The notes under the pieces are model-generated. The model searched no databases. It saw nothing but the letters and a program-made list of their open reading frames with translations, and was not told the origin of the DNA. Positions 1-64,000 of a DNA stretch of 64,000 nucleotides are shown piece after piece. This stretch comes from an uncultured virus (IMG/VR IMGVR_UViG_3300028840_007129) (Duplodnaviria > Heunggongvirae > Uroviricota > Caudoviricetes). A program made the position numbers and the translations under genes. Numbering within the stretch: the stretch's first letter is position 1; the number at the start of each line of letters is the position of its first letter. The stretch is from IMG/VR virus record IMGVR_UViG_3300028840_007129. One strand, written 5' to 3'.

Positions 1-390
1 CCTCGGATTGGTGATCTCGATGATCTGGACTTTAACGTTCAATTGGTTGAGTATTTCTCTCACGTCATCCAGGAAAAGAATTGGTTCATCACCTTCCAGA
101 ATGTTTTTAGTGTAGACAGTCACATAACTGGATCCTGAAACGATCTCGGAAGCGACCGATAAGGGCTCTGTTTTCAGAACGACAGGAACCTTGGATTGTA
201 CCGAACTGGATGGTACAAGGTCCAAGTACTTGGCCCGGTAGTTATAGAACATGGTGTCGGAGATGCCGGGGTTCCTGGTGGCCTTTTTGTAATCTCCGTA
301 GGTAGACCTCATTCCGTTCTCGGCCAAGAACTTGAAGACCTTCTTTCGTATGTGCATCTTCGGACTTTTGCGCTGTTTTTTAACAGCCAT
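1..390 (-). CDS. Hypothetical protein, partial (runs off the window edge); last visible gene of the GHKL operon
   Basis: Hand translation: ATG at 390 after an AAGGGGG SD, MAVKKQRKSPKMHIRKKVFKFLAENG..., open to base 1. Not in the ORF track. Confidence 0.7.
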   Translation of the reverse strand, partial: MAVKKQRKSPKMHIRKKVFKFLAENGMRSTYGDYKKATRNPGISDTMFYNYRAKYLDLVPSSSVQSKVPVVLKTEPLSVASEIVSGSSYVTVYTKNILEGDEPILFLDDVREILNQLNVKVQIIEITNPR

Positions 391-422
391 TTTTCCCCCT
401 TTATGGTTTGAGGGATAAAGGT

Positions 423-1208
423 TTATAGAGGAAGTTTATCGATGAGCTTTTTCTGAGCGTCCAGAAGAGAAAGGGCCCCTTTTAGAACTTCGTTATAGGC
501 TTTGGCTTTCTTAACGAACTTATCGAAGTCCTCCTGATATTGACCGGGGAGGAACTTGATTACTTCTCGGGCCCTATCCAGGTCGATAACGATGAAATCT
601 GAAGACTCCTCGACCAAGCCCTCCGAGTTCAACTGCTCCAGTGTGTTGATGATGTTGATAGGCTGCCGTTTTACTTTTGGCTTAATGACCTTCAAGCCCA
701 TTTGATTCATGGGTGATGTTCTGCCATGGATTGGTATGGAGGCTCTTCCTCGGACCTTTGAAACAGAGATACCGAATTCCGAAGAAGGACCAACATAAAC
801 GTACTTTCCTTCTACCTGGTCGATTCGATATCCCTTTCCGCGTACATCACTTATAGCGGCACACATCGTACCCTTGGTACCATACTCCATAAGCTTCTGA
901 AGTTCCTCAAAGGGTACTCCCTCCGGACGGCTATTGAGGAGGTCCAGGAGTTTCTTCTGCTTATCTCTTAGCCTTGAATCCTCCCGGCTGTTTGCTGTGG
1001 CAGATTTAGCACCATTACCAGGTATTGGACCTTCAAGGGTATAAAGGCCGTTTATCATCCTTATAGGCCACCCACGATGCCGCCGTAACCTGGAGATGTT
1101 GCTGTAGACAGCCGACCTCGATAACATGACGGTTTTAGCAAGGTCATCGAGGGAAATACCATTCGGGTACTGTTTCAGAACATTCATTACCTGCTCTGTT
1201 ACTGACAT
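423..1208 (-). CDS. Tandem winged-HTH DNA-binding protein
   Basis: Two BirA/HTH_11-like units: GISLDDLAKTVMLSRSAVYSNISRLRRHRGWPI and GVPFEELQKLMEYGTKGTMCAAISDVRGKGYRI. Confidence 0.75.
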   Translation of the reverse strand: MSVTEQVMNVLKQYPNGISLDDLAKTVMLSRSAVYSNISRLRRHRGWPIRMINGLYTLEGPIPGNGAKSATANSREDSRLRDKQKKLLDLLNSRPEGVPFEELQKLMEYGTKGTMCAAISDVRGKGYRIDQVEGKYVYVGPSSEFGISVSKVRGRASIPIHGRTSPMNQMGLKVIKPKVKRQPINIINTLEQLNSEGLVEESSDFIVIDLDRAREVIKFLPGQYQEDFDKFVKKAKAYNEVLKGALSLLDAQKKLIDKLPL

Positions 1209-1218
1209 CAGATGGCTC

Positions 1219-3135
1219 CTATGCCGATTTTATCGTTGCACCCCATTTACTACTTAAATTCTTTGCGAGTTCTGAAAGGTTCTTTTCCACTTTGGGCGGT
1301 GAAGTGGAAAGTTTTATAATCCGATCAGGACTAATCGGCTGAGGCGTGACCACTTCTACCGCAGTCTCTTCCGTTTCATCATCCTTTCTGGTATACCAGC
1401 CCATAAGACGGCAGTAGGAATCCTCAAGGAGTTTCTCGTACTGATCACGAGCCATTTCCTTGCACTCGTTGCGGATGATGGTATTGAGAGCAATGATGCG
1501 CTGATAGTTCTTCAACATCAGTTTCCCAATACTTCTCTTATCCTTTGAGAGGGTCATATAATCTGGATGGTCCGATGATACCTGAACCATGGTGCCCTCA
1601 ATTCGAGCCCGACGAATGTCCTGTTTACCGAAGGGCACTACGTCATAGCTGAAGCCGAACCCGTGTTTCTTTTTCCTCGGTTCGCTGTCACCGGTAGGGG
1701 TCGTATACTGTGGCTTACCTTCCGAGGTCGGGGTGCGCCCTATCGGTTTAGTGTATATTCGTCTGGCCCAAACATTACCGCAAGTTCCACAAACATACTT
1801 ATCTGAGTCTTCAAAAGCGTATATATGCCCGGCAACCGGCTTGCACCTTGGACATCTGGTAGGGGGCATGGTCAGACCACAGCTGGGGCACTTTGCCTGA
1901 TACCGTGCATCCACGGGGTCCAGGTTCGATGTAGACATGATATCTTTGAAGAGGTCTGGATTATCCTTGAAGAAGGCATCCATGTCCTTCTGCAGGTCAC
2001 GGGAGCTCCGTTCATCTCTTCGCTGGTGCTGCCCCTCGATATATTCACGGATTACCGGCCGGATAATCTCGATATCGGCATAATTCAGGATATTCATCAG
2101 GCAGTTACCGAAACTGTCAAATCCACCATCTACGAGGATCTTCCGCCGACTACCAGAGTAGACGTTGGGATTTTCACCACGGTCGATAGGGGTGATCCTG
2201 AAGTCTATCAGACCTTGAAGGAGATATTTGTTCTCTGCACTCTTGAAGATAGAGTCACGTCCTACCCGAAATCCGATAGCATCTCTGATATCCAGGGCGT
2301 TCTGGCCCTTTTCGCTTATACGGATGTCTCCGTCATTACCGGACCCGACCCATATGTCGAATGAGACCTTAAGTTCGAAGGTCCTGTCTTGAAGCGAGAA
2401 TATATCCCTACGGTTCCCGAGTTTATTGAGTAGTGGGTGTTCCTTCGATGGCAGGATAAACTGGAGGTGTTTTCCATGCCCGATCTTGGCAGAAATCTTT
2501 TTGGGTTTAGCGTCACCGCATTTCAGGAAACAGCTATATCTCTTCAGGTCGAATCCGCATTTCTTTTTCAGCTCCCGTTCCAGGGTAGAGAGCTCAAACT
2601 CCTTTTTGATATCAAATCGATTATCAAACCGAGAGGTCTTGCTTTCTCCGACACCTTCAAGAATAGTTATGGTTCCCTGTTCCCACCTTCTTAATTTTCC
2701 AAGAGCTGTAGCATTTCCACGACATTCTGTTTGGCTCATTTCACGAGCCTGCCCGACATCAGATACTACGGTATCATTCTGGCCGGTGCAGGATATCCAG
2801 TAGTACTTTTCTCCTACTTTGGAGATGATGACCATTCTTTTACTCAGGCGCATGAATGCGAGTATTCCTAAGCCGAAATGGCTCTGGCCCTTACTGGAGA
2901 CCCCCACGCTTTGACTGATCCGGTTAAGCTCATCGGCGTTCATGCCGTTGCCGTCACCATAGATATATACGCGTTTGTTATCGTAGTCTGTATCTACATG
3001 GACGACCTTGGCCCCAACCTCGTCCAGATTCTTGATGTACTCGTAGAGTGCATCGATTGGTGAGTTGTAGTCAGAGACATGAGCCATGAGGGTGTTCTCA
3101 AGGCTCCTTACTTGCCAAGCAAAGGTATCCGACAT
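1219..3135 (-). CDS. GHKL (MORC/MutL/Hsp90-like) ATPase with a C-terminal Cys-rich Zn-binding region
   Basis: Bergerat-fold motifs ALYEYIKN, GDGNGM, HFGLG and GT near the N-terminus; CPSC, CPRC and CGTC pairs later in the protein. Confidence 0.8.
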   Translation of the reverse strand: MSDTFAWQVRSLENTLMAHVSDYNSPIDALYEYIKNLDEVGAKVVHVDTDYDNKRVYIYGDGNGMNADELNRISQSVGVSSKGQSHFGLGILAFMRLSKRMVIISKVGEKYYWISCTGQNDTVVSDVGQAREMSQTECRGNATALGKLRRWEQGTITILEGVGESKTSRFDNRFDIKKEFELSTLERELKKKCGFDLKRYSCFLKCGDAKPKKISAKIGHGKHLQFILPSKEHPLLNKLGNRRDIFSLQDRTFELKVSFDIWVGSGNDGDIRISEKGQNALDIRDAIGFRVGRDSIFKSAENKYLLQGLIDFRITPIDRGENPNVYSGSRRKILVDGGFDSFGNCLMNILNYADIEIIRPVIREYIEGQHQRRDERSSRDLQKDMDAFFKDNPDLFKDIMSTSNLDPVDARYQAKCPSCGLTMPPTRCPRCKPVAGHIYAFEDSDKYVCGTCGNVWARRIYTKPIGRTPTSEGKPQYTTPTGDSEPRKKKHGFGFSYDVVPFGKQDIRRARIEGTMVQVSSDHPDYMTLSKDKRSIGKLMLKNYQRIIALNTIIRNECKEMARDQYEKLLEDSYCRLMGWYTRKDDETEETAVEVVTPQPISPDRIIKLSTSPPKVEKNLSELAKNLSSKWGATIKSA

Positions 3136-3151
3136 TTTTTACCTCTCGGAT

Positions 3152-3796
3152 TTAGATTTCTTCGGTTTGTCTCTGACCCCAAAGGATGTTGAACTCCTCA
3201 TCTGCCACACATTTCAGCTTATTAGACAAGGCATTACAGTTACCCCCTAAAAATGCTCTGATTTTTTTCATGCCATATTCTTTTATTGCCTCGTCCAACA
3301 GATAATTGGATAGAATAAGAGTCGATTCCAGGGCCTTCATCAGGTCCACTGGTTTCTCAGCGAGTGCATCAGCTTCATCCCTGGCTATATCAGCCAGAGT
3401 GAAAGTCGAGGACCTCTTATATTTCTGAGCGATGAGCCGAACGTTATCTACTTTGAGTTGTCCGGACAGAACGCTGTCGACCAATTTCTCGAACTCTTCT
3501 TCCCTGTTCTTTCCGCGCATGTTGCGATACAATCCTGGGAGGGCCGATATGGTGACAGCGTAGACATCATCGCGGGGGTTTTCGAGCCATTCAGGTCGGC
3601 GGGTCTTGACGAATCGATGAGCCTTGATGAGTTCCCTTATACGACTATAATTCATGTCCAAAAGGTTCATGTTATAACCGGCGTCTTCGAGTTGGCAGAG
3701 GAACCCCGAGATGGCAGTCCAATGTATTTGTTTTGCCAGGAATTTCGGAATGAGATCGTTAACTATCTCAACGATATGCTCAATTTCAGACGCCAT
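3152..3796 (-). CDS. Hypothetical protein, first gene of the GHKL operon
   Basis: 214-aa ORF with a GGAG SD, directly downstream of a sigma70-type promoter. Confidence 0.75.
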   Translation of the reverse strand: MASEIEHIVEIVNDLIPKFLAKQIHWTAISGFLCQLEDAGYNMNLLDMNYSRIRELIKAHRFVKTRRPEWLENPRDDVYAVTISALPGLYRNMRGKNREEEFEKLVDSVLSGQLKVDNVRLIAQKYKRSSTFTLADIARDEADALAEKPVDLMKALESTLILSNYLLDEAIKEYGMKKIRAFLGGNCNALSNKLKCVADEEFNILWGQRQTEEI

Positions 3797-3846
3797 TGAC
3801 TCTCCGGCGAGGTAATTTATGACAGGACATATTTCGTACAGTGACT

Positions 3847-3875
3847 AATATAACACGGATTGGCTTGACTGTCAA
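3847..3875 (-). promoter_or_regulatory. Sigma70-type promoter
   Basis: Minus strand TTGACA-17 nt-TATATT. Confidence 0.75.
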
Positions 3876-4555
3876 TAGGTAGCAAGAACTTTTTTTCTCA
3901 AGGCAAACCAACGGTCAGAATATTTGTTCTGGAAAATTCTATCGTATTCACCGCTAATTATCCGCTTAATTTGAGGCATGTAGGAACGGTGGAGAGCCGT
4001 AACCCCATGTATTCTCAGGGCCATTAAGTGATCTGGCGATCGGTAACCCTTGTTCGAAGCTATATGGTATTGGGAATAATCATTACCATAATGTTTTACT
4101 ATAAATCCGTCCCTGTAATCCTTTGCTATTATAGAGGCTACAGAGATCCCGAATACTTTTTCATCACCCTTGATTATGGTATAAACGGGGCACGGATATT
4201 CTATAGGATGTATGCCATCAATGAAAAGAGCGTCTGGCCTTACAGGCAAGCCATCAACGGCTCTCTGCATAGCCAGCTTATCGGCGGTTACTAGATTTCT
4301 AATCTTGCATATTTCCTGAGCTTTGACTACCCCGTAGGAGTAGACTACCCTGTTTCTTAATTCCGGAGCCAGCCTATATATAATTTCGTGTTTGAGCTTT
4401 TTTGAATCGTCTACGAGTTTATTCTCGAAGGGGGCCGTGATAAGAACAGCGCATGCCACTAGCTCTCCAAAGATAGCTCCCATTCCTACTTCATCAATAA
4501 AGGCAGGTGAGTTGTATTGAGATGTGATATGCTCTATAAAGGGGTCTGATATCAT
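3872..4555 (-). CDS. rnhB: Ribonuclease HII
   Basis: Motifs IDEVG, DDSKKL, LFIDG, IIKGD, ASIIAKDYRD, NKGY and HRSY. Confidence 0.93.
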   Translation of the reverse strand: MISDPFIEHITSQYNSPAFIDEVGMGAIFGELVACAVLITAPFENKLVDDSKKLKHEIIYRLAPELRNRVVYSYGVVKAQEICKIRNLVTADKLAMQRAVDGLPVRPDALFIDGIHPIEYPCPVYTIIKGDEKVFGISVASIIAKDYRDGFIVKHYGNDYSQYHIASNKGYRSPDHLMALRIHGVTALHRSYMPQIKRIISGEYDRIFQNKYSDRWFALRKKVLATY

Positions 4556-5067
4556 TGGACCCCCTCATAATCCATGTGACCCTGTCCATGGCCACGGTGG
4601 CGGCCATATGCCCAATCGTATATAAGCTTATATTCTGATAGCTTATATTCTGATATTATGTCTTTGAGCTCATTGACTTCACTTTGAAGGTCCCTGATTA
4701 ATTTCTTATCAGAATTATTAACTTTATCTCTTATTTTACTGACTTTCGACCTCAGTAAATTTTCTTCCTTTTTCAGGGACTTAAGACGATCTTCCACTTC
4801 ACTACAATTATGATTCATCTTAGCAAGTTCAGCTGCTTTTACTACTAAATCATCAGATATTTTCCCTGATTGTTCGTTAAGGGTCTTGAGAGATTTATTC
4901 TTAGATAGTAATTTCTCATTTTCCTTGAGGAGTTCCTTTTTCTCAGCCCTAAGTGCTACTACGGATGCTATCAGATTCTGATATTCAGTGTCCAGGTCTA
5001 CCAGGTTTCCAGGGGATGACTTTGTCTGGTTCCACTGAATCTTCCTGCGTAATGTTGTCATATCCAA
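4552..5067 (-). CDS. Coiled-coil hypothetical protein
   Basis: Heptad-rich K/E/L sequence; stop overlaps the rnhB start. Confidence 0.65.
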   Translation of the reverse strand: MDMTTLRRKIQWNQTKSSPGNLVDLDTEYQNLIASVVALRAEKKELLKENEKLLSKNKSLKTLNEQSGKISDDLVVKAAELAKMNHNCSEVEDRLKSLKKEENLLRSKVSKIRDKVNNSDKKLIRDLQSEVNELKDIISEYKLSEYKLIYDWAYGRHRGHGQGHMDYEGVQ

Positions 5068-5287
5068 GCTCTATTGCTTTATTGAGAGCGATAATAAGTG
5101 CCTTATGAGGACTATCTACAAATTCTCCCCTGAATACTTCTTTATAGCAGGATGAGTCATCAGTGTCTGAGTATATCTCGTTTATGATAGGAAGGAATCC
5201 GGAATCCGGTACGTAGCGGATTATGAAGTCTAGACATTTCATTTGGATACACAATGGGGGCATTGCTGCCCCCATTACCCTTACTAA

Positions 5288-5623
5288 TTAGTATCTGTTA
5301 CGGCTATAACCACCACCCCCACCATAGCCTCCTCCACCATAACCGCCGCCACCGTAACTACCGCCACCACTGCTGCGGGAAGGCCTTTCCTTGGCCTCGT
5401 TTACGGTGAGTTTCCGACCATTGAAGTCCTGGCCGTTGAACGCCTCGATGGCCTTATGGCTGTCGGATACCTCCACGAAGCCAAAACCACGAGACTTTCC
5501 GGTTTCACGATCGGTGATGATCGTGGCAGACTGTACGTCCACTACTGACGCGAAGTGACTCTTGAGATCCTCTTCCGTGACCGACCACGGAAGGTTACCG
5601 ACGTAGAGCTTTGCTGACACCAA
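5288..5623 (-). CDS. RRM (RNP-1) RNA-binding protein with a Gly/Tyr-rich tail
   Basis: RNP2 LYVGNL, RNP1 RGFGFVE, GRKLTVNEAK, and a GGGGY-repeat tail. Confidence 0.95.
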   Translation of the reverse strand: MVSAKLYVGNLPWSVTEEDLKSHFASVVDVQSATIITDRETGKSRGFGFVEVSDSHKAIEAFNGQDFNGRKLTVNEAKERPSRSSGGGSYGGGGYGGGGYGGGGGYSRNRY

Positions 5624-7217
5624 ACCAATCCTTTCCCTTGCACCAAAGGTGCATTACTGTTATAACTAGCATACCAACCGGTATGCATACCCATATTATA
5701 CTATGCGACATCCCTTTTTTGCACTTTTTTTCTGTGTGTGCCGTTTCAGCCAGTCTCCTGAGATATCTGCTTAATTCCTCGGGAGTTCTATTATCCAGTG
5801 ATTCAGATAGTCTTCTTAACTCACGCTGGAAATAATCCACATCCACGCTATATCTATTCATATTTTCCTCAATTTGCAACACTTATTCCGCTAGAAAGGC
5901 TCCTACCGAGATGCTCCCATAATAATGACCACTTCCAGGCTTCGGCTTCTATAGCACTTAAACGATCTAAGAGGGCCTTATACTCACATTCTTTGCGGCC
6001 ATTAGGTCCTGGGGCAGAGACGTCATAAAACGCATGGATAACTTTTTTGATAAAGTCATCATCGCTCATATTATGGGCTGACCGGGCGTCATAGACCCCC
6101 TGTATAGCTGCAATAGTGTCTACTTTCATTTTTCGTCCTGGTTTTCTTTTAGGATCTCGTATCTTGTCTTTCCTGACGCCCTATTTGACCGACATTGCCT
6201 GTTAGAACATTTCAAACTAAGCTCTTTAGCCTCTTTATCGTAAAAGGTATCAAGGGGATCCCCACATATGTCACAGGTTGGGACCGTGGCTTTATTTAAT
6301 TTAAACATGTCAGGAACATTCCAAGAATTTTCATACTTCTTACCCGCGCTCATTTTGAGAGCCTTCATCTACCAACCCTTTCAGCCAACCAATTATCTCT
6401 TTTCTGATTGAATCTCTATCCTTCTTATATTTGTAGTGGTTCAAATGTTCATTGATGATGAATTTAAGGGCACTAACAACATCGTGACTATGCATTTTTA
6501 TTTTCACGCCAACAGACTTTATATACTTCTTGTAATATTCAGGTAGACAGCTCAAATGGTAGAAATTCTTATAATATTTATCCCATATAACATAGCGTTC
6601 TTTACCGGGACCTATGGGGAGTTTGCATCTATGACAAGTAGATTTTTTGGGGCTTATTTCAAGCGTTACCTTAAAATATTCCTTCCCAAAGTTTTTTCTT
6701 ACCTCTCCACTCCATTCTTGTAGTCTTATAATCTTGGTAGTAGGGGGATGGTCCCTGTCCCCTATAACAGGTTCATCTTCATATCTTCCAATGATTAGGT
6801 CAAAGCGCCCCACTTCAGGGCCCCCTTGCCGGATCGAATATCACCCGTGACTTCAATAACCTTGAGAGACTCCTGATTATATCCGGTCCTGAAACTATTA
6901 ATAACAGATAAGGAGGACGCCCGATTTAGAAGCCTGTTTCCCAAATCATCAAAATCCATAAGTACAGTTCCCTTCATAAGATGATCCGGGTGGTGAGGAC
7001 TAAGTGTATACAAGGGTGTTCCATCGCAGTCACGATCATGGCTCACTACCCACAATCTTGCCTTAAATATCTCGCAAGCCCCCTCGCCATACCAGGTTTC
7101 ACCAGTCACTTCAACGAGTGAGCCTATAGGTATATCATGCTTTATACTCAGATTGTTTTCCCTGATTGTTTTCCCATTATCATCGATGATGTCCCCAACG
7201 AATACCGCGTTTTTCAT
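5595..7217 (-). CDS. Run of five small overlapping phage hypothetical genes (5595-5882, 5869-6129, 6126-6368, 6340-6813, 6795-7217)
   Basis: Overlapping stop/start junctions; two carry CxxC Zn-ribbon motifs. Confidence 0.6.
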
Positions 7218-7477
7218 ACAGTCCTCGTGAACTTATCGAGCTCTTCGAAATAGGTTTCCAGAGCCCTGAGAGCCCCTGATTTTTTACGTTCTAAACTGAT
7301 AGACCCCGTCGCGTAGTCAATAATAATCACTCTAAAGGGTACTGCTCCTCAAGTTCCGGATCTGAGTGATCATGCGCTTCTTCAATGCCTTCTTGTAGCT
7401 CTTCGGCAGATAGAACATCATCATCAAACGGGTATCGTTCAAGTTCTTCCATTGGTTCCCATGCCTTTCAAAAATTT

Positions 7478-7672
7478 TTATTGCAGCCAACGTTTACCGC
7501 ACTCGCCCGAAGTATGATACATGCACCCCGACGCAACAGGGCATTCCGAACGACGGCTCGGCATTTTGGGCTGCGGCTGTTGGTTGATGTGGATCGCAGG
7601 TTCCGTCAGTTTTGCGCGGCCAGCTACGCTATCGTGATACTCCTGCGAATCCTCAAACGGCGAATATGACAT
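7478..7672 (-). CDS. Cassette A small ORF (MSYSPFEDSQ...GKRWLQ), reading through its attC-like hairpin
   Basis: ATG at 7672 just inside the unit start GTTGGTTG; the stop lies beyond the downstream GTT core. Confidence 0.55.
   Translation of the reverse strand: MSYSPFEDSQEYHDSVAGRAKLTEPAIHINQQPQPKMPSRRSECPVASGCMYHTSGECGKRWLQ
7484..7586 (-). repeat. attC-like site 1
   Basis: Minus strand CAACCAAC-AG-CCGCAGCCCAAAATG...CTTCGGGCGAGTGCGG-TAAAC-GTTGGCTG; imperfect hairpin. Confidence 0.75.
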
Positions 7673-7690
7673 TGACGGCCTCACTTTATT

Positions 7691-7761
7691 CAACCAACGT
7701 CCGATGCAAGCCGCAGTTTGTACTCAAATTGACGTAGTGAACGGCTTGCATTTGTTGGTTG
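7691..7761 (-). repeat. attC-like site 2
   Basis: Minus strand CAACCAAC-AA-ATGCAAGCCG-TTCACTACGT-CAATTTG-AGTA-CAAACTG-CGGCTTGCAT-CGGAC-GTTGGTTG; perfect 10-bp arm. Confidence 0.85.
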
Positions 7762-7798
7762 CTGTATGCGACCGCTCCACAGTTTTAGCGAACGGGTA

Positions 7799-7930
7799 CT
7801 ATCCCTGAAGCTCCGTAACCACACGACTGTAGAATACCGGGATGAACAACAGCCACACAATACGGTGACGGATAACCTCACACTTGCCATACTTGCCACG
7901 TTTGATTTCTAACCACTGCCTATATACCAT
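7799..7930 (-). CDS. Cassette B small ORF, 43 aa (MVYRQWLEIKRGKYGKCEVIRHRIVWLLFIPVFYSRVVTELQG)
   Basis: Hand-translated; GGAGGT SD; lies between attC-like sites 3 and 2. Confidence 0.65.
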   Translation of the reverse strand: MVYRQWLEIKRGKYGKCEVIRHRIVWLLFIPVFYSRVVTELQG

Positions 7931-7975
7931 GATAACCTCCAGTGAGCGATTTACAAAATGGTCGGTCGCATATTG

Positions 7976-8126
7976 CAACCAACGTTCTCAGCAATGGCGA
8001 AGTTACCCGGCACCCCCGCACGCCTCGCAACCACAACCATGCTCGTGCCCGTTGCTATTGTAAATACCCAACGCGATACGACGCCGGGTAATTTCCGTAG
8101 GCTCCGCGCCATTGCTGTGTTGTGGG
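7976..8126 (-). repeat. attC-like site 3
   Basis: Minus strand CCCACAAC-A-CAGCAATGGCG...AAATTACCCGGC...GCCGGGTAACTT-CGCCATTGCTG-AGAAC-GTTGGTTG. Confidence 0.85.
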
Positions 8127-8215
8127 GCGTGACGTGCCGACTCCTTATTTCTCCACGCGGCTAGAATCATAAGGTCTGTTGGATCGCCAATTATTTGAGA
8201 ATCATCAATTGACAT
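8003..8215 (-). CDS. Cassette C small ORF, C-terminal half encoded inside the attC-like hairpin
   Basis: GGGAGGT SD; 70 aa; ends within site 3. Confidence 0.6.
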   Translation of the reverse strand: MSIDDSQIIGDPTDLMILAAWRNKESARHAPQHSNGAEPTEITRRRIALGIYNSNGHEHGCGCEACGGAG

Positions 8216-8271
8216 TGAAACCTCCCAGTTGTTTTAAGCCGCGCCTACAATAAAGACTCGGCACGGCATGT

Positions 8272-8412
8272 ACCACAACGTCCTGCTAAATGGCTGATAG
8301 TTTTGCCACGGCTTGTTCCAAATATTCTGCCACATGATTAACATGACCCATCGAATTACGCTGAAGTGCCTTTTCAACAAGTGGCAAAATTTCAGCCTTT
8401 AGCTGTTGTGTG
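8272..8412 (-). repeat. attC-like site 4
   Basis: Minus strand CACACAAC-A-GCTAAAGGCTGAAATTTTGCCACTTG...CAAGCCGTGGCAAAACTATCAGCCATTTAGC-AGGAC-GTTGTGGT. Confidence 0.85.
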
Positions 8413-8531
8413 TCTGTAAAATTTGCCTCCATAAGTTCAATGGCGGCATTCCACACGTCAGCCAATGTGGGCTTTTTGGTACAGGTTTGCAAATAGTTAC
8501 TTAACGAACGCTCGTATCTTATTGCCGCCAT
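8286..8531 (-). CDS. Cassette D small ORF, 81 aa
   Basis: GGAGGT SD; the C-terminal QQLKAEILPLVE...AVAKLSAI is encoded by site 4. Confidence 0.7.
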   Translation of the reverse strand: MAAIRYERSLSNYLQTCTKKPTLADVWNAAIELMEANFTDTQQLKAEILPLVEKALQRNSMGHVNHVAEYLEQAVAKLSAI

Positions 8532-8559
8532 TTATAACCTCCAAAAGCAAATTTTATTG

Positions 8560-8624
8560 CACACAACTTCATCAATAGCGCAATAAAGTTCGTCATTTGA
8601 AACTAACGCTGATACTGTTGAAAT
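8560..8624 (-). repeat. Degenerate attC-like site 5 or insertion boundary
   Basis: Minus strand ATTTCAAC...GAAGTTGTGTG with weak internal pairing; supplies the GTT start of cassette D. Confidence 0.4.
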
Positions 8625-8641
8625 CGTTTTCACTCAGATTT

Positions 8642-9475
8642 TCAAGGGAGCCTTTCCTCTCCCCGATTCTGATTCATGTGGCGTTCTCTCACCTCACCGA
8701 GTAGGACACCCGAACGGTCAAGAACTTTGTCGCAGAGATTAGCTACTGAAAGGCTATCAGTATGGTACATCTCAGAAAGCCGGTCTATTAACTTATTTCT
8801 AGAAATCACATAATTTTCTTCCGTCATTGAATACCCCACGCATAAGTTTCACTTATTTCAAAACCCAATAAATATATCCGAATCCGCCCTCATACTTATA
8901 TGCCGCTTTACCAATTTCTTTCTTCTCCACGAGCCCCATAAGTCGCGCTTCAACAACTTCAATGTCTATGCTATCGAAGTGCCCTATAACCTCATCATGA
9001 GATCTGTACCCCTTGCTCAGAATGAACTTTAAAAGTTCCGCCTGTGTCATATTGGGGCCTCTTCGTGTACGATAACTTCTTAAATACACTTTTACGGCAA
9101 GTTTACCTGATTATCTCTGATATCGATTACTCTTCTATTGAGAAACCTGAATAATTCTAATTCAGCACTATTACCTATTTCCTCAAGACGCTGTCCTGCC
9201 ATTCTTGAATCCAACATCAATCGTAGACGTATGTTTGAGACCTCTAAGGCAGAAATGCCTATGGTATCTATCGTTTTTGCATCCTTAATACTCAACTGCC
9301 GCACAAACCCCTTAATCTTTCGGGGATTGTCGAGAACGGGGATGAGGTATGGTACTATGGCAGTAGAGTCTCCATTGATACCTATTCCTGCCTCTTCAAG
9401 ACATACAGAGAGCAATTCCATACGTTGCTCTGGGGTCGGATCATGAATAAGTACCTCATCTGACATAGCTATCAA
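8642..9475 (-). CDS. Three small hypothetical genes (8642-8839, 8853-9089, 9092-9475)
   Basis: Contiguous co-oriented ORFs. Confidence 0.55.
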
Positions 9476-10172
9476 TTATCTCCTGATTGAAATCCTGTAA
9501 GCACCGTTCTGATAATTTGATGAGCTTATAAACAAAAGCTGATCTTATCTCTTCTATTCCCTGGATCCTTTTAGTAGGATATCTTTTTAGAAAATCCAAT
9601 ATATCCAGAACCAGAACCATCACATCCTCGTCACCGACGAAATCGAGATCCATAAACTTTTGGAGTGACACTTTCAGGCTTTTCATGCTCGGCCCCTTGA
9701 AGGTTAGACTACCTTCAATGTGTCTGAGCATATTTTTGCAGTTCTTTTCTATATCACTCCTAAGTTGGAGCACGGCCGTCTCAATAAACTCCCTTATTAG
9801 GTTATCTGTCCGGTCACGCTCTTCCTCAAGGCCCGCGATATTAGGCGGAGGTGATACTGTAAAGACACTCCATCCGAGGCTGAAACGGGGTTTGTAATGA
9901 ATTAAATCTTTATTCTCCTTGAAGAATACATCAACTGCATCTATGTAATCCTGCCTGAACTCCTTAAGTTTACCAAGTACCCCCGGCAGCATCTTCTTAA
10001 GCACAAATCGTGAGGAACCTATAGGAAATAGAAAACTGTTATGGTCTAAGTGTCTCCTGGCTTTTCCTTCTATGGACCTGAACTTTGAAATATCCTCTGA
10101 GGGTGCCCCCAGCCAAAAACGAATATTTATATCAACAAGGACGCCGTGTTTGAATAAATTATTCCAGTTCAA
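9456..10172 (-). CDS. DUF3150-like protein, shortened paralog of 53694-54734
   Basis: NLFKHGVLVDINIRFWLGA...FRSIEGKARR...NSFLFPIGSSRFV aligns by eye with NIFLDGILCDVDVSFWSGA...FRHVESRARR...NSFPFPIGNARFI. Confidence 0.75.
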   Translation of the reverse strand: MNWNNLFKHGVLVDINIRFWLGAPSEDISKFRSIEGKARRHLDHNSFLFPIGSSRFVLKKMLPGVLGKLKEFRQDYIDAVDVFFKENKDLIHYKPRFSLGWSVFTVSPPPNIAGLEEERDRTDNLIREFIETAVLQLRSDIEKNCKNMLRHIEGSLTFKGPSMKSLKVSLQKFMDLDFVGDEDVMVLVLDILDFLKRYPTKRIQGIEEIRSAFVYKLIKLSERCLQDFNQEIIDSYVR

Positions 10173-10275
10173 TAGAAATCTCCAAGCCCAGAATGCGGTT
10201 TAACTGGTTAAATAATCTTGTTGCTGCCGTTCTGGGTATACCATTATGATAGCGGCGACTATCATAATTTTAAAG

Positions 10276-11263
10276 TTACCCTTTTTCTGGCTCCTTTCCT
10301 TCACTGACATTGTCTACTGAGACAGTGACGATATCCTCTCCTAACCTTATATCATAAGAGCACTTAGTGGTAAATGGCAGGAATGGAGCGCTGTTTTTAA
10401 TCCACTCCGCCGCCGCTATAATGTGCCCTACTGACTTCTTAGAGTGAATATGAATCTCCATTGAAAGCTCTTATCATTTCAAGTTTCTTGTCGTGAGGCA
10501 CTCTTCTAATCCATACGAGGGCCTTAACTGCATCTAACTTCTTCTCATGCCTTTGTACATAAACGATATCAGGAATGTTTGAGAGGTTATCCGAAATCCC
10601 CGCTTTGAATGTGGGATTATGAAGTCTAGTCCACTGATAAAGCTTCAGGTAAACATACCAGCCATCTATCACGCTCTTACATACGGCCCTTACACCATGA
10701 CCATACCCGGCAACATCAAGGTCATCCTTATAAAAGAGTATGGGTCTTATATGCTCACCATAGAGAATTACAAACTGCTTATAAGTTTCAAGGAGACCGT
10801 TTGCTATGATGAACCAAGAACCATCATGATGCTTAACCGTTGTAGGACCCTTTAAGTCATTGAGGACGGACCTACGACTATTCATATGGTTGATAGCACT
10901 GCGGTATGAATAATAGTGGCTCACCTAATCATGCCCCTATCTTAACTCAGCAGAAGGAAGAAACCTGTATTTTTTTGAAGACTAAGCCTCTCTATGACGG
11001 TGAAAGCTTTAGGATCTATCTCAAGAACGGCGTTCAGTGATCGAATCAAGTCCGATACTTTATTTTTCATATGTTCTCCGCTTATAAGACCTCATCTGTT
11101 TTACGGTGCGCCCGGCTTTAAAAGCTCTATGTGTCTCGATTATACCCCCCACCTTTTTTAGGGTCATCCCCTTCAGTTCCTGATATGAGTCGATAAGGCC
11201 CCTTTTGTTTATAGTATGGTCCCATAGGTATATGAATTTTTCCATTTCTGGTCTATTCATCAT
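10276..11263 (-). CDS. Small hypothetical genes (10276-10461, 10439-10924, 11060-11263)
   Basis: Co-oriented ORFs with no recognised motifs. Confidence 0.5.
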
Positions 11264-11469
11264 TTCAACTCACATAGATATCGTCCGGTGTACTTTAAAA
11301 ATGGCTGTTAAATATGGACAGCTTGAAGCGCCCGAACGAAACGGGAAAATCGTACAACGATGGAACGACTCGACCCATTTTTGACCTCTATTCCGGAAAT
11401 AATTCGCTCCATCGAGACATAATGTCGAACGATTGCAGACGGTCTCGATGCACGCCGACGTTGGAAATT

Positions 11470-12147
11470 TTAACGCAATGTCAGTATTCTCATAAACAGG
11501 TCGAAGGCTTCTTTCGAGTAACGGTCGAAAGTATCGGCTGTTGACCATATTGAAACATTAAAAGTAGATACGCACCCTATAACCTCTTCGAAATGACCGT
11601 CTGGAAACGGGTAGTCATCACCCGGTTGAAAAAGCATTGAGTTGGACTTCGTGATTCCAGTCTTTATATCATCGACAGTCACCGATTTGGCCTCAAAAGA
11701 ATCTATCGTTCGATACTCCGGTGTGTTGTCCTTGAATGTAGTTTTGGTCTTCTGGTCGATGCTGATCTTCCAGTCACTGTCGAGTGCATTGATAGTATTG
11801 ATGAAGAAGGGCGCGTTGTTCACTTTAAGAACCGTGTCGAGCCAGAGCATCGATTCCTTGTTGTTGTAGGTGACACCCACCCAAGAATCCGCTCGTCCGT
11901 TTCCATCATCTACGATACCATTCCTGAAGGCCACATAGATGTTTGGAGCGGGATAAGATGCGCCCTCTTTTAGAGACCCCACATTGAAAACAGGAAACAT
12001 TATCCAACGGTTAAGGGAAACAAAAAGGCGGATCTCCCCGAAAGTTTTGCGGCCAAAATAGTTTCCACAGAGGTCATTAACGTGATTAAATATCCTCTGC
12101 GTTGCCTTCAGTTCATCCTGAGTAAGCCGAGTCATAAATACCCCCAA
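11470..12147 (-). CDS. Hypothetical protein
   Basis: 225-aa ORF with globular-looking composition. Confidence 0.65.
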   Translation of the reverse strand: MGVFMTRLTQDELKATQRIFNHVNDLCGNYFGRKTFGEIRLFVSLNRWIMFPVFNVGSLKEGASYPAPNIYVAFRNGIVDDGNGRADSWVGVTYNNKESMLWLDTVLKVNNAPFFINTINALDSDWKISIDQKTKTTFKDNTPEYRTIDSFEAKSVTVDDIKTGITKSNSMLFQPGDDYPFPDGHFEEVIGCVSTFNVSIWSTADTFDRYSKEAFDLFMRILTLR

Positions 12148-12190
12148 AATTTGGATTCAAATGTATGGCACCAAATCTTAAAAAAGGAGT

Positions 12191-12613
12191 CTAAAGCTGA
12201 TACTGTGTCCTGAATGGATCCTTCATTCCCTCAGGGTCTAAACACCCGTCCTGGTCTGGAAATATTAACCTTAGAACAGGCCTTCTACTTTCAGTGGCCT
12301 CAATGAATGTAATAGGCCACGTCTCTATAATGTCGAAGTAGTATTCGTTGGAGCTGAATCTTTTACCATCCTTTATCAGGTAAACAAGATTGCCCAGGAT
12401 CTCTTGAGCGATATTACCATCAAGAGGGACACAAACCTGAAAGTCAGGATGGTCGAATGATATCGCAATACCATGGGTGTGAATGTTTATCCCATTTGGG
12501 ACTTGTTTGAAATCATCGAAGACAATATGGGAGTACCATCCGTACTCCTTCATCATATCCGAATGCCACTTATCCAGGTCGGTACCCTCTTCAGGCATCA
12601 TGTCTTCTTTCAT
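12191..12613 (-). CDS. DUF4262-like protein
   Basis: YGW..HIV, HTHGI...FDHPDF and LRLIFPDQDG motifs. Confidence 0.65.
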   Translation of the reverse strand: MKEDMMPEEGTDLDKWHSDMMKEYGWYSHIVFDDFKQVPNGINIHTHGIAISFDHPDFQVCVPLDGNIAQEILGNLVYLIKDGKRFSSNEYYFDIIETWPITFIEATESRRPVLRLIFPDQDGCLDPEGMKDPFRTQYQL

Positions 12614-12977
12614 TGAATGAGCCGCCCTTCTTCGTCTTCTATACTCCAGGCTCTTACTCCATTGCCCTTTCTCTCTTCTTCGATTAGATCATTGACGCAC
12701 TCAGTCAAATTTGGCTTTGTGCGAAGAACAGCCCCATCAGACTTGTCTGTTACGAATCTAAGAGTCATTACGCCTCCAAAATTAGTGCCTCATGTCTTCT
12801 CACTCCGTTTCTTGTCAGATAGCTCAGCCACTTCTTGAAGGCCCCGGCTGTATTTATGATCCTTCCAACCCATGTTGTAGCCAACCGTTAGGGCATACGA
12901 TACGAGGGCCTTAACATTAGGATCGCTGGCATCTATCTTCACATGATGCCTTTCCTGTGCATCAATCAAAACCCTGG

Positions 12978-13331
12978 TTACGACATCTTCATCAGACATG
13001 GTTTGATCCTTATACCCCCCGATTCGGAAACGATAAGACTGAGCCCCTTCTGTGTGGCGACACAGTAATCCACAATGGTGCTAAGGGTAATCTCGTTGTT
13101 TCTCATGTGCTCAATGTCATTGATTTCATCAACAGAGCACTTCAACTTCTTAGCCATATCCTCTGGAGATATACCCGCCTTACACCGCATGAGGAAGAGA
13201 GTCTTACTGACCTGCCTTTCAGATATATCTTTCCTTACCCTCTCGATAAGACTCTTATCAATACCAGTCCCCTTAAGGAGGTCAGTCACGTTCGAGAAAG
13301 TTTTAACCTTTTTGGGCATTAGTGCCTTCAC
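12978..13331 (-). CDS. XRE-family HTH regulator/antitoxin-like protein
   Basis: RCKAGISPEDMAKKLKCSVDEINDIE...ITLSTIVDY. Confidence 0.75.
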   Translation of the reverse strand: MKALMPKKVKTFSNVTDLLKGTGIDKSLIERVRKDISERQVSKTLFLMRCKAGISPEDMAKKLKCSVDEINDIEHMRNNEITLSTIVDYCVATQKGLSLIVSESGGIRIKPCLMKMS

Positions 13332-13944
13332 ATATTCGGCTATTCAAGGAAGAAGAGCTCGTGAACCATGAACACCTTCTCTTCAGGTTTTCTTTTATCT
13401 CTCCTACTACGGCCTTAGTACTCGGAAGCTTACCCCGTGCAACATCACCGCAGGCCAACCTTCCTTCGACGGGCGGAACAATCTTTATCAGCGGATAGTT
13501 CAAGGCATCCCGATAGGATTGCAGCTCCCGGATATTATCCTGGGTAATGGGATGCTCGTACATTTTATTGTTCATCGCGGGGAATACGATCAGGGGTTTA
13601 CCTGAGAAGGCCAGAATCATAGAAGTCAGAAGATTATCTGCCATGCCATATCTCATCTTGGAAATTGTATTGGCCGTGGCAGGACAGATTACGAGGAGGT
13701 CACCCCATTTGGCCAACTCGACATGTTTCACCGAGGGGTCACGGGGCATGGTCGCCCATTCGACACTATCATCATAGACGGGGTTATTGGAAAGGGTGGC
13801 CAGGGTAAGGGGTGTGATGAACTTCTTGGCGTTCTCGGTCATGATTACCTTGACCTCATGACCCTCATATCTGAGGGCACTGGTGATATCAGCAGCTTTG
13901 TATGCTGCAATACAACCGGTAACGCCAAGAAGTATGTTCGCCAT
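13303..13944 (-). CDS. coaC: Phosphopantothenoylcysteine decarboxylase (HFCD flavoprotein, CoaC domain only)
   Basis: ILLGVTGCIAAYKA, HVELAKW, PATANTISK, GMADNLLT, PAMN and LACGD motifs. Start reassigned to the ATG at 13944, coupled to the upstream TGA. Confidence 0.88.
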   Translation of the reverse strand: MANILLGVTGCIAAYKAADITSALRYEGHEVKVIMTENAKKFITPLTLATLSNNPVYDDSVEWATMPRDPSVKHVELAKWGDLLVICPATANTISKMRYGMADNLLTSMILAFSGKPLIVFPAMNNKMYEHPITQDNIRELQSYRDALNYPLIKIVPPVEGRLACGDVARGKLPSTKAVVGEIKENLKRRCSWFTSSSSLNSRICEGTNAQKG

Positions 13945-14360
13945 CAGGGTCTCCCATATCGCTTTACGATATCTGTTATATGTCCGTTCCAAAACGTAAG
14001 CTCTGCCATTCCGTCAGGGTCCGTTTTTCTTCCCGGACTTTTAAAGAGACCGAGAGCTTCAGCTAGAGGATAGAACCCGATGCCTGGGCGGAGTCCCTCT
14101 ATACTGACCACAACAGCCGATAGAATAAGACCCGTCTCCTTGAACTCTAACCGGCTGACCTGACCAGCAAGTATACCGGCACGGTCACCATCGGACTCCG
14201 TCTCAATGATGTATCCGAGTGGGGCCAGAATATCCCGGTAAGATATATAGGGGTTCCCCAATACCTTCCCGTTCACGAAGCGGCTGTTCTGATGCACCCA
14301 GCGGATGATGAGCTTACGGGTTTCCTCTATTTCTTTATCGGTAAAAGTGTTCGGAACCAT
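13944..14360 (-). CDS. Hypothetical protein, possibly winged-helix-like
   Basis: ISYRDI...LSAVVV...PGIGFY pattern; 138 aa. Confidence 0.6.
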   Translation of the reverse strand: MVPNTFTDKEIEETRKLIIRWVHQNSRFVNGKVLGNPYISYRDILAPLGYIIETESDGDRAGILAGQVSRLEFKETGLILSAVVVSIEGLRPGIGFYPLAEALGLFKSPGRKTDPDGMAELTFWNGHITDIVKRYGRP

Positions 14361-14387
14361 ACTTACCCCTTAGGGCGTGGGCCTATC

Positions 14388-15005
14388 TTAATCTTTTGTT
14401 AATATGCGCCGCTCTTTATCAGCGTAATGGTATAGCCTCGTTATCTCAGATCGATGGGGCCCTATACGGCCACTATAATAATCACTGATGCTTTTAATAG
14501 CTTTTTCCCTTTCAACTTCTGTGTTGTCATACATCCTTTTGAAATCATGACTCCTACCTGAAAGGTCTACGAATATTTCCTTGAAAGAAACACTCTTAAA
14601 GAAATCTTCGATGACCCTCATCTGTTGTGGGGTAGGTTCCTTTCTCATTTCAACGCCACCGCCCTCAGAGACAATTCTGACAGCACCAAAATCCATAAAT
14701 TTGTCTCTGACAAAAGAGCCCTCTTCTTTATAATTTTCAGGGTCCTGATACAGCTCTTCATCCTTAAAAATCTTTTTTATTACATCATGCGGCTCTCTTG
14801 CAACAGACCCGCCTGAAGACATATCAAGAAGAGTCCCATCAGGAAGAAGCCACCCTGAACTCTTAAAAGACTTTGTTATCCCGAACTCCTTCTTAGCCCT
14901 GTCAAAAATCTCAGAAGCTTTGAAAGATTTAATGACTCTGTCTTTTAAAGACATGGCTTTTTTGTTTAGAAGACCTATCGAGATGAGTTTTCGATAGTTC
15001 TTCAA
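14388..15005 (-). CDS. Hypothetical phage protein
   Basis: 205 aa containing FGITKSFKSSGWLLPDGTLLDMS, GAVRI and PTPQQ, a pattern recalled from large-phage proteins. Confidence 0.6.
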   Translation of the reverse strand: MKNYRKLISIGLLNKKAMSLKDRVIKSFKASEIFDRAKKEFGITKSFKSSGWLLPDGTLLDMSSGGSVAREPHDVIKKIFKDEELYQDPENYKEEGSFVRDKFMDFGAVRIVSEGGGVEMRKEPTPQQMRVIEDFFKSVSFKEIFVDLSGRSHDFKRMYDNTEVEREKAIKSISDYYSGRIGPHRSEITRLYHYADKERRILTKD

Positions 15006-15153
15006 GGGAACCTTTCCTTTCCCTAAATGTTGCGCCCCCGGTGTTTGAGCCTCAACATCATTGCTATATCAAAAGAATATTCTGCCCACACAGGGTGACC
15101 TGGTCCAAAGACCCGTGGTTAGCAATATGGACCACGTCTTCTGCCGGGTAGAT

Positions 15154-16114
15154 TTAATCGATACCCCGTGCTTTTGAGGGAAACTCTACAAACGTGTCTC
15201 CCTCTCTTTTCCATCTCCTGGTGTAAGAAGATGTCGTTTGATTCGGGTTCTCATGGAGATTTATGGTATCTATGCTGAAAGGATGAACCCAGAATCCATG
15301 GCTCTTATCCCCCATACACTCATAAACGGTGTTCCCATCCCTACTCACCGAACATTCCCGCAGTTACCGGTGACCTCTTTGGAATAATGTGACGTGTACC
15401 CCTTATAGGTCAGATAAACCTTGCGGACCATCTCAGTCACATTCGTCGGCTGCATCCCCTTTACTTCATGGTCCCTGGAGATGGTGAAGAACTTACCGCT
15501 GAGGTTTAACCCCACTTCCCCGCCATTAACGGGCAGCATGAGGGTCCCACCAACGTAGTAAGCCCCATAAGTCTTGTCGATAAGACCCCTGAGCTTGTCT
15601 TCCACGTCTATCCAGAAGCCGACTGTGGTCTTCATATTACCTCAACTTTGCCGGTAGGGCTCACGATTAGATACTGCCATCGGTCCTTAACCCAAAGCCC
15701 CCGTATGCTGAACCGGTCCTCACCCGTACCCTTGAGCTGGAACTCAAAGAGGAGCGTCTGGCATTCATCCCATCTCGTATAGAATGCCTTCCCGTACTGG
15801 TCTGTAGGCTCCTCATCAAAGAACACAAGGGCAGAATCCTCATCACTGGGATCTTCCCCTATGAAGACAGTATGCTTCTCAGAGTTGATGACCACCGTCT
15901 TCGCCATCTCCATACATATCTTTGAGCAGAAGTGCTCGAAATTTTCCACGTTTGGAAACCCGAACAGACTCATACTCATATCGGCAACACATATGGGGAT
16001 GGAAAGTTCCTTGAGTGCTTCAGAACCAATAGCAATGTAATCAGTGGTAGAAAGAGAAACATTTATTCCAGACATGGTATCACCCCATGACCTGTGCAGA
16101 GTAATTATCGGCAC
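15154..16114 (-). CDS. Three hypothetical genes (15154-15348, 15345-15635, 15632-16114)
   Basis: 4-nt overlapping stop/start junctions. Confidence 0.6.
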
Positions 16115-16997
16115 AGGAAATGAGCACCGATAACTTCGTCCATTCCGGTTGAAGATGACCCCTCACCCAGGTAGAAAACCCACCCTCAGCGTAGAACAGC
16201 GCATTGATTATGGAGGTACTCAGCACCACCCCATGCTTCATGCACTGGTGAATGGTCCAGGTTTCAGGATTGAGGTCCCCGAGTTTATTGTCGAACTTGA
16301 ACGACCGACCCTTACTGTCGCTGGCCTTCTCATCAGGAGTAAGCTGGCGGTACATTTTTATCTTGGAAAAGTCATGCAGGAATCCAGCAACAATAATATC
16401 GGAATCGGTAACTTCAGAGAAGTAGCTGCTCCGTATCCATTTCATATCCAGAGCCAGCTGGATAACCTCCGCAGTGTGCTTGGAAAGCCCTCCAGGGTCC
16501 TTGTGATGGCGGGAAGCTCCACCGGGCATGAACTCGAAGAGACTCTTCCATTCTTCATAAAGATTAAGGAGATTACACCTGGAAGGAAATTCAGCCTCAT
16601 CGATGTCCCACAGATAATGCTCTGTCTTCTTCTGGAAAGACCTAAGCTTTATGGAGTTCTCAATGGAAAGATATCCACCATTCTCTGTGACTCGAAGCTG
16701 AGATTTATCAGTGGAGAGCTCTATGGACTCACCGGTATCCATCTTGATGGAGCTCTTCTTGATACGATTATCCGGTGCATTGAAAGACCGCAATGCGTGG
16801 TTGGACCACCGGTGAACAGCAAGACCCACGAGAATGTCCAGCAATTCCGGAGTAGGAATGTCCAGTTCTTCCAGAAGTTTGCTGGTGTCAGTACCTAGAA
16901 CGTCAGTCCGACGCCATAACAAAAGATTGGACAGATGATTGATCAAACTGGCATCAGACTGACGAGCTAGGTATTCTTCAGGGGACCTTTTGCTCAT
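16080..16997 (-). CDS. HD-domain phosphohydrolase (YhaM/Cbf-like) with an N-terminal extension
   Basis: PGGASRHH..PGGL..HT, AGFLHDFSK and ISCADNYSA motifs. Confidence 0.8.
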   Translation of the reverse strand: MSKRSPEEYLARQSDASLINHLSNLLLWRRTDVLGTDTSKLLEELDIPTPELLDILVGLAVHRWSNHALRSFNAPDNRIKKSSIKMDTGESIELSTDKSQLRVTENGGYLSIENSIKLRSFQKKTEHYLWDIDEAEFPSRCNLLNLYEEWKSLFEFMPGGASRHHKDPGGLSKHTAEVIQLALDMKWIRSSYFSEVTDSDIIVAGFLHDFSKIKMYRQLTPDEKASDSKGRSFKFDNKLGDLNPETWTIHQCMKHGVVLSTSIINALFYAEGGFSTWVRGHLQPEWTKLSVLISCADNYSAQVMG

Positions 16998-17022
16998 GAC
17001 CGGTGGCCTCTCCTTGGACAGT

Positions 17023-17934
17023 CTACTTCTTGAAAATTTTCAGGTTGGATACACCATCCGTCATCTTGATGTTTGTTACATAGAACCCCTTGGTTACTTT
17101 ATTCCCAGAGTTGGTCAGCCCATCCCAGGTGTTCCCTTCAAGATTCCGTAAGAGATTACCCTGCATGTCGTAGATATATAGGTAAGCACTTGATGGAAGG
17201 CCCAGGAAAGTGACCGTACCATTGAGGTTCGGGTAATAGGAGATATGCGGCTTTACAGCGGCTGCGGGCAGGGATTTCGCCGTAACCGCTCTATGGAGTA
17301 TAAGACCAATTTTCAGCAAACTATAATAGGTCTTATTCTCATTCCAGTCTGAAACCGTAGTAAAGATTCTATATGTATATGAGGTGCCCCCCACTGTAAA
17401 ATGCCATTCATCCACACTATACGTAATTGAAAGCCGTTTGTAAGAATAGGAGTTGTAATAGCACGAGACCCCGTTGAGTGTGGCCAGCGTCTTATTCTCA
17501 TATATAGTTGCATCGTTGGATACTGCGACAGTTATACCGGCCACAGCGTGGTCGTAAGGTGTTCCTGCCAACCGATGGATACTTAGGTCCAAAAATGCAC
17601 CAAAAACTGAGGGGTCATTATAAATTTGTGTTATGCTATAAAAGGAAGCGTACTCATCTGTTGATTTCCAGTACCACCCCCCAGAGAAGATCATCCACTC
17701 AAAGTTATATGGCGGATAGGTAATCACTGCACTACCCACAGAGGTCATCACTTTCGGGAGCCCTTCAGGCTTGTCCGACAAGGGTACTTTCTGTACGTCG
17801 GCAGCAGTCTTGCTCAAGGTTGGATGTGATGATATCTTGGACATGATACTCTGTTGGACCGCGATCAGGTCATCAACTTCGGACGCAAAAACGGTACTGA
17901 AACATACAGCGATCAAAACAAACAGGTGCCTCAT
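17023..17934 (-). CDS. Exported protein with a C-terminal FlgD-Ig/T9SS-sorting-like domain
   Basis: Signal peptide MRHLFVLIAVCFSTVFA; C-terminus YPN...LYIYDMQGNLLR...WDGLTNSGNKVTKGFYV. Confidence 0.75.
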   Translation of the reverse strand: MRHLFVLIAVCFSTVFASEVDDLIAVQQSIMSKISSHPTLSKTAADVQKVPLSDKPEGLPKVMTSVGSAVITYPPYNFEWMIFSGGWYWKSTDEYASFYSITQIYNDPSVFGAFLDLSIHRLAGTPYDHAVAGITVAVSNDATIYENKTLATLNGVSCYYNSYSYKRLSITYSVDEWHFTVGGTSYTYRIFTTVSDWNENKTYYSLLKIGLILHRAVTAKSLPAAAVKPHISYYPNLNGTVTFLGLPSSAYLYIYDMQGNLLRNLEGNTWDGLTNSGNKVTKGFYVTNIKMTDGVSNLKIFKK

Positions 17935-17951
17935 AAAAACTCCTGAGTTAA

Positions 17952-18494
17952 TTAACGCGAAATAACCTTGCGTATCTTACGACGGATAATGGCGGTTTTC
18001 AGGGAAACGTTCTGGCTGCTTACCCCCATCTTCTCCGCAATTTCCTTCGCCTTATACCCCTTCACGACCAGGCGGAAAGTAGCCTTCTCAACATCGGTGA
18101 GCGTATCCTCTATGCACTTCTGAAAGTCACGTGCCTCAACCGTGCTGTCCACGGAACAAGAAGCATCGGGAATCCACTGGTGAACCTCGGAGAAACTGAT
18201 ATCCCGACGGCTCTTATCCTCATAACCACCACGAATACCATGACGGTTGTGGATGGCCTTGTTCAGGACATGACTAGCCCTACTACGAACCTGCATGGTA
18301 ATATAGGTGTTCAGGGCTGAACGGGAAGGGTCGAACTTCGACAGGATGTCGTTCTCGAAACACCGGATGAGAACCTCATGACGGAACTCATCCGGGTCCA
18401 TCTCGTGCTGCTTGTAGCAGACCGTGTCCAAAACGTGGTCGAAGGACTTCTTGTTCTCACTGTAGAACTCCCAGAAGTCCCCGCTTACCGGCAT
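17952..18494 (-). CDS. ECF/sigma70-family RNA polymerase sigma factor
   Basis: Region 2 (KFDPSRSALNTYI) and region 4 HTH (LTDVEKATF...GYKAKEIAEKMGVSSQNV). Probable start MPVSG at 18494. Confidence 0.8.
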   Translation of the reverse strand: MPVSGDFWEFYSENKKSFDHVLDTVCYKQHEMDPDEFRHEVLIRCFENDILSKFDPSRSALNTYITMQVRSRASHVLNKAIHNRHGIRGGYEDKSRRDISFSEVHQWIPDASCSVDSTVEARDFQKCIEDTLTDVEKATFRLVVKGYKAKEIAEKMGVSSQNVSLKTAIIRRKIRKVISR

Positions 18495-18507
18495 CACGAA
18501 CGATATG

Positions 18508-18783
18508 CTATTGAGTGATTTCTTCGATCTCTCGGCGGACTGAGTCAAGGTAGGGGTCATGCTTACTACCTCTCTTATCAGGTATCTCTTCCTGGGAAAT
18601 TTGCTTCTGACGACGCATAGGGGATGGCTGATTCATTGCCCGTGAGAAGGTACAAAGCGCATCCCCAAACCCCTCCATCCAACGTCCCAACTTACGAAGC
18701 CCCTTACTTACGGCCCACCATATTGCGAAGACTCCAATTAGAGCGAGTAGATACATAAGTATAATGGCTCCTATAAGATACAC
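18508..18783 (-). CDS. Small single-TM membrane protein upstream of the sigma factor
   Basis: Hydrophobic N-terminus (MYLLALIGVFAIWWAV); follows a promoter, so the true start is probably the internal ATG. Confidence 0.6.
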   Translation of the reverse strand: MYLIGAIILMYLLALIGVFAIWWAVSKGLRKLGRWMEGFGDALCTFSRAMNQPSPMRRQKQISQEEIPDKRGSKHDPYLDSVRREIEEITQ

Positions 18784-18803
18784 AATTCACGGGGTAATGT
18801 CAA
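18775..18803 (-). promoter_or_regulatory. Sigma70-type promoter
   Basis: TTGACA-17 nt-TATCTT with an AT-rich UP element. Confidence 0.7.
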
Positions 18804-18845
18804 TAATTATTTTTGAGTGCTCAAAAAGTTAGAGATAACAGAGAC

Positions 18846-20368
18846 TTACTTATCCTTGTTGAAGGGGTTTGAGATACGACCTTTCAGGTCATCGACCTTC
18901 TTCCACCCCAGGTCCGTGAAGAGAAACTGCCCCTCCGGGCCCTTCCCATAAGGAACCTCACGATAGTAGACTGCATCCTTGGTGTAGAGGAAAAGCATCA
19001 GCACATCCATCTTGTCCTCTGCCTCTTCCAGGTTGGCAGGAAGCGGCTTCCCCTCCGTCTTGTGTGCCTTCACCATGGTCAGAGCCATCATGATATGCCC
19101 CGTGCCTTCCTTCTCAACCAATGACTTGAGAAAGACCGGGATAAGCTCCCGGTCCTCCTCGTCCTCTACCGTGAAGGTCTGGGGCTCAACCTTGTCCCCT
19201 TCCTCATCGGAATAGAACCTGAAAACCACCGGCTGAAGATGCCCATCCCGGTTCATCATGGTGTAGCACTGACCAAGAATACCGTTACTGAGTTCCTGCA
19301 CTTCATCAATGGTTCTCATCATTCCTCCCATACTGCTTTCGCAGAGTTCATACGACGTGTATTTGTCTTGAGCTCGTTAAGCTTCTCATTCATAAGTGCT
19401 TCGAAGGCACAGGTACCATTGCTCTTCGTGAACAGATAGTTGCTGCCCAGGGTCTCGATGGTAGTACTGGCAAAGCTTATCAGCTTCTCCACCTGCTTCT
19501 CATCGATCTCCTTACGAATGAAAGATATCACCACTGACCGGGGAAGAAAAGCATTCGACATCAGGTAGTTTACCATGCTGGCATCGTCCGAATCCGGGTC
19601 GATACCATTCTCGGCGATACACAAAGACGCACTCTGAATGAAGTCCTTCTCCAGACAGCGCTTCACCACCTTCGCCCGATTCACCGTCTCCTGAGCCGTC
19701 AGACCAGCACCCGCAAGCTCCCTGGCACACTTCTCGGTCAGACCAAACTTGCGAATCTTCGCCTCAAGCTCGTTGCGAAGCTCCCGCTCCGTCGAACGCT
19801 TGCGAAGCTGCTCTATCTCATCGGAGATAACCGAAAGGTCCGCCGTGAACTCCGGATAGTACTTCCGGATGGTATTCACGAAGACGCCCTTCTGAAGACC
19901 CCGAAGATTGCCCAACTGAAGCTCCAGATAATTCAGGAACGCAGGATTGAAAGAACCACCCTTGTAGACATCAGGTGCCCACCGAAGGTCCGCATCCACC
20001 ACATAACCCTTGCTCCAGTCCTCATGCCACTGCCGATACGTGTCGTTCTCCTCTTCACCAGCATAGGCCTCAGGACTCTCAATGAACCGGGCCGTGTACT
20101 GAATCAGCGGGTCACTCTCATCCTGACGGAAGCCCAGCGTACGAAGCTCACGGGCCTCTATCTTCTTACGGGACGACGCGAACTCCTCCCGCTCAATCTG
20201 CTCACGACTCATCGTGAGATACCGAAGAGGAGAGAACAAGGCCTTGAAGAAGACCGAAATCAGATGGACCAGGCTGCAGGTGATGATAACCGCAAACATG
20301 TCCGAACGAAGCTGCTCACCCGCAGTCTTGCGGGGAACACTATTGCGAGAAAGAGAACCGTACTTCAT
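18846..20368 (-). CDS. Two hypothetical genes downstream of ftsK (18846-19331; 19319-20368 with an N-terminal TM segment)
   Basis: Long co-oriented ORFs with SD sites. Confidence 0.7.
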
Positions 20369-20530
20369 TCCGGACTCCCCGTGAAGATGATTTTCATGAT
20401 GGGAACAAAAATAGCTTCCTTATCGAATACCCAGCGAAGGAAGAGCTCACAGCCGTACAGACCGACTGTGAGCACCCCCAGCATCACGAAGCCATAAACC
20501 AGAGCAAAGACCTTCTTGGGATGCATGTGC

Positions 20531-21721
20531 TTACCCCCGTACCGCAGTGGTCACGGACAGAATCTCCTTGTCACTGACCCAGGCCCCGTGGAACCGCTCA
20601 GGCTCAGAAGACTCCGGATTCAGGAAGAGCATGTCCCCCTTACCCAGAAGCTTCTCAGCGCCATTGCAGTCGAGGATCACCCCCGAATCAACCTTGGAGC
20701 TGACCCGGAAGGCGATCCTCGATGGCATGTTCGACTTGATAAGTCCCGTGATAACCTTCACAACCGGCTTCTGTGTGGCCAGTATAAGATGAATACCAAC
20801 CGCACGAGCCAGTTGTGCCAGCCTCACGATACAAGCCTCCAACTCCTTACCCGAAGTCATCATCAGGTCCGCCATCTCATCCACCACCGTCACAATGTAC
20901 GGCATCTTCTCCGTGGACACCTCATTGTAACTGTTGATGTTACGCACCTGACGAGAAGCCAGAACCCTGTACCGACGCTCCATCTCCTTCACCAGACCCT
21001 GAAAGACCTCCAGAGCATCCTCAGGCTCGGTAACGATGTGTCCCCGAAGATGGGGAATGTTCTTGTAGAAGGACATCTCCACCCGTTTGGGGTCCACCAG
21101 AACCAGCTGACACTCCTGAGGAGTCTTGGTATAGATGAGCGATAGAATCATAGCATTGATGGCCACCGACTTCCCAGACCCCGTCTGGCCCGCAATAAGA
21201 AGGTGAGGCATCTTGGTAAGGTCAAAGACGGCCGGTTCCCCTACCGTGTCCGTTCCAATGGCCAGAGGAAGCTCATAGGAGCTCTCACGGGCCTTCTGGA
21301 TAACCGAACGCAGCCCGATGGTGGCCGCTGACTCATTGGCCACCTCGATGCCCACCAGAGCCGTGCCCGGAATCGGAGCCTGAATACGAACCTTGTCGGA
21401 CATCAGGGCTATGGCAAGGTCTTCCGAAACCTTCCGGACCTGAGCCAGACGAACCCCACTGGCCAGTCGGACCTCGTACCGGGTGATGACCGGACCCTTG
21501 CGAACGCGCTCCACCGTGCCCTCGAACCCGAACTCACGCAGCTTGGACTCCAGCACCTCGGCCTGGATGGAACTGCCCGTGGTCTCGGTGGGGTGGTTCT
21601 GGAGCAGGTCCAGAGAGGGCTCGTGATACTTGCCAGAAAGAATAGACATATCACCGAACTCTTCGTGCAGGAGTCGATTCACCGCAGCAATCTTCTGCTG
21701 GAGAGTCTCAATGTTCGACAT
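20531..21721 (-). CDS. ftsK: FtsK/SpoIIIE DNA translocase, motor domains only
   Basis: GPVITRYE, RIQAPIPG, MPHLLIAGQTGSGKS, VDPKRVE, VVDEMADLMM, LATQKP and GAEKLLGKGDMLF motifs. Confidence 0.93.
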   Translation of the reverse strand: MSNIETLQQKIAAVNRLLHEEFGDMSILSGKYHEPSLDLLQNHPTETTGSSIQAEVLESKLREFGFEGTVERVRKGPVITRYEVRLASGVRLAQVRKVSEDLAIALMSDKVRIQAPIPGTALVGIEVANESAATIGLRSVIQKARESSYELPLAIGTDTVGEPAVFDLTKMPHLLIAGQTGSGKSVAINAMILSLIYTKTPQECQLVLVDPKRVEMSFYKNIPHLRGHIVTEPEDALEVFQGLVKEMERRYRVLASRQVRNINSYNEVSTEKMPYIVTVVDEMADLMMTSGKELEACIVRLAQLARAVGIHLILATQKPVVKVITGLIKSNMPSRIAFRVSSKVDSGVILDCNGAEKLLGKGDMLFLNPESSEPERFHGAWVSDKEILSVTTAVRG

Positions 21722-21740
21722 GGTTATACCTCCTGACTAG

Positions 21741-21769
21741 AGTATACACAAAAATCGAGGCAATGTAAA
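21741..21769 (-). promoter_or_regulatory. Sigma70-type promoter for ftsK
   Basis: TTTACA-17 nt-TATACT, followed by an AGGAGGT SD. Confidence 0.75.
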
Positions 21770-21817
21770 GAACAAAGTGAAAGAAAATAATAAACTTTTA
21801 ATAAAGGTTGGGGTGGC

Positions 21818-22081
21818 ATGGAAACTATACAAGGTCATATCAGAGACATAGCGGCGTCGATGGTCCGTGAGGCGGACTTTCTGAACAATGTGAAACAGAC
21901 TTGGGAAGCTGTGAACGGGGACTTCAACAAGTTCGTTAACAGTTTCAGACCCATACTTGAGAATATCAAGAAGATGGGAGAACGTTACGTTTCACTCAAG
22001 GATATCATGAACGCCGTTCGTGAAGGTACGGGTGGAAGTGTAGTTATTACACCTACACTGGACCTTAAACGGGCCAGATAG
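21818..22081 (+). CDS. Hypothetical protein (plus-strand island)
   Basis: 87 aa; divergent from ftsK after an AT-rich spacer. Confidence 0.6.
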   Translation: METIQGHIRDIAASMVREADFLNNVKQTWEAVNGDFNKFVNSFRPILENIKKMGERYVSLKDIMNAVREGTGGSVVITPTLDLKRAR

Positions 22082-22547
22082 ATCCGTACGCCTTCATGAG
22101 TCGACCGGACCAGGGCAGAAGTTTGAAGAGGTCCTCTGCTTCTTTTCTGGTCATATCGAATCTGATGCTCTTATATAAACGCTTGACGACATCAGGACAG
22201 AAGGCGTTTCTATCCATGTGCTCAGAGGTTGATACCCAGGTCATGTTCCTGGAAAGATAGTACAGCAACCAATAGGTGGGATATGCGTTGTGGGCCAGCT
22301 GGATCCAATTGATGAGTATAAGTACTCGGGTCCAACAAAAAGATATCCAGGTGACCCTGATACTCAGAAACACACGCAGCCACACAGCCACCATCTTCTG
22401 ATAGAAAAGCTCGTGGGTGTAAGAATCAAATAGAGCAGTCACCGCACCCTTAACATTAAGGGTACACAAAGCAAACAGAAACGACTTTATAACAAGAGAC
22501 ATATATAACCTCCCACTTATTATACGGCAAGGAGACGACAAATGCAA
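22065..22547 (-). CDS. Hypothetical hydrophobic protein
   Basis: ORF track entry; a GGGAGG SD precedes the internal MSLVIK start. Confidence 0.5.
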   Translation of the reverse strand: MHLSSPCRIISGRLYMSLVIKSFLFALCTLNVKGAVTALFDSYTHELFYQKMVAVWLRVFLSIRVTWISFCWTRVLILINWIQLAHNAYPTYWLLYYLSRNMTWVSTSEHMDRNAFCPDVVKRLYKSIRFDMTRKEAEDLFKLLPWSGRLMKAYGSIWPV

Positions 22548-23072
22548 GTATCAATAGCCGATGTACTTAGGATGGCAGCTGATAAGCCCGAGTTTCCATT
22601 CAGCAAGACCCTGTCTCCGTTGCTTACTGAGATTGGGAAGAGGAAGTGGCAGGTCTATAAGGATGACCCTGAGGGAATAAGAGAGAAGGCCAGTGAAGCC
22701 ATAAAGCCTTTAATAGGCCATGGCATTTCACAGGATGCAGCTGATAAGTTCCTGAAGGCTATCGAGGACGCTCCCAATGCTAAGGAAATTCTAAAGGTAA
22801 TCGGTAACTATGCCTTAGCAGGTGCCGGTTTGAAGGTTATCAAAGCAGCAGATAAGAAGCTGACGATAACCATCGACCTGAGCAACGATGCGTTTCAGGA
22901 GGATATGAACGCCGAACTGGCAAGAATATTTCTGGATCTTTCGAAAGACTATCAGTTCGCCAGGAGACCTAAGATCATTAAGGACTCCAACGGAAAGAAA
23001 ATAGGCGAGATAAAACTCACGCAACGCGTGCAAGACCTTCCGAATCCCGTTCGGGTCGTCGATGAACGCTGA
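22542..23072 (+). CDS. Hypothetical protein (plus-strand island)
   Basis: AAGGAG SD; 176 aa. Confidence 0.7.
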   Translation: MQVSIADVLRMAADKPEFPFSKTLSPLLTEIGKRKWQVYKDDPEGIREKASEAIKPLIGHGISQDAADKFLKAIEDAPNAKEILKVIGNYALAGAGLKVIKAADKKLTITIDLSNDAFQEDMNAELARIFLDLSKDYQFARRPKIIKDSNGKKIGEIKLTQRVQDLPNPVRVVDER

Positions 23073-23344
23073 ACTGGCAAGGATATTTCTTAATCGAAAC
23101 AAGGTAGGCGAAATAAACTAATCAGGTATGGTCCATGTTCCACTGGCGCTTATATGCCTCGGACTTGGACCATATCCATTCTCTGGCCGCTTCGTGCGTG
23201 TCGTCACGGCCCTCTTGCTCCATGAACCTGAGTATCTCGGAGGCTTCATCCCGGAGGAACTCGGCAAAACGCTCGTCACCATCCATGACCAACCTCCTTC
23301 GCTAAACGAACCATGCGAAGGCTTGGCATTAGGAGAATATTAAA

Positions 23345-24448
23345 ATGAAGATTTACGTGGACATGGATGGGGTACTGACGAATTTTGAGGATGCCGTCCG
23401 TGACCTCGGTCAGGGCCAGGGACTCAAACAAGATGCCACCGAAGAGGAAAAGAACCAGATGTACCGGGCCATCGATAAAGCCGGTGTAACCTTCTGGGAA
23501 AATATGAAGTGGGCCCCCGATGGTAAGAAACTCTGGAATGCCCTCAAGAAGTACAACCCCGTACTCCTATCTTCACCGGCCCAGTTCAGAGGAGCGCCAT
23601 CAGGTAAACTTACCTGGGTAAATCGAGAGATACCAGGAACATCCCTGTTCTTGGAGGATCAGAAGAGTTTCTATGCCGATAGCGATGCCATCCTTATCGA
23701 TGACATGCTCAAGAATGTATCAGCTTGGAGAGAATGTGGCGGCGTCGGCATCCACCACAAGGATGCCGACACCACCCTCGCCGAACTAAAAGAGATACTC
23801 GACCAGCCCCGATACATGACCGTGAGTCATGCTATCAGAGCGGTAGCAGCGAAAGTTTCCATCCTTGAAGCAATGAAGAAGATACTCAGCACCCCCCAAT
23901 GGGAAAAGTGGGTGCATGAGTACTTCAGGAAGAAGGAACAGAAACAGGCTGCAAGTTGGATGAAGCTGCCGGTGATGCTGGCTATCATGACCGTGGCCCA
24001 AGCTACCGGAGCAACCACACCTGAACAGGTCATAGACTACGTGAAATCAAAACAGACTCAGGTCCAGAAAGATGTGAAACCTTCACAGCAAGACCTGAAA
24101 CAACTTGAGGATGCCATCCCCTTTCTTGTTGAGCAAAGTGAACTTAACAAGCTCAAGACTCCCTGGCTAGTGCCGTATCGCCTCTTTAAAGGCATGCTTG
24201 GTATAAAGTTGGATAAAGGTTTGGAAACACTCTTGCCCTTTATGGATAAACACCCCGCATTCTCGGTGCTGAACACTGAAAACAAAGCACGGTATATCTC
24301 AGATGCCTTCATAAACAAATTGAAAAATCCTAAGTACTCCCAGGAAAAAGGAATACTCGGAGATTACCTGAAATCAAAAGAAGAATCTTTTGACAGCCTG
24401 GGGGACTATGTGGAGAACTATCTGAAGAAGAAGGCTCTGAGTGCTTAA
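23345..24448 (+). CDS. HAD-family 5'(3')-deoxyribonucleotidase-like domain fused to an unknown C-terminal region
   Basis: IYVDMDGVL motif I, LLSSP, GKLTW and ILIDD..KN...W...GG.GI; about 200 extra residues follow. Confidence 0.82.
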   Translation: MKIYVDMDGVLTNFEDAVRDLGQGQGLKQDATEEEKNQMYRAIDKAGVTFWENMKWAPDGKKLWNALKKYNPVLLSSPAQFRGAPSGKLTWVNREIPGTSLFLEDQKSFYADSDAILIDDMLKNVSAWRECGGVGIHHKDADTTLAELKEILDQPRYMTVSHAIRAVAAKVSILEAMKKILSTPQWEKWVHEYFRKKEQKQAASWMKLPVMLAIMTVAQATGATTPEQVIDYVKSKQTQVQKDVKPSQQDLKQLEDAIPFLVEQSELNKLKTPWLVPYRLFKGMLGIKLDKGLETLLPFMDKHPAFSVLNTENKARYISDAFINKLKNPKYSQEKGILGDYLKSKEESFDSLGDYVENYLKKKALSA

Positions 24449-24870
24449 AGAGAATCGGAACTGTCGCACTCGTATCGCTGGATGTAATGCCACGTGGGCA
24501 TATAGGCCACAAGCTCATCCCTGAACAGTCCGTAACAGACATCATCACGTATCCCCAAATACCCGGCGATGATGTCTATCTCCTCGAAGGACGGAACATA
24601 CCTCAGATAAAAAAGAGCACTCAGCTCCTTCAGACATTCATCGACATACACCTGGGTGAATCGCCAGTGCCGGAATCCAGGCCGCAGGATATGCGCCTTC
24701 AAACTATCGAGAGTCATACAACCATCGATGGTTCTATAAACACCTCCTGTATCAGATACGATGAAGTAGCAGGAATCATTGGCCTTAGAGAGTGAGGAGT
24801 CCAGTATGGGACCGGATAAACTATCCAGCCCATCCATGGCCCCCATTAGCATCAACAAAAGAACAATCAT
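24445..24870 (-). CDS. Hypothetical exported protein
   Basis: Hydrophobic N-terminus; AGGAG SD. Confidence 0.55.
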   Translation of the reverse strand: MIVLLLMLMGAMDGLDSLSGPILDSSLSKANDSCYFIVSDTGGVYRTIDGCMTLDSLKAHILRPGFRHWRFTQVYVDECLKELSALFYLRYVPSFEEIDIIAGYLGIRDDVCYGLFRDELVAYMPTWHYIQRYECDSSDSL

Positions 24871-24907
24871 GGATCACTCCTGAAGTTTTGCAGAGAGTAC
24901 CGATGAC

Positions 24908-25366
24908 TCACTCCCCCTTAAGTCCGTAGCGCTCCATACGCTCATAGACCGCCTGTGAGCTTATTCCCAACACCTGAGCCACCCGATAGCCGTTGCCGTG
25001 CTTCTTGAGCAGCCTACCCATCCAGGCCACCTTCTTACCGGCACTCTCAGGCTCTCCCGGCAGAAGCTTACGCTTGGGAAGCACCACCCCATGAGTCTGA
25101 AGCTTCTGACGAACCGCCGAAGGACTACGACCCCACCGATTGGCCAGTTCCGCAACTGACCCCGCCTCCTTGAGCTCCTTCCGGTAGAAACGCTTGCGAA
25201 GGGCCATGTCCTCAGGCTCACCCTTCATCCGCTTATACCCCTGGGGGGTCAAGCCCTGACGTTTCATCTGCTCATAGAAACTCTGGGGCGATATGACCAT
25301 CGCCTTCGCCGCCCGATAGGCACTGCCATGCTCGGAAATGAGCTTCTTAAGCTCTTCCTTCTTCAT
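24908..25366 (-). CDS. Triple Fis-type HTH DNA-binding protein
   Basis: Three repeats: HGSAYRAAKAMVISPQSFY, AGSVAELANRWGRSPSAVR and HGNGYRVAQVLGISSQAVY. Confidence 0.75.
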   Translation of the reverse strand: MKKEELKKLISEHGSAYRAAKAMVISPQSFYEQMKRQGLTPQGYKRMKGEPEDMALRKRFYRKELKEAGSVAELANRWGRSPSAVRQKLQTHGVVLPKRKLLPGEPESAGKKVAWMGRLLKKHGNGYRVAQVLGISSQAVYERMERYGLKGE

Positions 25367-25512
25367 ATGTACCTCTCAGGTGATGGCCATCAAAATAAAG
25401 ATGGCTGCATCGATGATGAGAAAAGAGAGAAAAAGAACGGTAAACAAAAGAGGCATCTTCGAAAGAAGGTAGCTGGTCATGTCATCACCTGAACTCATCC
25501 GGGTCAAACAGG

Positions 25513-26828
25513 TTACTTCTTGATGACCGGACCCTGGTCCTTGGCCCAGAGCATCAAATCCTCCACCGTGTACCATCCGAAGTTATGCTCGGACTGCTGC
25601 ATGGGATTGAGCCAGTACACGACCGGATACTTGGACTGACTCTTCATGTCGTCGGAAATCCAATGGGGCGATAATGCGAAAAAAGTCTTCTTGGCTTCCT
25701 TCAGCACCTCCCGTATCCCCGTGGCCATGTCCGCTTCCTTCAGCCTCTGAGAGTCCCAGTCCAGGTCGTATGCCTGTTGTGCCATGTCAGCAGGTATACG
25801 GGAAGCGATAAGGATGTGCAGACCGGCATTCTGGAAGACTCCCCTGCCACCAAGAAATATCAGAGCATCCAAAGTTATGATGGCGTCGTGGAGCTCCTTC
25901 AGAAACTTACCCTGCCTGGTTACGATACCGAAAGACCCCTCGTCCCAGGCCGTACCCAGGTCGTCCTTCTCATTGTAATGGACATCGTCGGGAACATAGA
26001 GGGGGCCCAATCGCTCGGCAGCATAGCGATACCCCGGCTCATAGATAAGACAGAAGAGCTTGTACTTGCTGCGGTAGTCGAAGAACCGAAGGTACTCAGG
26101 CACCCGACGAATACGCCTTCTCTCGATACCTAGCAGGGGCTTGCCCGACTCATCCTCAGAGACTATACTGAAAGTGTCTCGAAGCTGTTTGATACCCCAC
26201 TCATGCTCAGCACAGAAATCGGCACCCAGGTTAATGCCGATGAACCGATCCCCATCCATCACGAACCCATTCTGGTAACCTGATCTCATGCTACATCTCC
26301 TTTGATGACCTCACGCAGTCGCCGTATCGAATCGACGGCGAGTACTCCGTAGGGACGTTCGTGCTGATACCATTCTACCCACATACTCTCTGGCTCCAAC
26401 ATATCGGGATACCCGAACTGAGCGGCCCAGGACTTGGAGGCTTCCAAGAACGCATTGATTTGAGTGGCCCAGGACTTGGAGACTGACAGAGGTTGAAAGA
26501 AATCGCTGCCACCCCATCCATCGTTTGAAACATGGATGATGGGTGTGCCGTCCAGACAGATTTTGGCCTCGAAGGTTCTGGTATCACCGTGTCCATGGAT
26601 CTCCTTGTACCCTATGATACTATAGTGATCCATGGGGGAAGGGTCATCCTTGGGAAGTGAACTTGTGGCATGCTTGAAGAGAACCGAGGGCCCCGAGTAC
26701 TCCATATCCAGACAGCCATCTGCCAAGACGGACACCTTTTTGGAACCGCCACGCACCACTGTACCGACCTTGACGCCATCGGGTGTATTAAACATCACAC
26801 GGTCGCCCTTTTTGTATTCTGACCTCAT
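25513..26828 (-). CDS. Two hypothetical phage genes (25513-26289, 26286-26828)
   Basis: ATGA overlap; the second has an SH3/KOW-like N-terminus and an SNDGWGG motif. Confidence 0.7.
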
Positions 26829-27071
26829 GCTATATCCTTTCTGGAATAGCGCCTAACAACCCTCGTCAGGTGAAAATAGCCCAAAGAATGTAGATACCGA
26901 AGACTATGATTAGACCCGTGATAAGATTTGAGATGTCACAGAGAAGAGCAAAGGCTAATTTAAGAAGATTCCATGCAACCATCAGACCGATTGGGATACC
27001 GATAAGGATGACAAGAAGCCATAGTAACCACATAATAAATCCCCCGTGTTAGGAAGCTTCGTAGATAAGGC

Positions 27072-28028
27072 CTACTCCTTGGACAACTCCAAAAGCTCCT
27101 GAGCCACCTGCTCATCATCGATATACCACCCGATGGCTCCTGCCCCTCCCGTCCGTACGTTGTTACGGGACCAATCATCCCCGTCCATACCGTTGTTCTG
27201 ACAGTACCACACCCGACCACCATCCACCACAAACCAATCCCCCGAACCATACAGATTCTGGGTGTCAAAAAGCCGCGTCCCCGTAACCTCGTTATCCCCC
27301 TCAGGACGCACACCCTGTTCCTGTATCTGCCGGGAGATAGCCCGACAACGACCCTGGATGGCCTTGATACGCTCCAGACGCTCCTCCCGCCTCTTCAGCG
27401 GTAACGCCTCCTCCTCTGTCGCCTCCCGACACAAAGCCCAATACGTATACCCACTCTCATCCCCCACCCCGAATGACATGCCCTCCTCCCGATAGTACCG
27501 GGATCCAGCCTTGCCTACATACAGGTACGAAGGCATACCCTCCCTCGTGCAACGAACCACCTCCCCTTCCTTCCACCCATGATACCCATACCCACTACCA
27601 CCAGACAGACGGTACGGATACGCTGCCGCCAACTCCTCTTGCTCCCGCTTCCTCTCCTGCTGTACCTCTCCAGCCTTCTTGCAGTCCACATGAACCATGT
27701 CCCGATGCTCACCCCTGTACCGGTAATGGACGGTCTGACCCTTGAGTATAGGCCCACTACAGGCCGCACAGATACCCTTGTTGTAGTCAGGTATGAAAGC
27801 CTGACCAAAAGATACCGGTATCACATCCGCCTTTGAACAATCCAAATGACACAACTTGCGATCTCCCTTACCACCAGGACCATACTTGTACCGGACACTC
27901 TGACCCTTCACGATCGCCTTGCCACAGCCCCCACACTGACCCGACTTACTCGCCGTGAATGACACCCCATACCCGTCACTCATAACCATTACCCCCGTAT
28001 CACTATATCCGAATATCGCTTGAACCAA
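27072..28028 (-). CDS. Protein with two tandem CxxC...HxxC Zn fingers
   Basis: GQCGGCGKAIVKGQSVRY...HLDC and GICAACSGPILKGQTVHY...HVDC. Confidence 0.7.
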   Translation of the reverse strand: MVQAIFGYSDTGVMVMSDGYGVSFTASKSGQCGGCGKAIVKGQSVRYKYGPGGKGDRKLCHLDCSKADVIPVSFGQAFIPDYNKGICAACSGPILKGQTVHYRYRGEHRDMVHVDCKKAGEVQQERKREQEELAAAYPYRLSGGSGYGYHGWKEGEVVRCTREGMPSYLYVGKAGSRYYREEGMSFGVGDESGYTYWALCREATEEEALPLKRREERLERIKAIQGRCRAISRQIQEQGVRPEGDNEVTGTRLFDTQNLYGSGDWFVVDGGRVWYCQNNGMDGDDWSRNNVRTGGAGAIGWYIDDEQVAQELLELSKE

Positions 28029-29036
28029 CCATCGATATCCCCATCAGTAACAGCCAGAAACGTAACCTCCCCAGTCTCATAGTCATAGCTGCTACCAGAT
28101 ACCCCAATGTCCTGATACCGATGCCTCATGGACAAAGACTCGAACGTTGCGTAGCGCATCAACCCCGGCCCTACCTTCAGCCGATAGATCCGGTCACCCC
28201 CATGAACCGTGACCGGTATGGGCCGCTGCTCCTGAATGGCCCAGCAACGCTCCTTGTCCCCCCAGGGTCCGAAATGCTTCTTGAGGTCAGCCATGAACTC
28301 GGTCATCAACACCCCCGAAAATATTCGAAGTGACTCTTGAAATCTCCCATACCCTTGATGCCCTCAAGAAATTACCCCTCCAATGCCTCTTCCAACGTAT
28401 CGTAATGACCCCCATCACTACTCACCCATACCTCATGTACCTTCATAACTGAATCCCGGTCACTACGTATTCCCCGCCTGATTATCCGATCCCCTCGTCG
28501 AAACCTCAACGAATCCCCAAAACTATCCCCGTACTCTATCGTATACCCCAACTCCCGAGCCTTCCCACGTAACCGTATGTCCTCCCGTATGTGCCTGTCC
28601 CCATATCGAGAAACATAAAACTCAACCGCCTTATCAAACTCCACCTCTGTAATCACAGCTTACCCCGACACTTCCTACACGTTATAGGACCATCAAAATC
28701 ATTGTGCGTTATGTAATACCCCTCACCATTCAAGGAAAGACCACATAACGTACTGCTCCCATCATGCGACCCATGGTACGAACCAAACAACGAAAGAGAC
28801 CCCTTATCAGGTCCCGTACACCTACGAACAGAATACCGTACCCCATTAGCCTCCCTGGGATACTCCACCTGACTCCACTCACCACGTAACCGATGAACCT
28901 CCCGTACCACCCCGTCCGTGAACGTCACAAACCCCTTACGGTCCACATGACACACCCGTGCCACATTACTCGTGTTGCGACTCCGATACCAGTAAAACCC
29001 CTCCCCATTCGGCCTCTGCTTACCCCATACCCCCAT
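27989..29036 (-). CDS. Three hypothetical genes (27989-28312, 28372-28656, 28653-29036)
   Basis: Co-oriented; the first has a GGGAGGT SD. Confidence 0.6.
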
Positions 29037-29057
29037 CTCATACCTCCCCTTATATCC

Positions 29058-29093
29058 AAACGGAATTGTAAACGGAATTGTAAACGGAATTGT
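29058..29093. repeat. Perfect 12-bp tandem repeat x3 (AAACGGAATTGT)
   Basis: Copies at 29058, 29070 and 29082. Confidence 0.95.
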
Positions 29094-29588
29094 CCAAATA
29101 ATGTCCGTTATGACCCAACAAATATATCAGAATGGATGCAGCTAGGGTCTATCTCTAATTATACAGGGGAATTACAGAAAAATATCAGACTTTATTTATC
29201 CAGACCCTAATAACTATCATTCACTTAAACCCCCATTGCAAATCTATATTCAAAGTAAGAGTCTGGGAATCAAACGATGAAGATGTACAGTATAAATGCG
29301 ATACCTGTGGGTATACCTTCTGGGTTAAAGGGTCCACCAGGACAGGATATCAGAACACGACCAGTTTCATGAAGGATAGCCCCTGAGGAAGATGTATGGG
29401 TAGAGTGGGATGGATAAGGAATGGGGATGGATATGTGAGAAAACAGATAGGAACTAGGACCAGGACCGGGACATCCAAGGGATTTATAGTCAACTCCGAT
29501 CCGGTTCCTGGTTCCAGCCCTGCTCCGTTTGATAATCTTTTATCCCATTCTTCCAATGGAGGGGCTGTTTTAATCCCTGCATCCTTAT

Positions 29589-29783
29589 GAAAGATTATTA
29601 GGGATTCCTCTTGAAAGATTATTAAATCCAGTTCCGGTTCAGAGTTCCTGGATAATCTCATCCCGACTGAATCGGTTCAGAGCTCCTGATAATCCAGACT
29701 GAATCCCGGTTTCAGAGTTCCTAGATAATCTCATTCCCGGTTCTGGGGTCTGGTTCCGTTTTCTGGATTATTCATTCCCGAGT
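29589..29783. repeat. Degenerate iteron-like direct repeats
   Basis: GAAAGATTATTA x2, then CGGTTCAGAG(T/C)TCCT(G)GATAATC-type units x3 plus a decayed fourth. Confidence 0.75.
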
Positions 29784-29829
29784 CTGGAAATAGGGCTGGA
29801 AATCGAGGAGGGTACCCCTCCAAAGGGCC

Positions 29830-29861
29830 TACTTAGTACTTTGGATGGAGAATACTAAGTA
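29830..29861. promoter_or_regulatory. Paired TACTWAGTA palindromes, copy 1
   Basis: TACTTAGTA at 29830 and TACTAAGTA at 29853, 23 bp apart. Confidence 0.65.
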
Positions 29862-29882
29862 CTTATTGAAGAACATGGGGAG

Positions 29883-29950
29883 AAATAAAGGAAAGGGCCA
29901 CTTTCCCGGTGTCTGGTTTCCATCCGGACAGTGGGAGAAGTGGCCCTTTC
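29883..29950 (-). terminator. Intrinsic terminator after parB
   Basis: GAAAGGGCCACTT...AAGTGGCCCTTTC stem followed by a T-rich tract on the minus strand. Confidence 0.7.
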
Positions 29951-29957
29951 GTGGGGC

Positions 29958-30749
29958 CTATTTGAGCTCCTTGATACCGCAGGCGAGTTGGAGACCGTAC
30001 TTCACGTCGGCCCAGTTCCTGGACTCGTCCTTGGCCTTGACCTTATCATCCACGGTGCTGATGAGTTTCTTGATCTTGGCGGTGGTAACCGAGTTGGGCA
30101 TGCCCTTGGTCTTGGTTTCCACGTCCTTGACCTTCAGCTTGGCCTTCTTACCGTTCTCGATGGTGTTGAAGGCGGTGAGGATGTGTTTCTGTTCGGAGAC
30201 GGGCCGGGCCGCGAGTTTGATGGCGGCGGTGGCGGAGACGATGCCTTTCTGGACGGCGTCCCTGAGTTCATGGGAGGAGCCGTTGATGGCCAGCAGGGAC
30301 GAGATGAAGGTAGCGGGCTTTCCGATCTTCTTGGCGATGTCGCTGGGTTTCCAGTGGTAGTCCAGGAGTCGTTTGACGGCCTTGGCCTGTTCGAGGAGGG
30401 TGAGGGGCTTACCGGAGTTGAGGGTGAAGAGGTCGATGATACGGTCCTCTTCGTTGGTTCCCTTTTCCTCGTTGATGCAGGCGACGACATCGATGGAGGC
30501 CCCATACTTATCGTTGGCGATGGAGATGGCCTTGAGGCGGCGGTGTCCATCGACGACGATGAGGTTCTGGCCGTCATCGGAGAGGCGGACTTTGCAGGGG
30601 ACTTTCTGGCCGACTTCGGCCAGGGACCTGGCGAGTTCCTCGATGTCCCCGTAGTCTTCCCGTACATTGAAGTTGGGGTCTACCGAAAGGTTCTGGTAGG
30701 GAACGTGATAGAGGTTCCCTTTGGACGCTGCGAGTTGTTGGATACCCAT
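29958..30749 (-). CDS. parB: ParB/Spo0J-family partition protein
   Basis: FNVRE, IEELARSL..VGQKVP, VVDGHRRLKA, NSGKPLTLLEQA and the HTH KPSDIAKKIGK. Confidence 0.88.
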   Translation of the reverse strand: MGIQQLAASKGNLYHVPYQNLSVDPNFNVREDYGDIEELARSLAEVGQKVPCKVRLSDDGQNLIVVDGHRRLKAISIANDKYGASIDVVACINEEKGTNEEDRIIDLFTLNSGKPLTLLEQAKAVKRLLDYHWKPSDIAKKIGKPATFISSLLAINGSSHELRDAVQKGIVSATAAIKLAARPVSEQKHILTAFNTIENGKKAKLKVKDVETKTKGMPNSVTTAKIKKLISTVDDKVKAKDESRNWADVKYGLQLACGIKELK

Positions 30750-30784
30750 AAGGTTATTCCTCCTTTTCCACGGTTTTGTCGGTG

Positions 30785-30982
30785 TTATTTGATAAAGTCT
30801 TGGAATTGTTTCAGTTCTTCATAGGCTTCCTTCATGGCCTTGGCGGCGGTTTTGATGCGTAATTTTATCTTGGCCAGGTCTTTGGGGTTGGTTTCGAGAC
30901 CGGCTTCGATGACCTGTCTCCAGGTGAGGTTGAGGGCTTTTCGTTTCTTGTTGAGTTCCTCTGGGACGCGCAGGTTTATCAT
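30785..30982 (-). CDS. Small ribbon-helix-helix-like regulator upstream of parB
   Basis: MINLRVPEEL alternating beta pattern, then helices; AGGAG SD. Confidence 0.6.
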   Translation of the reverse strand: MINLRVPEELNKKRKALNLTWRQVIEAGLETNPKDLAKIKLRIKTAAKAMKEAYEELKQFQDFIK

Positions 30983-31013
30983 ACTAAGTACTCCTGGTTA
31001 GGGTTACTTAGTA
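30982..31013. promoter_or_regulatory. Paired TACTWAGTA palindromes, copy 2, overlapping the -10 TATAAT and the start codon
   Basis: TACTAAGTA at 30982 and TACTTAGTA at 31005, 23 bp apart; minus-strand TATAAT abuts them. Confidence 0.7.
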
Positions 31014-31042
31014 TTATACAAGAAAACATGGGGAAAGTTCAG

Positions 31043-31095
31043 GGAGAGGTAAGGAGGGGGCCTTAGAGCGGTCCCCTTCCTTACACTCTTTTTTC
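31043..31095. terminator. Stem-loop, probable terminator
   Basis: GTAAGGAGGGGG...TCCCCTTCCTTAC stem flanked by a T run. Confidence 0.55.
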
Positions 31096-31100
31096 CGAGG

Positions 31101-31274
31101 TCACATCTTGGCGACGACCTGGCAGACGCATGCCGGGGTCACCTTGCAGATGCGGGCGACTTCGGTCTGGCTGAGCTTCGGGCGACGCTTCACGACGAAG
31201 CGGACCTTGTCGGACTTGCTACGGAACTTCCGGTTGGCGTAGCGGGACGGTATCCAGCTGATTTTTCTGGCCAT
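31101..31274 (-). CDS. Small basic HTH protein, 57 aa (MARKISWIPSRYANRKFRSKSDKVRFVVKRRPKLSQTEVARICKVTPACVCQVVAKM)
   Basis: Hand-translated; AAGGAGGTGA SD; HTH pattern LSQTEVARICKVTPACV. Below the ORF-track cutoff. Confidence 0.75.
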   Translation of the reverse strand: MARKISWIPSRYANRKFRSKSDKVRFVVKRRPKLSQTEVARICKVTPACVCQVVAKM

Positions 31275-31316
31275 GGTTACTCACCTCCTTCCTGTAAGAC
31301 TCTTTGTGAGTCCTTG

Positions 31317-31383
31317 TTTATACGGGATAGTATGGCGACGTGCTGCTTTGAGCATGTGCGAAGAGAACGCCATACGGTTGTTG
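31317..31383 (-). repeat. attC-like site c (degenerate core)
   Basis: Minus strand CAACAAC-C-GTATGGCG...CGCCATAC-TATCCC-GTATAAA. Confidence 0.6.
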
Positions 31384-31506
31384 TAAACCGCGCTTCATGG
31401 CACCGGGCCTATATCGGCATACCTCATCGTCAGTATCGGGATCGCACCACGATATCGGATCGCCGCTCCCTAGCCTGACCCAAAAAGCGCAATCTTTACA
31501 TTGCAT
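31318..31506 (-). CDS. Cassette ORF, Cys-rich, 62 aa
   Basis: MQCKDCAFW...; starts just after the GTTGCTA core and reads through site c. Confidence 0.6.
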   Translation of the reverse strand: MQCKDCAFWVRLGSGDPISWCDPDTDDEVCRYRPGAMKRGLQQPYGVLFAHAQSSTSPYYPV

Positions 31507-31508
31507 AA

Positions 31509-31566
31509 TAGCAACCGCCTCAATGTATGCTGGCTGCCTTGAGCTGGCATACTTGAGCTGTTATAC
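31509..31566 (-). repeat. attC-like site b
   Basis: Minus strand GTATAAC-AG-CTCAAGTATGC...GCATACATTGAG-GCG-GTTGCTA; 58 bp. Confidence 0.7.
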
Positions 31567-31798
31567 GCTGTTCGGCCTCTTCCTTAGCTTTCAGCCGCGC
31601 ATTCTTCATGAATTTATCTGAATCAAAACCATCTTTACCCTGGCGAATTGCTTCATCAATTTGAACTTTGCGAAAATCATTGTCGAATTTATTTCTCATA
31701 ATCAAAGCAAACCTTGATAAGATACACTCTAAATCTCGGTTGACTGAATCCGTTGAGTTTTTTAAACACTCTTGATACCACGAAATTTTATTTTTCAT
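31520..31798 (-). CDS. Cassette ORF, 92 aa, AT-rich
   Basis: AGGAG SD after the GTTAGGC core; ends inside site b. Confidence 0.7.
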   Translation of the reverse strand: MKNKISWYQECLKNSTDSVNRDLECILSRFALIMRNKFDNDFRKVQIDEAIRQGKDGFDSDKFMKNARLKAKEEAEQRITAQVCQLKAASIH

Positions 31799-31817
31799 TT
31801 TGTTTTTCTCCTGCGCG

Positions 31818-31888
31818 GCCTAACGTTGACAAATGGCGAAGTGGTGCTTCACCATTTAGCGATAGCGCCGCCATTTGTTTGTTGGTTG
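31818..31888 (-). repeat. attC-like site a with a canonical GTTRRRY core
   Basis: Minus strand CAACCAAC-AAA-CAAATGGCG-GCGCTATCGCT-AAATGGTG-AAG-CACCACTT-CGCCATTTG-TCAAC-GTTAGGC. Confidence 0.85.
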
Positions 31889-32055
31889 CTGTATGTCAAG
31901 CCCACCGCATTTTCGAGTGCGCCCCACTGCTGGGCCATGGCAATAGCGACGCCGCTATATGTTTCTGCACGTAACTTGCTTCGATTCGGGCCGGGGGCAA
32001 CCTGTGTATGCGCCCGACCCTGCCAGACACGACTGCGGTAGCTCTTAGGGCGAAC
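31889..32055 (-). pseudogene. Frameshifted 3' remnant of a phage DNA-cytosine-methyltransferase-like gene
   Basis: LRATAVVSGRVGRIHRLPP continues in another frame as GPNRSKLRAETYSGVAIAMAQQWG, a C-terminal pattern recalled from such phage proteins; no 5' part. Confidence 0.55.
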
Positions 32056-32058
32056 GGG

Positions 32059-32229
32059 TTAACGCCACTCCAACTTGCAGCACCCGACACCGGTTGCTTT
32101 TTCATTGCACAGTATGCGCATGGCATCCTCGAACTTCTCGCCAGCGTACACCAGCTTGTACTCGTAATCCTGCCCCGGAACTCCGCCCGGTGTCGGAATG
32201 TATGAATAGACCTCAAAAGTATTACCCAT
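32059..32229 (-). CDS. Small hypothetical protein, 56 aa (MGNTFEVYSY...GCCKLEWR)
   Basis: Hand-translated; GGAGGT SD; the stop overlaps a TAAC. Confidence 0.65.
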   Translation of the reverse strand: MGNTFEVYSYIPTPGGVPGQDYEYKLVYAGEKFEDAMRILCNEKATGVGCCKLEWR

Positions 32230-32251
32230 CACAGACCTCCAGTGCGCCCGG

Positions 32252-33441
32252 CTAGGTGTGTGCTGTTCCTATTCTGAGTTTCATTGAGGTATTGCTCTCA
32301 TCGGCGAGGTTTGTATCCTTGCTTCCGCATTCGGGGCAGGGAGGCATACCATTGTAATGGGACCATGTTGAGGAGTCCACCTCACATCGGCAGAAGACTT
32401 TACCGCAACTTCTGCAGATTTGCATCATATGCCCTTCCGAGCATCTCATGGTTGGCATGTTTTATTCCTTCTCGAAGTTGAAGTAGTATCGGGGGTAGTG
32501 CTGGAACATCATGCTTCCGGTGGCCCCGTCCGACTTCCGTTGGACTATCACGAAGGGGGCCATGAATCCTTTCACGTTGAAGTCACGGGTCAGTTCCTGG
32601 GTGTCCCAGACTTGACCGTGCTTCTGTTCCAGTTTCTCCCGGTCATTGGGATTACTGTTGATCTCCTGGACCATCTTACGACGAATGTTTTCCGTGGGGT
32701 CGTTCATGGTTTAGGTCACTCCTTTTGAGATTGTTCAAAAACATCCCACTTCTCATCCTTGGATATGGGCTTGTAGGTCCGGTCGTTCTTGGCGGCCTCT
32801 ATCATTTCCCTGGCCTTTCTCGCTGATGCTATGGCTGCCTTGATGGGCAGCACGATAGCCAGGACGATGATGATGGGGGCTCCTATGACCAGGCCCAGGG
32901 CCAGACTGAGTTTGAGGATGATACGATAGTCCTCCAGACTGTCGGCCAGTACTGGGAGGGCGAGGGGGACCAGGACCAGGTAGAGGGTGAGGAGTCTGGT
33001 CATACCTTGTTCTCCTTAAGATAGGTCTTGATGGTGTCTTTGACCTGTCTGGCGGTTTCACCTCGCCAGTATCTCATGTTAGTAAGGGCGTAGAGGAGTT
33101 GGGTTCGGAATCCTTCTGATCCGTATTCCTCGATTGCTTCGGGCATATGGTTCAGGTATATCTGAGCGGCCTGGTTCTTACACTGGGCCTTGGCGGTTTT
33201 GATGGCTTCATCGATGGTCATGATGTTCCCCACAGGATTCTTCTCAAGAGTTCTCCCAGCAGAGGTCTTTATTTCCGCACTTATTGCATTCGCGTTCAGG
33301 GGGGCACTTGGGGGCAGATACCCTGAATTCATTCTCTACTGCTTTGAGATCGGAAAACTTCTGGGATATTTCTCCGTTGATGATGGCTTTACCGGACTTC
33401 AGCATCTTCCAAAGGTCTCTGTATCTTTTTGCGTTCTCCAT
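32252..33441 (-). CDS. Five small hypothetical genes (32252-32458, 32462-32707, 32716-33003 membrane, 33000-~33223, 33244-33441)
   Basis: Tightly packed with AGGAG-type SD sites. Confidence 0.6.
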
Positions 33442-33549
33442 GAGTCCTCCGGAATTATATTAGGGGTATCTTATCCACATCCCCTGTGGAAAGACGGTGA
33501 TGGGGCTGGAGCCCGTATACCTTGCCGTATTGGGCTCCAGCTTCTTTTT

Positions 33550-34173
33550 TTACCAGGTCCAGCACCTTCCGCAGGTGACACACCCGTCGTTCTCGTGCCA
33601 GGTACCGGCACAGTCCTTGGGATGACGGGGGATGCCCTTGATGACCTTTCCGCCGAAGTGTCGTGGGAACACTACCTTTATCCGGTCGTCTTCGGGGACA
33701 ACGTCCTCGGCGTGGCGGGGCCCGTAACACATGGCACCTTTGTACTTCCAGACTGACGCCGGGGAGCTCCCGTCCACGGAGAGGAGGAGGTGGAGGTTGG
33801 GGAGCTTGTCGTTAAGGGCTTTGGCTATCTCGGGCTTGCGAGTCATGCCCCAGAACTGGGTCTGGGGGCAGGCCGTTGCCAGCCGGAGGATGGCCGGGAG
33901 GTGTTCGGGGAGGAGGTCACCGGAGCCACACAGTCGTACGGAGGTGTGGGCCATGCACTCCCGGATGAGTTCAGTCTGGTCGTTACCGGCCAGGTACTGG
34001 GAGAGCCAGAGGTGTTTGAGCTTGGCCATGGGCCGGGCCTGGTGTCCGAACCTGGCGTAGCAATCTTTCGAGCAGTTCTTGGTGGGACGACAGTGTCCCT
34101 GGAGGGGGAGGTCTATGGAGTATCCGGTCTTGGTATTCTTGGACAGGAGCTGAAGTGGGCGATAGTTACACAT
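33550..34173 (-). CDS. GP88-like (radical-SAM-related) phage protein
   Basis: SKNTK, CRPTKNCSKDCYA, VRLCGSGD, FWGMTR, PNL....SVD and C-terminal CVTCGRCW. Confidence 0.7.
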   Translation of the reverse strand: MCNYRPLQLLSKNTKTGYSIDLPLQGHCRPTKNCSKDCYARFGHQARPMAKLKHLWLSQYLAGNDQTELIRECMAHTSVRLCGSGDLLPEHLPAILRLATACPQTQFWGMTRKPEIAKALNDKLPNLHLLLSVDGSSPASVWKYKGAMCYGPRHAEDVVPEDDRIKVVFPRHFGGKVIKGIPRHPKDCAGTWHENDGCVTCGRCWTW

Positions 34174-34726
34174 AGGTTTTACTCCTCTATTGGTGTGAAG
34201 GCCTTCGTTATCTGGTCCATCACCTTGTCGAATATCTCTTGGCGGTATTTGTTGCGTTTTTCTTCTTCGCAGTCGTCACAGATATAGGAGTAGAAGACTC
34301 CACGGGAATCGAGAAGGGGCCTGCGAGGTTTATTTGATCCGCACGGACATGATTTTTCCATGGCGCGTTACCTTTGTGGAAGGTATATTATGGATGTGCA
34401 TGAGCTTCCCTCTTAGTTGGGGATCCGTGATACGGAGGGTGGTGAGTGTCACGGGGGGAAGAGGTGTTCATGGCCTCTTCCCTTTTTTCGGCCTGGGGTG
34501 GATGGTGGGGGGACTGGGATGTTTCTTGGGCATCCCGGTCCCTTTTTTATTACAGGTCTTCCGGCTGGACCAGTCCTTTTTCGAGCATGTCCATGTTGGT
34601 GGAGTCGGAGGCTGCCTGGTTCAGGCAGCCGCTGTCTTCCAGACTGACCAGACTGTTGGCTGCCTGTGGTTGCCTGCTCGCATTTTGTGGGGTGCAGTAG
34701 TCGGGATTCATGGGTGGGATACCTCC

Positions 34727-34761
34727 AAAGAAAAAGCCCCCACTTTTTGCAGGTGGGGGCT
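34727..34761 (-). terminator. Intrinsic terminator
   Basis: AGCCCCCAC-loop-GTGGGGGCT followed by TTTTCTTT on the minus strand. Confidence 0.85.
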
Positions 34762-34817
34762 CTTTCAGCAGCAACATTCAATCATGAGTCTCAGGGGGTT
34801 GGCCCAAGACAGACAGT

Positions 34818-34846
34818 AATATATATCAAGAGGCAACGAAAGTCAA
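34818..34846 (-). promoter_or_regulatory. Sigma70-type promoter
   Basis: TTGACT-17 nt-TATATT. Confidence 0.7.
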
Positions 34847-34936
34847 CCTAACCCCAGTGTTTGGATGTTGTTAGGCGACTTCGGGCCAGTTGACTTCGGG
34901 CCAGTTGACGGACTTCGAGGACGTTGATGTAGGTGT

Positions 34937-36299
34937 TCATTTCCAGGCCTCTTTGATATCGTCCCAGTCGTACCAGGAGTCGTTGATGAGGATACCTTTC
35001 TGGTTCTCCTGCACGAAGTCCAGTATTCCCTCCGTGGTGGAGTCAGCGGTTTCCCTGGCATACTTCAGGAGTTCCATGTCGTCCTGGATCATGGCCTCGG
35101 CATTGTTCTCGAAGGTCATCTCGTTATCGTCCGAGATGGTGTAGCCGTAGGTCACGGAGCCATTGAGATACTCGATTTTCACGGCATTGGAGATGACCCT
35201 TATCGAGTATGTCTGCTGTCGGGGAGTCCTCTTCGTTATTGAAGTAGGCATTGTAGACCCCAACGCATTCATCAGCGGAAGGATCCCATATGGAGATGTG
35301 CTCGTCCAGGTGTTCGGGGTGCTTGTCGAGCAGGTCTTTAAGGTCTCTGTATGTGAGCATGGGTTCATCCTTCCAAGGGTGTCCAGCCCAGCAGGGTCCG
35401 GGCTTTGTTGATGGTGTCGATGGAGACGGTGCCACAGTCGGCACAGCCTTCGGTCTCGAAGGTGTTGCAGATTTCCTCCAGGACTTCCTGGTAGGGTTCG
35501 GTGTCCTCGTTGGAGGGCACGTCACCGTCTTCGGGGACGGCGATGTGGTCGTTGTCGATGGCAGCTTTCAGGACATTCTGGTGGGACAGCTTGCTGTCGT
35601 ACTCTTCCAGTTCTCGGATATCGAACTCGAAGGTGTCGTCGTTCTCGGTGGGGTCGGTGTTGTACCAGTATTCGAGCTGGTCGTTACCATCACCGCCATC
35701 GTAGGCGTGATAGATGGTGATACCTTTGTGGGTCAGAAACGCTTGGGGTGCTCTCCATACGAGTGGCATGGGTATTACTCCTTTAGAGGTCTTCGTTCGA
35801 GTTGAGCCGTTCACAGAGGGAGTCTATCTCGTCATCATTGAGAGGTTCGACATCCTCAAAATGTTCGGTGTCGGGATGTTGTTTCTGAAAGAGTCTGAGT
35901 GCTGCCAGGATGGTAGCCAGTTCTCGGCGGTTGTAACTGATTTTCATGTTACTCCTCTTTCGTTACCAGGTGAGTGTCGAAGGGGAAAGAGCCTTCGGAG
36001 GTTTCCCCGCAATAGATAATCTCGAACTCTTCGATCCCGAACCTCTTAAGGGCCATGTCCTTCTTGAACTGCTGTTCGTACAGGGCCAGGTCACCGATGT
36101 TGAGGTCTCCATCGGATTCTTTCCAGCACTCTTCTCCGGAGCGGGTGGTACGCACCCAGTTGGTGATGGCCTTCTGGAGTTTCTCAAAGGCCCTCTTGGT
36201 GGAGATGTTATGGGTGGTTGCTATCCTCACGATAGCCAGTGTCGTGAGACCTACCCCGGTTTCTTCCCTGATGAACGGAATGATTTTCTGATAGTTCAT
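34937..36299 (-). CDS. Cluster of small acidic hypothetical genes (~34937-35360, 35365-35769, 35949-36299)
   Basis: Co-oriented ORFs; exact starts uncertain. Confidence 0.5.
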
Positions 36300-36355
36300 G
36301 GATTTCTCCAGATGGAATGAGGGTCCCCCTCCGGTGAGGGAGACCCCCTAGGGAG

Positions 36356-36946
36356 TTACTTGAGAGCGGGCTTCTTCTGGTGGACCAGGGCCTTGAAGGT
36401 CTGGAACTTCTCCTCGGACACCTCGAACTGCTTGCGGTCCAGGTCGTCCTTGGCGACGACCTTATCACCGACATCGAAGATGTCCGCGATGTTGAGACCG
36501 GCCTTGGTGCAGGCGTTGGCCACCTTGTTGAGGATCTTCTCGTCCTTGAGGGCGGTCTCCTTGAAGGAGATGGCCCGCTTCTTCTCGAAGAAAGAGTCGA
36601 AGAGGTCTCCGAGGAGTTCCTGGAGGGCGTTCAGGGAGTCCTCGTCCTGGGGGACGCTGAAGGAGTCGGCGGTGACGAAGAGGATACGCCCCTTCTTGCC
36701 CACGACCTCCAGACTCTTCGTGAACTCGCCGTGCCGGGCCAGGTTCTCGTACTGGGGCATGACGTGTCCGATGATGACGGACTCGTTGTCCGCGATGGCC
36801 TGCTTGAGCTTGGCCATCTGGGCCTTGTTGGCGATGAGTTCATCGACGGTCTTCTGGACGGTCTCCGTGGTGGAGGCCTGCTTCTTGGTACCGGTAGAGG
36901 ACTTCTTGTCGGCCGACTTTGTGGCGATGCGGTCGAAGGCGTTCAT
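36356..36946 (-). CDS. Hypothetical protein, probably highly expressed
   Basis: 196 aa; AAAGGAG SD; strong C/G-ending codon bias; followed by a hairpin. Confidence 0.8.
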   Translation of the reverse strand: MNAFDRIATKSADKKSSTGTKKQASTTETVQKTVDELIANKAQMAKLKQAIADNESVIIGHVMPQYENLARHGEFTKSLEVVGKKGRILFVTADSFSVPQDEDSLNALQELLGDLFDSFFEKKRAISFKETALKDEKILNKVANACTKAGLNIADIFDVGDKVVAKDDLDRKQFEVSEEKFQTFKALVHQKKPALK

Positions 36947-37041
36947 TGTGACGCTCCTTTTGTGAGGTTTAAAATATAAGACGTTGAGTTACTGGATTTC
37001 TTCCACGAGGAACGGTTACCGGTCTCCGGTTACCGGTCTCG

Positions 37042-39751
37042 TTACTCCCCATCCATTCTTGTGCAGTCGGGGTCCGCCCCTAAGCACTCACCATCCTTGT
37101 TGAGAACATAGGAGTGACAGTTGGGACACACTTCCAATTCCTCTCCGGAGTTCAGGGTGATGTATTCCCTGACCAGGGAGCCCTCGGGGAGTGTATTGGA
37201 CACATCGGGGTCTACGAACCCGGTTTCGTGGTTGTATTCGCAGTAGGTGGTCACTACGGACCCGTCATCCCATTCGCTTGTGAATTCGCACTTAACCATT
37301 GGACTTTCCTTTCTTATATCTGAAGACATTGCCGATGAAGTTATCATTCTCGTCATAGAGTCTGACGTTATCCGGCAACTCGGCCAGGTGGTGCTCCAGG
37401 GCATGCTGCTGGGCATCGAAGTCAGTCTGGAAGGTGTCTTCCTCGCCGTCACGCTGGATGCACTGGCCTCGCAGGCCGCTTCTGATGATTATCCATCCTT
37501 CACTCATTGCCTTGCTCCTTTATGGCTTCCGGGGTCAGTATAGCCGAAGGTCACACACCGAAGGAGTGGCCCGTGTAGGACATGGAGTTACCAGTCGTAG
37601 GTATCGAACTCTTCGTACTGGGGGCCATCCTGATCGAGTTTGACCCAGGTACATCCCAGCCTGCGTGCCGTCTTGATAATCTTCCCGAAGCTTTCGGGAT
37701 TCTCCAATCCTTTCAGCTTGTCGTTCTCACTTCCCTTCTCCCCCAGGTAGACAAGGAGATAGCCAGTGCTGACGGTGGCGAAGTGGCAGTGGTCCTCATC
37801 GCTGAGGTGTTCCATGTCGGTCGGGCTCATATGAGCCGTGGACACCACGAGGGTTTTTTCGATTTCGTATTTCACTTCTTTTTCCTTTACGAAGAAGTCG
37901 ATGACCTTGGCGACCCCGAAAAGCATCGCTACCAGAGATAGCATTACTGCCGGGACATATATCTCAGGGGTCATTCACGCATCTCGGTTTCGATGACCTT
38001 GAAGGACTTGATGGCGGCCTTTACATCCCCATCATCGTACTGGGCCAGGGTGTCTGCCACATTGTCCGTAAGAATGTCCTTGAACAGATCATCGGGGATG
38101 TCACCGGGATGGGACTCGGTTTCGATGTTCACCACCAGCTTGATGGTTACTGCGACTCGGGACTCATGGGTGCTCATGGAGTGTCTCCTCAGATTACGGG
38201 GATGAGAAAGGGTTCACCGGACCAGGACTGGCCGGACAGGACCCCAGCGTCGTTGCATTCGTCATCTGCCATCGGGAAGATGATGGTTCCGTCATCCAAG
38301 GTAAGGATGATGGACCTTCGGCCCCACCCACCATTGTTCCGCTCTTCCTCGGTCATGTAGCGGACCCCGACGATCCGTCGGCCCAGTAGGCGCAGAGCCG
38401 CACGAGACCTGTTCAGGCGCTCCTTGTTTTCTTCCACCAGGGATTTCTCGATGTTCCTCATAGCTTATCCTTTCATCATAATAAACGGATACGCTTCTTT
38501 ATACCCGTCGCGTACAAGGTTCCGGATAAACTGGTCCCGTATCCTCTTGTTTCTGAATATCTTCATGTCGAAGAAGTCGCTGCCGTCTTTGTGTTTGCTA
38601 TGACCATCGTGGAAGTTCACGGTATACTTCGCTTTACCGATACCGTCTAGCAGATAGAAGCATTTCTTCATGTTTCTTACTCCACCGAAGTTGATAGTTC
38701 CCACCATCCGGTATACTCCACGCCATCTTCCGGGTCATCATCCGTCATGTGGATGTTATCGTTAAGCTCTCCGGATGTGTATCCCTCTTTTGCCATCTCG
38801 ACTATCCGTGTCCACGCGGACTCCTCAAGAGCCTCAACGTGTTCGGGTTTCACTCCATTATCGTTCCACCAGCGATAGGTGATGGTTACCTTACGTTCGA
38901 TCTGGTCCAGGGTCTTGGGGGCATTCATCTCTTTATCTCCTATCCGACGACAGCACCGCATTGGTTGCACTCGTCCGAGTTATCGAGCAGGTCGTGATGC
39001 TCAAGCGGGACACTCGGTTTGGTGTCCGGCTCGAAGTCACCCGTCTTATGGTCGTAGTGCCCCAGACAGCGGGAGTCCTCATGCTCCTCATCCTTGGAGA
39101 CATAGAGTCTGGAGACGGACTGACAGAGGTTGAGGTTGGCACCGCAGCGGTGACAGGTTATCTTCGCGTCCGGGTCTTTGCGGGAGTAGTTTATGATTAC
39201 GATGTCTTCACTGCGTACGGCGTCCGGCTCTCCGGCGTCACGAGCGCATGCCCGCCACGCATCATCTGCCGTCTGGCCCTCGTATACTCCGAGGTCCTGA
39301 CCACTGTTTCGGTTACTGATACGCCACTGCGTCATCTTGTTTTCTCCTTAGAAAGGATGCTTTCGGTGTCCCATAATATTCTTCGGTATCCAACGTTAAG
39401 GATTATGTCGCAGCAAGTTCTTCTTTCCCTGTCGTAGTGGTAGCTTACAGAATCTATATAGGCAAGGCCATTATGCTGGTTCAATACCTTGTCTTCCATA
39501 TAGATTTGAACTTCCCACAACACATCCTTGAGCAGTAAGGTCTTTCCTTCCCCTCTTAGATAGGAGCCTGCAAGCTCACGGAAAGTATTATCTTGCTCGG
39601 CTTTTTCCTTCATGGCGTTAAGGTACTTGTGCGCCAGTGCATAGCCACCGTCTTCCCGGTCTTTCCCGCCCCAATTTTGCAGCGCTTCGGCATAAGTGTC
39701 CATCGCTTGCCGAAAAACTGCGTCAAGTTTTGAATACTCTGCAAAGTCCAT
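37042..39751 (-). CDS. Run of about nine small hypothetical phage genes
   Basis: For example 37588-37974, 37971-38177, 38189-38461, 38940-39335 and 39332-39751, with coupled stops and starts. Confidence 0.6.
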
Positions 39752-39759
39752 TCTTTTCC

Positions 39760-40395
39760 CTAGAAAGAGTACTTCTTGCTGGGCTTTCGTATCTTGAGCA
39801 TCCAGGAGACATCCGGGATAGGTGTTGTGGAGAACACCAGAAGGCCGGAGGGGTCTTTGAGAACGAGACCTTCCACGGTTTTGCCATCGGCTTCCTGGAA
39901 GAGACCCCAGAACCCGTGCCGGAAGATTTCGGATATCTTCACATGCTTTCCATCCGGACAGGTCTCCAGGAGTTTACGGGAGTCACCCCAGGTTTTCCCG
40001 AAGAGGGGGAGTCCTTTCCAGACCATGATACAGTGAACGATAAGAGTGTTCTTGATGTGGACGGTCTTGTTGTGGAGTAGTTCACCGTTGACGACTGTGT
40101 TCCGGGGCCACTTGCTGAACTCCTCCGTCATTTCATCGCTCGGGATGTATTTCATCCGGGCCTTGTGCCGGTTCATGACGATGAGTGTGCTCGTGTTGAT
40201 GAGCACGTTGTCCCCGTTCCATTTCCTCTCGGCTACGTACTTACCGGACCTCTCCAGGCTGTCGATGTACTCGGAGGAGGGATTGAGAGGATTCTTGGGG
40301 TCCGGAGGCACGAGGGTGGGCCGGTTCGGATAGAAGTAGATGTTGGAGAGTGCAGAGACATCGGGTGGCTTCTGCCATGTTATTTTCCGTGCCAT
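39760..40395 (-). CDS. Minimal ATP-dependent ligase-family nucleotidyltransferase (adenylation domain only)
   Basis: Motif I AERKWNG, III VVNGEL, IV EGLVLK, V MLKIRK; the protein ends just after motif V. Confidence 0.75.
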   Translation of the reverse strand: MARKITWQKPPDVSALSNIYFYPNRPTLVPPDPKNPLNPSSEYIDSLERSGKYVAERKWNGDNVLINTSTLIVMNRHKARMKYIPSDEMTEEFSKWPRNTVVNGELLHNKTVHIKNTLIVHCIMVWKGLPLFGKTWGDSRKLLETCPDGKHVKISEIFRHGFWGLFQEADGKTVEGLVLKDPSGLLVFSTTPIPDVSWMLKIRKPSKKYSF

Positions 40396-40409
40396 TCTGT
40401 ATCCCTCTT

Positions 40410-41763
40410 TTAATAGTATCGACTCGCACCAAAGTAGTAGACGTTCTCTCCCTTGGTTTCATGCGTGATGTCCACGTAGTGAACATCCATACATCCCAGA
40501 TAGGTCTGTGTGTCCTGGTCCTGGAGTGCCTGCACCAGGCGGGCCGTCTTCTTGAGATAGTATGTGCCCATTCCAGACTGGGCCAGACTGAGGAGGACCG
40601 TCTTGATGGACTCGACGAACTCGTCGAAGTTCACCGGCAGGCTTACTGAGCGACCGGGCTGAGTAAGTATCTTCTCCAGAGTCGTTTTGAGCCCGTCCCT
40701 GGTCAACTGGGTGGGGATCTCCTCATTGGGAAGGAAGTTCTCGGCCAGGCTCGGGAGGATCTGGGTGACGGCACTGTTGATGAGATAATTCACGTCATCC
40801 TCTTTCGGAGCCCTCTCTTCGAGTTGCTGAAGGGACGTGATACCATACTCCTTGAATTTATCCTCCGTGATAAGTTCCACGAAGGTTAAACTACCCCAGA
40901 TAGAGCCATCATGGATGGACTCCTCAACGATGGCTTCTACCTCGTTCTTGGTATCTTCGGGGTCATTACCACGAGCTTTGATGATAGTGATCTGATGGCT
41001 CATTACTCACCTCCTCTGAGTCTGCTTTCGAGGAGCCTGATATTCTCGTCGTACTTGAGGTCACCGATAAGTTCGGGGAGTCGTTCCCTGGGACAGGTTT
41101 TGACCCTGAACTCCTCGATGTACTTCACACCGGCATCCAGGCTTTCTTTGTAACTGTGAACAGCGAGGTCGTCCTTCCAGAAGGCATACCGGATATTCTC
41201 AGCCATGTCCCGTTCAGCTACTGGTTCGAGCTGTGTCTCGTAATCGATCAGCTCGCGCTCCTTCAGTTCATCCAGACTGACGGAGGCTATCGTATAACCT
41301 CCCTGGAGTTCGGCAATGAGTATGTCCCGGCATCGAAAGTTGCATACCCAGACGGAACCGTGGGGGAACCTGTGCCGTAGGGCTCCCTCTTCTCCACAGA
41401 CGACGCACTTACGGGCACGCATTGCTTACCTCACTGGATGTAGGTGACACCGGTATAGGGACAGGTCAGGAGGACTTTCACCTTGAACTTGTTGTCCGCA
41501 AGGATGTCCTGGAGAGCTATGTTCTCTCCTCTGTACCCCTTCAGACTCAGGGTGTACCGATATCCCATCTCCTGATACCGGGGGCTGGTTACCTGCTTGT
41601 CCCAGTGGGACAGGAGCAGAATGAAATCACTGTCGGATGTGCAATACACATGGCACGCTACCCCTTGCGGGCAGTTGTTGCTGTGCGACAGGTACGTATA
41701 CTTTTTGAATGTTCCGAATACCTTCTTCTCCCGGATCTCTCTGCTGCCCACAAAGATAGCCAT
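40410..41763 (-). CDS. Three hypothetical genes (40410-41003, 41003-41422, 41431-41763)
   Basis: Coupled ORFs with SD sites. Confidence 0.65.
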
Positions 41764-41766
41764 GCG

Positions 41767-42072
41767 TTACCTCCACTGAATCTTTCGACGCTGAGGCTCG
41801 GGCTCGACGGTCTTTCGTGCGGGTCGCTTGTTGGGAGTCCTCTGAACCGGATGAGGGAGTTCACCATTTCCCTCAAGACTCTTCAAGCAGTAGGAGTCCG
41901 CGATTCCGGCCTCGACCATCCGGGTATGTTTGCAGGTTCTGACGCCGTTCTTGCAGCGCCTCGTCCATCCGAAGCAGTTGCAGGAGGTGCTTCCATCGTC
42001 ATACAGGAGGGTCTCATAGGCCTTGTCGGGGTTGCTTTCCGACTCGAACCACCAGGATTTCTTGATACCCAT
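41767..42072 (-). CDS. SWIM Zn-finger protein
   Basis: FESESNPDKAY...TSCNCFGW...RTCKH (CxC-xn-CxH). Confidence 0.75.
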   Translation of the reverse strand: MGIKKSWWFESESNPDKAYETLLYDDGSTSCNCFGWTRRCKNGVRTCKHTRMVEAGIADSYCLKSLEGNGELPHPVQRTPNKRPARKTVEPEPQRRKIQWR

Positions 42073-42116
42073 TGTTTACCTCCCGAGAGAGGGGTGAGGA
42101 ATCGTCCTCCCCGTGG

Positions 42117-43590
42117 TTACTCATCGTCGTCGGCGGTTAGGTCTTCCAGATACTCCGGATTGGCTTCGGAGATGACAGCCTCGACGGTGACTACGTAGGT
42201 CTTGCCGTCATCGGCCTCGAACACCACCTCACCGAGAATCTCGGAGGAGCAGGAGGCATCCAGGAGGTCTCCGCAACTCTCCAGGAGTTCTTCCTTGGTG
42301 GTGATGGAGTCATTGAGTTCACCGGTGCGAATCCACTTCGTGATCTTCATGTTACAGGCTCCTGGCTAGGGTTTCGATACGCTTGTCCAGATAATCATTC
42401 AGTCCGATGAACTCCAGAATGTTTGAACGATTCATGCTCCGCCACAGACCAGGATACTTATCCGGAGTCTCAGAGAGGTGACCAAGCAGGGCATCCTGCC
42501 AGACCTGGGGCATCTCGTTCCAGGCCACTCGACGATAGTGCCGGTAGATGTGCCAGTCACTTACGGAGGTGGAACAGAGCTGGGGCTTGTTGGGGATGGG
42601 GTATGACAGGAGTTCCCCGATACCTTCGTAGCACCCGTTGACCCGCTCATCGACGAAGACCAGGAGGTAGGTTTTGTTCTTACGCTCCAGGTACAGGCGG
42701 ACAATCTCGTTTTTCTTCGGCCAGCCCATGTTATTTCCTCTTATTCACGAAACGAAGGACTTCCCGTTTCGTTCGGGCGTCTTTCAGATGCATCCCCTGG
42801 TGGTCAAACACGGCGTACTTGGGAAGGTTCCAATGCCGATAGTCGCATCGTCTATAGATGTGGAGAGTGCCGACAGTTTCCACAGGAATAATCTCGACCC
42901 CGTTATATTCCTCGTAGTAAGGCATGGCTATTCCTTTGCTCGCATTTCGATGAGAGATTCCAGACTGGTTCCGATAAGGTCCGGAAGCCGGTCATCCGGT
43001 ATAGCCTTCAGCAGCTCCTTCAGTTCAGGGAGGATTGCCAGGCACACCTTCAACCGGTACTCCTCGGGAACCTCAAGCCAGCACGATGTGCCGCATTCTC
43101 CCTTGGAGTTTATCGCGTTGATACGGATAGACTCGTCGGACAGTCCTTTCTGTACGTTTATTCCCGTACAATGGACATAGCCGTTTCGACCCTTGAATTG
43201 GATAAGTCTTGTCTTACAGGCCTCACGCCATTCGACTGTCTCATCGAAGTCGATTGAGATGTTCATTTATTATTCCAGGGAAGCGGTCTCGAAAGCGGTG
43301 GACTTCCAGATTTTGGTCTTGATCTGACCCTTCTTCGGGTCATAGAAGAAGGGGATGATACGGTACTTCTTGGTACCCACCTGAATCTCCCGGTGGAAAA
43401 CGATCCTCTCGGGAGTTATCTCGATGAACTCCTGGAGCACCTCATTCATGAGGGCATCATGCTGTGCGTAGAGAACCTTGAGTCCCTCAATCTTCTTGCG
43501 AAGAGTCTTGAGCTGTTCCAGCTTCTTTTGAACGGAACCGAAAGATGCGGAGATGGAGTTCGTGGACTTCATAAAGATAGTCTCCTTCAA
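42117..43590 (-). CDS. Five small hypothetical genes (42117-42350, 42352-42729, 42731-42925, 42928-43266, 43270-43590)
   Basis: 1-3 nt spacing between ORFs. Confidence 0.65.
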
Positions 43591-44777
43591 ATGTTTGGGT
43601 CGAGGTGTACGCGCTTACCCCACTCAACAGGGGGCCGCTTCCCTTCAGGCAATACCCACAGGACATGAGCATTCTTAGGAGGGCTACAGGAGTCAGCTTC
43701 CCCGTCAGTGAGGATGATGACACCCCGATACCTCCGCTTATCAACCAGACTGATGACAGGTCCGAAAGACGTACCGCCTCTCCCGGTGAAAGTATAGGAG
43801 TTATGGTGGCGGTCGAAGGGTCTGGGTCCGTCTGTGATGTCAGCGTCGAACATGACCACATCGATGGGCATGTAGTCCAACATCCCGTTGATGACACCCA
43901 GGAAAGACGATTGGAGATGTCCACTGATAGACATGCTGTCATCGATGGCTACCAACAGCCTGTCTGCCGTACCCCTTTTGGATCCGGGGTGGAGGATACC
44001 TGTGCGACGGTTGGGCCGCTTACGGGTAGGCTCCCGATTCTTCCAGATAAGGTTGCCTGCGAACCTCCTGATGATGTTCCGCCAGTTTATCCGACGTACT
44101 TGAGCCGCCAGAATAATCTCTTTGAGACCCTCGGAGACTGACCCCCACTGACCGTTTAGGTCTATCTCCCGAATCTTCGCCCGGATAACCTCTTCGGCTA
44201 TCTCGTCTTCCTTCCAACCGGAGTGGTCGTCGATAGGCTGCCCGTCCCGGTCCGGCTGCCCTCCAGACTGACCAGACTGCGGGCTGCCTTCCTTACCAGG
44301 CACTGCCTGCTCACGGAGGAACCGCTCGTACCACTCGGCGCTCTGCTTCTCCTCTATGGTCGGGTAGAGGTCTTTGAACGTAGCGACGTACGTCCCGAAG
44401 AGCTTACCGTTTGATTTCGGGGGCTCGCACCGGTCCTGAACTTCGGGTATAAGCTCATTGACCGCCAGGTCACAGGGGATATTACCGAGAGAGCGTGACG
44501 TGCAGTGATGGAGAGCTATGTGCATGGCCTCGTGGAAGAGTACGTAAGTAGCCTCGGAATCCTCCAGACTCATGAGGAAATCAGGGTTATAGACCAGCTC
44601 GAAGCGGTGCCCGCCAAGAACCCGGACACCCATGGTCTCGACATCGCGGGTCATTCTCTTCGACGCCAGGCCAAGTATCCTGTTGACGAAGGAGAACCTG
44701 ATGGTGAGGAAGTTCACCAGCCACTCGAACCTCTCCTGGGCTTTGGAGAGGTTCGTGACCGTTGTGATGTCGTTCAT
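43587..44777 (-). CDS. DUF2201-type metallopeptidase + VWA domain protein
   Basis: YNPDF, HEAMH (HExxH), DLAVN, DDHSGW, MIDAS-like AIDDSMS, GRGGTSF and IILTDG. Confidence 0.88.
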   Translation of the reverse strand: MNDITTVTNLSKAQERFEWLVNFLTIRFSFVNRILGLASKRMTRDVETMGVRVLGGHRFELVYNPDFLMSLEDSEATYVLFHEAMHIALHHCTSRSLGNIPCDLAVNELIPEVQDRCEPPKSNGKLFGTYVATFKDLYPTIEEKQSAEWYERFLREQAVPGKEGSPQSGQSGGQPDRDGQPIDDHSGWKEDEIAEEVIRAKIREIDLNGQWGSVSEGLKEIILAAQVRRINWRNIIRRFAGNLIWKNREPTRKRPNRRTGILHPGSKRGTADRLLVAIDDSMSISGHLQSSFLGVINGMLDYMPIDVVMFDADITDGPRPFDRHHNSYTFTGRGGTSFGPVISLVDKRRYRGVIILTDGEADSCSPPKNAHVLWVLPEGKRPPVEWGKRVHLDPNI

Positions 44778-44787
44778 AGCAGGCTCC

Positions 44788-45918
44788 TTACTTCTGTACC
44801 AGACTGAAGAGATACTCCCCGATGGCCTTATTACTCCGAGACCATTTCACGGCCTCGGGGCGATTGGCATTGAGAAGATCCGTCCACATCCGAGATGCGG
44901 ACTCCTTGGGGAGGGCCTTCAGGAAGGTGAAGAGATTATCGTTCTGCTTCGCCTTGATGGTGTTGCCCTCCTTGAAGTGTCTTGCCACAAGGTCACAGTA
45001 GAAGGTGGCCTCGGCAGGATTCGTCACCTTGGAGAGCGTGGCCTCGGTCTTGGAGGGGTTGTTGAGGATATCTTCTACGGACAGAACATCGAAGTCCTTG
45101 CTCACGAACTCCACGAAGTTCACCGCCACCGTGTTACCGACATACCCCTTCGCCAGAAGCGTGAGATAATCGAGATCCTTGATGGGATTGTCACCGTTCT
45201 CGGTCATGTGCTTGATGTTGTTGGACAGCATCACCCATGACCGCCGACAGGGATAGACCTTACCGGGGTCCATCTGCTCGGGGGTGTCCAGATCCAGCGG
45301 CACCTTGGTAATGTACTGGATGATGGCCGGATGTACGCCGATGGTGAGGGCGTGGTCCATCCACTCGGGGACGGTTGGTTTGAAGTCATTCACGAAGAAC
45401 CGGCTCAGCAGGGCCGGGTCGATGTCGAGGACGGCGTAGATGTCCTGGTCGGCGTTGGCGGCGGAGACCACCCGCCAGCCCATCGGGAGCGGGTTGAGGT
45501 TGAGGGTGTAGTCCAGACTGATTTCGAAGCCAGTCTGCTGGACTTCCCTGGTGGCCCGGTCCAGCTCGTCGAGGAACAGGAACCCGAAGGAGTCGGGGTC
45601 ACGGGGGAACCAGACTGGGAGGTCATGGACCATGACGTTGGGAATCTCTACCGTCTCCTGCACCGCCAGGCCGCCCTTGTAGACGGTCCTGGTGAAGGGG
45701 TACATGGACAGGGTCCGAGGCATCCCGATAACGTCACCGGGTTCCCGTTGGGAAAGTCTGATATCAATGAATTCGTAAGCCCTCCCGGTCTGTGCCGAAA
45801 GCTCAAGGGCACACTGCCGGACGACTTCGGACTTACCGATACCGTGACGGCCCCTCAGCAGCATGGAGTGCCGGGGAGCCATGCCCTTCAGGGTTCGCTT
45901 TGTCATGGTAACGTTCAT
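44788..45918 (-). CDS. MoxR/AAA_5-like ATPase, partner of the VWA protein
   Basis: Walker A GRHGIGKS, IDIRLSQ, Walker B LFLDELDRA, SAAN, DPALLSRF and RRSW. Confidence 0.88.
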   Translation of the reverse strand: MNVTMTKRTLKGMAPRHSMLLRGRHGIGKSEVVRQCALELSAQTGRAYEFIDIRLSQREPGDVIGMPRTLSMYPFTRTVYKGGLAVQETVEIPNVMVHDLPVWFPRDPDSFGFLFLDELDRATREVQQTGFEISLDYTLNLNPLPMGWRVVSAANADQDIYAVLDIDPALLSRFFVNDFKPTVPEWMDHALTIGVHPAIIQYITKVPLDLDTPEQMDPGKVYPCRRSWVMLSNNIKHMTENGDNPIKDLDYLTLLAKGYVGNTVAVNFVEFVSKDFDVLSVEDILNNPSKTEATLSKVTNPAEATFYCDLVARHFKEGNTIKAKQNDNLFTFLKALPKESASRMWTDLLNANRPEAVKWSRSNKAIGEYLFSLVQK

Positions 45919-45945
45919 GAGACCTCCATGGATAAGGGCGAGTGA

Positions 45946-47881
45946 TTAATTCTTCGTGAATAGCTGCTTTATGGCCCTTGCTTTCATGATCTCCTCCTTG
46001 ATATCGGAGGCAGTGAGCCGGTTTGCATACTTGAATTGGTAGGCATCCATGGCATCAACATGGATGAGCGTCACAGGCTTCAAGGACAAAACGATGTATA
46101 CTGCCTTGCCATCAGCGACAGGAAAGCTGACCATCTCACCGGCATATTTTCCTGTTCCATGGGCCTTGGCCCATGCCTTGAGCGATGTGATGTACTCATC
46201 ACAACTTTTGAGATACTCTTTGTCATTGAAGGGAGAACTGATAGCAGGGGCCTTGAATCCTTCAGGAACTCCGAAAATCTTTGCCATACTACTCCTCTTG
46301 ATGGGGTTCACTCAACGTATACCGTGCTTCTCTGCGGCCTTGACCACATCCCATTCGACATCCTTGAACTTCTCCACGAACTCATGGATGTTGAGGGGCT
46401 GGGTGGGCTCGTCGTCTACAAGGGTGATAATCTCTATCTCATGCCAGACGTGATCATCGGTACTGGGATAGCTGACCATCCTCGGTTGCAGATCCTCCAG
46501 TCCCACATCGGAGGGGATGAAGTTCTCGCCATCCTCCAGATTGTCCAGAAGAAGGTCGCGTTCCTCATCGGTTATCTCACCAGCGAAGACTACGGAGGCG
46601 AACTGCTTGTAGTTCGAGGCATCCCGGTACAGATACTCGAATTTCGTATTCATAATCCCTTTCTTTCTCCTCAGTACTGAAAGCCTGAGTATACGGTGAA
46701 GTCCTCGGGCTTGAGACTGATACCGTAACATTGCTGGAGTTTATTGACCCCAGCCTGCCGGATCTCTTTCTCGTCCTCCGTGCGGGTCTTTACCCACACT
46801 CCTTCTCGTGTTCCCTTTCGCAGAGGGGGTGTCACATTCGGAACATCCTGCGGACAGATGAAACTCAAAGGGGTGCTATACACGTTCCCATTCCGTATTG
46901 TCGGTAGGTTTCTGGAGGTCCTTCCGAGAGAGTTCCTTCCAGTTAAGGACTTTACCAGTGGCCAGTTCGATATCGAGTTCCACGTAGTCCCCGTAATGTT
47001 CTCCGGGCATGAAGTCAGGAACGTATCCGTTGTGCTGGGCGATAGGGGCATTGTTGGAATCGAGCAGGGTTACTGAACACAAGTCTGAACACTTGGCTAC
47101 GACTCGGACCACGACAGCTTTGGAAATATTCACGTTGTCCTCCTTAATCATCTTCCAACCACAGGAATTCGTTCTCATTGGCGAGCAGGCCGTAGCGACC
47201 GTTCCCGCATCCTTGGTACTCACTGGAGTAGAAAACACAGGGACGACCTGTCTCGTGGGAGATCCTTATGTCTCTCCCGAGATGGTGGTCTGTATGGTGA
47301 CTCCTTTCGAGGATGAAGCGACCATTGCGCTCGGTATAACCGGGGCCGTGCTCAGAGATGTCTTTGAAGTAATACAGGAACTCCTTCAGGACTTTCTTGC
47401 CTACCGGTCCGATCTTCCTGAAGTCATCCCTCCTGTATCGCTCTCCGTGCTGGGCACTCTTTGAGAGCCACAGGTTCTTGATATAATCCGGACTGATGAA
47501 CCGGGGGTCGAACTTCTTTTGGAACTGTTCGAAACTCTTGAACTCGGATCCCTTCTGTACGTCAACCAGCTCATAGCTCTGCATCGAGTCGAAAGGGAAG
47601 TGATATCCCCCCCGACAATTCCTGCGGGGCATGTAGTACAGTTCGGGGCCTTTCAGGAAGAATATGGGGAAGACATACTCGGTGACTTCCTTGTACCTCC
47701 TTCTGACAACGATTGTCGTTGGAGTCTTGAACTTGACCGCGATACGGGTGAACTTGCTGAAGTTGTTAATGTCCACTTTGATTTCTTCAGGAGTCCTGTC
47801 GGGCTTCTGGACGACGTTCTCGATAAACTCATCGAGTCTATAATCCAGACCGATAAACTCCATGATATTGGAAGGTATCAT
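45946..47881 (-). CDS. Hypothetical genes (45946-~46287, 46312-~46653, ~46876-47130, 47144-47881)
   Basis: Co-oriented ORFs with no recognised family. Confidence 0.6.
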
Positions 47882-48010
47882 ATCGTTCCTCCCCGCAGGG
47901 CCGCCAGGTCGTCCTTGAGTTTCGCTTCCAGACTATCCAGACTGCCCCGGTCCATTACCAGGAGCTGGGTGAGACCCTAGAAGTATCCGGCTCCGTAGTC
48001 CTTACCCTCC

Positions 48011-48231
48011 TTAACAGGGTTCGACTTTGGTACCCAGACGTATCTCTTCGAGGACGGCAGCGATGTGCTCGGCCCGTTCTAGGTGTCCGGTCCATACTAT
48101 GGCCCGTCCTGTGAAGTGGGCCTCGAACATGATTGCTGCTGCTTGCTCACGGGAACAGGTGATGGCCTTCATTATCTGGTCCATCACCTCGTTCATCGTG
48201 TGGTCCTCGTCGTTGAAGAGGATGACGTTGC
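48011..48231 (-). CDS. clpS: ClpS N-degron adaptor homolog with an anomalous 5' end
   Basis: In-frame NVILFNDEDHTMNEVMDQIMKA...AHFTGRAIV...LEEIRL; the conserved VILFND motif lies upstream of the first ATG (48196). Confidence 0.75.
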
Positions 48232-50095
48232 CTCCTCGTATTCCTGAGCCGCTTTGTCCACGTTGTAGAGGCGCTCGGGAATTACCCGGTACGGTCTCTT
48301 TCCATGCGGGGGAAATGCCTTCTCGTTACAGGGCCAGTAGCACTCGAAAGCGTCCAACTCACCATCGCAGAAGGTGCCTTTGGCTTCCACATTCATCCGG
48401 CTACCGCTGTTCATCTCAATGGTTATCTTCATGGTGTTACTCCATTATCACGGATTGTATGGTGCTGATGAACTCGACGCCGACACTGGTGTACCCGTGG
48501 AACCATTCCTCAAAGAACTCCTTCAAATGCTGTTCAGCGTTCTGAAAGGCATTCTCCGTGTCCTGAAGGACCTTCTTCTTGAGGAATCCATACAGGAATC
48601 CGCCGAAGATACAGGCAGGTATGATACCGTGAAAGATATCATTGGATTCCATCTTATCCGACGCGAAGGATATCATGGAACCCTTACGCTCATAGGGGGC
48701 CATAAGAGTCTGACCAGCCGTCAGGTCTCTGAAGTCAGCACTCAGAATCATGAGTGCCTCACCGCGTTCCTCGGGCGGGTATTCGGAGGGGAGCTTGTCT
48801 ATCTTCGAGGGGTCTGATACGCCCCTATATTCCTTCATATAGGTGTCTATAATCAGGACCACCCTGCTGATAAGATTATCGAAACAGAACTCTCCGAGGG
48901 CTTTGAAGGCAACGCTTTTCGAGTGCTCGTGGAGCGGAACGAGTGTAATACCAACGAAGTTATCCCCCTGGAACATAAGGGCTTTCGGTATGAACTCCTC
49001 GCACCTTTCGCTGCACCCTTCCAGATCCTTACGGGCCAGTTCCAGAACCTGATTGACGTTCATGTTATCTCTCCTATCCTTACGATGAGGACGGTGGTTA
49101 GACAGACCATGGATGTGATGGCATCCAGACGGTAACGCAGTCTGGATATCTTGAAGAACCGGGCTGCAATGCTCATGAACACGAGCAGCACTCCAGCCGC
49201 CTGAACATTGCGGTTATTGCTGAAGCACCAGACAACCGAGTAAACCATGTAAGCCATGGCAAGAATGAAGTTAAGAATCCTTGGAATGGCTCGCTCAATC
49301 TGATTGGCCCAGACGTAGGAGCCCTTTGTGAGACTGATAGCCTCAACGGTTATTGCGTAGAGGATGACGATGAGTTCCATGATAGCTCCAGACAGACCTG
49401 CTTGGCTCTGATCGGTTTCAGTTCGGGGAACTTACGGTACAGAGCCGCACGAGACCTGTTCAGTTCACCCAGTTGCCGGTGGGCTCGAATGAAGTCTTTC
49501 GTTGAGAAGTTGTCCGGATGACTCTTCATCTGCTTGAGACGGCCCAGGAGAGCACCGGTGCTCTCCTTGAGGGCCCTATTCATTTCACGAGCTTTGGTGA
49601 TATTCATGCGTACCTGAAGGGACGGGGTTTATTGACTGTGGGTTTGGCAATCGCCGTGAACTTCGGGGGCTCCCACGTCGCTCCCCAGTTCTTGTACGAA
49701 GTACCCTGCTTGTATTTCGTCTCCACGAATTGGTGGTATGCCTGCCTGTCCCTGATATGAATACGCCCCTTGGCTGTCTCACGGTGGAGATAGGAGACGA
49801 ACCCGGTTATCTGGAAGATGGACAGGTCGGCCCAACCCTGGTCCTGATGGTTCTTGAGAAGTTCAACGCAATCATCGTCTCCAATCTGCCCGTTCTGGAA
49901 GATGAAGAACTTCCGAATGGTATCCTTCTCGTGACCCTCAAGGCGGCGTTTCCTGGTGGCCGAATGCCCGTTCCCGTTACGCTTGGGACGCTCCGTCACC
50001 TCAACTACCTGAGATTCAGTCTGGACCGGCTTGCTGGGAGCCCGCTCGATGAGCATCTCCTCGGCAACCTTGATGTCCCAGACGATCTTCCGCAT
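48193..50095 (-). CDS. Five hypothetical genes (48193-48432, 48437-49063, 49060-49380 membrane, 49350-49607, 49604-50095)
   Basis: Coupled ORFs. Confidence 0.65.
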
Positions 50096-50121
50096 AAGTA
50101 TCCTCCCGGTAGTGATTTTGA

Positions 50122-50154
50122 GAAAGAAAAAGGGCGGGAGAAGTCCCCCGCCCT
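50122..50154 (-). terminator. Intrinsic terminator after the AAA ATPase
   Basis: AGGGCGGG-loop-CCCGCCCT followed by TTTTCTTTC. Confidence 0.85.
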
Positions 50155-50163
50155 ATCAAGACC

Positions 50164-51750
50164 TTACCCGGCCACGCTGAGCTTGCGGCCCTTCGTGGGG
50201 GCGATGTCCGTCTTCACCTCCTCGTGCTTCTTGGAAGCCTGCAAGGCTCCGTGCTTCTTGGCCCACTCCTGCGAACCCTTGATCTTCTCGCCCATCAGGT
50301 TGTAGACGGGGGTGACCGTCGCAACCGTCTCAAGGAGGTCCTCGATGAGGAGGTCCTTGTGGCCGAGAGAGAAGGCCCGCGTCAGAGCATTCTTGACCCA
50401 CGTCTCTATCTCGGCACCTGAGTAGTGATCCGAGAGCGAAACGAGCTGGTCAAGGTGAGCCTTGTACGTATCCAGCTTCCGACCCTTCCGACCCAGATGG
50501 ATACCGAGAATCTCCAGGCGCTGCACCGCGTCGGGCAGGTCCACCCAGAAGATACCGTCGATACGACCGGGGCGAAGGAGCTCGGGGGGCAGAGCCTCGA
50601 CCGAGTTGGCCGTGGCCATGATGAACACGTCCGACTTGCGCTCCTGAAGCCAGGTCAGGAACTGCTGGAACACCCGCTTGGTGGTTCCGCCGTCCGTGTC
50701 ACCGCCGCCACCCATGCCACCCAGGGCCTTCTCCAGCTCATCCATCCACAGGATGCAGGGGGCGACCGCCTCAACGAGGTGCTGCACCCGACGCATGTTG
50801 GCTTCCGAGTCGCCAACATACTTCCCGAAGATGTTGCCGAAGTCCAGCCTCAGAAGGGGCCGACCCAGGGCGGACGATGCCGCCTTGGCAGCCAGGGACT
50901 TCCCGGTACCGGGCACTCCCACGAGGAGCAGACCCTTGGGGGGAGTCACGCCGAAGGAGCGGGCCTCTTCGGAGAAGCAGTTCTTCCTCTCCAGGAGCCA
51001 GTCCTTCAGGTTCTCCAAGCCACCGATGTCGTCCAGAGTGTACTCGGACTCCACCACCTCCACCGTCTCGGACTTCCGGACGATGGCGGCTTTCTCCCGG
51101 CGGATGACACTCGGGTCGAACTTGTTGGCTTCGACCAGCGAGACCGAGAAAGCGTTCTCCGCCTCGAAGGAGGTCATACCCAGGGCCGAGTCGATGAGTT
51201 CCTCATCGTCCTTGGGGAACAGAGCGTGCGTCTGACTGATACCACCAGACTCACAGACCGCGTGCAAGACCTTGCGGATCTCGTTGCGGTCCGGGAGCTT
51301 GAAGGGGATAACCGAGACTTCCTTGTCCAGCTCCACCGGGATGTCCACGATGGGACTGACGATGACCAGGACCTTGCCGACCGCCTTGAAGCGGGACAGA
51401 AGGTTCCGGATCTTCCGGCGATACATCGGGGCACTCTGCGCCTTGGTAAGGGCGTTGTGTCCGTCCTTCATGAACAGGATGTGATTGTTGGGCTGACTGT
51501 CCAGCCAGAGCAGCATATCGGCCGGGTCGATGATGGGGGCATCATCAACGGTCACCACCTCACCGGTAGCGAGCACGCCACCCTTGATGCCGATGGGCCG
51601 GATACCGTCCGCCTCGTCCCACGAGAAGGTGTGATAAGGCTCCTTGGCCTTGCTGAGCTGGGAACAGATGGTCGAAAGGGCCCGATACTCCTCGTGGGTC
51701 TCGACCCAGAGGAGGGGATAACCGGCGAGGATGTAATTCAGGAAGTTCAT
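50164..51750 (-). CDS. Ycf46-like AAA+ ATPase
   Basis: AGYPLLWVETHEE.R N-domain, IGGLENLKDWL, PKGLLLVGVPGTGKS, YVGDSE, ILWMDELEK and LPPELLRPGRID. Confidence 0.88.
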   Translation of the reverse strand: MNFLNYILAGYPLLWVETHEEYRALSTICSQLSKAKEPYHTFSWDEADGIRPIGIKGGVLATGEVVTVDDAPIIDPADMLLWLDSQPNNHILFMKDGHNALTKAQSAPMYRRKIRNLLSRFKAVGKVLVIVSPIVDIPVELDKEVSVIPFKLPDRNEIRKVLHAVCESGGISQTHALFPKDDEELIDSALGMTSFEAENAFSVSLVEANKFDPSVIRREKAAIVRKSETVEVVESEYTLDDIGGLENLKDWLLERKNCFSEEARSFGVTPPKGLLLVGVPGTGKSLAAKAASSALGRPLLRLDFGNIFGKYVGDSEANMRRVQHLVEAVAPCILWMDELEKALGGMGGGGDTDGGTTKRVFQQFLTWLQERKSDVFIMATANSVEALPPELLRPGRIDGIFWVDLPDAVQRLEILGIHLGRKGRKLDTYKAHLDQLVSLSDHYSGAEIETWVKNALTRAFSLGHKDLLIEDLLETVATVTPVYNLMGEKIKGSQEWAKKHGALQASKKHEEVKTDIAPTKGRKLSVAG

Positions 51751-51770
51751 CTATACCTCCGAGGTTAAGA

Positions 51771-52013
51771 TTATCCGCACCAGGGATTCACGTTGTGACA
51801 GACGGGAAGGCCTTTCTCCTTGCAGCCTTTCCCACAGAGGGCACAGATTACCGGTTCCAGAGCGGGGTGATACCACACTCCCTTGACCTCACCGTCTTCG
51901 AAGGTGAGTGTGATCTCCGTTTCGGTCTCTTTGGGATCAATCATGTGGACAGTTAGAGCAGGGTTGTCCGCGTTAGCTAATCCACGGAGCCTCATAATGG
52001 CAAAGTCGAGCAA
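51771..52013 (-). CDS. Small Cys-rich protein, copy 1
   Basis: ICALCGKGCKEKGLPVC...PWCG; probable start at the internal MIDPK. Confidence 0.65.
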   Translation of the reverse strand: MLDFAIMRLRGLANADNPALTVHMIDPKETETEITLTFEDGEVKGVWYHPALEPVICALCGKGCKEKGLPVCHNVNPWCG

Positions 52014-52206
52014 CTCGCTGCGCGACCTTATCGATCTGTACCCTGACTCTCTCCTTTTCCATCTCGGTCAGGCCTTCGGTGAGCACGAGGTCCTCAGTCC
52101 AGTAACCAATGGTTTTGGACAGTCCATCCATTATAATCTCCTCGGCTTTACGCTTTGGAGTTGCCTTGACCTTGGCCCCCGTGGATACATCCACAACTTT
52201 GATCAC
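51973..52206 (-). CDS. Hypothetical protein
   Basis: AAGGAGG SD; 77 aa. Confidence 0.65.
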   Translation of the reverse strand: MIKVVDVSTGAKVKATPKRKAEEIIMDGLSKTIGYWTEDLVLTEGLTEMEKERVRVQIDKVAQRVARLCHYEAPWIS

Positions 52207-52215
52207 AATTCCTCC

Positions 52216-52416
52216 TTAGGCACAGCACCAGGGCTTCATCTTCCGGCAGACGGGAAGGCCTTTCTCCTTGCAGCCTTTCCCACACAGGGCACAGAGGATA
52301 GGCTCGATATCGGGGTGGTGAAGTACGCCGAGTACCTCACCACCATCGAAGGTGAACGTTATCTCTTCAGTAGCTGAGACCTTGCTTCTTCTTCTCCTCG
52401 TTCTTGTACTGGACAC
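52216..52416 (-). CDS. Small Cys-rich protein, copy 2 (start uncertain)
   Basis: LCALCGKGCKEKGLPVC...PWCCA; paralog of 51771-52013. Confidence 0.55.
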   Translation of the reverse strand: MSSTRTRRRRSKVSATEEITFTFDGGEVLGVLHHPDIEPILCALCGKGCKEKGLPVCRKMKPWCCA

Positions 52417-52567
52417 CCAGGGCCTCCTTCTTCATGCGGCGTTCGCCGGTCTCACCGAGGGCGTCCTCGATGAACTTGGTGGCGGAAATACAGGACTTAC
52501 CCGTGAAGCCCTTCGTCTCCTTCTCGACGGTCCCGTCCCAGTTGAAGGTCAGGATTATCTCACCCAT
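52367..52567 (-). CDS. DUF2997-like protein
   Basis: IILTFNWDGTVEKETKGFTGKSCISATKFIEDALG; start at the ATG at 52567 after GGGAGG. Confidence 0.78.
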   Translation of the reverse strand: MGEIILTFNWDGTVEKETKGFTGKSCISATKFIEDALGETGERRMKKEALGVQYKNEEKKKQGLSY

Positions 52568-52988
52568 AAATTCCTCCCTTGACCTGGGCCTTGAGTTGGA
52601 CCCGGCCTTTGTCGTCCGTAGTCTCGGTGTACTTGATACCGCGTGCCTTGAACTCTTTCTTTGCCTTCTCGACCCCATAGTAGGTCGTCAGGCGCTGGAG
52701 CCAGGCGGAATCATACTTGTCGGCGATGACAGCCGTGTATGACCCGTCCGAGTTCTTCACGAACCCCAGGTCGTTATAGGCCCCATGCCCGAGATTCGGG
52801 CGACGGATGATGATGTGTGCGTTCACCGTCCGATGGCTGCCGTAGAGGTTCAGGAGTGTCGGGTCCTTGTGCCGCTCGATTATCGAAGCCGGAAATATGT
52901 GCCCGGTCTGGTTCTCGACCCTGCACAGGGCCTTGACCAGGCACTCCTCATCGGTGATCTTTGTGGACACGTCAACGGTGTGACTCAT
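52560..52988 (-). CDS. DUF1257 (Ycf35-like) protein, copy 1
   Basis: MSH...T.ITDEECLVKAL, NDLGFVKNSDGSY and WLQRLTTYYG. Confidence 0.8.
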   Translation of the reverse strand: MSHTVDVSTKITDEECLVKALCRVENQTGHIFPASIIERHKDPTLLNLYGSHRTVNAHIIIRRPNLGHGAYNDLGFVKNSDGSYTAVIADKYDSAWLQRLTTYYGVEKAKKEFKARGIKYTETTDDKGRVQLKAQVKGGIYG

Positions 52989-53440
52989 CCGTACATTCCT
53001 CCCTTGACCTGGGCCTTGAGCTGAACCCGGCCCTTGTCATCCGTTGTTTCGGTGTATTTGATACCGCGTGCCTTGAACTCCTTCTTCGCTTTCTCGACCC
53101 CGTAGTAGGTCGTGAGGCGCTGGAGCCAGGCGGGGCTGAACCCCATGGAACGACCGTCGAACTCGGAGATGATGGCGGAGTAGCTGCCGTCCGCTTCTTT
53201 CCGGAACCCAATATCGTTGGATGCTCGGCTGATAAACTGTCGTCGGATGATGATGTTGGCCTTATCGACCCGAACATCCCCGTGATACCCATAGAGATTC
53301 ACGGCCTTATTGTGGACCTCGATATGGGTCTTGTTCCAGGTCTTGTGATGACACTCGTGATAATTCTCGATACGGCAGAGGGCTGCAACCAGACACTCCT
53401 CATCCGTTATCGAGGTCTTCACGTCCACATAGTGGGACAT
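52985..53440 (-). CDS. DUF1257 (Ycf35-like) protein, copy 2
   Basis: MSHY...ITDEECLVAAL, LYGYHGDVR...ANIIIRR and SNDIGF...DGSYSAIISEFD. Confidence 0.82.
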   Translation of the reverse strand: MSHYVDVKTSITDEECLVAALCRIENYHECHHKTWNKTHIEVHNKAVNLYGYHGDVRVDKANIIIRRQFISRASNDIGFRKEADGSYSAIISEFDGRSMGFSPAWLQRLTTYYGVEKAKKEFKARGIKYTETTDDKGRVQLKAQVKGGMYG

Positions 53441-53693
53441 ACTTACTCCTTGTAGCCGTAGATGTGTACCAGTTGGACCATCAGGTCGGCCCGTTCTCTC
53501 GGCTCATAGTTCACGAAACGCGGAGTGAGATATCTTTCAGCTACCTCCCATTCTGAGGAGTCTTTCCAGACTTCCCAGACGAGGAGCTGTCGAAGTTCTT
53601 CCGTAGTGAGGGAGTTGAGGCCCGATGCCTCGTACTTGGCATGGGCCTCAAGTGCTGCGGTCTCCAAGTTGTCGGATGTCCCCCACTCGTAAC

Positions 53694-54734
53694 TCATTCG
53701 ACTTCCTTCGCGGCCCACTCGATCTTGCGGTGATACTCACCGGTGACCGAGTTCACGTCGGTGAGGTTACTGGCTGCGTCTGCCAGCTCGTTCAGCCGAC
53801 GCTTGAGCTCGCCCTGAAGTTCAACGTTGTCCTTCAGGACTTCACCCGGATAGGCATCCAGGAGTTCCTTCTTCAAGGAGTCCAGGAGGCCCTCAACCTG
53901 GGTATCACCCACGAAGTTGAGGTCCTTGAACCGCTGGATGAAGGCTTGGAGGCTGTTGAAGGTGTTACCCTTCACAACCTTTCCTTCCTTCATGTTCGTG
54001 AGGATCCGATTGGTAATCTCCAGCGTCTCCTGACGGAGAGTGGAGACCACGTCGGAGACGAAAGAGTTCATCTTGTCCTGGATGGCCCTCTTATACTCGG
54101 TCTGGGCGATCTGACGCTTCTCCTCGGATTCGAGGATGGCGTGACCGTCTACCGAATCCATGTTCGGTGCGGCGATGTTGTAGAGGTTCCAGGTAAGCTT
54201 GAACTTACCCATCAAGCTCTCGACCGGGGGATAGTACGCGGCGATCCGCAGCAGGAACTTCTCGATGAATTCCTGCCTCTGGGTCTCACGGTCCTCCAGG
54301 TTGAACTCGGTGACTCCCACCGGCTGCTGCATGTCGAAGGCGTGCTCGGCAGCCTGCCGGTAGATGGGGATCATCTGCTCCCGGAGTTCATCGTACTCGG
54401 TTACCAGCTTACAGGCCAGTTTGGTGTACTGGCTCTGAAGGTCTTCGAGCTCCTTGAGCACGTCCGCGAACTTGCGCTTCGGGATGAACCGGGCGTTCCC
54501 GATGGGAAACGGGAAGCTGTTCACCTCGACAACGCGGCGGGCCCTGCTCTCGACGTGCCGGAACTCCCGGATAACCTCGTCCGGGACCAGCATCTTGCGG
54601 CCCAATCGGAAGGCCTCGGCGACCTCGGACTCCTTCAAGCCCAGGTCATCGGGGGTCAGGGCCTTGGCACCGCTCCAGAAGCTTACATCGACGTCGCACA
54701 GGATACCATCGAGGAAGATATTGGAATAGTCCAT
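53694..54734 (-). CDS. DUF3150-like protein, first gene of the Ycf46 module
   Basis: 346-aa helical protein (WSGAKALTPDDLGL, LGRKMLVP); AAGGAGG SD and an upstream TATAAT. Confidence 0.72.
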   Translation of the reverse strand: MDYSNIFLDGILCDVDVSFWSGAKALTPDDLGLKESEVAEAFRLGRKMLVPDEVIREFRHVESRARRVVEVNSFPFPIGNARFIPKRKFADVLKELEDLQSQYTKLACKLVTEYDELREQMIPIYRQAAEHAFDMQQPVGVTEFNLEDRETQRQEFIEKFLLRIAAYYPPVESLMGKFKLTWNLYNIAAPNMDSVDGHAILESEEKRQIAQTEYKRAIQDKMNSFVSDVVSTLRQETLEITNRILTNMKEGKVVKGNTFNSLQAFIQRFKDLNFVGDTQVEGLLDSLKKELLDAYPGEVLKDNVELQGELKRRLNELADAASNLTDVNSVTGEYHRKIEWAAKEVE

Positions 54735-54802
54735 TAAGAACCTCCTTTAGAGATATTATACAGGTGTTTTCGGAGAATTCTAAAACTAATTGTTCGAGCA
54801 GG

Positions 54803-56958
54803 TTACGCGGGTCGGACCTGGGAGCCATAGGCCCAGCGATTGTAACCCTCGAAGGTGAGGGTCACGTCCTGGGCCCCTTCAAGGGACTCCCAGAAGACGG
54901 CGGATACGCCGGGGCCGTCGAGCATGCTGTCTTCGGCCAGGGTGATGGTCTTGACCTTCAACGTTCGGTAATCGAACTGGACAGTGTCACCGACCTTGAG
55001 AATCTTCCTCATCGATTTCCTCCTCTTGCATGACCCGTGGGAGACGATCCATCTCGTCGAGGACCCTATCAAGGGCCTCGTCGAAGTCTTCGTCCGGGTC
55101 ATAAAGACCCTCAAATTCATCTCTGATAGCTTGTTCGTGTGGATGAATACCCGCCATCAGGTCTCCTCCTCTTCAAGCAGCTTGGCGTCCTCGTCCATCG
55201 TCTTTTCGGCACAGAAGGCCGAACAGAACTTACCCCGGTCGGGGTCTTCAACTAGCGTGAACGTTTCCTTACGAACCGCTCCGCAGCGGTCACATCGGGG
55301 AAGCTCTTCCTGGGCCTTCTTGGCCCACTCTTTCAACTCCTGGGCCTCGGAGGGTATGAAGGGCATCGTGAAGCCCCCCGTGAACCCGTGAGCTACACCT
55401 ATGGACAGACCGGGATGGTCTTTCTTCCATTCCTCGGCGATGTTAAGAGCTGCCTCAACGGCCTCGACGGGGTCCAGATAATCCTGACCCTCCCCGGCAT
55501 ACTTGGGGACAAGCATGTCGGGATTGGCGTAGTCGACACCGCCAAAGGCGACCTCAACTACATTCTGGTCATCGGGGTCGGCTCCCCAATAACATTGGCG
55601 AGAGACGAAGTACGACATCTACAGCCTCCTTACGGACATCACGGCTGAAAGCGGGCAACGTTCGGCTGCCAGGACTTTCAAGACAGCGGCTGCCTTGTTG
55701 TGGGCATTCGTCTGGATGTTGACCGTTCCGTTATCGTGCTTGAGAGTTATGAGATAGTTGTGCAACGCGAATATCCATGAATCTGGTGACGACCTTTTCG
55801 GGGATGTTATCCATGGACAGGTCCCAGCAGGTCTCATAATCGAGCTGCTCGGAAACTGCCCAGACAAGATTCTCGGCTTCCATTTTGGACTCGATACCGG
55901 CCCTTATCATCTCCTGGGCTGTCTGGTCTATGTCTCGTAACTGAAGGCGACTGATAAGTCCGGGGAACTGGCACCGGATTCGTGCCAGACTCCCCGGAGC
56001 TCCCTCGGCGATGACGTTGACGCCGAGGTCATTGATGAGATAGTTCATGTCAGAGCGGCTGCCTTCTTGGCCCAGGCCAGTGCCCACTCGTTGCGGAAAT
56101 CAATCCACTGGGGGTCACCCGCATGGGATCCAATCTGACCGAGCACCATGATAAGGAACTCGATCATCTGACACTGGAGATGGCGGTGCTCCTTGGAGAA
56201 GAGCTTGGCGAGGGCCTTGGCCTCGGTCCCGTCATAGTTGAAGATTGACGAGTTGGCCATTCTGGAGAAGGCCTCCATGAAAGGCTCATACTTGCTGGAT
56301 CTTATCGCTATGGCCTGTTCCTCGGCACAGGTCATGCAAATATCAATATCATTCTCACCGAGATACAGACCATCGCCGTCCTCTTTCAGGACCCGAATAA
56401 GCCAGTCCTTACCAGATTTCTCCACCGGCTTGCCGCATGCTATGCAGTTCATCATCACACTTCCTCTCCGGTCTTCACTGAGAAGACTTTATAGGGAGCC
56501 TTTTCATTATCGAACCAGTCATGCCCGAAACAATATGTTCGGTTGTCGGGGTCCTGCTGTTCCAACTCGTTGCGGAGATACCCTGCGCCAGGGGCACAGG
56601 GACTACAGTACTGGGCATATGTGAAGTACGGCGACTTACAGATAAAGATGTCGCCGTAGTCATCCGACTGACAGATATACCCGTCGTCGTTGTAGACGAA
56701 ACAGTTACAGTCGGGGTCCGGATAATCGAAGTCCCTTTCCTGTATACGGTAGTAGCACTTTGGACACCGCTTGGCATCGGCACCCTTGCGTAACTCTGTC
56801 CCGCACTTGGGACAGTGATACGTATAGAAGGGCTCGCTGCTGTCGGCCCAGGCTTGCAGGACATCATTCTGGGGAATCACCCCATACCGAATGCCCGTCT
56901 TGGGATCAATGTTCGTCTGACCCCTTCCGTAATCGATCCCGCGATAGCTCGTTGTCAT
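54803..56958 (-). CDS. Hypothetical genes (including 55157-55618, 56045-56458 and Cys-rich 56455-56958)
   Basis: Coupled ORFs; several CxxC motifs. Confidence 0.6.
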
Positions 56959-57677
56959 GCGGCTTCCTCCTCAGTGGATTCCTTGACGCAGAAGGACTCG
57001 ACTATGTCCCGAAGGTTCGCCTTCAGGACATTGCCCTTGTGCTCCGTGTCGATTCTCTTGAAGGACATGTCACAACAGGATGTGACATTACCATTCGCGG
57101 AGATGTACAGGGTCTCCTCCTCGATGGAGTCCTCGTGCATTCTCCATGGTTTTTGGGGGTCAGGCTCTTGATAACCAACCCCGTTCTTGAGGGCGTTACC
57201 CTCGTTGATGGGCTCAGGTATATAATTCGTTCGGTGTTTCGGATAGAAGAACGGGAGGTCATCCCCCCATTCATTCTCAAATTGTCGTTTGGACCGCCAG
57301 TCCAGGCCCGGATGGAACTGGTCCTGGCTGACCTCCAGACAACAGCTATCCTTCTCGTCGCACCACTCATAGAGCTCTGACAGGGCCCGAAGAAACCGCT
57401 TGTAGCGGTTATGGGACTGTCCGTTTGACACGACGTAGAAATATCCAACGGTGATACCACGCATTCGTATATCGGTCAGGAACTCCTCGATGACTTCGGG
57501 AGCCAGGGAAGGCTCCCCGCCCGTGAAGGTCACGGAGGAGATGTAATCGAAGTTCGACAAGACTTCGTTCAGAACCTCTCGGCTCATGCTGAGTCTCTGA
57601 GCAGGCCCCCTCAGGCAATGGGCACACCGCAAGTTGCACTTACGGGTAATTTCGAGGACTAGGTTGTAGACCTGCAT
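56955..57677 (-). CDS. Radical SAM protein
   Basis: EITRKCNLRCAHC (CxxxCxxC), FTGGEP, VSNG, S.DQFH and a C-terminal YISANGNVTSCC. Confidence 0.9.
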   Translation of the reverse strand: MQVYNLVLEITRKCNLRCAHCLRGPAQRLSMSREVLNEVLSNFDYISSVTFTGGEPSLAPEVIEEFLTDIRMRGITVGYFYVVSNGQSHNRYKRFLRALSELYEWCDEKDSCCLEVSQDQFHPGLDWRSKRQFENEWGDDLPFFYPKHRTNYIPEPINEGNALKNGVGYQEPDPQKPWRMHEDSIEEETLYISANGNVTSCCDMSFKRIDTEHKGNVLKANLRDIVESFCVKESTEEEAA

Positions 57678-57678
57678 G

Positions 57679-59999
57679 TTATGCCTCCAAGTTACAGACG
57701 TCTCTGTAGACCCGATCTATATACTCGCACTTCTCCCGGTGATAGTGATCCCATTCGGCCGCGTTGAAGGACACGGCCAGGTCCCTGTCCGCCTCTGAGT
57801 CATACGTGACCCAGTAGCGGCCCATAGGACCGTCCCATTCCGCCATGGGATGTCCATCAACACTCACGTCGAAATCGGACAGATACTCCGGCGAGTCGTT
57901 ATCATTCCCACCGAAGAATTCCTCAATGGGGTTATACTCAATGCCGTCATCGATGAGCCAGTCGTCCTGGTCATCGTCGAGGGCAAGCAGGGTCTGGAGT
58001 TCCTTGTTACCCAGCTTCATGACTCCTCCTATCCTTTATAGATCCAGGACATGGCCTCAGCGGAACGAGTCCTGTCATGGACTCGTTCGAATATTCGAGC
58101 GACCATCCAGAGTTTGCCATCGTTGACGCCGACGTTGTAGTCGTCGTCACAGTCGAACTCGGTGTTCGACAGGATTTCGACTAACACCCCGGCGTTGTCC
58201 AGAGGAAGACCCTGGACCCGTCGCTCGATGATCATATCGGCGACGTAGGATGAACCTATGAGGTTGGGAATCTCCTCATCCGGACATTCCACTAGGGTCT
58301 TGTAATCCGGCTCTTTGTTCTTGGCCAGTTCCCGGAGAAAGTCAATGCATTCCTCCAGGGTTCTGGTCGCGAACTCTATCAATTCGTTCTCATCCAAGGT
58401 CTACCTCCGCAATGAGATTGAGAAGAGCGCACCACCGCGTGGTTTCCCGTTCGTACTTGTCGAAGTGCTTCAGGATGATACGACGGTATTCCATGACCTT
58501 GAGAGCCCGCTTCAGAGCCTCGTGAAGAGGGCTGTCCTTATCCAGGCCGAATACGAGGCCTGAACGATAGTCACCTGCCTTTCCGTACCGACAGATGACC
58601 GTGGGCCCCCCTAAATCATTCGGACAGAAATAGAGGTCGTTCTGATTGACCGTCCCGAGATATTTGCATTCGTCACAATCGTGCTCGTGAATAGGACCAG
58701 TCATCTAATCCCTCCAGGGTTCACAATACGAGGCGGGGATGTTCAGCCCGTAATACGTCAGGTCGTGACGTAGCAGGCTGTCCTTGAATCCTGAGACCTT
58801 CTCCGCGATTTTATCGAAGTCCTGCCAGAACCGATAGTTATCATCGGGTCCGCAGGCCGTACGGTTCGTGACGATGCTACCTGCCGGGATGACTATCGGA
58901 CCGTATCCCCGATAGTTCTCGACCCGATATTCCTTTATGGTCCGGGCAGTCTTTACTTTCATGCGTCCTCCCAATCATCGTCGAGAAGGTTCTTCTGGCA
59001 AGCAGCCAACACAGCCGAACGCCTTATCCGTTTCGGCTTCCTGCCGTACTTCCCGGAACGAGAAGGGGGTGCGACCTTCAGGATGAGGACGCACCCCCTA
59101 TGGCGGGGTCGTGCTTTCTGCTGCATCACCGTATGCTCTCCAGGTAGGCCCTCTGCTCGTCCTGGACCTGCTTAACGTTACGGACCATATTCTGAAGGGC
59201 CACGAAGCCCATCAGACAGAGGGTCAGCGTAAATGCGTATACAAGGCGCATCAGAACCCTCCCACCCTTTGGTTCATGCTCAGACGAAGGCCCAACTTAC
59301 GGGCCTGGTCTTGAGTTATAGGCTTGTCAAGAGACCGATGGAACCCGTTCTCCACCTCTCCAACGACCTCATCAACGACCCGCTCGGTCTTGGTGGCGAA
59401 CAGACCGAAGATGGCCATGACCATCACAGCCATCATCACAGCCAGCAATAGGACCATCATATGCTCTCCAGGAATTGCAAGACGTCCTGGGTGGATTCCA
59501 GGGCGATCTTGATGTTGAGAACGTCATCGCCGTTGATGATGGCGTCACGCTCCTTACGGGACGCAATCTCACGGTCGATGACCAGATTGACCGTGCGGGA
59601 CTCCTCCCCGTTCACGGTCACGGTCCAGGAGTCATAATAGCCGTCCCGAAGGATGGCATCATGAACTGCCTGAAAGACCCCATCGGGGTCATCGGTCATG
59701 ACCTGACCGGTGATGACCACTTTCAACTCCCGGTCACGGGAGCCGTGTTCGACACGGACCGGACCCAGACGTCCATACAGGGACGTCAGGGCCTGATATG
59801 TCGAAGGTTTCATGCCCTCAGACAGAGCTAGTTCCACCCCCTCACCAAGGAGATTCTTGAGCTCCTCAATAGTCCCCTTCTCGGGCTTGCGGGCAGTGAC
59901 TGCCTCAAAGACCCTACGGACCCCGTCCGTAAGGAACTGCACGGGCTCGATCCCGTGCTCGAAACAGTACTGAAATATCCGGGTGTTGTTGCTGTTCAT
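57679..59999 (-). CDS. Hypothetical genes (57679-58020, 58029-58397, 58390-58704, 58705-58961, 59251-59460, 59457-59999)
   Basis: Co-oriented ORFs with SD sites. Confidence 0.6.
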
Positions 60000-60030
60000 G
60001 ATGCCCCCTTGGGAGGGGGAGCGAAGACCC

Positions 60031-60663
60031 TTAGGCCTTCGCCCCACGTGATCCGATAACGGGAACGACCTTGAGGGCCTTCCCGAGATACTCCTTGATG
60101 AACCGGATGGCCGGTTCGGTCAAGGTGTGTGATATCTCGTTCAGGGTCCCTATCATGCCCTTGCGGGGCAGATAGGCCTCCTGGGCCACCACTGAACCTT
60201 CAGGGGCAGCCTCGGCCACGATGCCATGGGACTCGTCCTTGACCGTCAGGGTCAGGAAGTCCCATGGGTTTCGACCCTGGGCCTGGAGACCCTCAATGAG
60301 GGCCTGGGGGTCCAGGATCTCTGTGACCCTCTTCTCCTTACCGAAGAGCAGTGTCCGGCTTGGGCCGAACAGCTCATCGAGGAGAGGTCCCTGGTCGACT
60401 GCCAGGGCCCCGTTGGCCATCCGGAACTCGACCCGGATGGCCGGAAGGTCCTCGCCCGTGATACGCACGAGCGAGATGAAGTTGCCCTTACCGGTCTCAG
60501 CGACCCGGAGGGCTTCTGCCTCGTTGGCTATGGAGGTCTTCTTCTCGGCCTCCTTCGCCTGGAGGTCGGTTACCTCCGTGTGGATGGCTACGACCTCTTT
60601 GGCGAGGTCGAATATTGGGCCCTCCGAGACCGAAATCTCAGGAGCCTGGGCCTTCTTCGCCAT
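60031..60663 (-). CDS. Hypothetical protein (MAKKAQAPEISV...)
   Basis: AGGAGGT SD before the ATG at 60663. Confidence 0.75.
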   Translation of the reverse strand: MAKKAQAPEISVSEGPIFDLAKEVVAIHTEVTDLQAKEAEKKTSIANEAEALRVAETGKGNFISLVRITGEDLPAIRVEFRMANGALAVDQGPLLDELFGPSRTLLFGKEKRVTEILDPQALIEGLQAQGRNPWDFLTLTVKDESHGIVAEAAPEGSVVAQEAYLPRKGMIGTLNEISHTLTEPAIRFIKEYLGKALKVVPVIGSRGAKA

Positions 60664-60882
60664 GTTACCTCCTGGTCCGCCTGTTCTTTGCCCGCCTGTT
60701 CTTCGCCCGACGGTTGTTCTTACGGGCCTTGTAGATTGACCCGTAATCAACCGAGGACGTGGAGTAGCCGTGACCGCCAAACTCCGGAATGAATCCGGTG
60801 TTGCGGTTTATGTACTGGTGCAGGTTCACGGCCAACGTCATGCTGGCCAGACTCGCAACAAGGAGGATGTTACGGTCCATCA

Positions 60883-63210
60883 TTACGCGAAGACCCCCTC
60901 CATATGGGCAACGCACTCGGCGTTGCGACACGAGTAGCCAAGGTCGATGGACACGAAGTCCATCTGACCTCCACAGACCTCACACGTGAGGTTATCGGGA
61001 AGGCTGAGGTGCATATCATATGCTGCCTCCCCGATAAACGCGTCGTGCGCACCAGCTGCCGCAGTCTCGAACTTCGACTCCTCGGCCGGGCTCATGACCC
61101 GGACCGGCTGGGTCTGGGTCTGTTTGATGATGGCACTGATGACGAGAAGAACGATTGCGGCGGACAGACCGGCGAGCGTGTACACGATGACCTCCTCTGA
61201 TGATATTTGAATATTGCGTACTCAGCGCAGATGCTGAGTAGCATAACTCCTATGGGCATCAATAGACAAGGGATTACAAGGGCCACCAGTAACTCCTAAG
61301 TTCAGGGTCCCCACCCTGGCTTTCATCGCCCCAGAGGAGCTCTTCGAGGTCGAACTGGTCGGACTCCGGTACCGCCTCGATCTGACGGATGGACCGGATA
61401 TGGTCCATCTGCCAGGGGCGATACTGCCCCTTTCGCTTGCTGTTTTTCGGACGGGTCCGATTGGAGCACTCGGGCCCGTGCGGGAAACAGAACGTGCAAC
61501 CATTCCCGCCCGTTTCCAGGCGGGAAAGTTTGATATTGGACACGGCGGGACGATTCCCGATCACCGAGGATGACCGGGAGCGAACTCGGTTAATAGACAT
61601 AGCACCCCTTTTTTGAGGTTAGCCGTGACGGCTCACGGCGGGCAGCACTTCGACTCACGAAGTGCCCACTCTAGCCGGGATGACGTTCCCGGCTAACGAC
61701 CTCATGGACGGGTGTGCTCGCACCCGTCCGGACAAGAGCAATTCCCTTTCTCATCTCGGAAGAGGCACCAGGCCCCTCCGGAGACTTCCAGGTAACACTT
61801 CTGCTTAACGATCGCCCGTGCTGCCCAGCCCAGCAGGGTCCGGGCAGTCGGCACGTATGCCGCTACCCAAAGAAGAACGTTGCCCTTATGAAGACGCAGC
61901 TGCGTCTTCATATGATTTCTATCCGATTTTTCCCTCACCCCCGTTGCCATGTCGATACAATGAGTTTTTGCGAGAATCCTAAGAATTTCCCCGTACATAT
62001 TAACTCCTTTTCCATAATCGGGAAGCACCCCGATGCATGAAACCACCCGGTTTCATCCGCTCTAAATCGCGGTACGGTACGTATACGGGTGGCATACGTA
62101 CCGGGCACCCCGTACGTGGGGCTTATGGCGGGCATCGTACAGCCCACGACGGCCAACGACGGGATTGTCGTTGACTGCCGGTACTATTGTTTATGGTCCC
62201 GGTACCGTTCGGGACCCACCCGATATTCGGACTACGCCGTTTCCCCTCGGGCGGGGGTCGGGGAATACCTTGGTGGCTATCTAGGTATTATCTACCACCA
62301 AGGGTTAGGGTTCGGTCTAGTGAACAATAGGCCCTCCAAGGTTAGGCCGGGTGGCATGCCGGGGATACGTTCCCCGGCTAAACGACTTACTGCTTCTCGC
62401 CGATGAGCGAGCAGAATCGCCTGTAATGATCGGGCCCGGCGTAGGCCCACCGGGCGGAGGTCTCAACCTCCTGCACCGCCTTGCCGCCCTTGCGGGCGAG
62501 GGTGCGAAGGCGGGCCTGCACCGTCTTGTCGCGCCAGAGCGCGACATGGGCGGGTATCAGGTACCGCCGCTTGTCGGAGGGTACGTCCTGAAACAGGACG
62601 GCCTTCACGACACCGTGAAGGCCGTCCAGCGTTCTGCAGTAGGACGCCCACCGGGCGTCCTGGTTCGCGGCCCGGCGGTCGGCCAATTTGACGACGGTCG
62701 GAGCGACGGCCTCGAAGGCCGCCCGGAGAAGCTTATCAGTATGGGGCTGGGGCTGAGACTGGCGACGCATGAGCTACCTCCTGGTTGAATTGAAGTGTTA
62801 ACAAAGTTATAAAGGCGGGTGGGCCGTGTTGCACCTGCGCTCACGGCCTAAATTTCCGGGCGTCACGGATGGACACCCGCCACTTCGCGTCAAGGACCCA
62901 CACACCGTATGTGGTTAGAGCATACTAGCATTTCGCTCATGATCCCTTGGATGGCTTAACGTACCATCCATGAGTGGTTATACCACAACGTTAACGCCTA
63001 TATCCTGGGGATGTGGGTGACCCACCTCCCCTCACACCACATGCCGTTGACCCGCTCCTCCGCGTAGGTGGAGGGCTGCTCCGTTTCTACCGCGTAGAAG
63101 CGCCGCGCAGTGCTGCCAGGCTTCTTGTACATCACCGCGTACACCTCCCAGTCAGGCCCCAGCGTGTCGCGAGCGGCTGCTGCAGTTTCGAACGTGTTAT
63201 ACAGTTTCAT
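60883..63210 (-). CDS. Small probable early genes (60883-61185, 61274-61600, 62387-62770, 62998-63210)
   Basis: Strong SD sites; separated by structured intergenic spacers. Confidence 0.55.
62860..62881. repeat. 22-bp dispersed repeat, copy 1 (GCGTCACGGATGGACACCCGCC)
   Basis: Identical copy at 63268-63289; both lie upstream of minus-strand genes. Confidence 0.9.
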
Positions 63211-63267
63211 AAATCCTCCTAAGAAATGGCATACAGCAACATGCTAACGCAGGTATGCCAGCTACGA

Positions 63268-63289
63268 GCGTCACGGATGGACACCCGCC
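63268..63289. repeat. 22-bp dispersed repeat, copy 2
   Basis: Identical to 62860-62881. Confidence 0.9.
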
Positions 63290-63304
63290 CGTATCACCGC
63301 TTGA

Positions 63305-63639
63305 CACCCTATAGTTGACTGCAAGGTGTCACATATTCACACCTTGCAATGCCGCCTCGTTGACGGGCACCCTATAGTTGATTGCAAGGTGTCACATATT
63401 CACACCTTGCAGTCAATGCCGCCTCGTTGACGGGCACCCTATAGTTGATTGCAAGGTGTCACATATTCACACCTTGCAATCAATGGTGCCGTCCCGTTGA
63501 CGGGCACCCTATAGTTGATTGCAAGGTGTCACATATTCACACCTTGCAATCAATGGGTGTCACATATTCACACCTTGCAATCAATGGTGCCGTCCCGTTG
63601 ACGGGCACCCTATAGTTGATTGCAAGGTGTCACATATTC
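63305..63639. repeat. Tandem array of 63-70 bp double-hairpin units
   Basis: CACCCTATAGTTGA(T/C)TGCAAGGTGTCACATATTC starts at 63305, 63368, 63435, 63505 and 63606, plus a partial copy near 63556. Confidence 0.95.
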
Positions 63640-63879
63640 GCAATTCCCCTATATTATAGGAATAGGGGAAAATTGTAAAAAAGCTATCTTTGGCATGATC
63701 CTTGCAGGCGAAAAATCGCCCGTTTAAGGTACACGATGTCCGGGCCCTGAATTTTGTTTCCCATCCCGGTCCTAGCTCTGTTCTATTTCTCCCCTATTTC
63801 TCCCCTACTTTTCCTCTACCATTTCTCTCACCCCACCGTATTTCTCCGGTCCTGGTCCTGGTCCTGGTTCCGTCTTCTC

Positions 63880-63985
63880 ACCCTTACCATTACCCTTACC
63901 ATTACCCTTACCATTACCCTTACCATTACCCTTACCATTACCCTTATCCTTACCATTACCCTTATCCTTACCATTACCCCTACCC
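63880..63985. repeat. 12-bp tandem repeat (ACCCTTACCATT)n
   Basis: Directly visible; reads GKGN repeats on the minus strand. Confidence 0.9.
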
Positions 63986-64000
63986 TGGTCTTTGGATGCG

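Follow-up and report, generated by a model that had tools for sequence, protein, structure and literature searches.

An extra covarying helix between the ends of integron-like gene cassettes in phage arrays

The gene cassettes of a short array in the DNA of an uncultured virus belong to a family most of whose members pair their own two ends over a fixed 22 bp: a core of 8-9 bp is followed by a conserved 2-nt mismatch and then by a helix of 10-11 bp of free sequence. This second arm is genuine and under selection, and it makes these sites a variant of the integron type. The family consists of integron-like cassettes whose hosts are mainly large phages. We favour, with a probability of roughly 0.6, the reading that this is an integron-like phage cassette array in which the helix joining the two ends of one cassette (the X helix) belongs to the site at which the free cassette recombines, served by an Xer-like enzyme in trans.

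The window, the whole 64,000-nucleotide stretch analysed here, is 64 kb of a 186-kb contig and is probably of phage origin, judging from PHROG hits and IMG/VR relatives. Between positions 7290 and 8622 it holds a short array of five small gene cassettes with minus-strand genes, without a recombinase in the window; all genes of the region lie on this one strand. The cassettes are separated by attC-like hairpins, and cassettes of this family also make up arrays in large IMG/VR phage contigs. In gene order, the features are the following (units are numbered as in the initial annotation; ^ marks a cassette boundary here and below):

8560-8622, minus strand: weak candidate hairpin bordering the array upstream (by eye)
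8405-8567, minus strand: body of cassette D, first in the array (unit 4); DNA fold z about -5 to -6
8546-8567 (or 8547-8567) with 8405-8426: own-end helix of cassette D, head and tail; 8-bp core, 4x3 bubble, perfect 10-bp arm
8286-8531, minus strand: cassette D ORF, 81 aa, GGAGG Shine-Dalgarno
8272-8412, minus strand: D/C attC-like hairpin, core CACACAAC ... GTTGTGG; z -4.9/-5.2
8119-8279, minus strand: body of cassette C (unit 2); arms 8249-8279 (head) and 8119-8149 (tail)
8003-8215, minus strand: cassette C ORF, 70 aa, GGGAGG Shine-Dalgarno; weak coding signal; continues through the next hairpin
7976-8126, minus strand: C/B attC-like hairpin; z -3.3/-4.0
7754-7983, minus strand: body of cassette B (unit 1); arms 7963-7983 (head) and 7754-7774 (tail)
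7799-7930, minus strand: cassette B ORF, 43 aa, GGAGG Shine-Dalgarno
7691-7761, minus strand: short B/A attC-like hairpin; z about -6
7579-7698, minus strand: body of cassette A (unit 3); 9-bp core pairs only, without a second arm
7483-7586, minus strand: A/E attC-like hairpin; weak fold, z -0.3/-1.0
7290-7491, minus strand: cassette E, the last; typical head GTTGGCTG-CAAT-AAAAATTTTTG, without a matching tail or core (by eye)
7327-7452, minus strand: cassette E ORF, 41 aa, acidic

All four junctions in the window read ...AC^GTTG..., as they do in related loci. By eye, the upstream border instead reads GAA^GTTGTGTG, and the array ends near 7290 at ...TTTAGAAC^GTAAAAAA. The hairpins of 71, 141 and 151 nt fold with z-scores of -3.3 to -6.1, the 104-nt hairpin of the window is weak, and hairpins elsewhere in the family are of similar size. 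The ORF of cassette D runs across the tail arm, the core and the entire attC-like hairpin, with its stop codon in the 3' arm of that hairpin; its homologue P0002 is 41% identical, and the residues encoded by the hairpin arms are the best conserved. The D/C type of hairpin encodes the protein tail ...QQLKAEI...LSA(I/V), followed by the stop. Such reading through the whole hairpin is common in the family, unlike in integrons.

The four pairs of terminal sequences quoted in the initial annotation lie where it placed them, and its description of extended terminal inverted repeats of 20-30 bp holds for cassettes B, C and D (21-31 nt on GTTG/CAAC cores). It fails for cassette A, where the 9-bp core pair GTTGGTTGA/TCAACCAAC stands alone: the CCGTCA/TGACGG 6-mers miss each other's register by 5 nt, and beyond the core no in-register run exceeds 3 nt. 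According to a repeat finder, the arms of cassette B are 21 nt long and 90% complementary, and those of cassette C 31 nt and 81%; these two terminal repeats are among the longest inverted repeats within 300 nt across the 64-kb window, apart from a tandem palindrome at 63.3 kb. Cassette B shows the layout GTTGGTTG-C-AA-T followed by 9-10 nt, and the ends of cassette D, as read from the sequence, are laid out like those of the TCTG-type rows of the family. Rfam gave no match over the whole window at the gathering threshold, and the strict GTTRRRY/RYYYAAC consensus fails to pick out the window's cores. No similar DNA was found in the phage record collection searched, no exact copy of a 21-nt arm in IMG/VR, and no syntenic relatives of the proteins flanking the array in IMG/VR.

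What the second arm looks like across the family emerges from 49 non-redundant cassettes, taken from 100 candidate consecutive pairs with an own-core match of at least 7/8 as the sole criterion; the loci were found via one hairpin-type pattern, so that the sample is biased to arrays holding that hairpin. Read in gene orientation, a cassette has its core, G^TTGNNNN, followed by a single paired C or A, then by the conserved AA, and then by T plus about 10 variable bases, the X arm. Downstream come the Shine-Dalgarno sequence and the gene, often a GGAG, then the complementary X' arm, A-CA-(G/T), and, at the 3' end, the NNNNCAAC core and an attC-like hairpin finishing ...AC^G. Scored as present at 9/10 matches or more, the second arm occurs in 36 of the 49 cassettes, against 16 of 2352 wrong-partner pairings. 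Positions 1-9 are paired with frequencies of 0.69-1.0, position 10 with 0.18 and position 11 with 0.02; the frequencies are 0.63-0.92 for positions 12-22 and at background from position 23. Exact second-arm runs start at position 12 and measure 8-11 nt, never more than 11. The layout of core, short mismatched bubble and second paired arm noticed in the initial annotation is thus correct, and more regular than it had claimed. The mismatch is 2x2, AA opposite CA; in the reverse-complement comparison it is AA opposite TG in 23 of 36.

The arm is conserved as a pairing and not as a sequence, with a head entropy of 1.6-2.0 bits at positions 13-22. Among 43 aligned cassettes, in all of which AAC/GTT is invariant, every one of the 11 arm pairs changes on both sides. 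The covariation score is 0.536, compared with 0.129 in shuffles, none of 500 of which reached 0.536, and it falls to 0.07-0.12 when the partners are slid by 1-3 columns; covariation of the outer arms, which the initial annotation had named as a check, is present. Homologous cassettes likewise differ in arm sequence while keeping complementarity, both in the set formed by window cassette D, L005 c1 and L042 and in the pair of window cassette B and L009. Locus L004 matches the window exactly throughout the array but for a single 37-nt insertion in the loop of the A/E hairpin, so that it gave no covariation. The arm is not indispensable, since 13 of the 49 cassettes, window cassette A included, lack it and still sit within arrays.

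How far do ordinary integron cassettes pair their own ends? Pairing of 9-11 nt is described in the consulted part of Bouvier et al. (2009, PMC2727003). In our control set of 76 cassettes from 13 arrays adjoining bona fide IntI genes, the median was 9 contiguous nt (9-11 across measurements), and own-core matching also occurred in ordinary control arrays, in 77 of 87 pairs. The second arm was found in none of the 76, with a mean of 5.00/10 matches for own partners and 5.15 for wrong partners, nor in any of a first, smaller set of 29. The suggestion that pairing past the core is unusual therefore holds for the second arm, which is not equally common in ordinary cassettes, and not for the first bases past a 7-nt core, where 9-11 nt are both published and measured. 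Own ends in the family pair about twice as far (22 bases) as in ordinary integron cassettes.

A classical attC site has an R box, an unpaired central spacer, an L box, extrahelical bases and a variable loop, depends on IntI, and forms a hairpin of 57-141 nt between its cores. The family resembles it in its G^TT boundaries, its conserved AAC...GTT triplets, the C before GTT and the imperfect hairpins of about 56-150 nt between cassettes. As in integrons, a cassette's opening bases correspond to the inverse core at its own site and not to the one upstream, a signature of a circular intermediate, and the strand opposite the genes folds better. Unlike attC, the family has the additional covarying helix of 10-11 bp past the AA/CA mismatch (22 bp in total), very asymmetric spacers beside the core (by eye, 1-2 nt against about 5) and a different placement of bulges. 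Its hairpins are also missed by a classical model. Because self-similarity yielded only one clean ordinary array (L038) and generic hairpin scans were too noisy, we built a covariance model (R1) from 25 classical sites; it is home-made, covers one bacterial class and is not the model of IntegronFinder. It gave 120 matches at E≤1 in 18 ordinary arrays, with 17-81 bits, and none at E≤10 in the window and 17 family loci (175 kb). With filters off, the highest-scoring matches reached 13.9 bits, on the minus strand in the window's B/A hairpin (7692-7760), and 11.8 bits, in L042. This failure does not prove that IntI cannot use the family's sites. Two genome-contig matches to the hairpin-arm pattern, lacking cassette architecture, were set aside as chance, one of the two genomes serving as a doorway to ordinary integrons, and metagenome locus L010 was dropped because it looks like an unrelated protein match.

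The structure has consequences for how a free cassette would fold. Within an array, a hairpin is followed by the core of the next cassette, which rules out an X helix at that site. For the 49 cassettes, we compared the junction hairpin after circularisation in silico at G^TT with the same site in its array context. The circle hairpin was more stable by a mean of -6.8 kcal/mol on the gene-sense strand and -8.7 on the other strand, in 41 of 49 and 45 of 49 cassettes, respectively; core, second arm and attC-like arms stack into one hairpin, in agreement with the earlier expectation that the excised circle would carry a longer hairpin. Of the two strands, the one opposite the genes has the more stable fold in 42 of 49 cassettes, and core mismatches that turn into G.T number 17 on the non-coding strand compared with 5 on the sense strand. 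The X arm itself gives no strand preference, with G.T-type counts of 4 (non-coding) and 3 (sense). A proposal based on bulge positions, that the genes lie on the equivalent of the classical bottom strand, was withdrawn as unsettled; the flanking motifs (AAC-A..., ...AC-GTT) and the weak attC-model matches point to the usual arrangement, in which the genes are on the top strand.

Which enzyme could act on such sites? Neither IntI nor any other recombinase is found in the 64-kb window. In locus L044, a tyrosine recombinase of 268 aa ends 6 nt before the first cassette head; it scores 125.5 bits against TIGR02249, whose cut-off is 265, and is about 50 aa shorter than IntI, across the region of the IntI insertion. 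In locus L058, a homologue with 54% identity is immediately followed by a cassette head. By their sequences, both classify as Xer-like enzymes without the integron-integrase insertion; the link between arrays and such an enzyme rests on these two loci. The L044 and L058 arrays lie in phage or provirus contigs of roughly 45 kb. Searches of IMG/VR with the recombinase by itself and with a 20-homologue alignment turned up just two close relatives, the other 78 loci kept being generic Xer-like proteins with less than 35% identity. TIGR02249 matched in none of 5 viral records, and PF00589 in one of 10 viral records with such arrays; the other nine, three of them estimated to be 98-100% complete, have no tyrosine recombinase. 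The absence of the second arm from all 76 ordinary cassettes, the blindness of the classical attC model and the Xer-like nature of the adjacent recombinase together bear out the idea of a distinct class of site.

Signs of mobility come from assembled contigs only, and no reads of a circular junction were found. In contigs from two other studies, cassette B or the 7691-7758 hairpin is present and gives way to unlike sequence at 7984, 7757 and 7691-7695; the contigs with cassette B diverge from the window at the cores. Cassettes thus occur in other contexts, with breakpoints at cores. One contig shows a joint from 8147 to 8254, with 28 nt on its shorter side, and one a backward joint from 8281 to 7744 with 29 other letters; these may represent relatives or assembly across an inverted repeat, and we draw nothing from them or from uncovered stretches. 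Among 39 cassette proteins, Pfam gave one zinc-ribbon match just under the cut-off and one weak Lar-like and one weak methylase-like match, both below it.

In the mechanism that we propose, the X helix would form only between the two ends of the same cassette. Once a cassette is free as a single-stranded circle, its X helix would stack with its core (R box) and its hairpin arms (L box) as one three-box stem. There the X helix would make the fold more stable and help to present the core, and the strand involved is probably the one complementary to the genes. To an Xer-like recombinase lacking the IntI insertion it may offer an extra binding surface or a means of recognising a cassette's own ends, and such an enzyme would act in trans on recombinase-less arrays like that of the window. 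That recombination happens at all, the strand it would use and the role of the X helix are what we infer from these structures. A more far-reaching version, possible but tentative, would make this a separate, integron-like gene-exchange system common to phages of this group. A small Xer-like enzyme without the IntI insertion, its gene heading the arrays of temperate phages of about 45 kb, would recombine folded sites of three boxes (X box, core, L box), the X box replacing the reading of extrahelical bases, marking the free cassette and selecting the strand; cassettes would be loaded in trans into co-infecting jumbo phages, and the system would stand between Xer/dif recombination and integrons, either as an intermediate still living or as a parallel invention.

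Several other explanations have to be weighed against the reading of the X helix as part of a free cassette's site. The helix might act within the array, the single-stranded cassette body folding on itself through X and its own core and thereby sequestering cores, damping excision or forming a mirror-image second site that shares the core. We consider this rather unlikely, since closing loops of 100-800 nt is entropically costly; yet cores flanking a hairpin often match at 4-6 of 8 positions, while own cores match at 7-8 with 11 bp added by X, and in the window both sets of stems fold with strongly negative z-scores. Such a role does not exclude the circle model, and the results presented here fit either. 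The interleaved second set of stems considered in the initial annotation may form in the array too. A role in the mRNA is unlikely: X in the 5' leader would pair with X' about 100-250 nt downstream, looping the ribosome-binding site and start codon, and would control translation or transcript stability. The arrangement suits this, as X lies between core and Shine-Dalgarno sequence in the 5' untranslated leader, X' lies usually inside or just after the ORF on the gene strand, and all genes of the region are on that strand. However, the helix continues the DNA recombination core and stops at a fixed position, 22, the sense strand shows no preference for G.U-type mismatches (5 in the core and 3 in the arm, against 17 and 4 on the other strand), the more stable fold belongs to the strand opposite the mRNA in 42 of 49 cassettes, and, by eye, two cassettes without an evident ORF (L005 869-1145 and the L009 homologue) retain the arm.

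It is quite improbable that these are ordinary integron cassettes in a phage, a CALIN whose repeats are the usual own-end core complementarity and nothing special, even though classical cassettes share the AAC...GTT cores, the intervening hairpins, the own-core matching and the C ahead of GTT and, as far as the consulted parts of the papers go, both phage CALINs (Qi et al. 2023, PMC9892861) and own-end pairing of 9-11 nt (PMC2727003) are published. An arm at positions 12-22 in 36 of 49 family cassettes against none of 76 ordinary ones weighs against it, as do the attC model, which found nothing at E≤10 in the family (best 13.9 bits, against 17-81 for the 120 ordinary matches), and the absence of IntI from every record searched. 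Very improbable, finally, is a passive footprint of cassette origin, by hairpin-primed synthesis or from the ends of a transposon-like ancestor, with no present function. Perfect arms of 10-11 bp could stem from templated copying, and otherwise this is a general idea only; homologous cassettes with different yet complementary arms speak against it, as does the 2-nt mismatch conserved inside the helix in 23 of 36, because copying of one arm would have erased that mismatch. The initial annotation also suggested that the arms might reveal how cassettes come into being; we found nothing in support of this, and the same mismatch argues against simple templated copying.

How does the family relate to mobile gene modules already described? 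Like phage CALINs, the window has a row of cassettes without a recombinase in a phage-like genome (four to five hairpins, where a CALIN is defined by at least two attC sites without a nearby integrase) and small unknown genes as cargo, and related arrays hold the weak, below-cut-off methylase-like and Lar-like (restriction alleviation) matches, similar to the cargo in the consulted part of Qi et al. (PMC9892861). The phage CALIN sites of that paper are called by attC predictors and recombined by IntI1, whereas the family's sites are missed by our home-made attC model; the part consulted makes no mention of a second own-end arm. The pdif modules of Acinetobacter plasmids, small gene modules bounded by alternating inverted sites, are probably moved by an Xer-type tyrosine recombinase and not by IntI. 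The family shares with them small gene modules bounded by recombination sites and, putatively, an Xer-type enzyme. A pdif site, however, is a local double-stranded 28 bp with 11-6-11 arms, unlike the family's pairing partners, which lie 50-800 nt apart and form folded hairpins; by eye, no local dif-like palindrome is seen at the junctions. In literature mostly outside subscription journals, whose main texts included PMC3053210, PMC5027507, PMC2727003 and PMC8138268, we found neither a second own-end helix nor Xer-linked phage cassette arrays described.

Besides the R box, the L box and the three unpaired features known from integron cassette sites, the family has a third, covarying helix, which widens the range of possible cassette recombination sites. 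The helix also provides a simple signature for phage metagenomes, where attC models miss the sites: GTTGNNNN-(C/A)AAT-N10 ... N10'-ACAG-NNNNCAAC. Since only the two ends of one and the same cassette can form the helix, it becomes directly testable whether folding marks a free as opposed to an arrayed cassette. The link to an Xer-like recombinase bears on the evolution of integron integrases from Xer enzymes, the subject of the consulted part of Escudero et al. (2016, PMC4792948), and on how small accessory genes are traded among large phages.

From position 7480 to 8620 of the window, segments are chained through 8-bp cores that read, on the plus strand, GTTGGTTG or GTTGTGKG and CAACCAAC or CACACAAC. 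Segments of the form AAC...GTT are imperfect hairpins, and those of the form GTT...AAC, units A to D, bear terminal inverted repeats.

Features of the cassette array (hairpins from DNA folding; repeats of units B and C from a repeat finder)
7483-7586, imperfect hairpin
7579-7698, unit A, ends with a 9-bp core alone, 6-mers out of register
7691-7761, imperfect hairpin
7754-7983, unit B, inverted repeat of 21 nt, 90% complementarity
7976-8126, imperfect hairpin
8119-8279, unit C, inverted repeat of 31 nt, 81% complementarity
8272-8412, imperfect hairpin
8405-8567, unit D, ends with an 8-bp core, a 4x3 bubble and a perfect 10-bp arm
8531>8286, minus strand, small ORF with GGAGG-type ribosome-binding site
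8215>8003, minus strand, small ORF with GGAGG-type ribosome-binding site
7930>7799, minus strand, small ORF with GGAGG-type ribosome-binding site
7672>7478, minus strand, small ORF with GGAGG-type ribosome-binding site

The four complementary sequence pairs quoted in the initial annotation are all present where it had placed them. Its claim that each cassette carries extended terminal repeats beyond the core held for units B, C and D and failed for unit A, which has only the 9-bp core and 6-mers out of register. The z-scores of DNA folds, computed against mononucleotide shuffles, ran from -2.2 to -5.8 in units A-D and from -3.3 to -6.1 in all but one of the four hairpins. Setting aside a tandem palindrome near 63.3 kb, the repeats of B and C belong to the longest inverted ones within 300 nt anywhere in the 64-kb window. 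The small ORFs have a codon score that is higher in frame than off frame, yet lower than that of the window's long genes, and all but one of the four continue through the hairpin that follows. By eye, the last cassette, E (7290-7491), has a typical head and no tail or inverse core; the array end on its side reads ...CTATCAGTTTAGAAC|GTAAAAAA, which would fit recombination of the last site with a non-canonical GTA target. A 37-nt insertion near 7513, in the loop of the 7483-7586 hairpin, is present in a 99%-identical contig (L004) and one public run, and is the sole difference across the array between the window and that contig.

For the 81-aa protein that unit D encodes there is one homologue, 41% identical, and the best-conserved residues between the two are precisely those that the hairpin arms encode. 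A metagenome scan seeded by both proteins returned the 99%-identical contig and several loci with the same array architecture, and the hairpin-arm DNA pattern located 14 loci on 12 IMG/VR contigs, which range from 8 to 467 kb and include two with direct terminal repeats. The IMG/VR loci hold long arrays; one, L042, has a dozen cassettes. One hairpin type (window 8272-8412; related loci L005, L006, L007, L009 and L041-L054), translated in frame, ends many unrelated small proteins with a common tail, ...QQLKAEIA...(~25 aa)...RQLSAV*, whose stop codon lies within the 3' arm; the peptide may matter itself or be a by-product of the DNA palindrome. By eye, L005 also has a single ORF (2560-2925) with two consecutive hairpin-type modules (HQLKAEIA...KLQQLS..., then ...VKAEIT...LRKLSV*), an arrangement suggestive of two sites fused into a single gene. 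Homologous cassettes at L005 869-1145 and L009 ~549-739 keep the own-end arm with no evident ORF (by eye), and in L009 the inverse core is degenerate (CACACAGC) and hardly anything is left of the hairpin.

Across this family, sites were defined by hairpin energy and an AC|GTT junction, and each cassette head was paired with the best-matching inverse core ahead of the next site. This gave 100 candidate cassettes, from which we kept 49 non-redundant ones with an own-core match of at least 7/8, a criterion in which the second arm plays no part; the 51 left out are mostly false site calls or skipped sites. A second arm (at least 9/10 matches) joins the two ends in 36 of the 49, against 16 of 2352 wrong-partner pairings, some of which are between homologous cassettes from different loci. 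Its exact run begins at position 12 and extends over 8-11 nt, 11 being the maximum. The constant layout described initially, with a core, a short mismatched bubble and a second paired arm, was recovered in the pairing frequencies: positions 1-9 pair (frequency 0.69-1.0), 10-11 do not (0.18 and 0.02) and 12-22 pair again (0.63-0.92), with background levels further out. The head consists of GTTGNNNN, one paired base (C or A), AA, T and about 10 free bases, and the tail is its complement save for CA opposite the AA. In 23 of 36 cassettes, positions 10-11 show AA in the head versus TG in the reverse-complemented tail (CA on the tail strand).

The arm sequences themselves vary, with an entropy of 1.6-2.0 bits at positions 13-22. 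In an alignment of 43 cassettes (the 42 of 49 with bodies of at most 330 nt, plus window unit D), 80.6% of the cells in the arm helix are paired and both sides change at all 11 arm pairs. The covariation score of 0.536 is attained by 0 of 500 shuffles and compares with 0.129 in shuffled data, and sliding the partners by 1-3 columns lowers it to 0.07-0.12. Arms differ between homologous cassettes yet stay complementary, as in window D versus L005 and L042, and window B versus L009.

Could this pairing be a general property of integron cassettes? A chance match pointed to a genome that encodes a genuine integron integrase, and a class-wide search found the integrase family in 77 of 201 genomes; 20 regions beside integrase genes were fetched, two unpublished genomes among the 77 being left out. 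A covariance model built on 25 classical sites from nine arrays recovered 120 sites in 18 arrays (E<=1); every one lies on the expected strand, and many were not part of the seed. The best 103 of the 120 matches gave 87 consecutive pairs, 77 of them with an own-core match of at least 7/8, and finally 76 non-redundant ordinary cassettes from 13 arrays. Their median contiguous own-end match is 9 nt, which accords with the 9-11 consecutive nt published for self-pairing (Bouvier et al. 2009, PMC2727003), and pairing is at background from position 12. A second arm occurs in 0 of these 76 (own-partner mean 5.00 versus 5.15 for wrong partners) and in 0 of 29 in an earlier, hairpin-defined ordinary set. 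One clean ordinary array (L038) has own-end matches of 8-12 contiguous nt and nothing further, and passages of Nivina et al. 2016 (PMC5027507) give as parts of the site the R box and the L box along with three unpaired features, and no others.

The family hairpins resemble classical attC sites, the folded recombination sites of integron cassettes, in their AAC/GTT triplets, the C preceding GTT and own-core matching, but differ in core-flanking spacers of 1-2 nt against ~5 and in the positions of their bulges. The classical attC model had no match at E<=10 in the window and 17 family loci (175 kb); with filters off, its top matches reached 13.9 bits (window 7692-7760, minus strand) and 11.8 bits, against 17-81 bits for ordinary sites.

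The initial annotation had proposed that the excised circle would carry a longer hairpin. When each site was joined in silico to its own head, the circle junction hairpin surpassed in stability the one formed with the neighbour's head in 41 of 49 cassettes for the gene-sense strand (mean difference -6.8 kcal/mol) and in 45 of 49 for the opposite strand (mean difference -8.7 kcal/mol). For circularised B and C, one continuous stem is predicted, comprising arm, bubble, core, spacer and hairpin arms. The non-gene-sense strand is the more stable in 42 of 49, and core mismatches become G.T in 17 cases on the non-coding strand versus 5 on the sense strand, in rows that are not independent.

No integrase was found within the 64-kb window, Pfam and PHROG searches included. 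Its genes lie nearly all on one strand and are in the majority unknown, with PHROG matches to an HNH endonuclease, ATPases and a deoxyribonucleotidase and Pfam matches to FtsK, RNase HII and a sigma factor; its encoded proteins are recorded on a 186-kb contig, and the window resembles a section of a large phage or comparable element. A few kb from the array, genes at 5288-5623 and 3872-4555 encode an RRM-type RNA-binding protein (PF00076, E 2e-19), of a kind unusual in phage-like elements, and an RNase HII, respectively. At 63315-63553, a 39-nt near-perfect palindrome (TTGATTGCAAGGTGTCACATATTCACACCTTGCAATCAA) stands in four tandem copies spaced ~67-70 nt apart, which look like putative operator or origin-type binding sites.

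Among related viral records, the integron-integrase model TIGR02249 matched 0 of 5 and PF00589 matched 1 of 10, three of the negatives being estimated 98-100% complete. The sole match comes from L044, a 47.6-kb record classed as a provirus, and has 268 aa. XerA-type models fit this protein best (130 bits, under cut-off), the integron-integrase model gives 125.5 bits (cut-off 265), and its alignment with true IntI runs in two blocks, ~50 residues short at the IntI insertion. Among solved structures, an archaeal XerC-like/XerA-type recombinase (4a8e) comes nearest to it, with VchIntIA next. The L044 recombinase gene stops 6 nt ahead of the first of eight cassettes, which share its orientation, and the only close IMG/VR relative of the protein (L058, 54% identity) has a cassette head directly after the gene, near the contig end. 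By eye, the flank before the first cassette in both reads (C/G)(G/A)TATAATAA-N3, possibly an attI-like site overlapping the recombinase gene end. The first cassette meets its upstream flank at ...A|GTTG, the usual AC missing (by eye), in L044 (2770-2790), L058 (5830-5845), the window (8567-8580) and L042 (3790-3800). Upstream of the L044 recombinase (54-1732) are a DUF2800/PD-(D/E)XK nuclease and an Enc34-type single-strand DNA-binding protein, a neighbour that may be noteworthy because the site must fold as a single strand.

In two runs of other studies, contigs contain either cassette B (199 nt, 4 differences; pieces 7739-7822 and 7851-7984) or the hairpin at 7691-7758; their likeness to the window breaks off at 7984, 7757 and 7691-7695, all of them core positions, and gives way to other sequence. 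Since these contigs are short, assembled and placed at 85% likeness, such breakpoints are a hint of cassette mobility rather than proof. The second arm is a genuine feature under selection, peculiar to this phage-borne cassette family. We infer its function, the strand used and the enzyme; on the best reading, the arm is a stem extension of the folded recombination site, formed only when a cassette's own ends meet.

Follow-up and report, generated by a model that had tools for sequence, protein, structure and literature searches.

Integrons are the textbook gene-capture device of bacteria. The locus described here raises the question of whether a viral genome can carry a comparable array of mobile gene cassettes, and if so whether the array belongs to the known integrons or to a system of different design. 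The window analysed is a stretch of 64,000 nt from an uncultured virus; its assignment as a phage comes from PHROG matches and from relatives in large viral contigs, rather than from structural genes in the window.

Layout of the array

A reading made from the letters alone (the sequence-only reading) had described four imperfect hairpins between 7484 and 8412, and all four are present where it placed them. Two elements can be added to its list: a fifth half-site at 8560-8567, which brings the span of the array to 7484-8567, and a second small cluster farther along the window.

Site A, 7484-7586, plus strand: CAGCCAAC / GTTTA / stem ... stem / CT / GTTGGTTG; terminates cassette A; covariance model E = 0.009
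Site B, 7691-7761, plus strand: 71-nt hairpin with covariation; terminates cassette B; covariance model E = 1e-15
Site C, 7976-8126, plus strand: 151-nt hairpin; terminates cassette C; covariance model E = 9e-6
Site D, 8272-8412, plus strand: 141-nt hairpin; terminates cassette D; base plan matched by eye, missed by the covariance model
Half-site, 8560-8567, plus strand: CACACAAC, without a hairpin behind it
Degenerate family site of the second cluster, 31316-31387, plus strand: covariance model E = 2.5e-11
Family site of the second cluster, 31817-31888, plus strand: covariance model E = 1.2e-15; 18-nt identity to 7751-7768

The plus strand is the bottom strand relative to the array ORFs. On it, all four hairpins follow one base plan (..CAAC, five unpaired nt of the form GTYYN, a stem, 1-2 nt, GTTG...), and the site at 31817-31888 is the fifth site with this plan. 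Site B divides into P1, a stem of 10 bp, P2, an inner stem-loop, and P3, a mini-hairpin. Lengths are 71, 103, 141 and 151 nt in the array and range from 58 to 166 nt across the family. Thirteen family members (short sites of the window and of seven other loci) served to build a covariance model, which recovers five window sites at E <= 0.01, all on the plus strand, and misses D, a homologue of which is present in the fourth cassette of a related genome, G006. A strict hairpin rule applied to the window finds B, C and 31817-31888, again all on the plus strand, while each of 20 window shuffles gave between zero and two matches. The core CAACCAAC occurs five times in the 64 kb (both strands), four of them within 7579-7983. 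The half-site is the start of the array and, on the gene strand, an attI-like junction; it reads GAAGTTGTGTG in that direction, and G006 has the same sequence 6 nt past the stop codon of a recombinase gene. In the second cluster, site 31817-31888 precedes the SD and ATG of a minus-strand ORF (31520-31798) by about 20 nt.

The cassettes of the array measure about 207, 285, 296 and 288 nt, and each holds one small ORF.

ORF D, 8286-8531, minus strand: 81 aa; SD GGAGG upstream
ORF C, 8003-8215, minus strand: 70 aa; SD GGGAGG upstream
ORF B, 7799-7930, minus strand: 43 aa from the ATG at 7930; SD GGAGG upstream; C-terminal half hydrophobic
ORF A, 7478-7672, minus strand: 64 aa from the ATG at 7672

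The sequence-only reading had each tiny ORF followed by its hairpin. The hairpins stand, but the simple order does not: ORFs D, C and A extend into hairpin sequence, with the stop codon of ORF D (8286) inside hairpin D and that of ORF C (8003) inside hairpin C, so that the arrangement is not simply an ORF and then a hairpin. About 42 codons at the end of ORF D lie in site D, and site C encodes the C-terminal part of ORF C. Site A carries 37 additional nt in other assemblies, inserted between 7513 and 7514, and ORF A of the window is frameshifted relative to that longer version. ORF D has a single distant homologue (41% identity) among 5.8 billion proteins searched and matched no Pfam or PHROG family; the ORF D protein itself is encoded on a contig of 186 kb. 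ORF B is swapped for another ORF in three related contigs (L047, L055 and L056) that keep the cassette ends at 78-100% identity.

Folding, covariation and strand

Folding was scored against dinucleotide shuffles using DNA parameters, with z values given for the plus and the minus strand. Hairpins B (-5.0 / -4.8), C (-2.7 / -3.1) and D (-4.1 / -5.2) fold better than their shuffles, whereas hairpin A (-0.35 / +0.11), with z near zero, folds no better in its window version. Across the 13 short sites, whose interior has a conserved three-helix arrangement, P1 is 98.4% paired and P2 100% paired, leaving only two unpaired cells in the two helices, and both sides have changed in eight of ten P1 pairs and four of six P2 pairs. 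None of 500 shuffles reached the observed covariation score, and sliding the partners by 1-3 columns dropped pairing from 92.5% to 31-46%. The two helices contain 17 G.T or T.G cells, which pair on the plus strand only, and one G.T is invariant in 13 of 13 sites. Six of the 13 carry GCGNAGC or GCGNNAGC on the plus strand, a motif reported to form extra-stable DNA mini-hairpins (PMC13037366).

Covariation in all helices would also be expected of structures that act only as RNA, such as RNase III-type processing stalks, or antisense RNA or type I toxin-antitoxin loci with 5'-3' lock helices, with no dedicated recombination. The long-range helices of 14-31 bp that surround the SD and start codon of every ORF fit such a reading, as do the hydrophobic C-terminal segments of ORF B and of the cassette ORF in another contig, L030. 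It is nonetheless highly improbable: it requires transcription of the plus strand against the genes, it takes the mini-hairpin, a DNA motif, for an RNA element, and it leaves unexplained both the hybrid outer core bases and the identical cassettes in unrelated contexts that are described below. No Rfam family matched anywhere in the window at the gathering threshold, and at E <= 10 the region 7200-8900 gave nothing credible (one chance-level match, E = 6). A tRNA scan returned nothing usable. A hammerhead-like topology was rejected, as the helix order does not fit.

Cassette ends and hybrid cores

The cassette bodies between the hairpins have inverted arms of their own.

Cassette A body, 7574-7703, no strand assigned: 14-nt inverted arms 7574-7587 / 7690-7703 (86%); z about -1
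Cassette B body, 7754-7983, no strand assigned: 21-nt inverted arms 7754-7774 / 7963-7983 (90%); z -2.4 / -3.1
Cassette C body, 8119-8279, no strand assigned: 31-nt inverted arms 8119-8149 / 8249-8279 (81%); z -4.3 / -4.6
Cassette D body, 8402-8567, no strand assigned: inverted arms 8402-8426 / 8547-8567; z -3.7 / -3.3

It had been proposed that the core at one end of each unit complements that unit's own other end, and this is borne out: GTTGTGG (8119) pairs with CCACAAC (8273), GTTGTGTG (8405) with CACACAAC (8560), and GTTGGTTG (7754) with CAACCAAC (7976). The complementarity reaches well past the cores first recognised, into arms of 14-31 nt. The loop of the cassette A body contains the SD and ATG of ORF A, the unique arm ends of cassette B covary among relatives, and the arms of cassette C are also found in contig L106. 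Within the hairpins of the 13 short sites, the inner CAAC/GTTG is 96% paired and the outer four bases only 63.5%. The outer four bases are complementary at 58 of 68 positions across the cassette as against 58 of 104 within the hairpin, and the next 16 nt at a mean of 8.6/16 across as against 4.8/16 within (17 and 26 comparisons, respectively, from nine arrays). A separate array of 11 sites gave 28/40 for the outer bases across the cassette and 21/44 within the hairpin. Several adjacent pairs have arm matches at chance level only, and the adjacent pair at 31.3 kb and 31.8 kb has an outer-base complementarity of 0/4. Overall, the predicted pairing of the outer four core bases is across the cassette rather than within the hairpin.

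Terminal inverted repeats of 14-31 nt on either side of ORF bodies could also suggest MITE-like units moved by a transposase, with the hairpins as preferred targets. We regard this as extremely improbable, given that the shared units always consist of one hairpin and one ORF body with both breakpoints at plus-strand 5' cores, that no target-site duplication is visible in the sequence, and that the 112 window ORFs scanned include no transposase. Shufflon or invertase sites were rejected for their wrong flank pattern, and IS200/IS605-type ends and Frpo-like single-strand promoters were considered and set aside.

Cassettes in other contexts

The sequence-only reading had asked whether units differ between relatives exactly at the cores, and shared cassettes do end at the AAC core, in unlike contexts. 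In contigs L055 and L056, a 316-nt stretch that runs between the AACG of one site and the CAAC of the following site is 100% identical, and the two contigs are unrelated outside it. Cassette B of the window (7689-7985) matches contig L037 at 89% identity, with nothing beyond. In L030, from a T4-like phage, a cassette ending ..CAACCAAC abuts AT-rich DNA with a RegA homologue (PF01818, 1e-23). One relative has a cassette with Vsr/Dcm/NotI-like content. Contigs from the source runs depart from the window just past cores, at 7985 and 8281. These contigs also include one skip at 8147-8254, with a 28-letter side between inverted arms, which is considered unreliable. Neither a circular form nor an excision variant was seen among these contigs, in which rare variants would not show.

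Modular exchange of this kind is known for PeSLs, which flank ORFans and yield mini-circles according to two reports (Arbiol et al. 2010, PMC2839356; Comeau et al. 2014, PMC4122927). On a PeSL-like reading of these units as regulatory cassettes, the hairpins would act as terminators or attenuators, each with a promoter after it, and homologous recombination between such conserved elements would shuffle the units, as it does in T4-type phages. The family member in the T4-like phage is consistent with this, and so is cassette B, whose first 50 nt, with the SD and a TTGCAA motif among them, match between the window and L055/L056 at 100% identity while the remainder is only 78% identical. Yet a sigma-70 scan found three sites where 2.2 were expected, with a single 9/12 match at the cassette starts, no T-tract follows the hairpins, and the breakpoints are sharp, falling at a 4-5-nt core without flanking homology. 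The wobble pairs, moreover, fit the strand antisense to the genes, and an mRNA-sense hairpin would therefore be the poorer fold. Taken together, this makes a PeSL-like origin quite unlikely. A sigma-70 promoter in the cassette arms was dropped as a candidate, the promoter/terminator scan being not above shuffles.

Searches beyond these relatives were sparse in matches. When one representative genome from each of 185,579 species was searched for the 18-mer of the sites, its single occurrence as a family site was on a MAG contig of 9 kb, and the remainder of that MAG lacks it. Of the 17 loci picked up by a degenerate 17-mer scan, a single one, the G001 contig, proved to be a true member, and blastn found no counterpart of 7200-8900 in 50,697 phage records. 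A flanking 140-aa protein has relatives at eight viral loci, without synteny or hairpin matches, and for a flanking 238-aa protein no relatives were found.

A candidate recombinase

The sequence-only reading had looked to a host IntI or to a phage recombinase outside the window, and in agreement with this a search of the 64 kb for a tyrosine recombinase found none: among the 112 window ORFs scanned with Pfam there was neither PF00589 nor a recombinase of any other kind. PF00589 was likewise absent from nine of ten records searched (nine with family hairpins, plus G002), including G004 (94% complete) and G007 (88%). Translated comparison (tblastx) among all family contigs yielded no shared protein fit to be a common enzyme.

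G006 encodes a 268-aa Xer/IntI-like recombinase (PF00589, 1e-26). It scores 130 bits against XerA and 125 bits against integron integrase (cut-off 265), stays under all curated NCBIfam cut-offs, and matches the integron integrase family in two stretches. Its gene points toward the array: a GTTG core lies 6 nt past the stop codon, followed by at least four cassettes. A search of viral contigs for close relatives returned only the protein itself, and its clade has two other viral-contig members, L109 (54% identity), in which a GTTG cassette start directly follows the recombinase gene, and L110 (49%), with family-type hairpins downstream of it. The clade's alignment with XerA (E = 5e-46) is full-length, and that with IntI4 (E = 2e-30) covers two stretches. 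Among the best 80 of 119 relatives of the recombinase, the covariance model found sites at only one locus, G006 itself, and the model is accordingly called narrow. Since the G006 record is classified as a provirus, this enzyme may simply be the integrase of a prophage.

Departures from canonical attC sites

According to PMC5027507, canonical attC sites have R boxes RYYYAAC and GTTRRRY and a central spacer of 5-6 nt in each arm. The foot triplets of the present hairpins resemble attC, with AAC in 24 and GTT in 26 of 26 sites (counted by eye), and their lengths and variable terminal structure fall in with the attC pattern of 57-141 bp. Three other features do not agree. RYYYAAC and GTTRRRY are each found in one of the 26 sites (again by eye), which upholds the earlier view that most cores depart from the consensus. 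The spacer is 4-6 nt, mostly 5, on the AAC arm and 1-2 nt opposite (13 aligned sites plus A, C and D). The two or three extrahelical bases that attC has opposite AAC are lacking, P1 being a clean 10-bp helix, and the extra unpaired bases are on the AAC arm. With these three canonical features failing, an IntI-type reaction is an analogy. Neither the window nor G006 has the makeup of a complete integron (an intI with the IntI-specific extra domain, an attI, and an array divergent from intI). A CALIN is defined by at least two neighbouring attC sites without an integron integrase in their vicinity; the window has four sites in 1.1 kb and no PF00589 among its 112 scanned ORFs, and its array is thus CALIN-like.

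The array could still be a strict CALIN, if the IntI of an unsequenced host had moved ordinary integron cassettes out of that host's sedentary chromosomal integron and into phage DNA. The array shares the integron geometry, with each ORF followed by its site, a probable crossover at AAC of the bottom strand and all cassettes in one orientation. Its sites form a homogeneous family, as those of chromosomal integrons do, and one cassette stands at a bare GTT-type junction in the T4-like phage. CALINs in virulent phages have been published, with IntI1 recombining five out of the six sites assayed, and reports of attC in phages are limited to scattered canonical clusters (Qi et al. 2023, PMC9892861). 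This origin is unlikely, however, in view of the R boxes, of a spacer geometry and helix that differ from the attC description in PMC5027507, of the near absence of the 18-mer from the 185,579 species, and of the only array-adjacent recombinase being short, Xer-like and under the integron-integrase cut-off.

Proposed mechanism

An integron-like cassette array, recombinase-less in this window, is real, and the earlier reading of it as cassettes with attC-type hairpins is supported as far as sequence comparison reaches. The stretch 7489-8567 is probably an array of four mobile gene cassettes operating as those of an integron do. On the gene strand, a cassette would begin just past a GTT core, with its own SD and small ORF, and its terminal site would fold as single-stranded DNA on the opposite (plus, bottom) strand. 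The folded strand would present a foot (..CAAC), five unpaired nt, a stem of 10-13 bp, a variable interior (in short sites an inner stem-loop and a GC-rich mini-hairpin), the returning stem, 1-2 nt and GTTG.... A tyrosine recombinase of the Xer/IntI group, of the kind encoded beside the arrays of relatives, could then cut and exchange one strand at the AAC of the 5' foot, which would free the cassette as a circle that inserts at a GTT half-site or a further site of this kind. With the crossover inside the foot, every arrayed site would be a hybrid, whose outer four bases and adjoining 14-31 nt come from the neighbouring cassette and pair with its other end. As the cassette ends are complementary, a free cassette would fold into one long rod.

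A wider reading is more tentative, and we hold it at somewhat less than an even chance: that the array belongs to an integron counterpart which phages carry as a complete system of their own and which has spread among unrelated lineages (tailed phages of 40-130 kb, a T4-like phage, a large phage-like genome). Such a system would rely on a short, Xer-like recombinase without the IntI-specific domain and on three-helix ssDNA sites with a DNA mini-hairpin motif. Its cassettes, with their terminal inverted repeats, would form rod-like single-stranded circles when free, and arrays without an enzyme, such as this one, would be served in trans. A literature search found no description of such a system. 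If it is real, with a separate site design and an Xer-type enzyme in the role that integrons have in bacteria, gene-cassette capture has evolved or diversified beyond IntI, the trade of ORFan and restriction-modification genes among phages would be explained, and a new structure-specific recombination system would be at hand, whose arrays probably escape standard integron finders.

Comparison with known systems

The array resembles integrons and CALINs in its co-oriented small cassettes, each an ORF plus an imperfect hairpin site with AAC...GTT feet, in the breakpoints of shared cassettes at AAC on the strand opposite the ORFs, and in its hybrid sites, folding bias to the bottom strand and lack of an integrase inside the cluster. 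Unlike attC, the sites have R boxes off consensus, an asymmetric spacer and no extrahelical bases opposite AAC, and the short ones have a conserved three-helix interior. Unlike integron cassettes, the units have ends that pair over a further 14-31 nt and an SD each, and unlike in integrons, the 268-aa Xer-like recombinase of relatives is transcribed toward the array. With PeSLs the array shares phage ORFans flanked by conserved stem-loop motifs, modular exchange between phages, proposed circular intermediates and the lack of an integrase in the phage. PeSLs (PMC2839356, PMC4122927) combine a sigma-70 promoter with a terminator stem-loop and recombine by homology, whereas the array has no promoter/terminator signal, breaks at a 4-5-nt core and folds on the antisense strand. 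As for the enzyme, for which solved Xer, archaeal XerA and IntI structures (4a8e, 5hxy, 2a3v) offer a comparison, the G006 recombinase is about 50 residues shorter than IntI and, in contrast to Xer and XerA, adjoins a cassette array rather than acting at dif.

Hairpin sites and their structure

The four hairpins that a sequence-only reading had claimed are present, and all four follow one base plan on the plus strand. A foot ending in CAAC is followed by five unpaired bases beginning with GT and then by a stem of 10–13 bp with a variable interior; at the 3′ end the stem returns, followed by one or two bases and a foot that starts with GTTG.

Features of the array (feet read from the sequence)
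7484–7586, plus strand: site A; foot ending CAAC at 7484, returning foot beginning GTTG at 7579
7691–7761, plus strand: site B; foot ending CAAC at 7691, returning foot beginning GTTG at 7754
7976–8126, plus strand: site C; foot ending CAAC at 7976, returning foot beginning GTTG at 8119
8272–8412, plus strand: site D; foot ending CAAC at 8272, returning foot beginning GTTG at 8405
8560–8567: fifth CAAC-type half-site
Minus strand: ORF A, 64 aa; SD and ATG in the loop of the cassette body
Minus strand: ORF B, 43 aa from the ATG at 7930; SD and ATG in the loop
Minus strand: ORF C, 70 aa; SD and ATG in the loop of the cassette body
Minus strand: ORF D, 81 aa; SD and ATG in the loop of the cassette body

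Both strands were folded with DNA parameters and compared with dinucleotide shuffles, giving z scores (plus/minus strand) of −5.0/−4.8 for site B, −2.7/−3.1 for site C and −4.1/−5.2 for site D. Site A folded no better than its shuffles (−0.35/+0.11) and is weak in the version that the window carries. The sequence CAACCAAC has five copies in the 64 kb (both strands), four of them within 7579–7983. A strict structural rule recovered B, C and an extra site at 31817–31888, every match being on the plus strand; applied to 20 shuffled windows, it gave 0–2 matches each. Given the concentration of CAACCAAC and the strict-rule matches compared with shuffles, the clustering of hairpin sites is not due to chance.

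Thirteen short sites of the family were aligned and tested against a proposed structure, with 500 shuffles for covariation. Stem P1 (10 bp) is 98.4% paired with eight pairs altered on both sides, and stem P2 (6 bp) is 100% paired with four such pairs; none of the 500 shuffles reached the observed covariation score, and sliding the partners by 1–3 columns lowered pairing from 92.5% to 31–46%. P1 and P2 together hold 17 G.T or T.G cells (one pair is G.T in 13/13 sequences), whose gene-strand counterparts would be A.C mismatches. The sequence of a third small helix is variable, though its stem stays GC-rich; in 6/13 sites this helix reads GCGNAGC or GCGNNAGC, a motif reported, in excerpts of PMC13037366, as an extraordinarily stable DNA mini-hairpin. 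The presence of this motif favours structures that act as DNA rather than RNA. The covariance model proposed by the earlier reading was built from this alignment and detected five window sites at E ≤ 0.01, all on the plus strand; it found no sites in eight control loci of relatives of the 140-aa protein encoded beside the array.

Cassette bodies

The segments between hairpins also self-fold (z from −1 to −4.6): inverted arms of 31 nt (81%), 21 nt (90%) and 14 nt (86%) link each GTTG foot with the next CAAC foot. The complementarity between each core and its unit's own start, already described from the sequence, is thus real and reaches further than stated. Hairpins thus abut one another along the whole region, sharing 8-nt feet. 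An ORF body and its following hairpin, if circularised at the foot, would make one long rod. Hairpins do not merely trail the genes, since ORFs D, C and A extend into their own hairpins.

Pfam and PHROG gave no family for any of ORFs A–D, and a search of 5.8 billion proteins gave ORF D a single distant homolog, at 41% identity. At 7513|7514, 37 bases are missing from the window; they are found at full depth in the Logan contigs of both window-bearing runs and in metagenome locus L051. The gap is bordered by imperfect 8-nt direct repeats and shifts the frame of ORF A; in the longer form, this ORF has a four-cysteine tail at its C-terminus.

Relatives and evidence for cassette movement

Relatives were sought with an 18-mer from site B in viral, metagenome and genome collections. 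The family is present in viral contigs. Metagenomes yielded 47 loci, 17 of them true members (12 in foreign contexts, two copies of contigs already in the viral set and three of the window's own DNA), and genomes 18 loci with one true member, a 9-kb MAG contig. A gapped pattern search added eight loci in seven viral contigs of 23–131 kb, one with 11 covariance-model matches within 6 kb. No proteins common to the contexts of these sites were found; one context is a tailed phage with capsid, portal and terminase genes, and one is a T4-like phage with RegA. The MAG contig carries a 2.7-kb cassette with Vsr, a C-5 cytosine methylase and a NotI-like restriction enzyme between sites at 85–175 and 2923–3027 (reverse complement). 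Elsewhere, viral contig L003 has four direct GTTGGTTGCTGTATG-like copies in a 250-nt intergenic region (2990–3290), at least three of them in the loop of a short 7–9-bp stem upstream of a gene. None of these copies is matched by the covariance model, and they may be empty or half sites.

Within the 13 short sites, pairing reaches 96% for the inner foot and 63.5% for the outer four bases. In nine arrays, across-cassette complementarity of these outer bases holds at 58/68 positions, compared with 58/104 within the hairpin, and the next 16 nt match at a mean of 8.6/16 across the cassette versus 4.8/16 within the hairpin (at least 10/16 in 10 of 17 cassette pairs). Among the pairs of these nine arrays, the one from 31.3 kb to 31.8 kb failed, with 0/4 outer bases; an additional array gave 28/40 versus 21/44 for the outer bases.

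Comparisons between relatives locate the breaks. Loci L055 and L056 share 316 nt at 100% identity, from the AACG of one site to the CAAC of the next, and are unrelated on either side; only one of two tandem CAAC copies is present in one of these loci, which is what crossing over within either repeat would produce. Cassette B with its site (7689–7985) is 89% identical to locus L037 with no match beyond: the adjacent hairpins are different, and so is the core directly after GTT. Three loci (L047, L055 and L056) keep both ends of cassette B (78–100% identity) around a different ORF, and in another (L030) the cassette ends at CAACCAAC against AT-rich T4-like DNA. In the window-bearing runs, other contigs track the window to 7985 and 8281, just past the cores, and then diverge; a low-depth contig joins 8244–8281 via 29 other letters to 7744–7766. 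As the sequence-only reading had foreseen, breakpoints lie at GTT-type cores: both ends of every shared unit are at plus-strand 5′ feet. These alignments indicate that the mobile unit is an ORF with its 3′ site, as in integron cassettes.

A candidate recombinase and the genomic setting

The absence of an intI-type recombinase, also anticipated, was borne out: neither PF00589 (the tyrosine recombinase domain) nor a transposase was found among 112 window ORFs scanned. In ten records searched (nine with family hairpins, plus G002), PF00589 occurred in G006 alone, a 47.6-kb record classed as a provirus, with completeness estimated at 92%. It encodes a 268-aa recombinase whose best NCBIfam matches are XerA (130 bits) and integron integrase (125 bits, in two stretches), both below cut-offs; a profile of the enzyme's clade best matched solved XerA structures, with IntI4 matched in two stretches. 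Directly upstream (L107 344–919) lies a gene for an Enc34-type ssDNA-binding protein, a possible helper for folding single-stranded sites. A GTTG core stands 6 nt past the recombinase stop codon; beyond it, on that strand, come at least four cassettes bearing family sites, one with a hairpin homologous to window site D. Read on the gene strand, the half-site at 8560–8567 has 11 bases in common with the first G006 site, a likeness too short to weigh heavily.

The recombinase belongs to a tight clade of about 33 homologs (43–100% identity) with two other members on viral contigs. In L109 a GTTG cassette start directly follows the gene, with only 144 nt left, and L110 has family-type hairpins downstream. 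No tyrosine recombinase was found in the site-bearing records G004 (94% complete) and G007 (88%); since both are nearly complete, enzyme-less arrays are common.

Within the window, 100 of 135 candidate ORFs are on the minus strand. Gene content includes RNase HII, an RRM protein, FtsK-like and ParB-like proteins, a sigma factor, AAA ATPases and radical SAM enzymes, with PHROG matches among the proteins; no virion genes are in view in the 64 kb. Relatives of the 140-aa protein occur in eight viral contigs of 19–221 kb (five of 113–221 kb), the ORF D protein was found on a 186-kb contig, and the window likely belongs to a large phage. The two flanks of the array as a whole show weak mutual complementarity (12/500 shuffles reach the score); an insertion into a small palindromic site could account for this, but the signal is only suggestive.

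Several other features were observed. The RRM-domain protein (5288–5623, minus strand; PF00076, 2e-19) has a Gly/Tyr-rich tail and adjoins the RNase HII gene (3872–4555), an unusual cargo for a phage-like genome. At 43587–45918 (minus strand) a MoxR-like ATPase (phrog_1297) is paired with a DUF2201 VWA/metallopeptidase protein, and DUF3150, DUF1257, DUF5983 and ParB/KorB-like genes are located in other parts of the window, a combination that is typical of plasmids and conjugative elements as well. The stretch at 63300–63640 holds five or more copies in tandem, each of about 63–70 bp with a 39-nt palindrome and a TTGACG...TATAGT-like motif; they may represent iterons or repeated promoters, and a 12-nt tandem repeat follows at about 63870–63980.

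Comparison with known systems

The nearest phage analogue, judging from excerpts of PMC2839356 and PMC4122927, is the PeSL cassettes of T4-type phages. Those cassettes are described there as resting on promoters, terminators and homology, a basis for which no support was found in the window array. Our literature search found no description of an integron-like system in phages that relies on a Xer-type enzyme; CALINs (attC clusters without intI) have already been published from phages, according to excerpts of PMC9892861. Set against the canonical attC features in excerpted text of PMC5027507, the window-family sites differ in several ways. Each R-box consensus is matched in 1/26 sites (counted by eye), in keeping with the earlier remark that most cores deviate from GTTRRRY. 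The attC spacer is symmetric (5–6 nt), whereas that of the window family is 5 versus 1–2 nt, and the extrahelical bases that attC has opposite AAC are missing. The AAC/GTT triplets and the length range are nevertheless those of attC, and the window-family sites may, judging from their sequences, also use the bottom strand and cross over at AAC.
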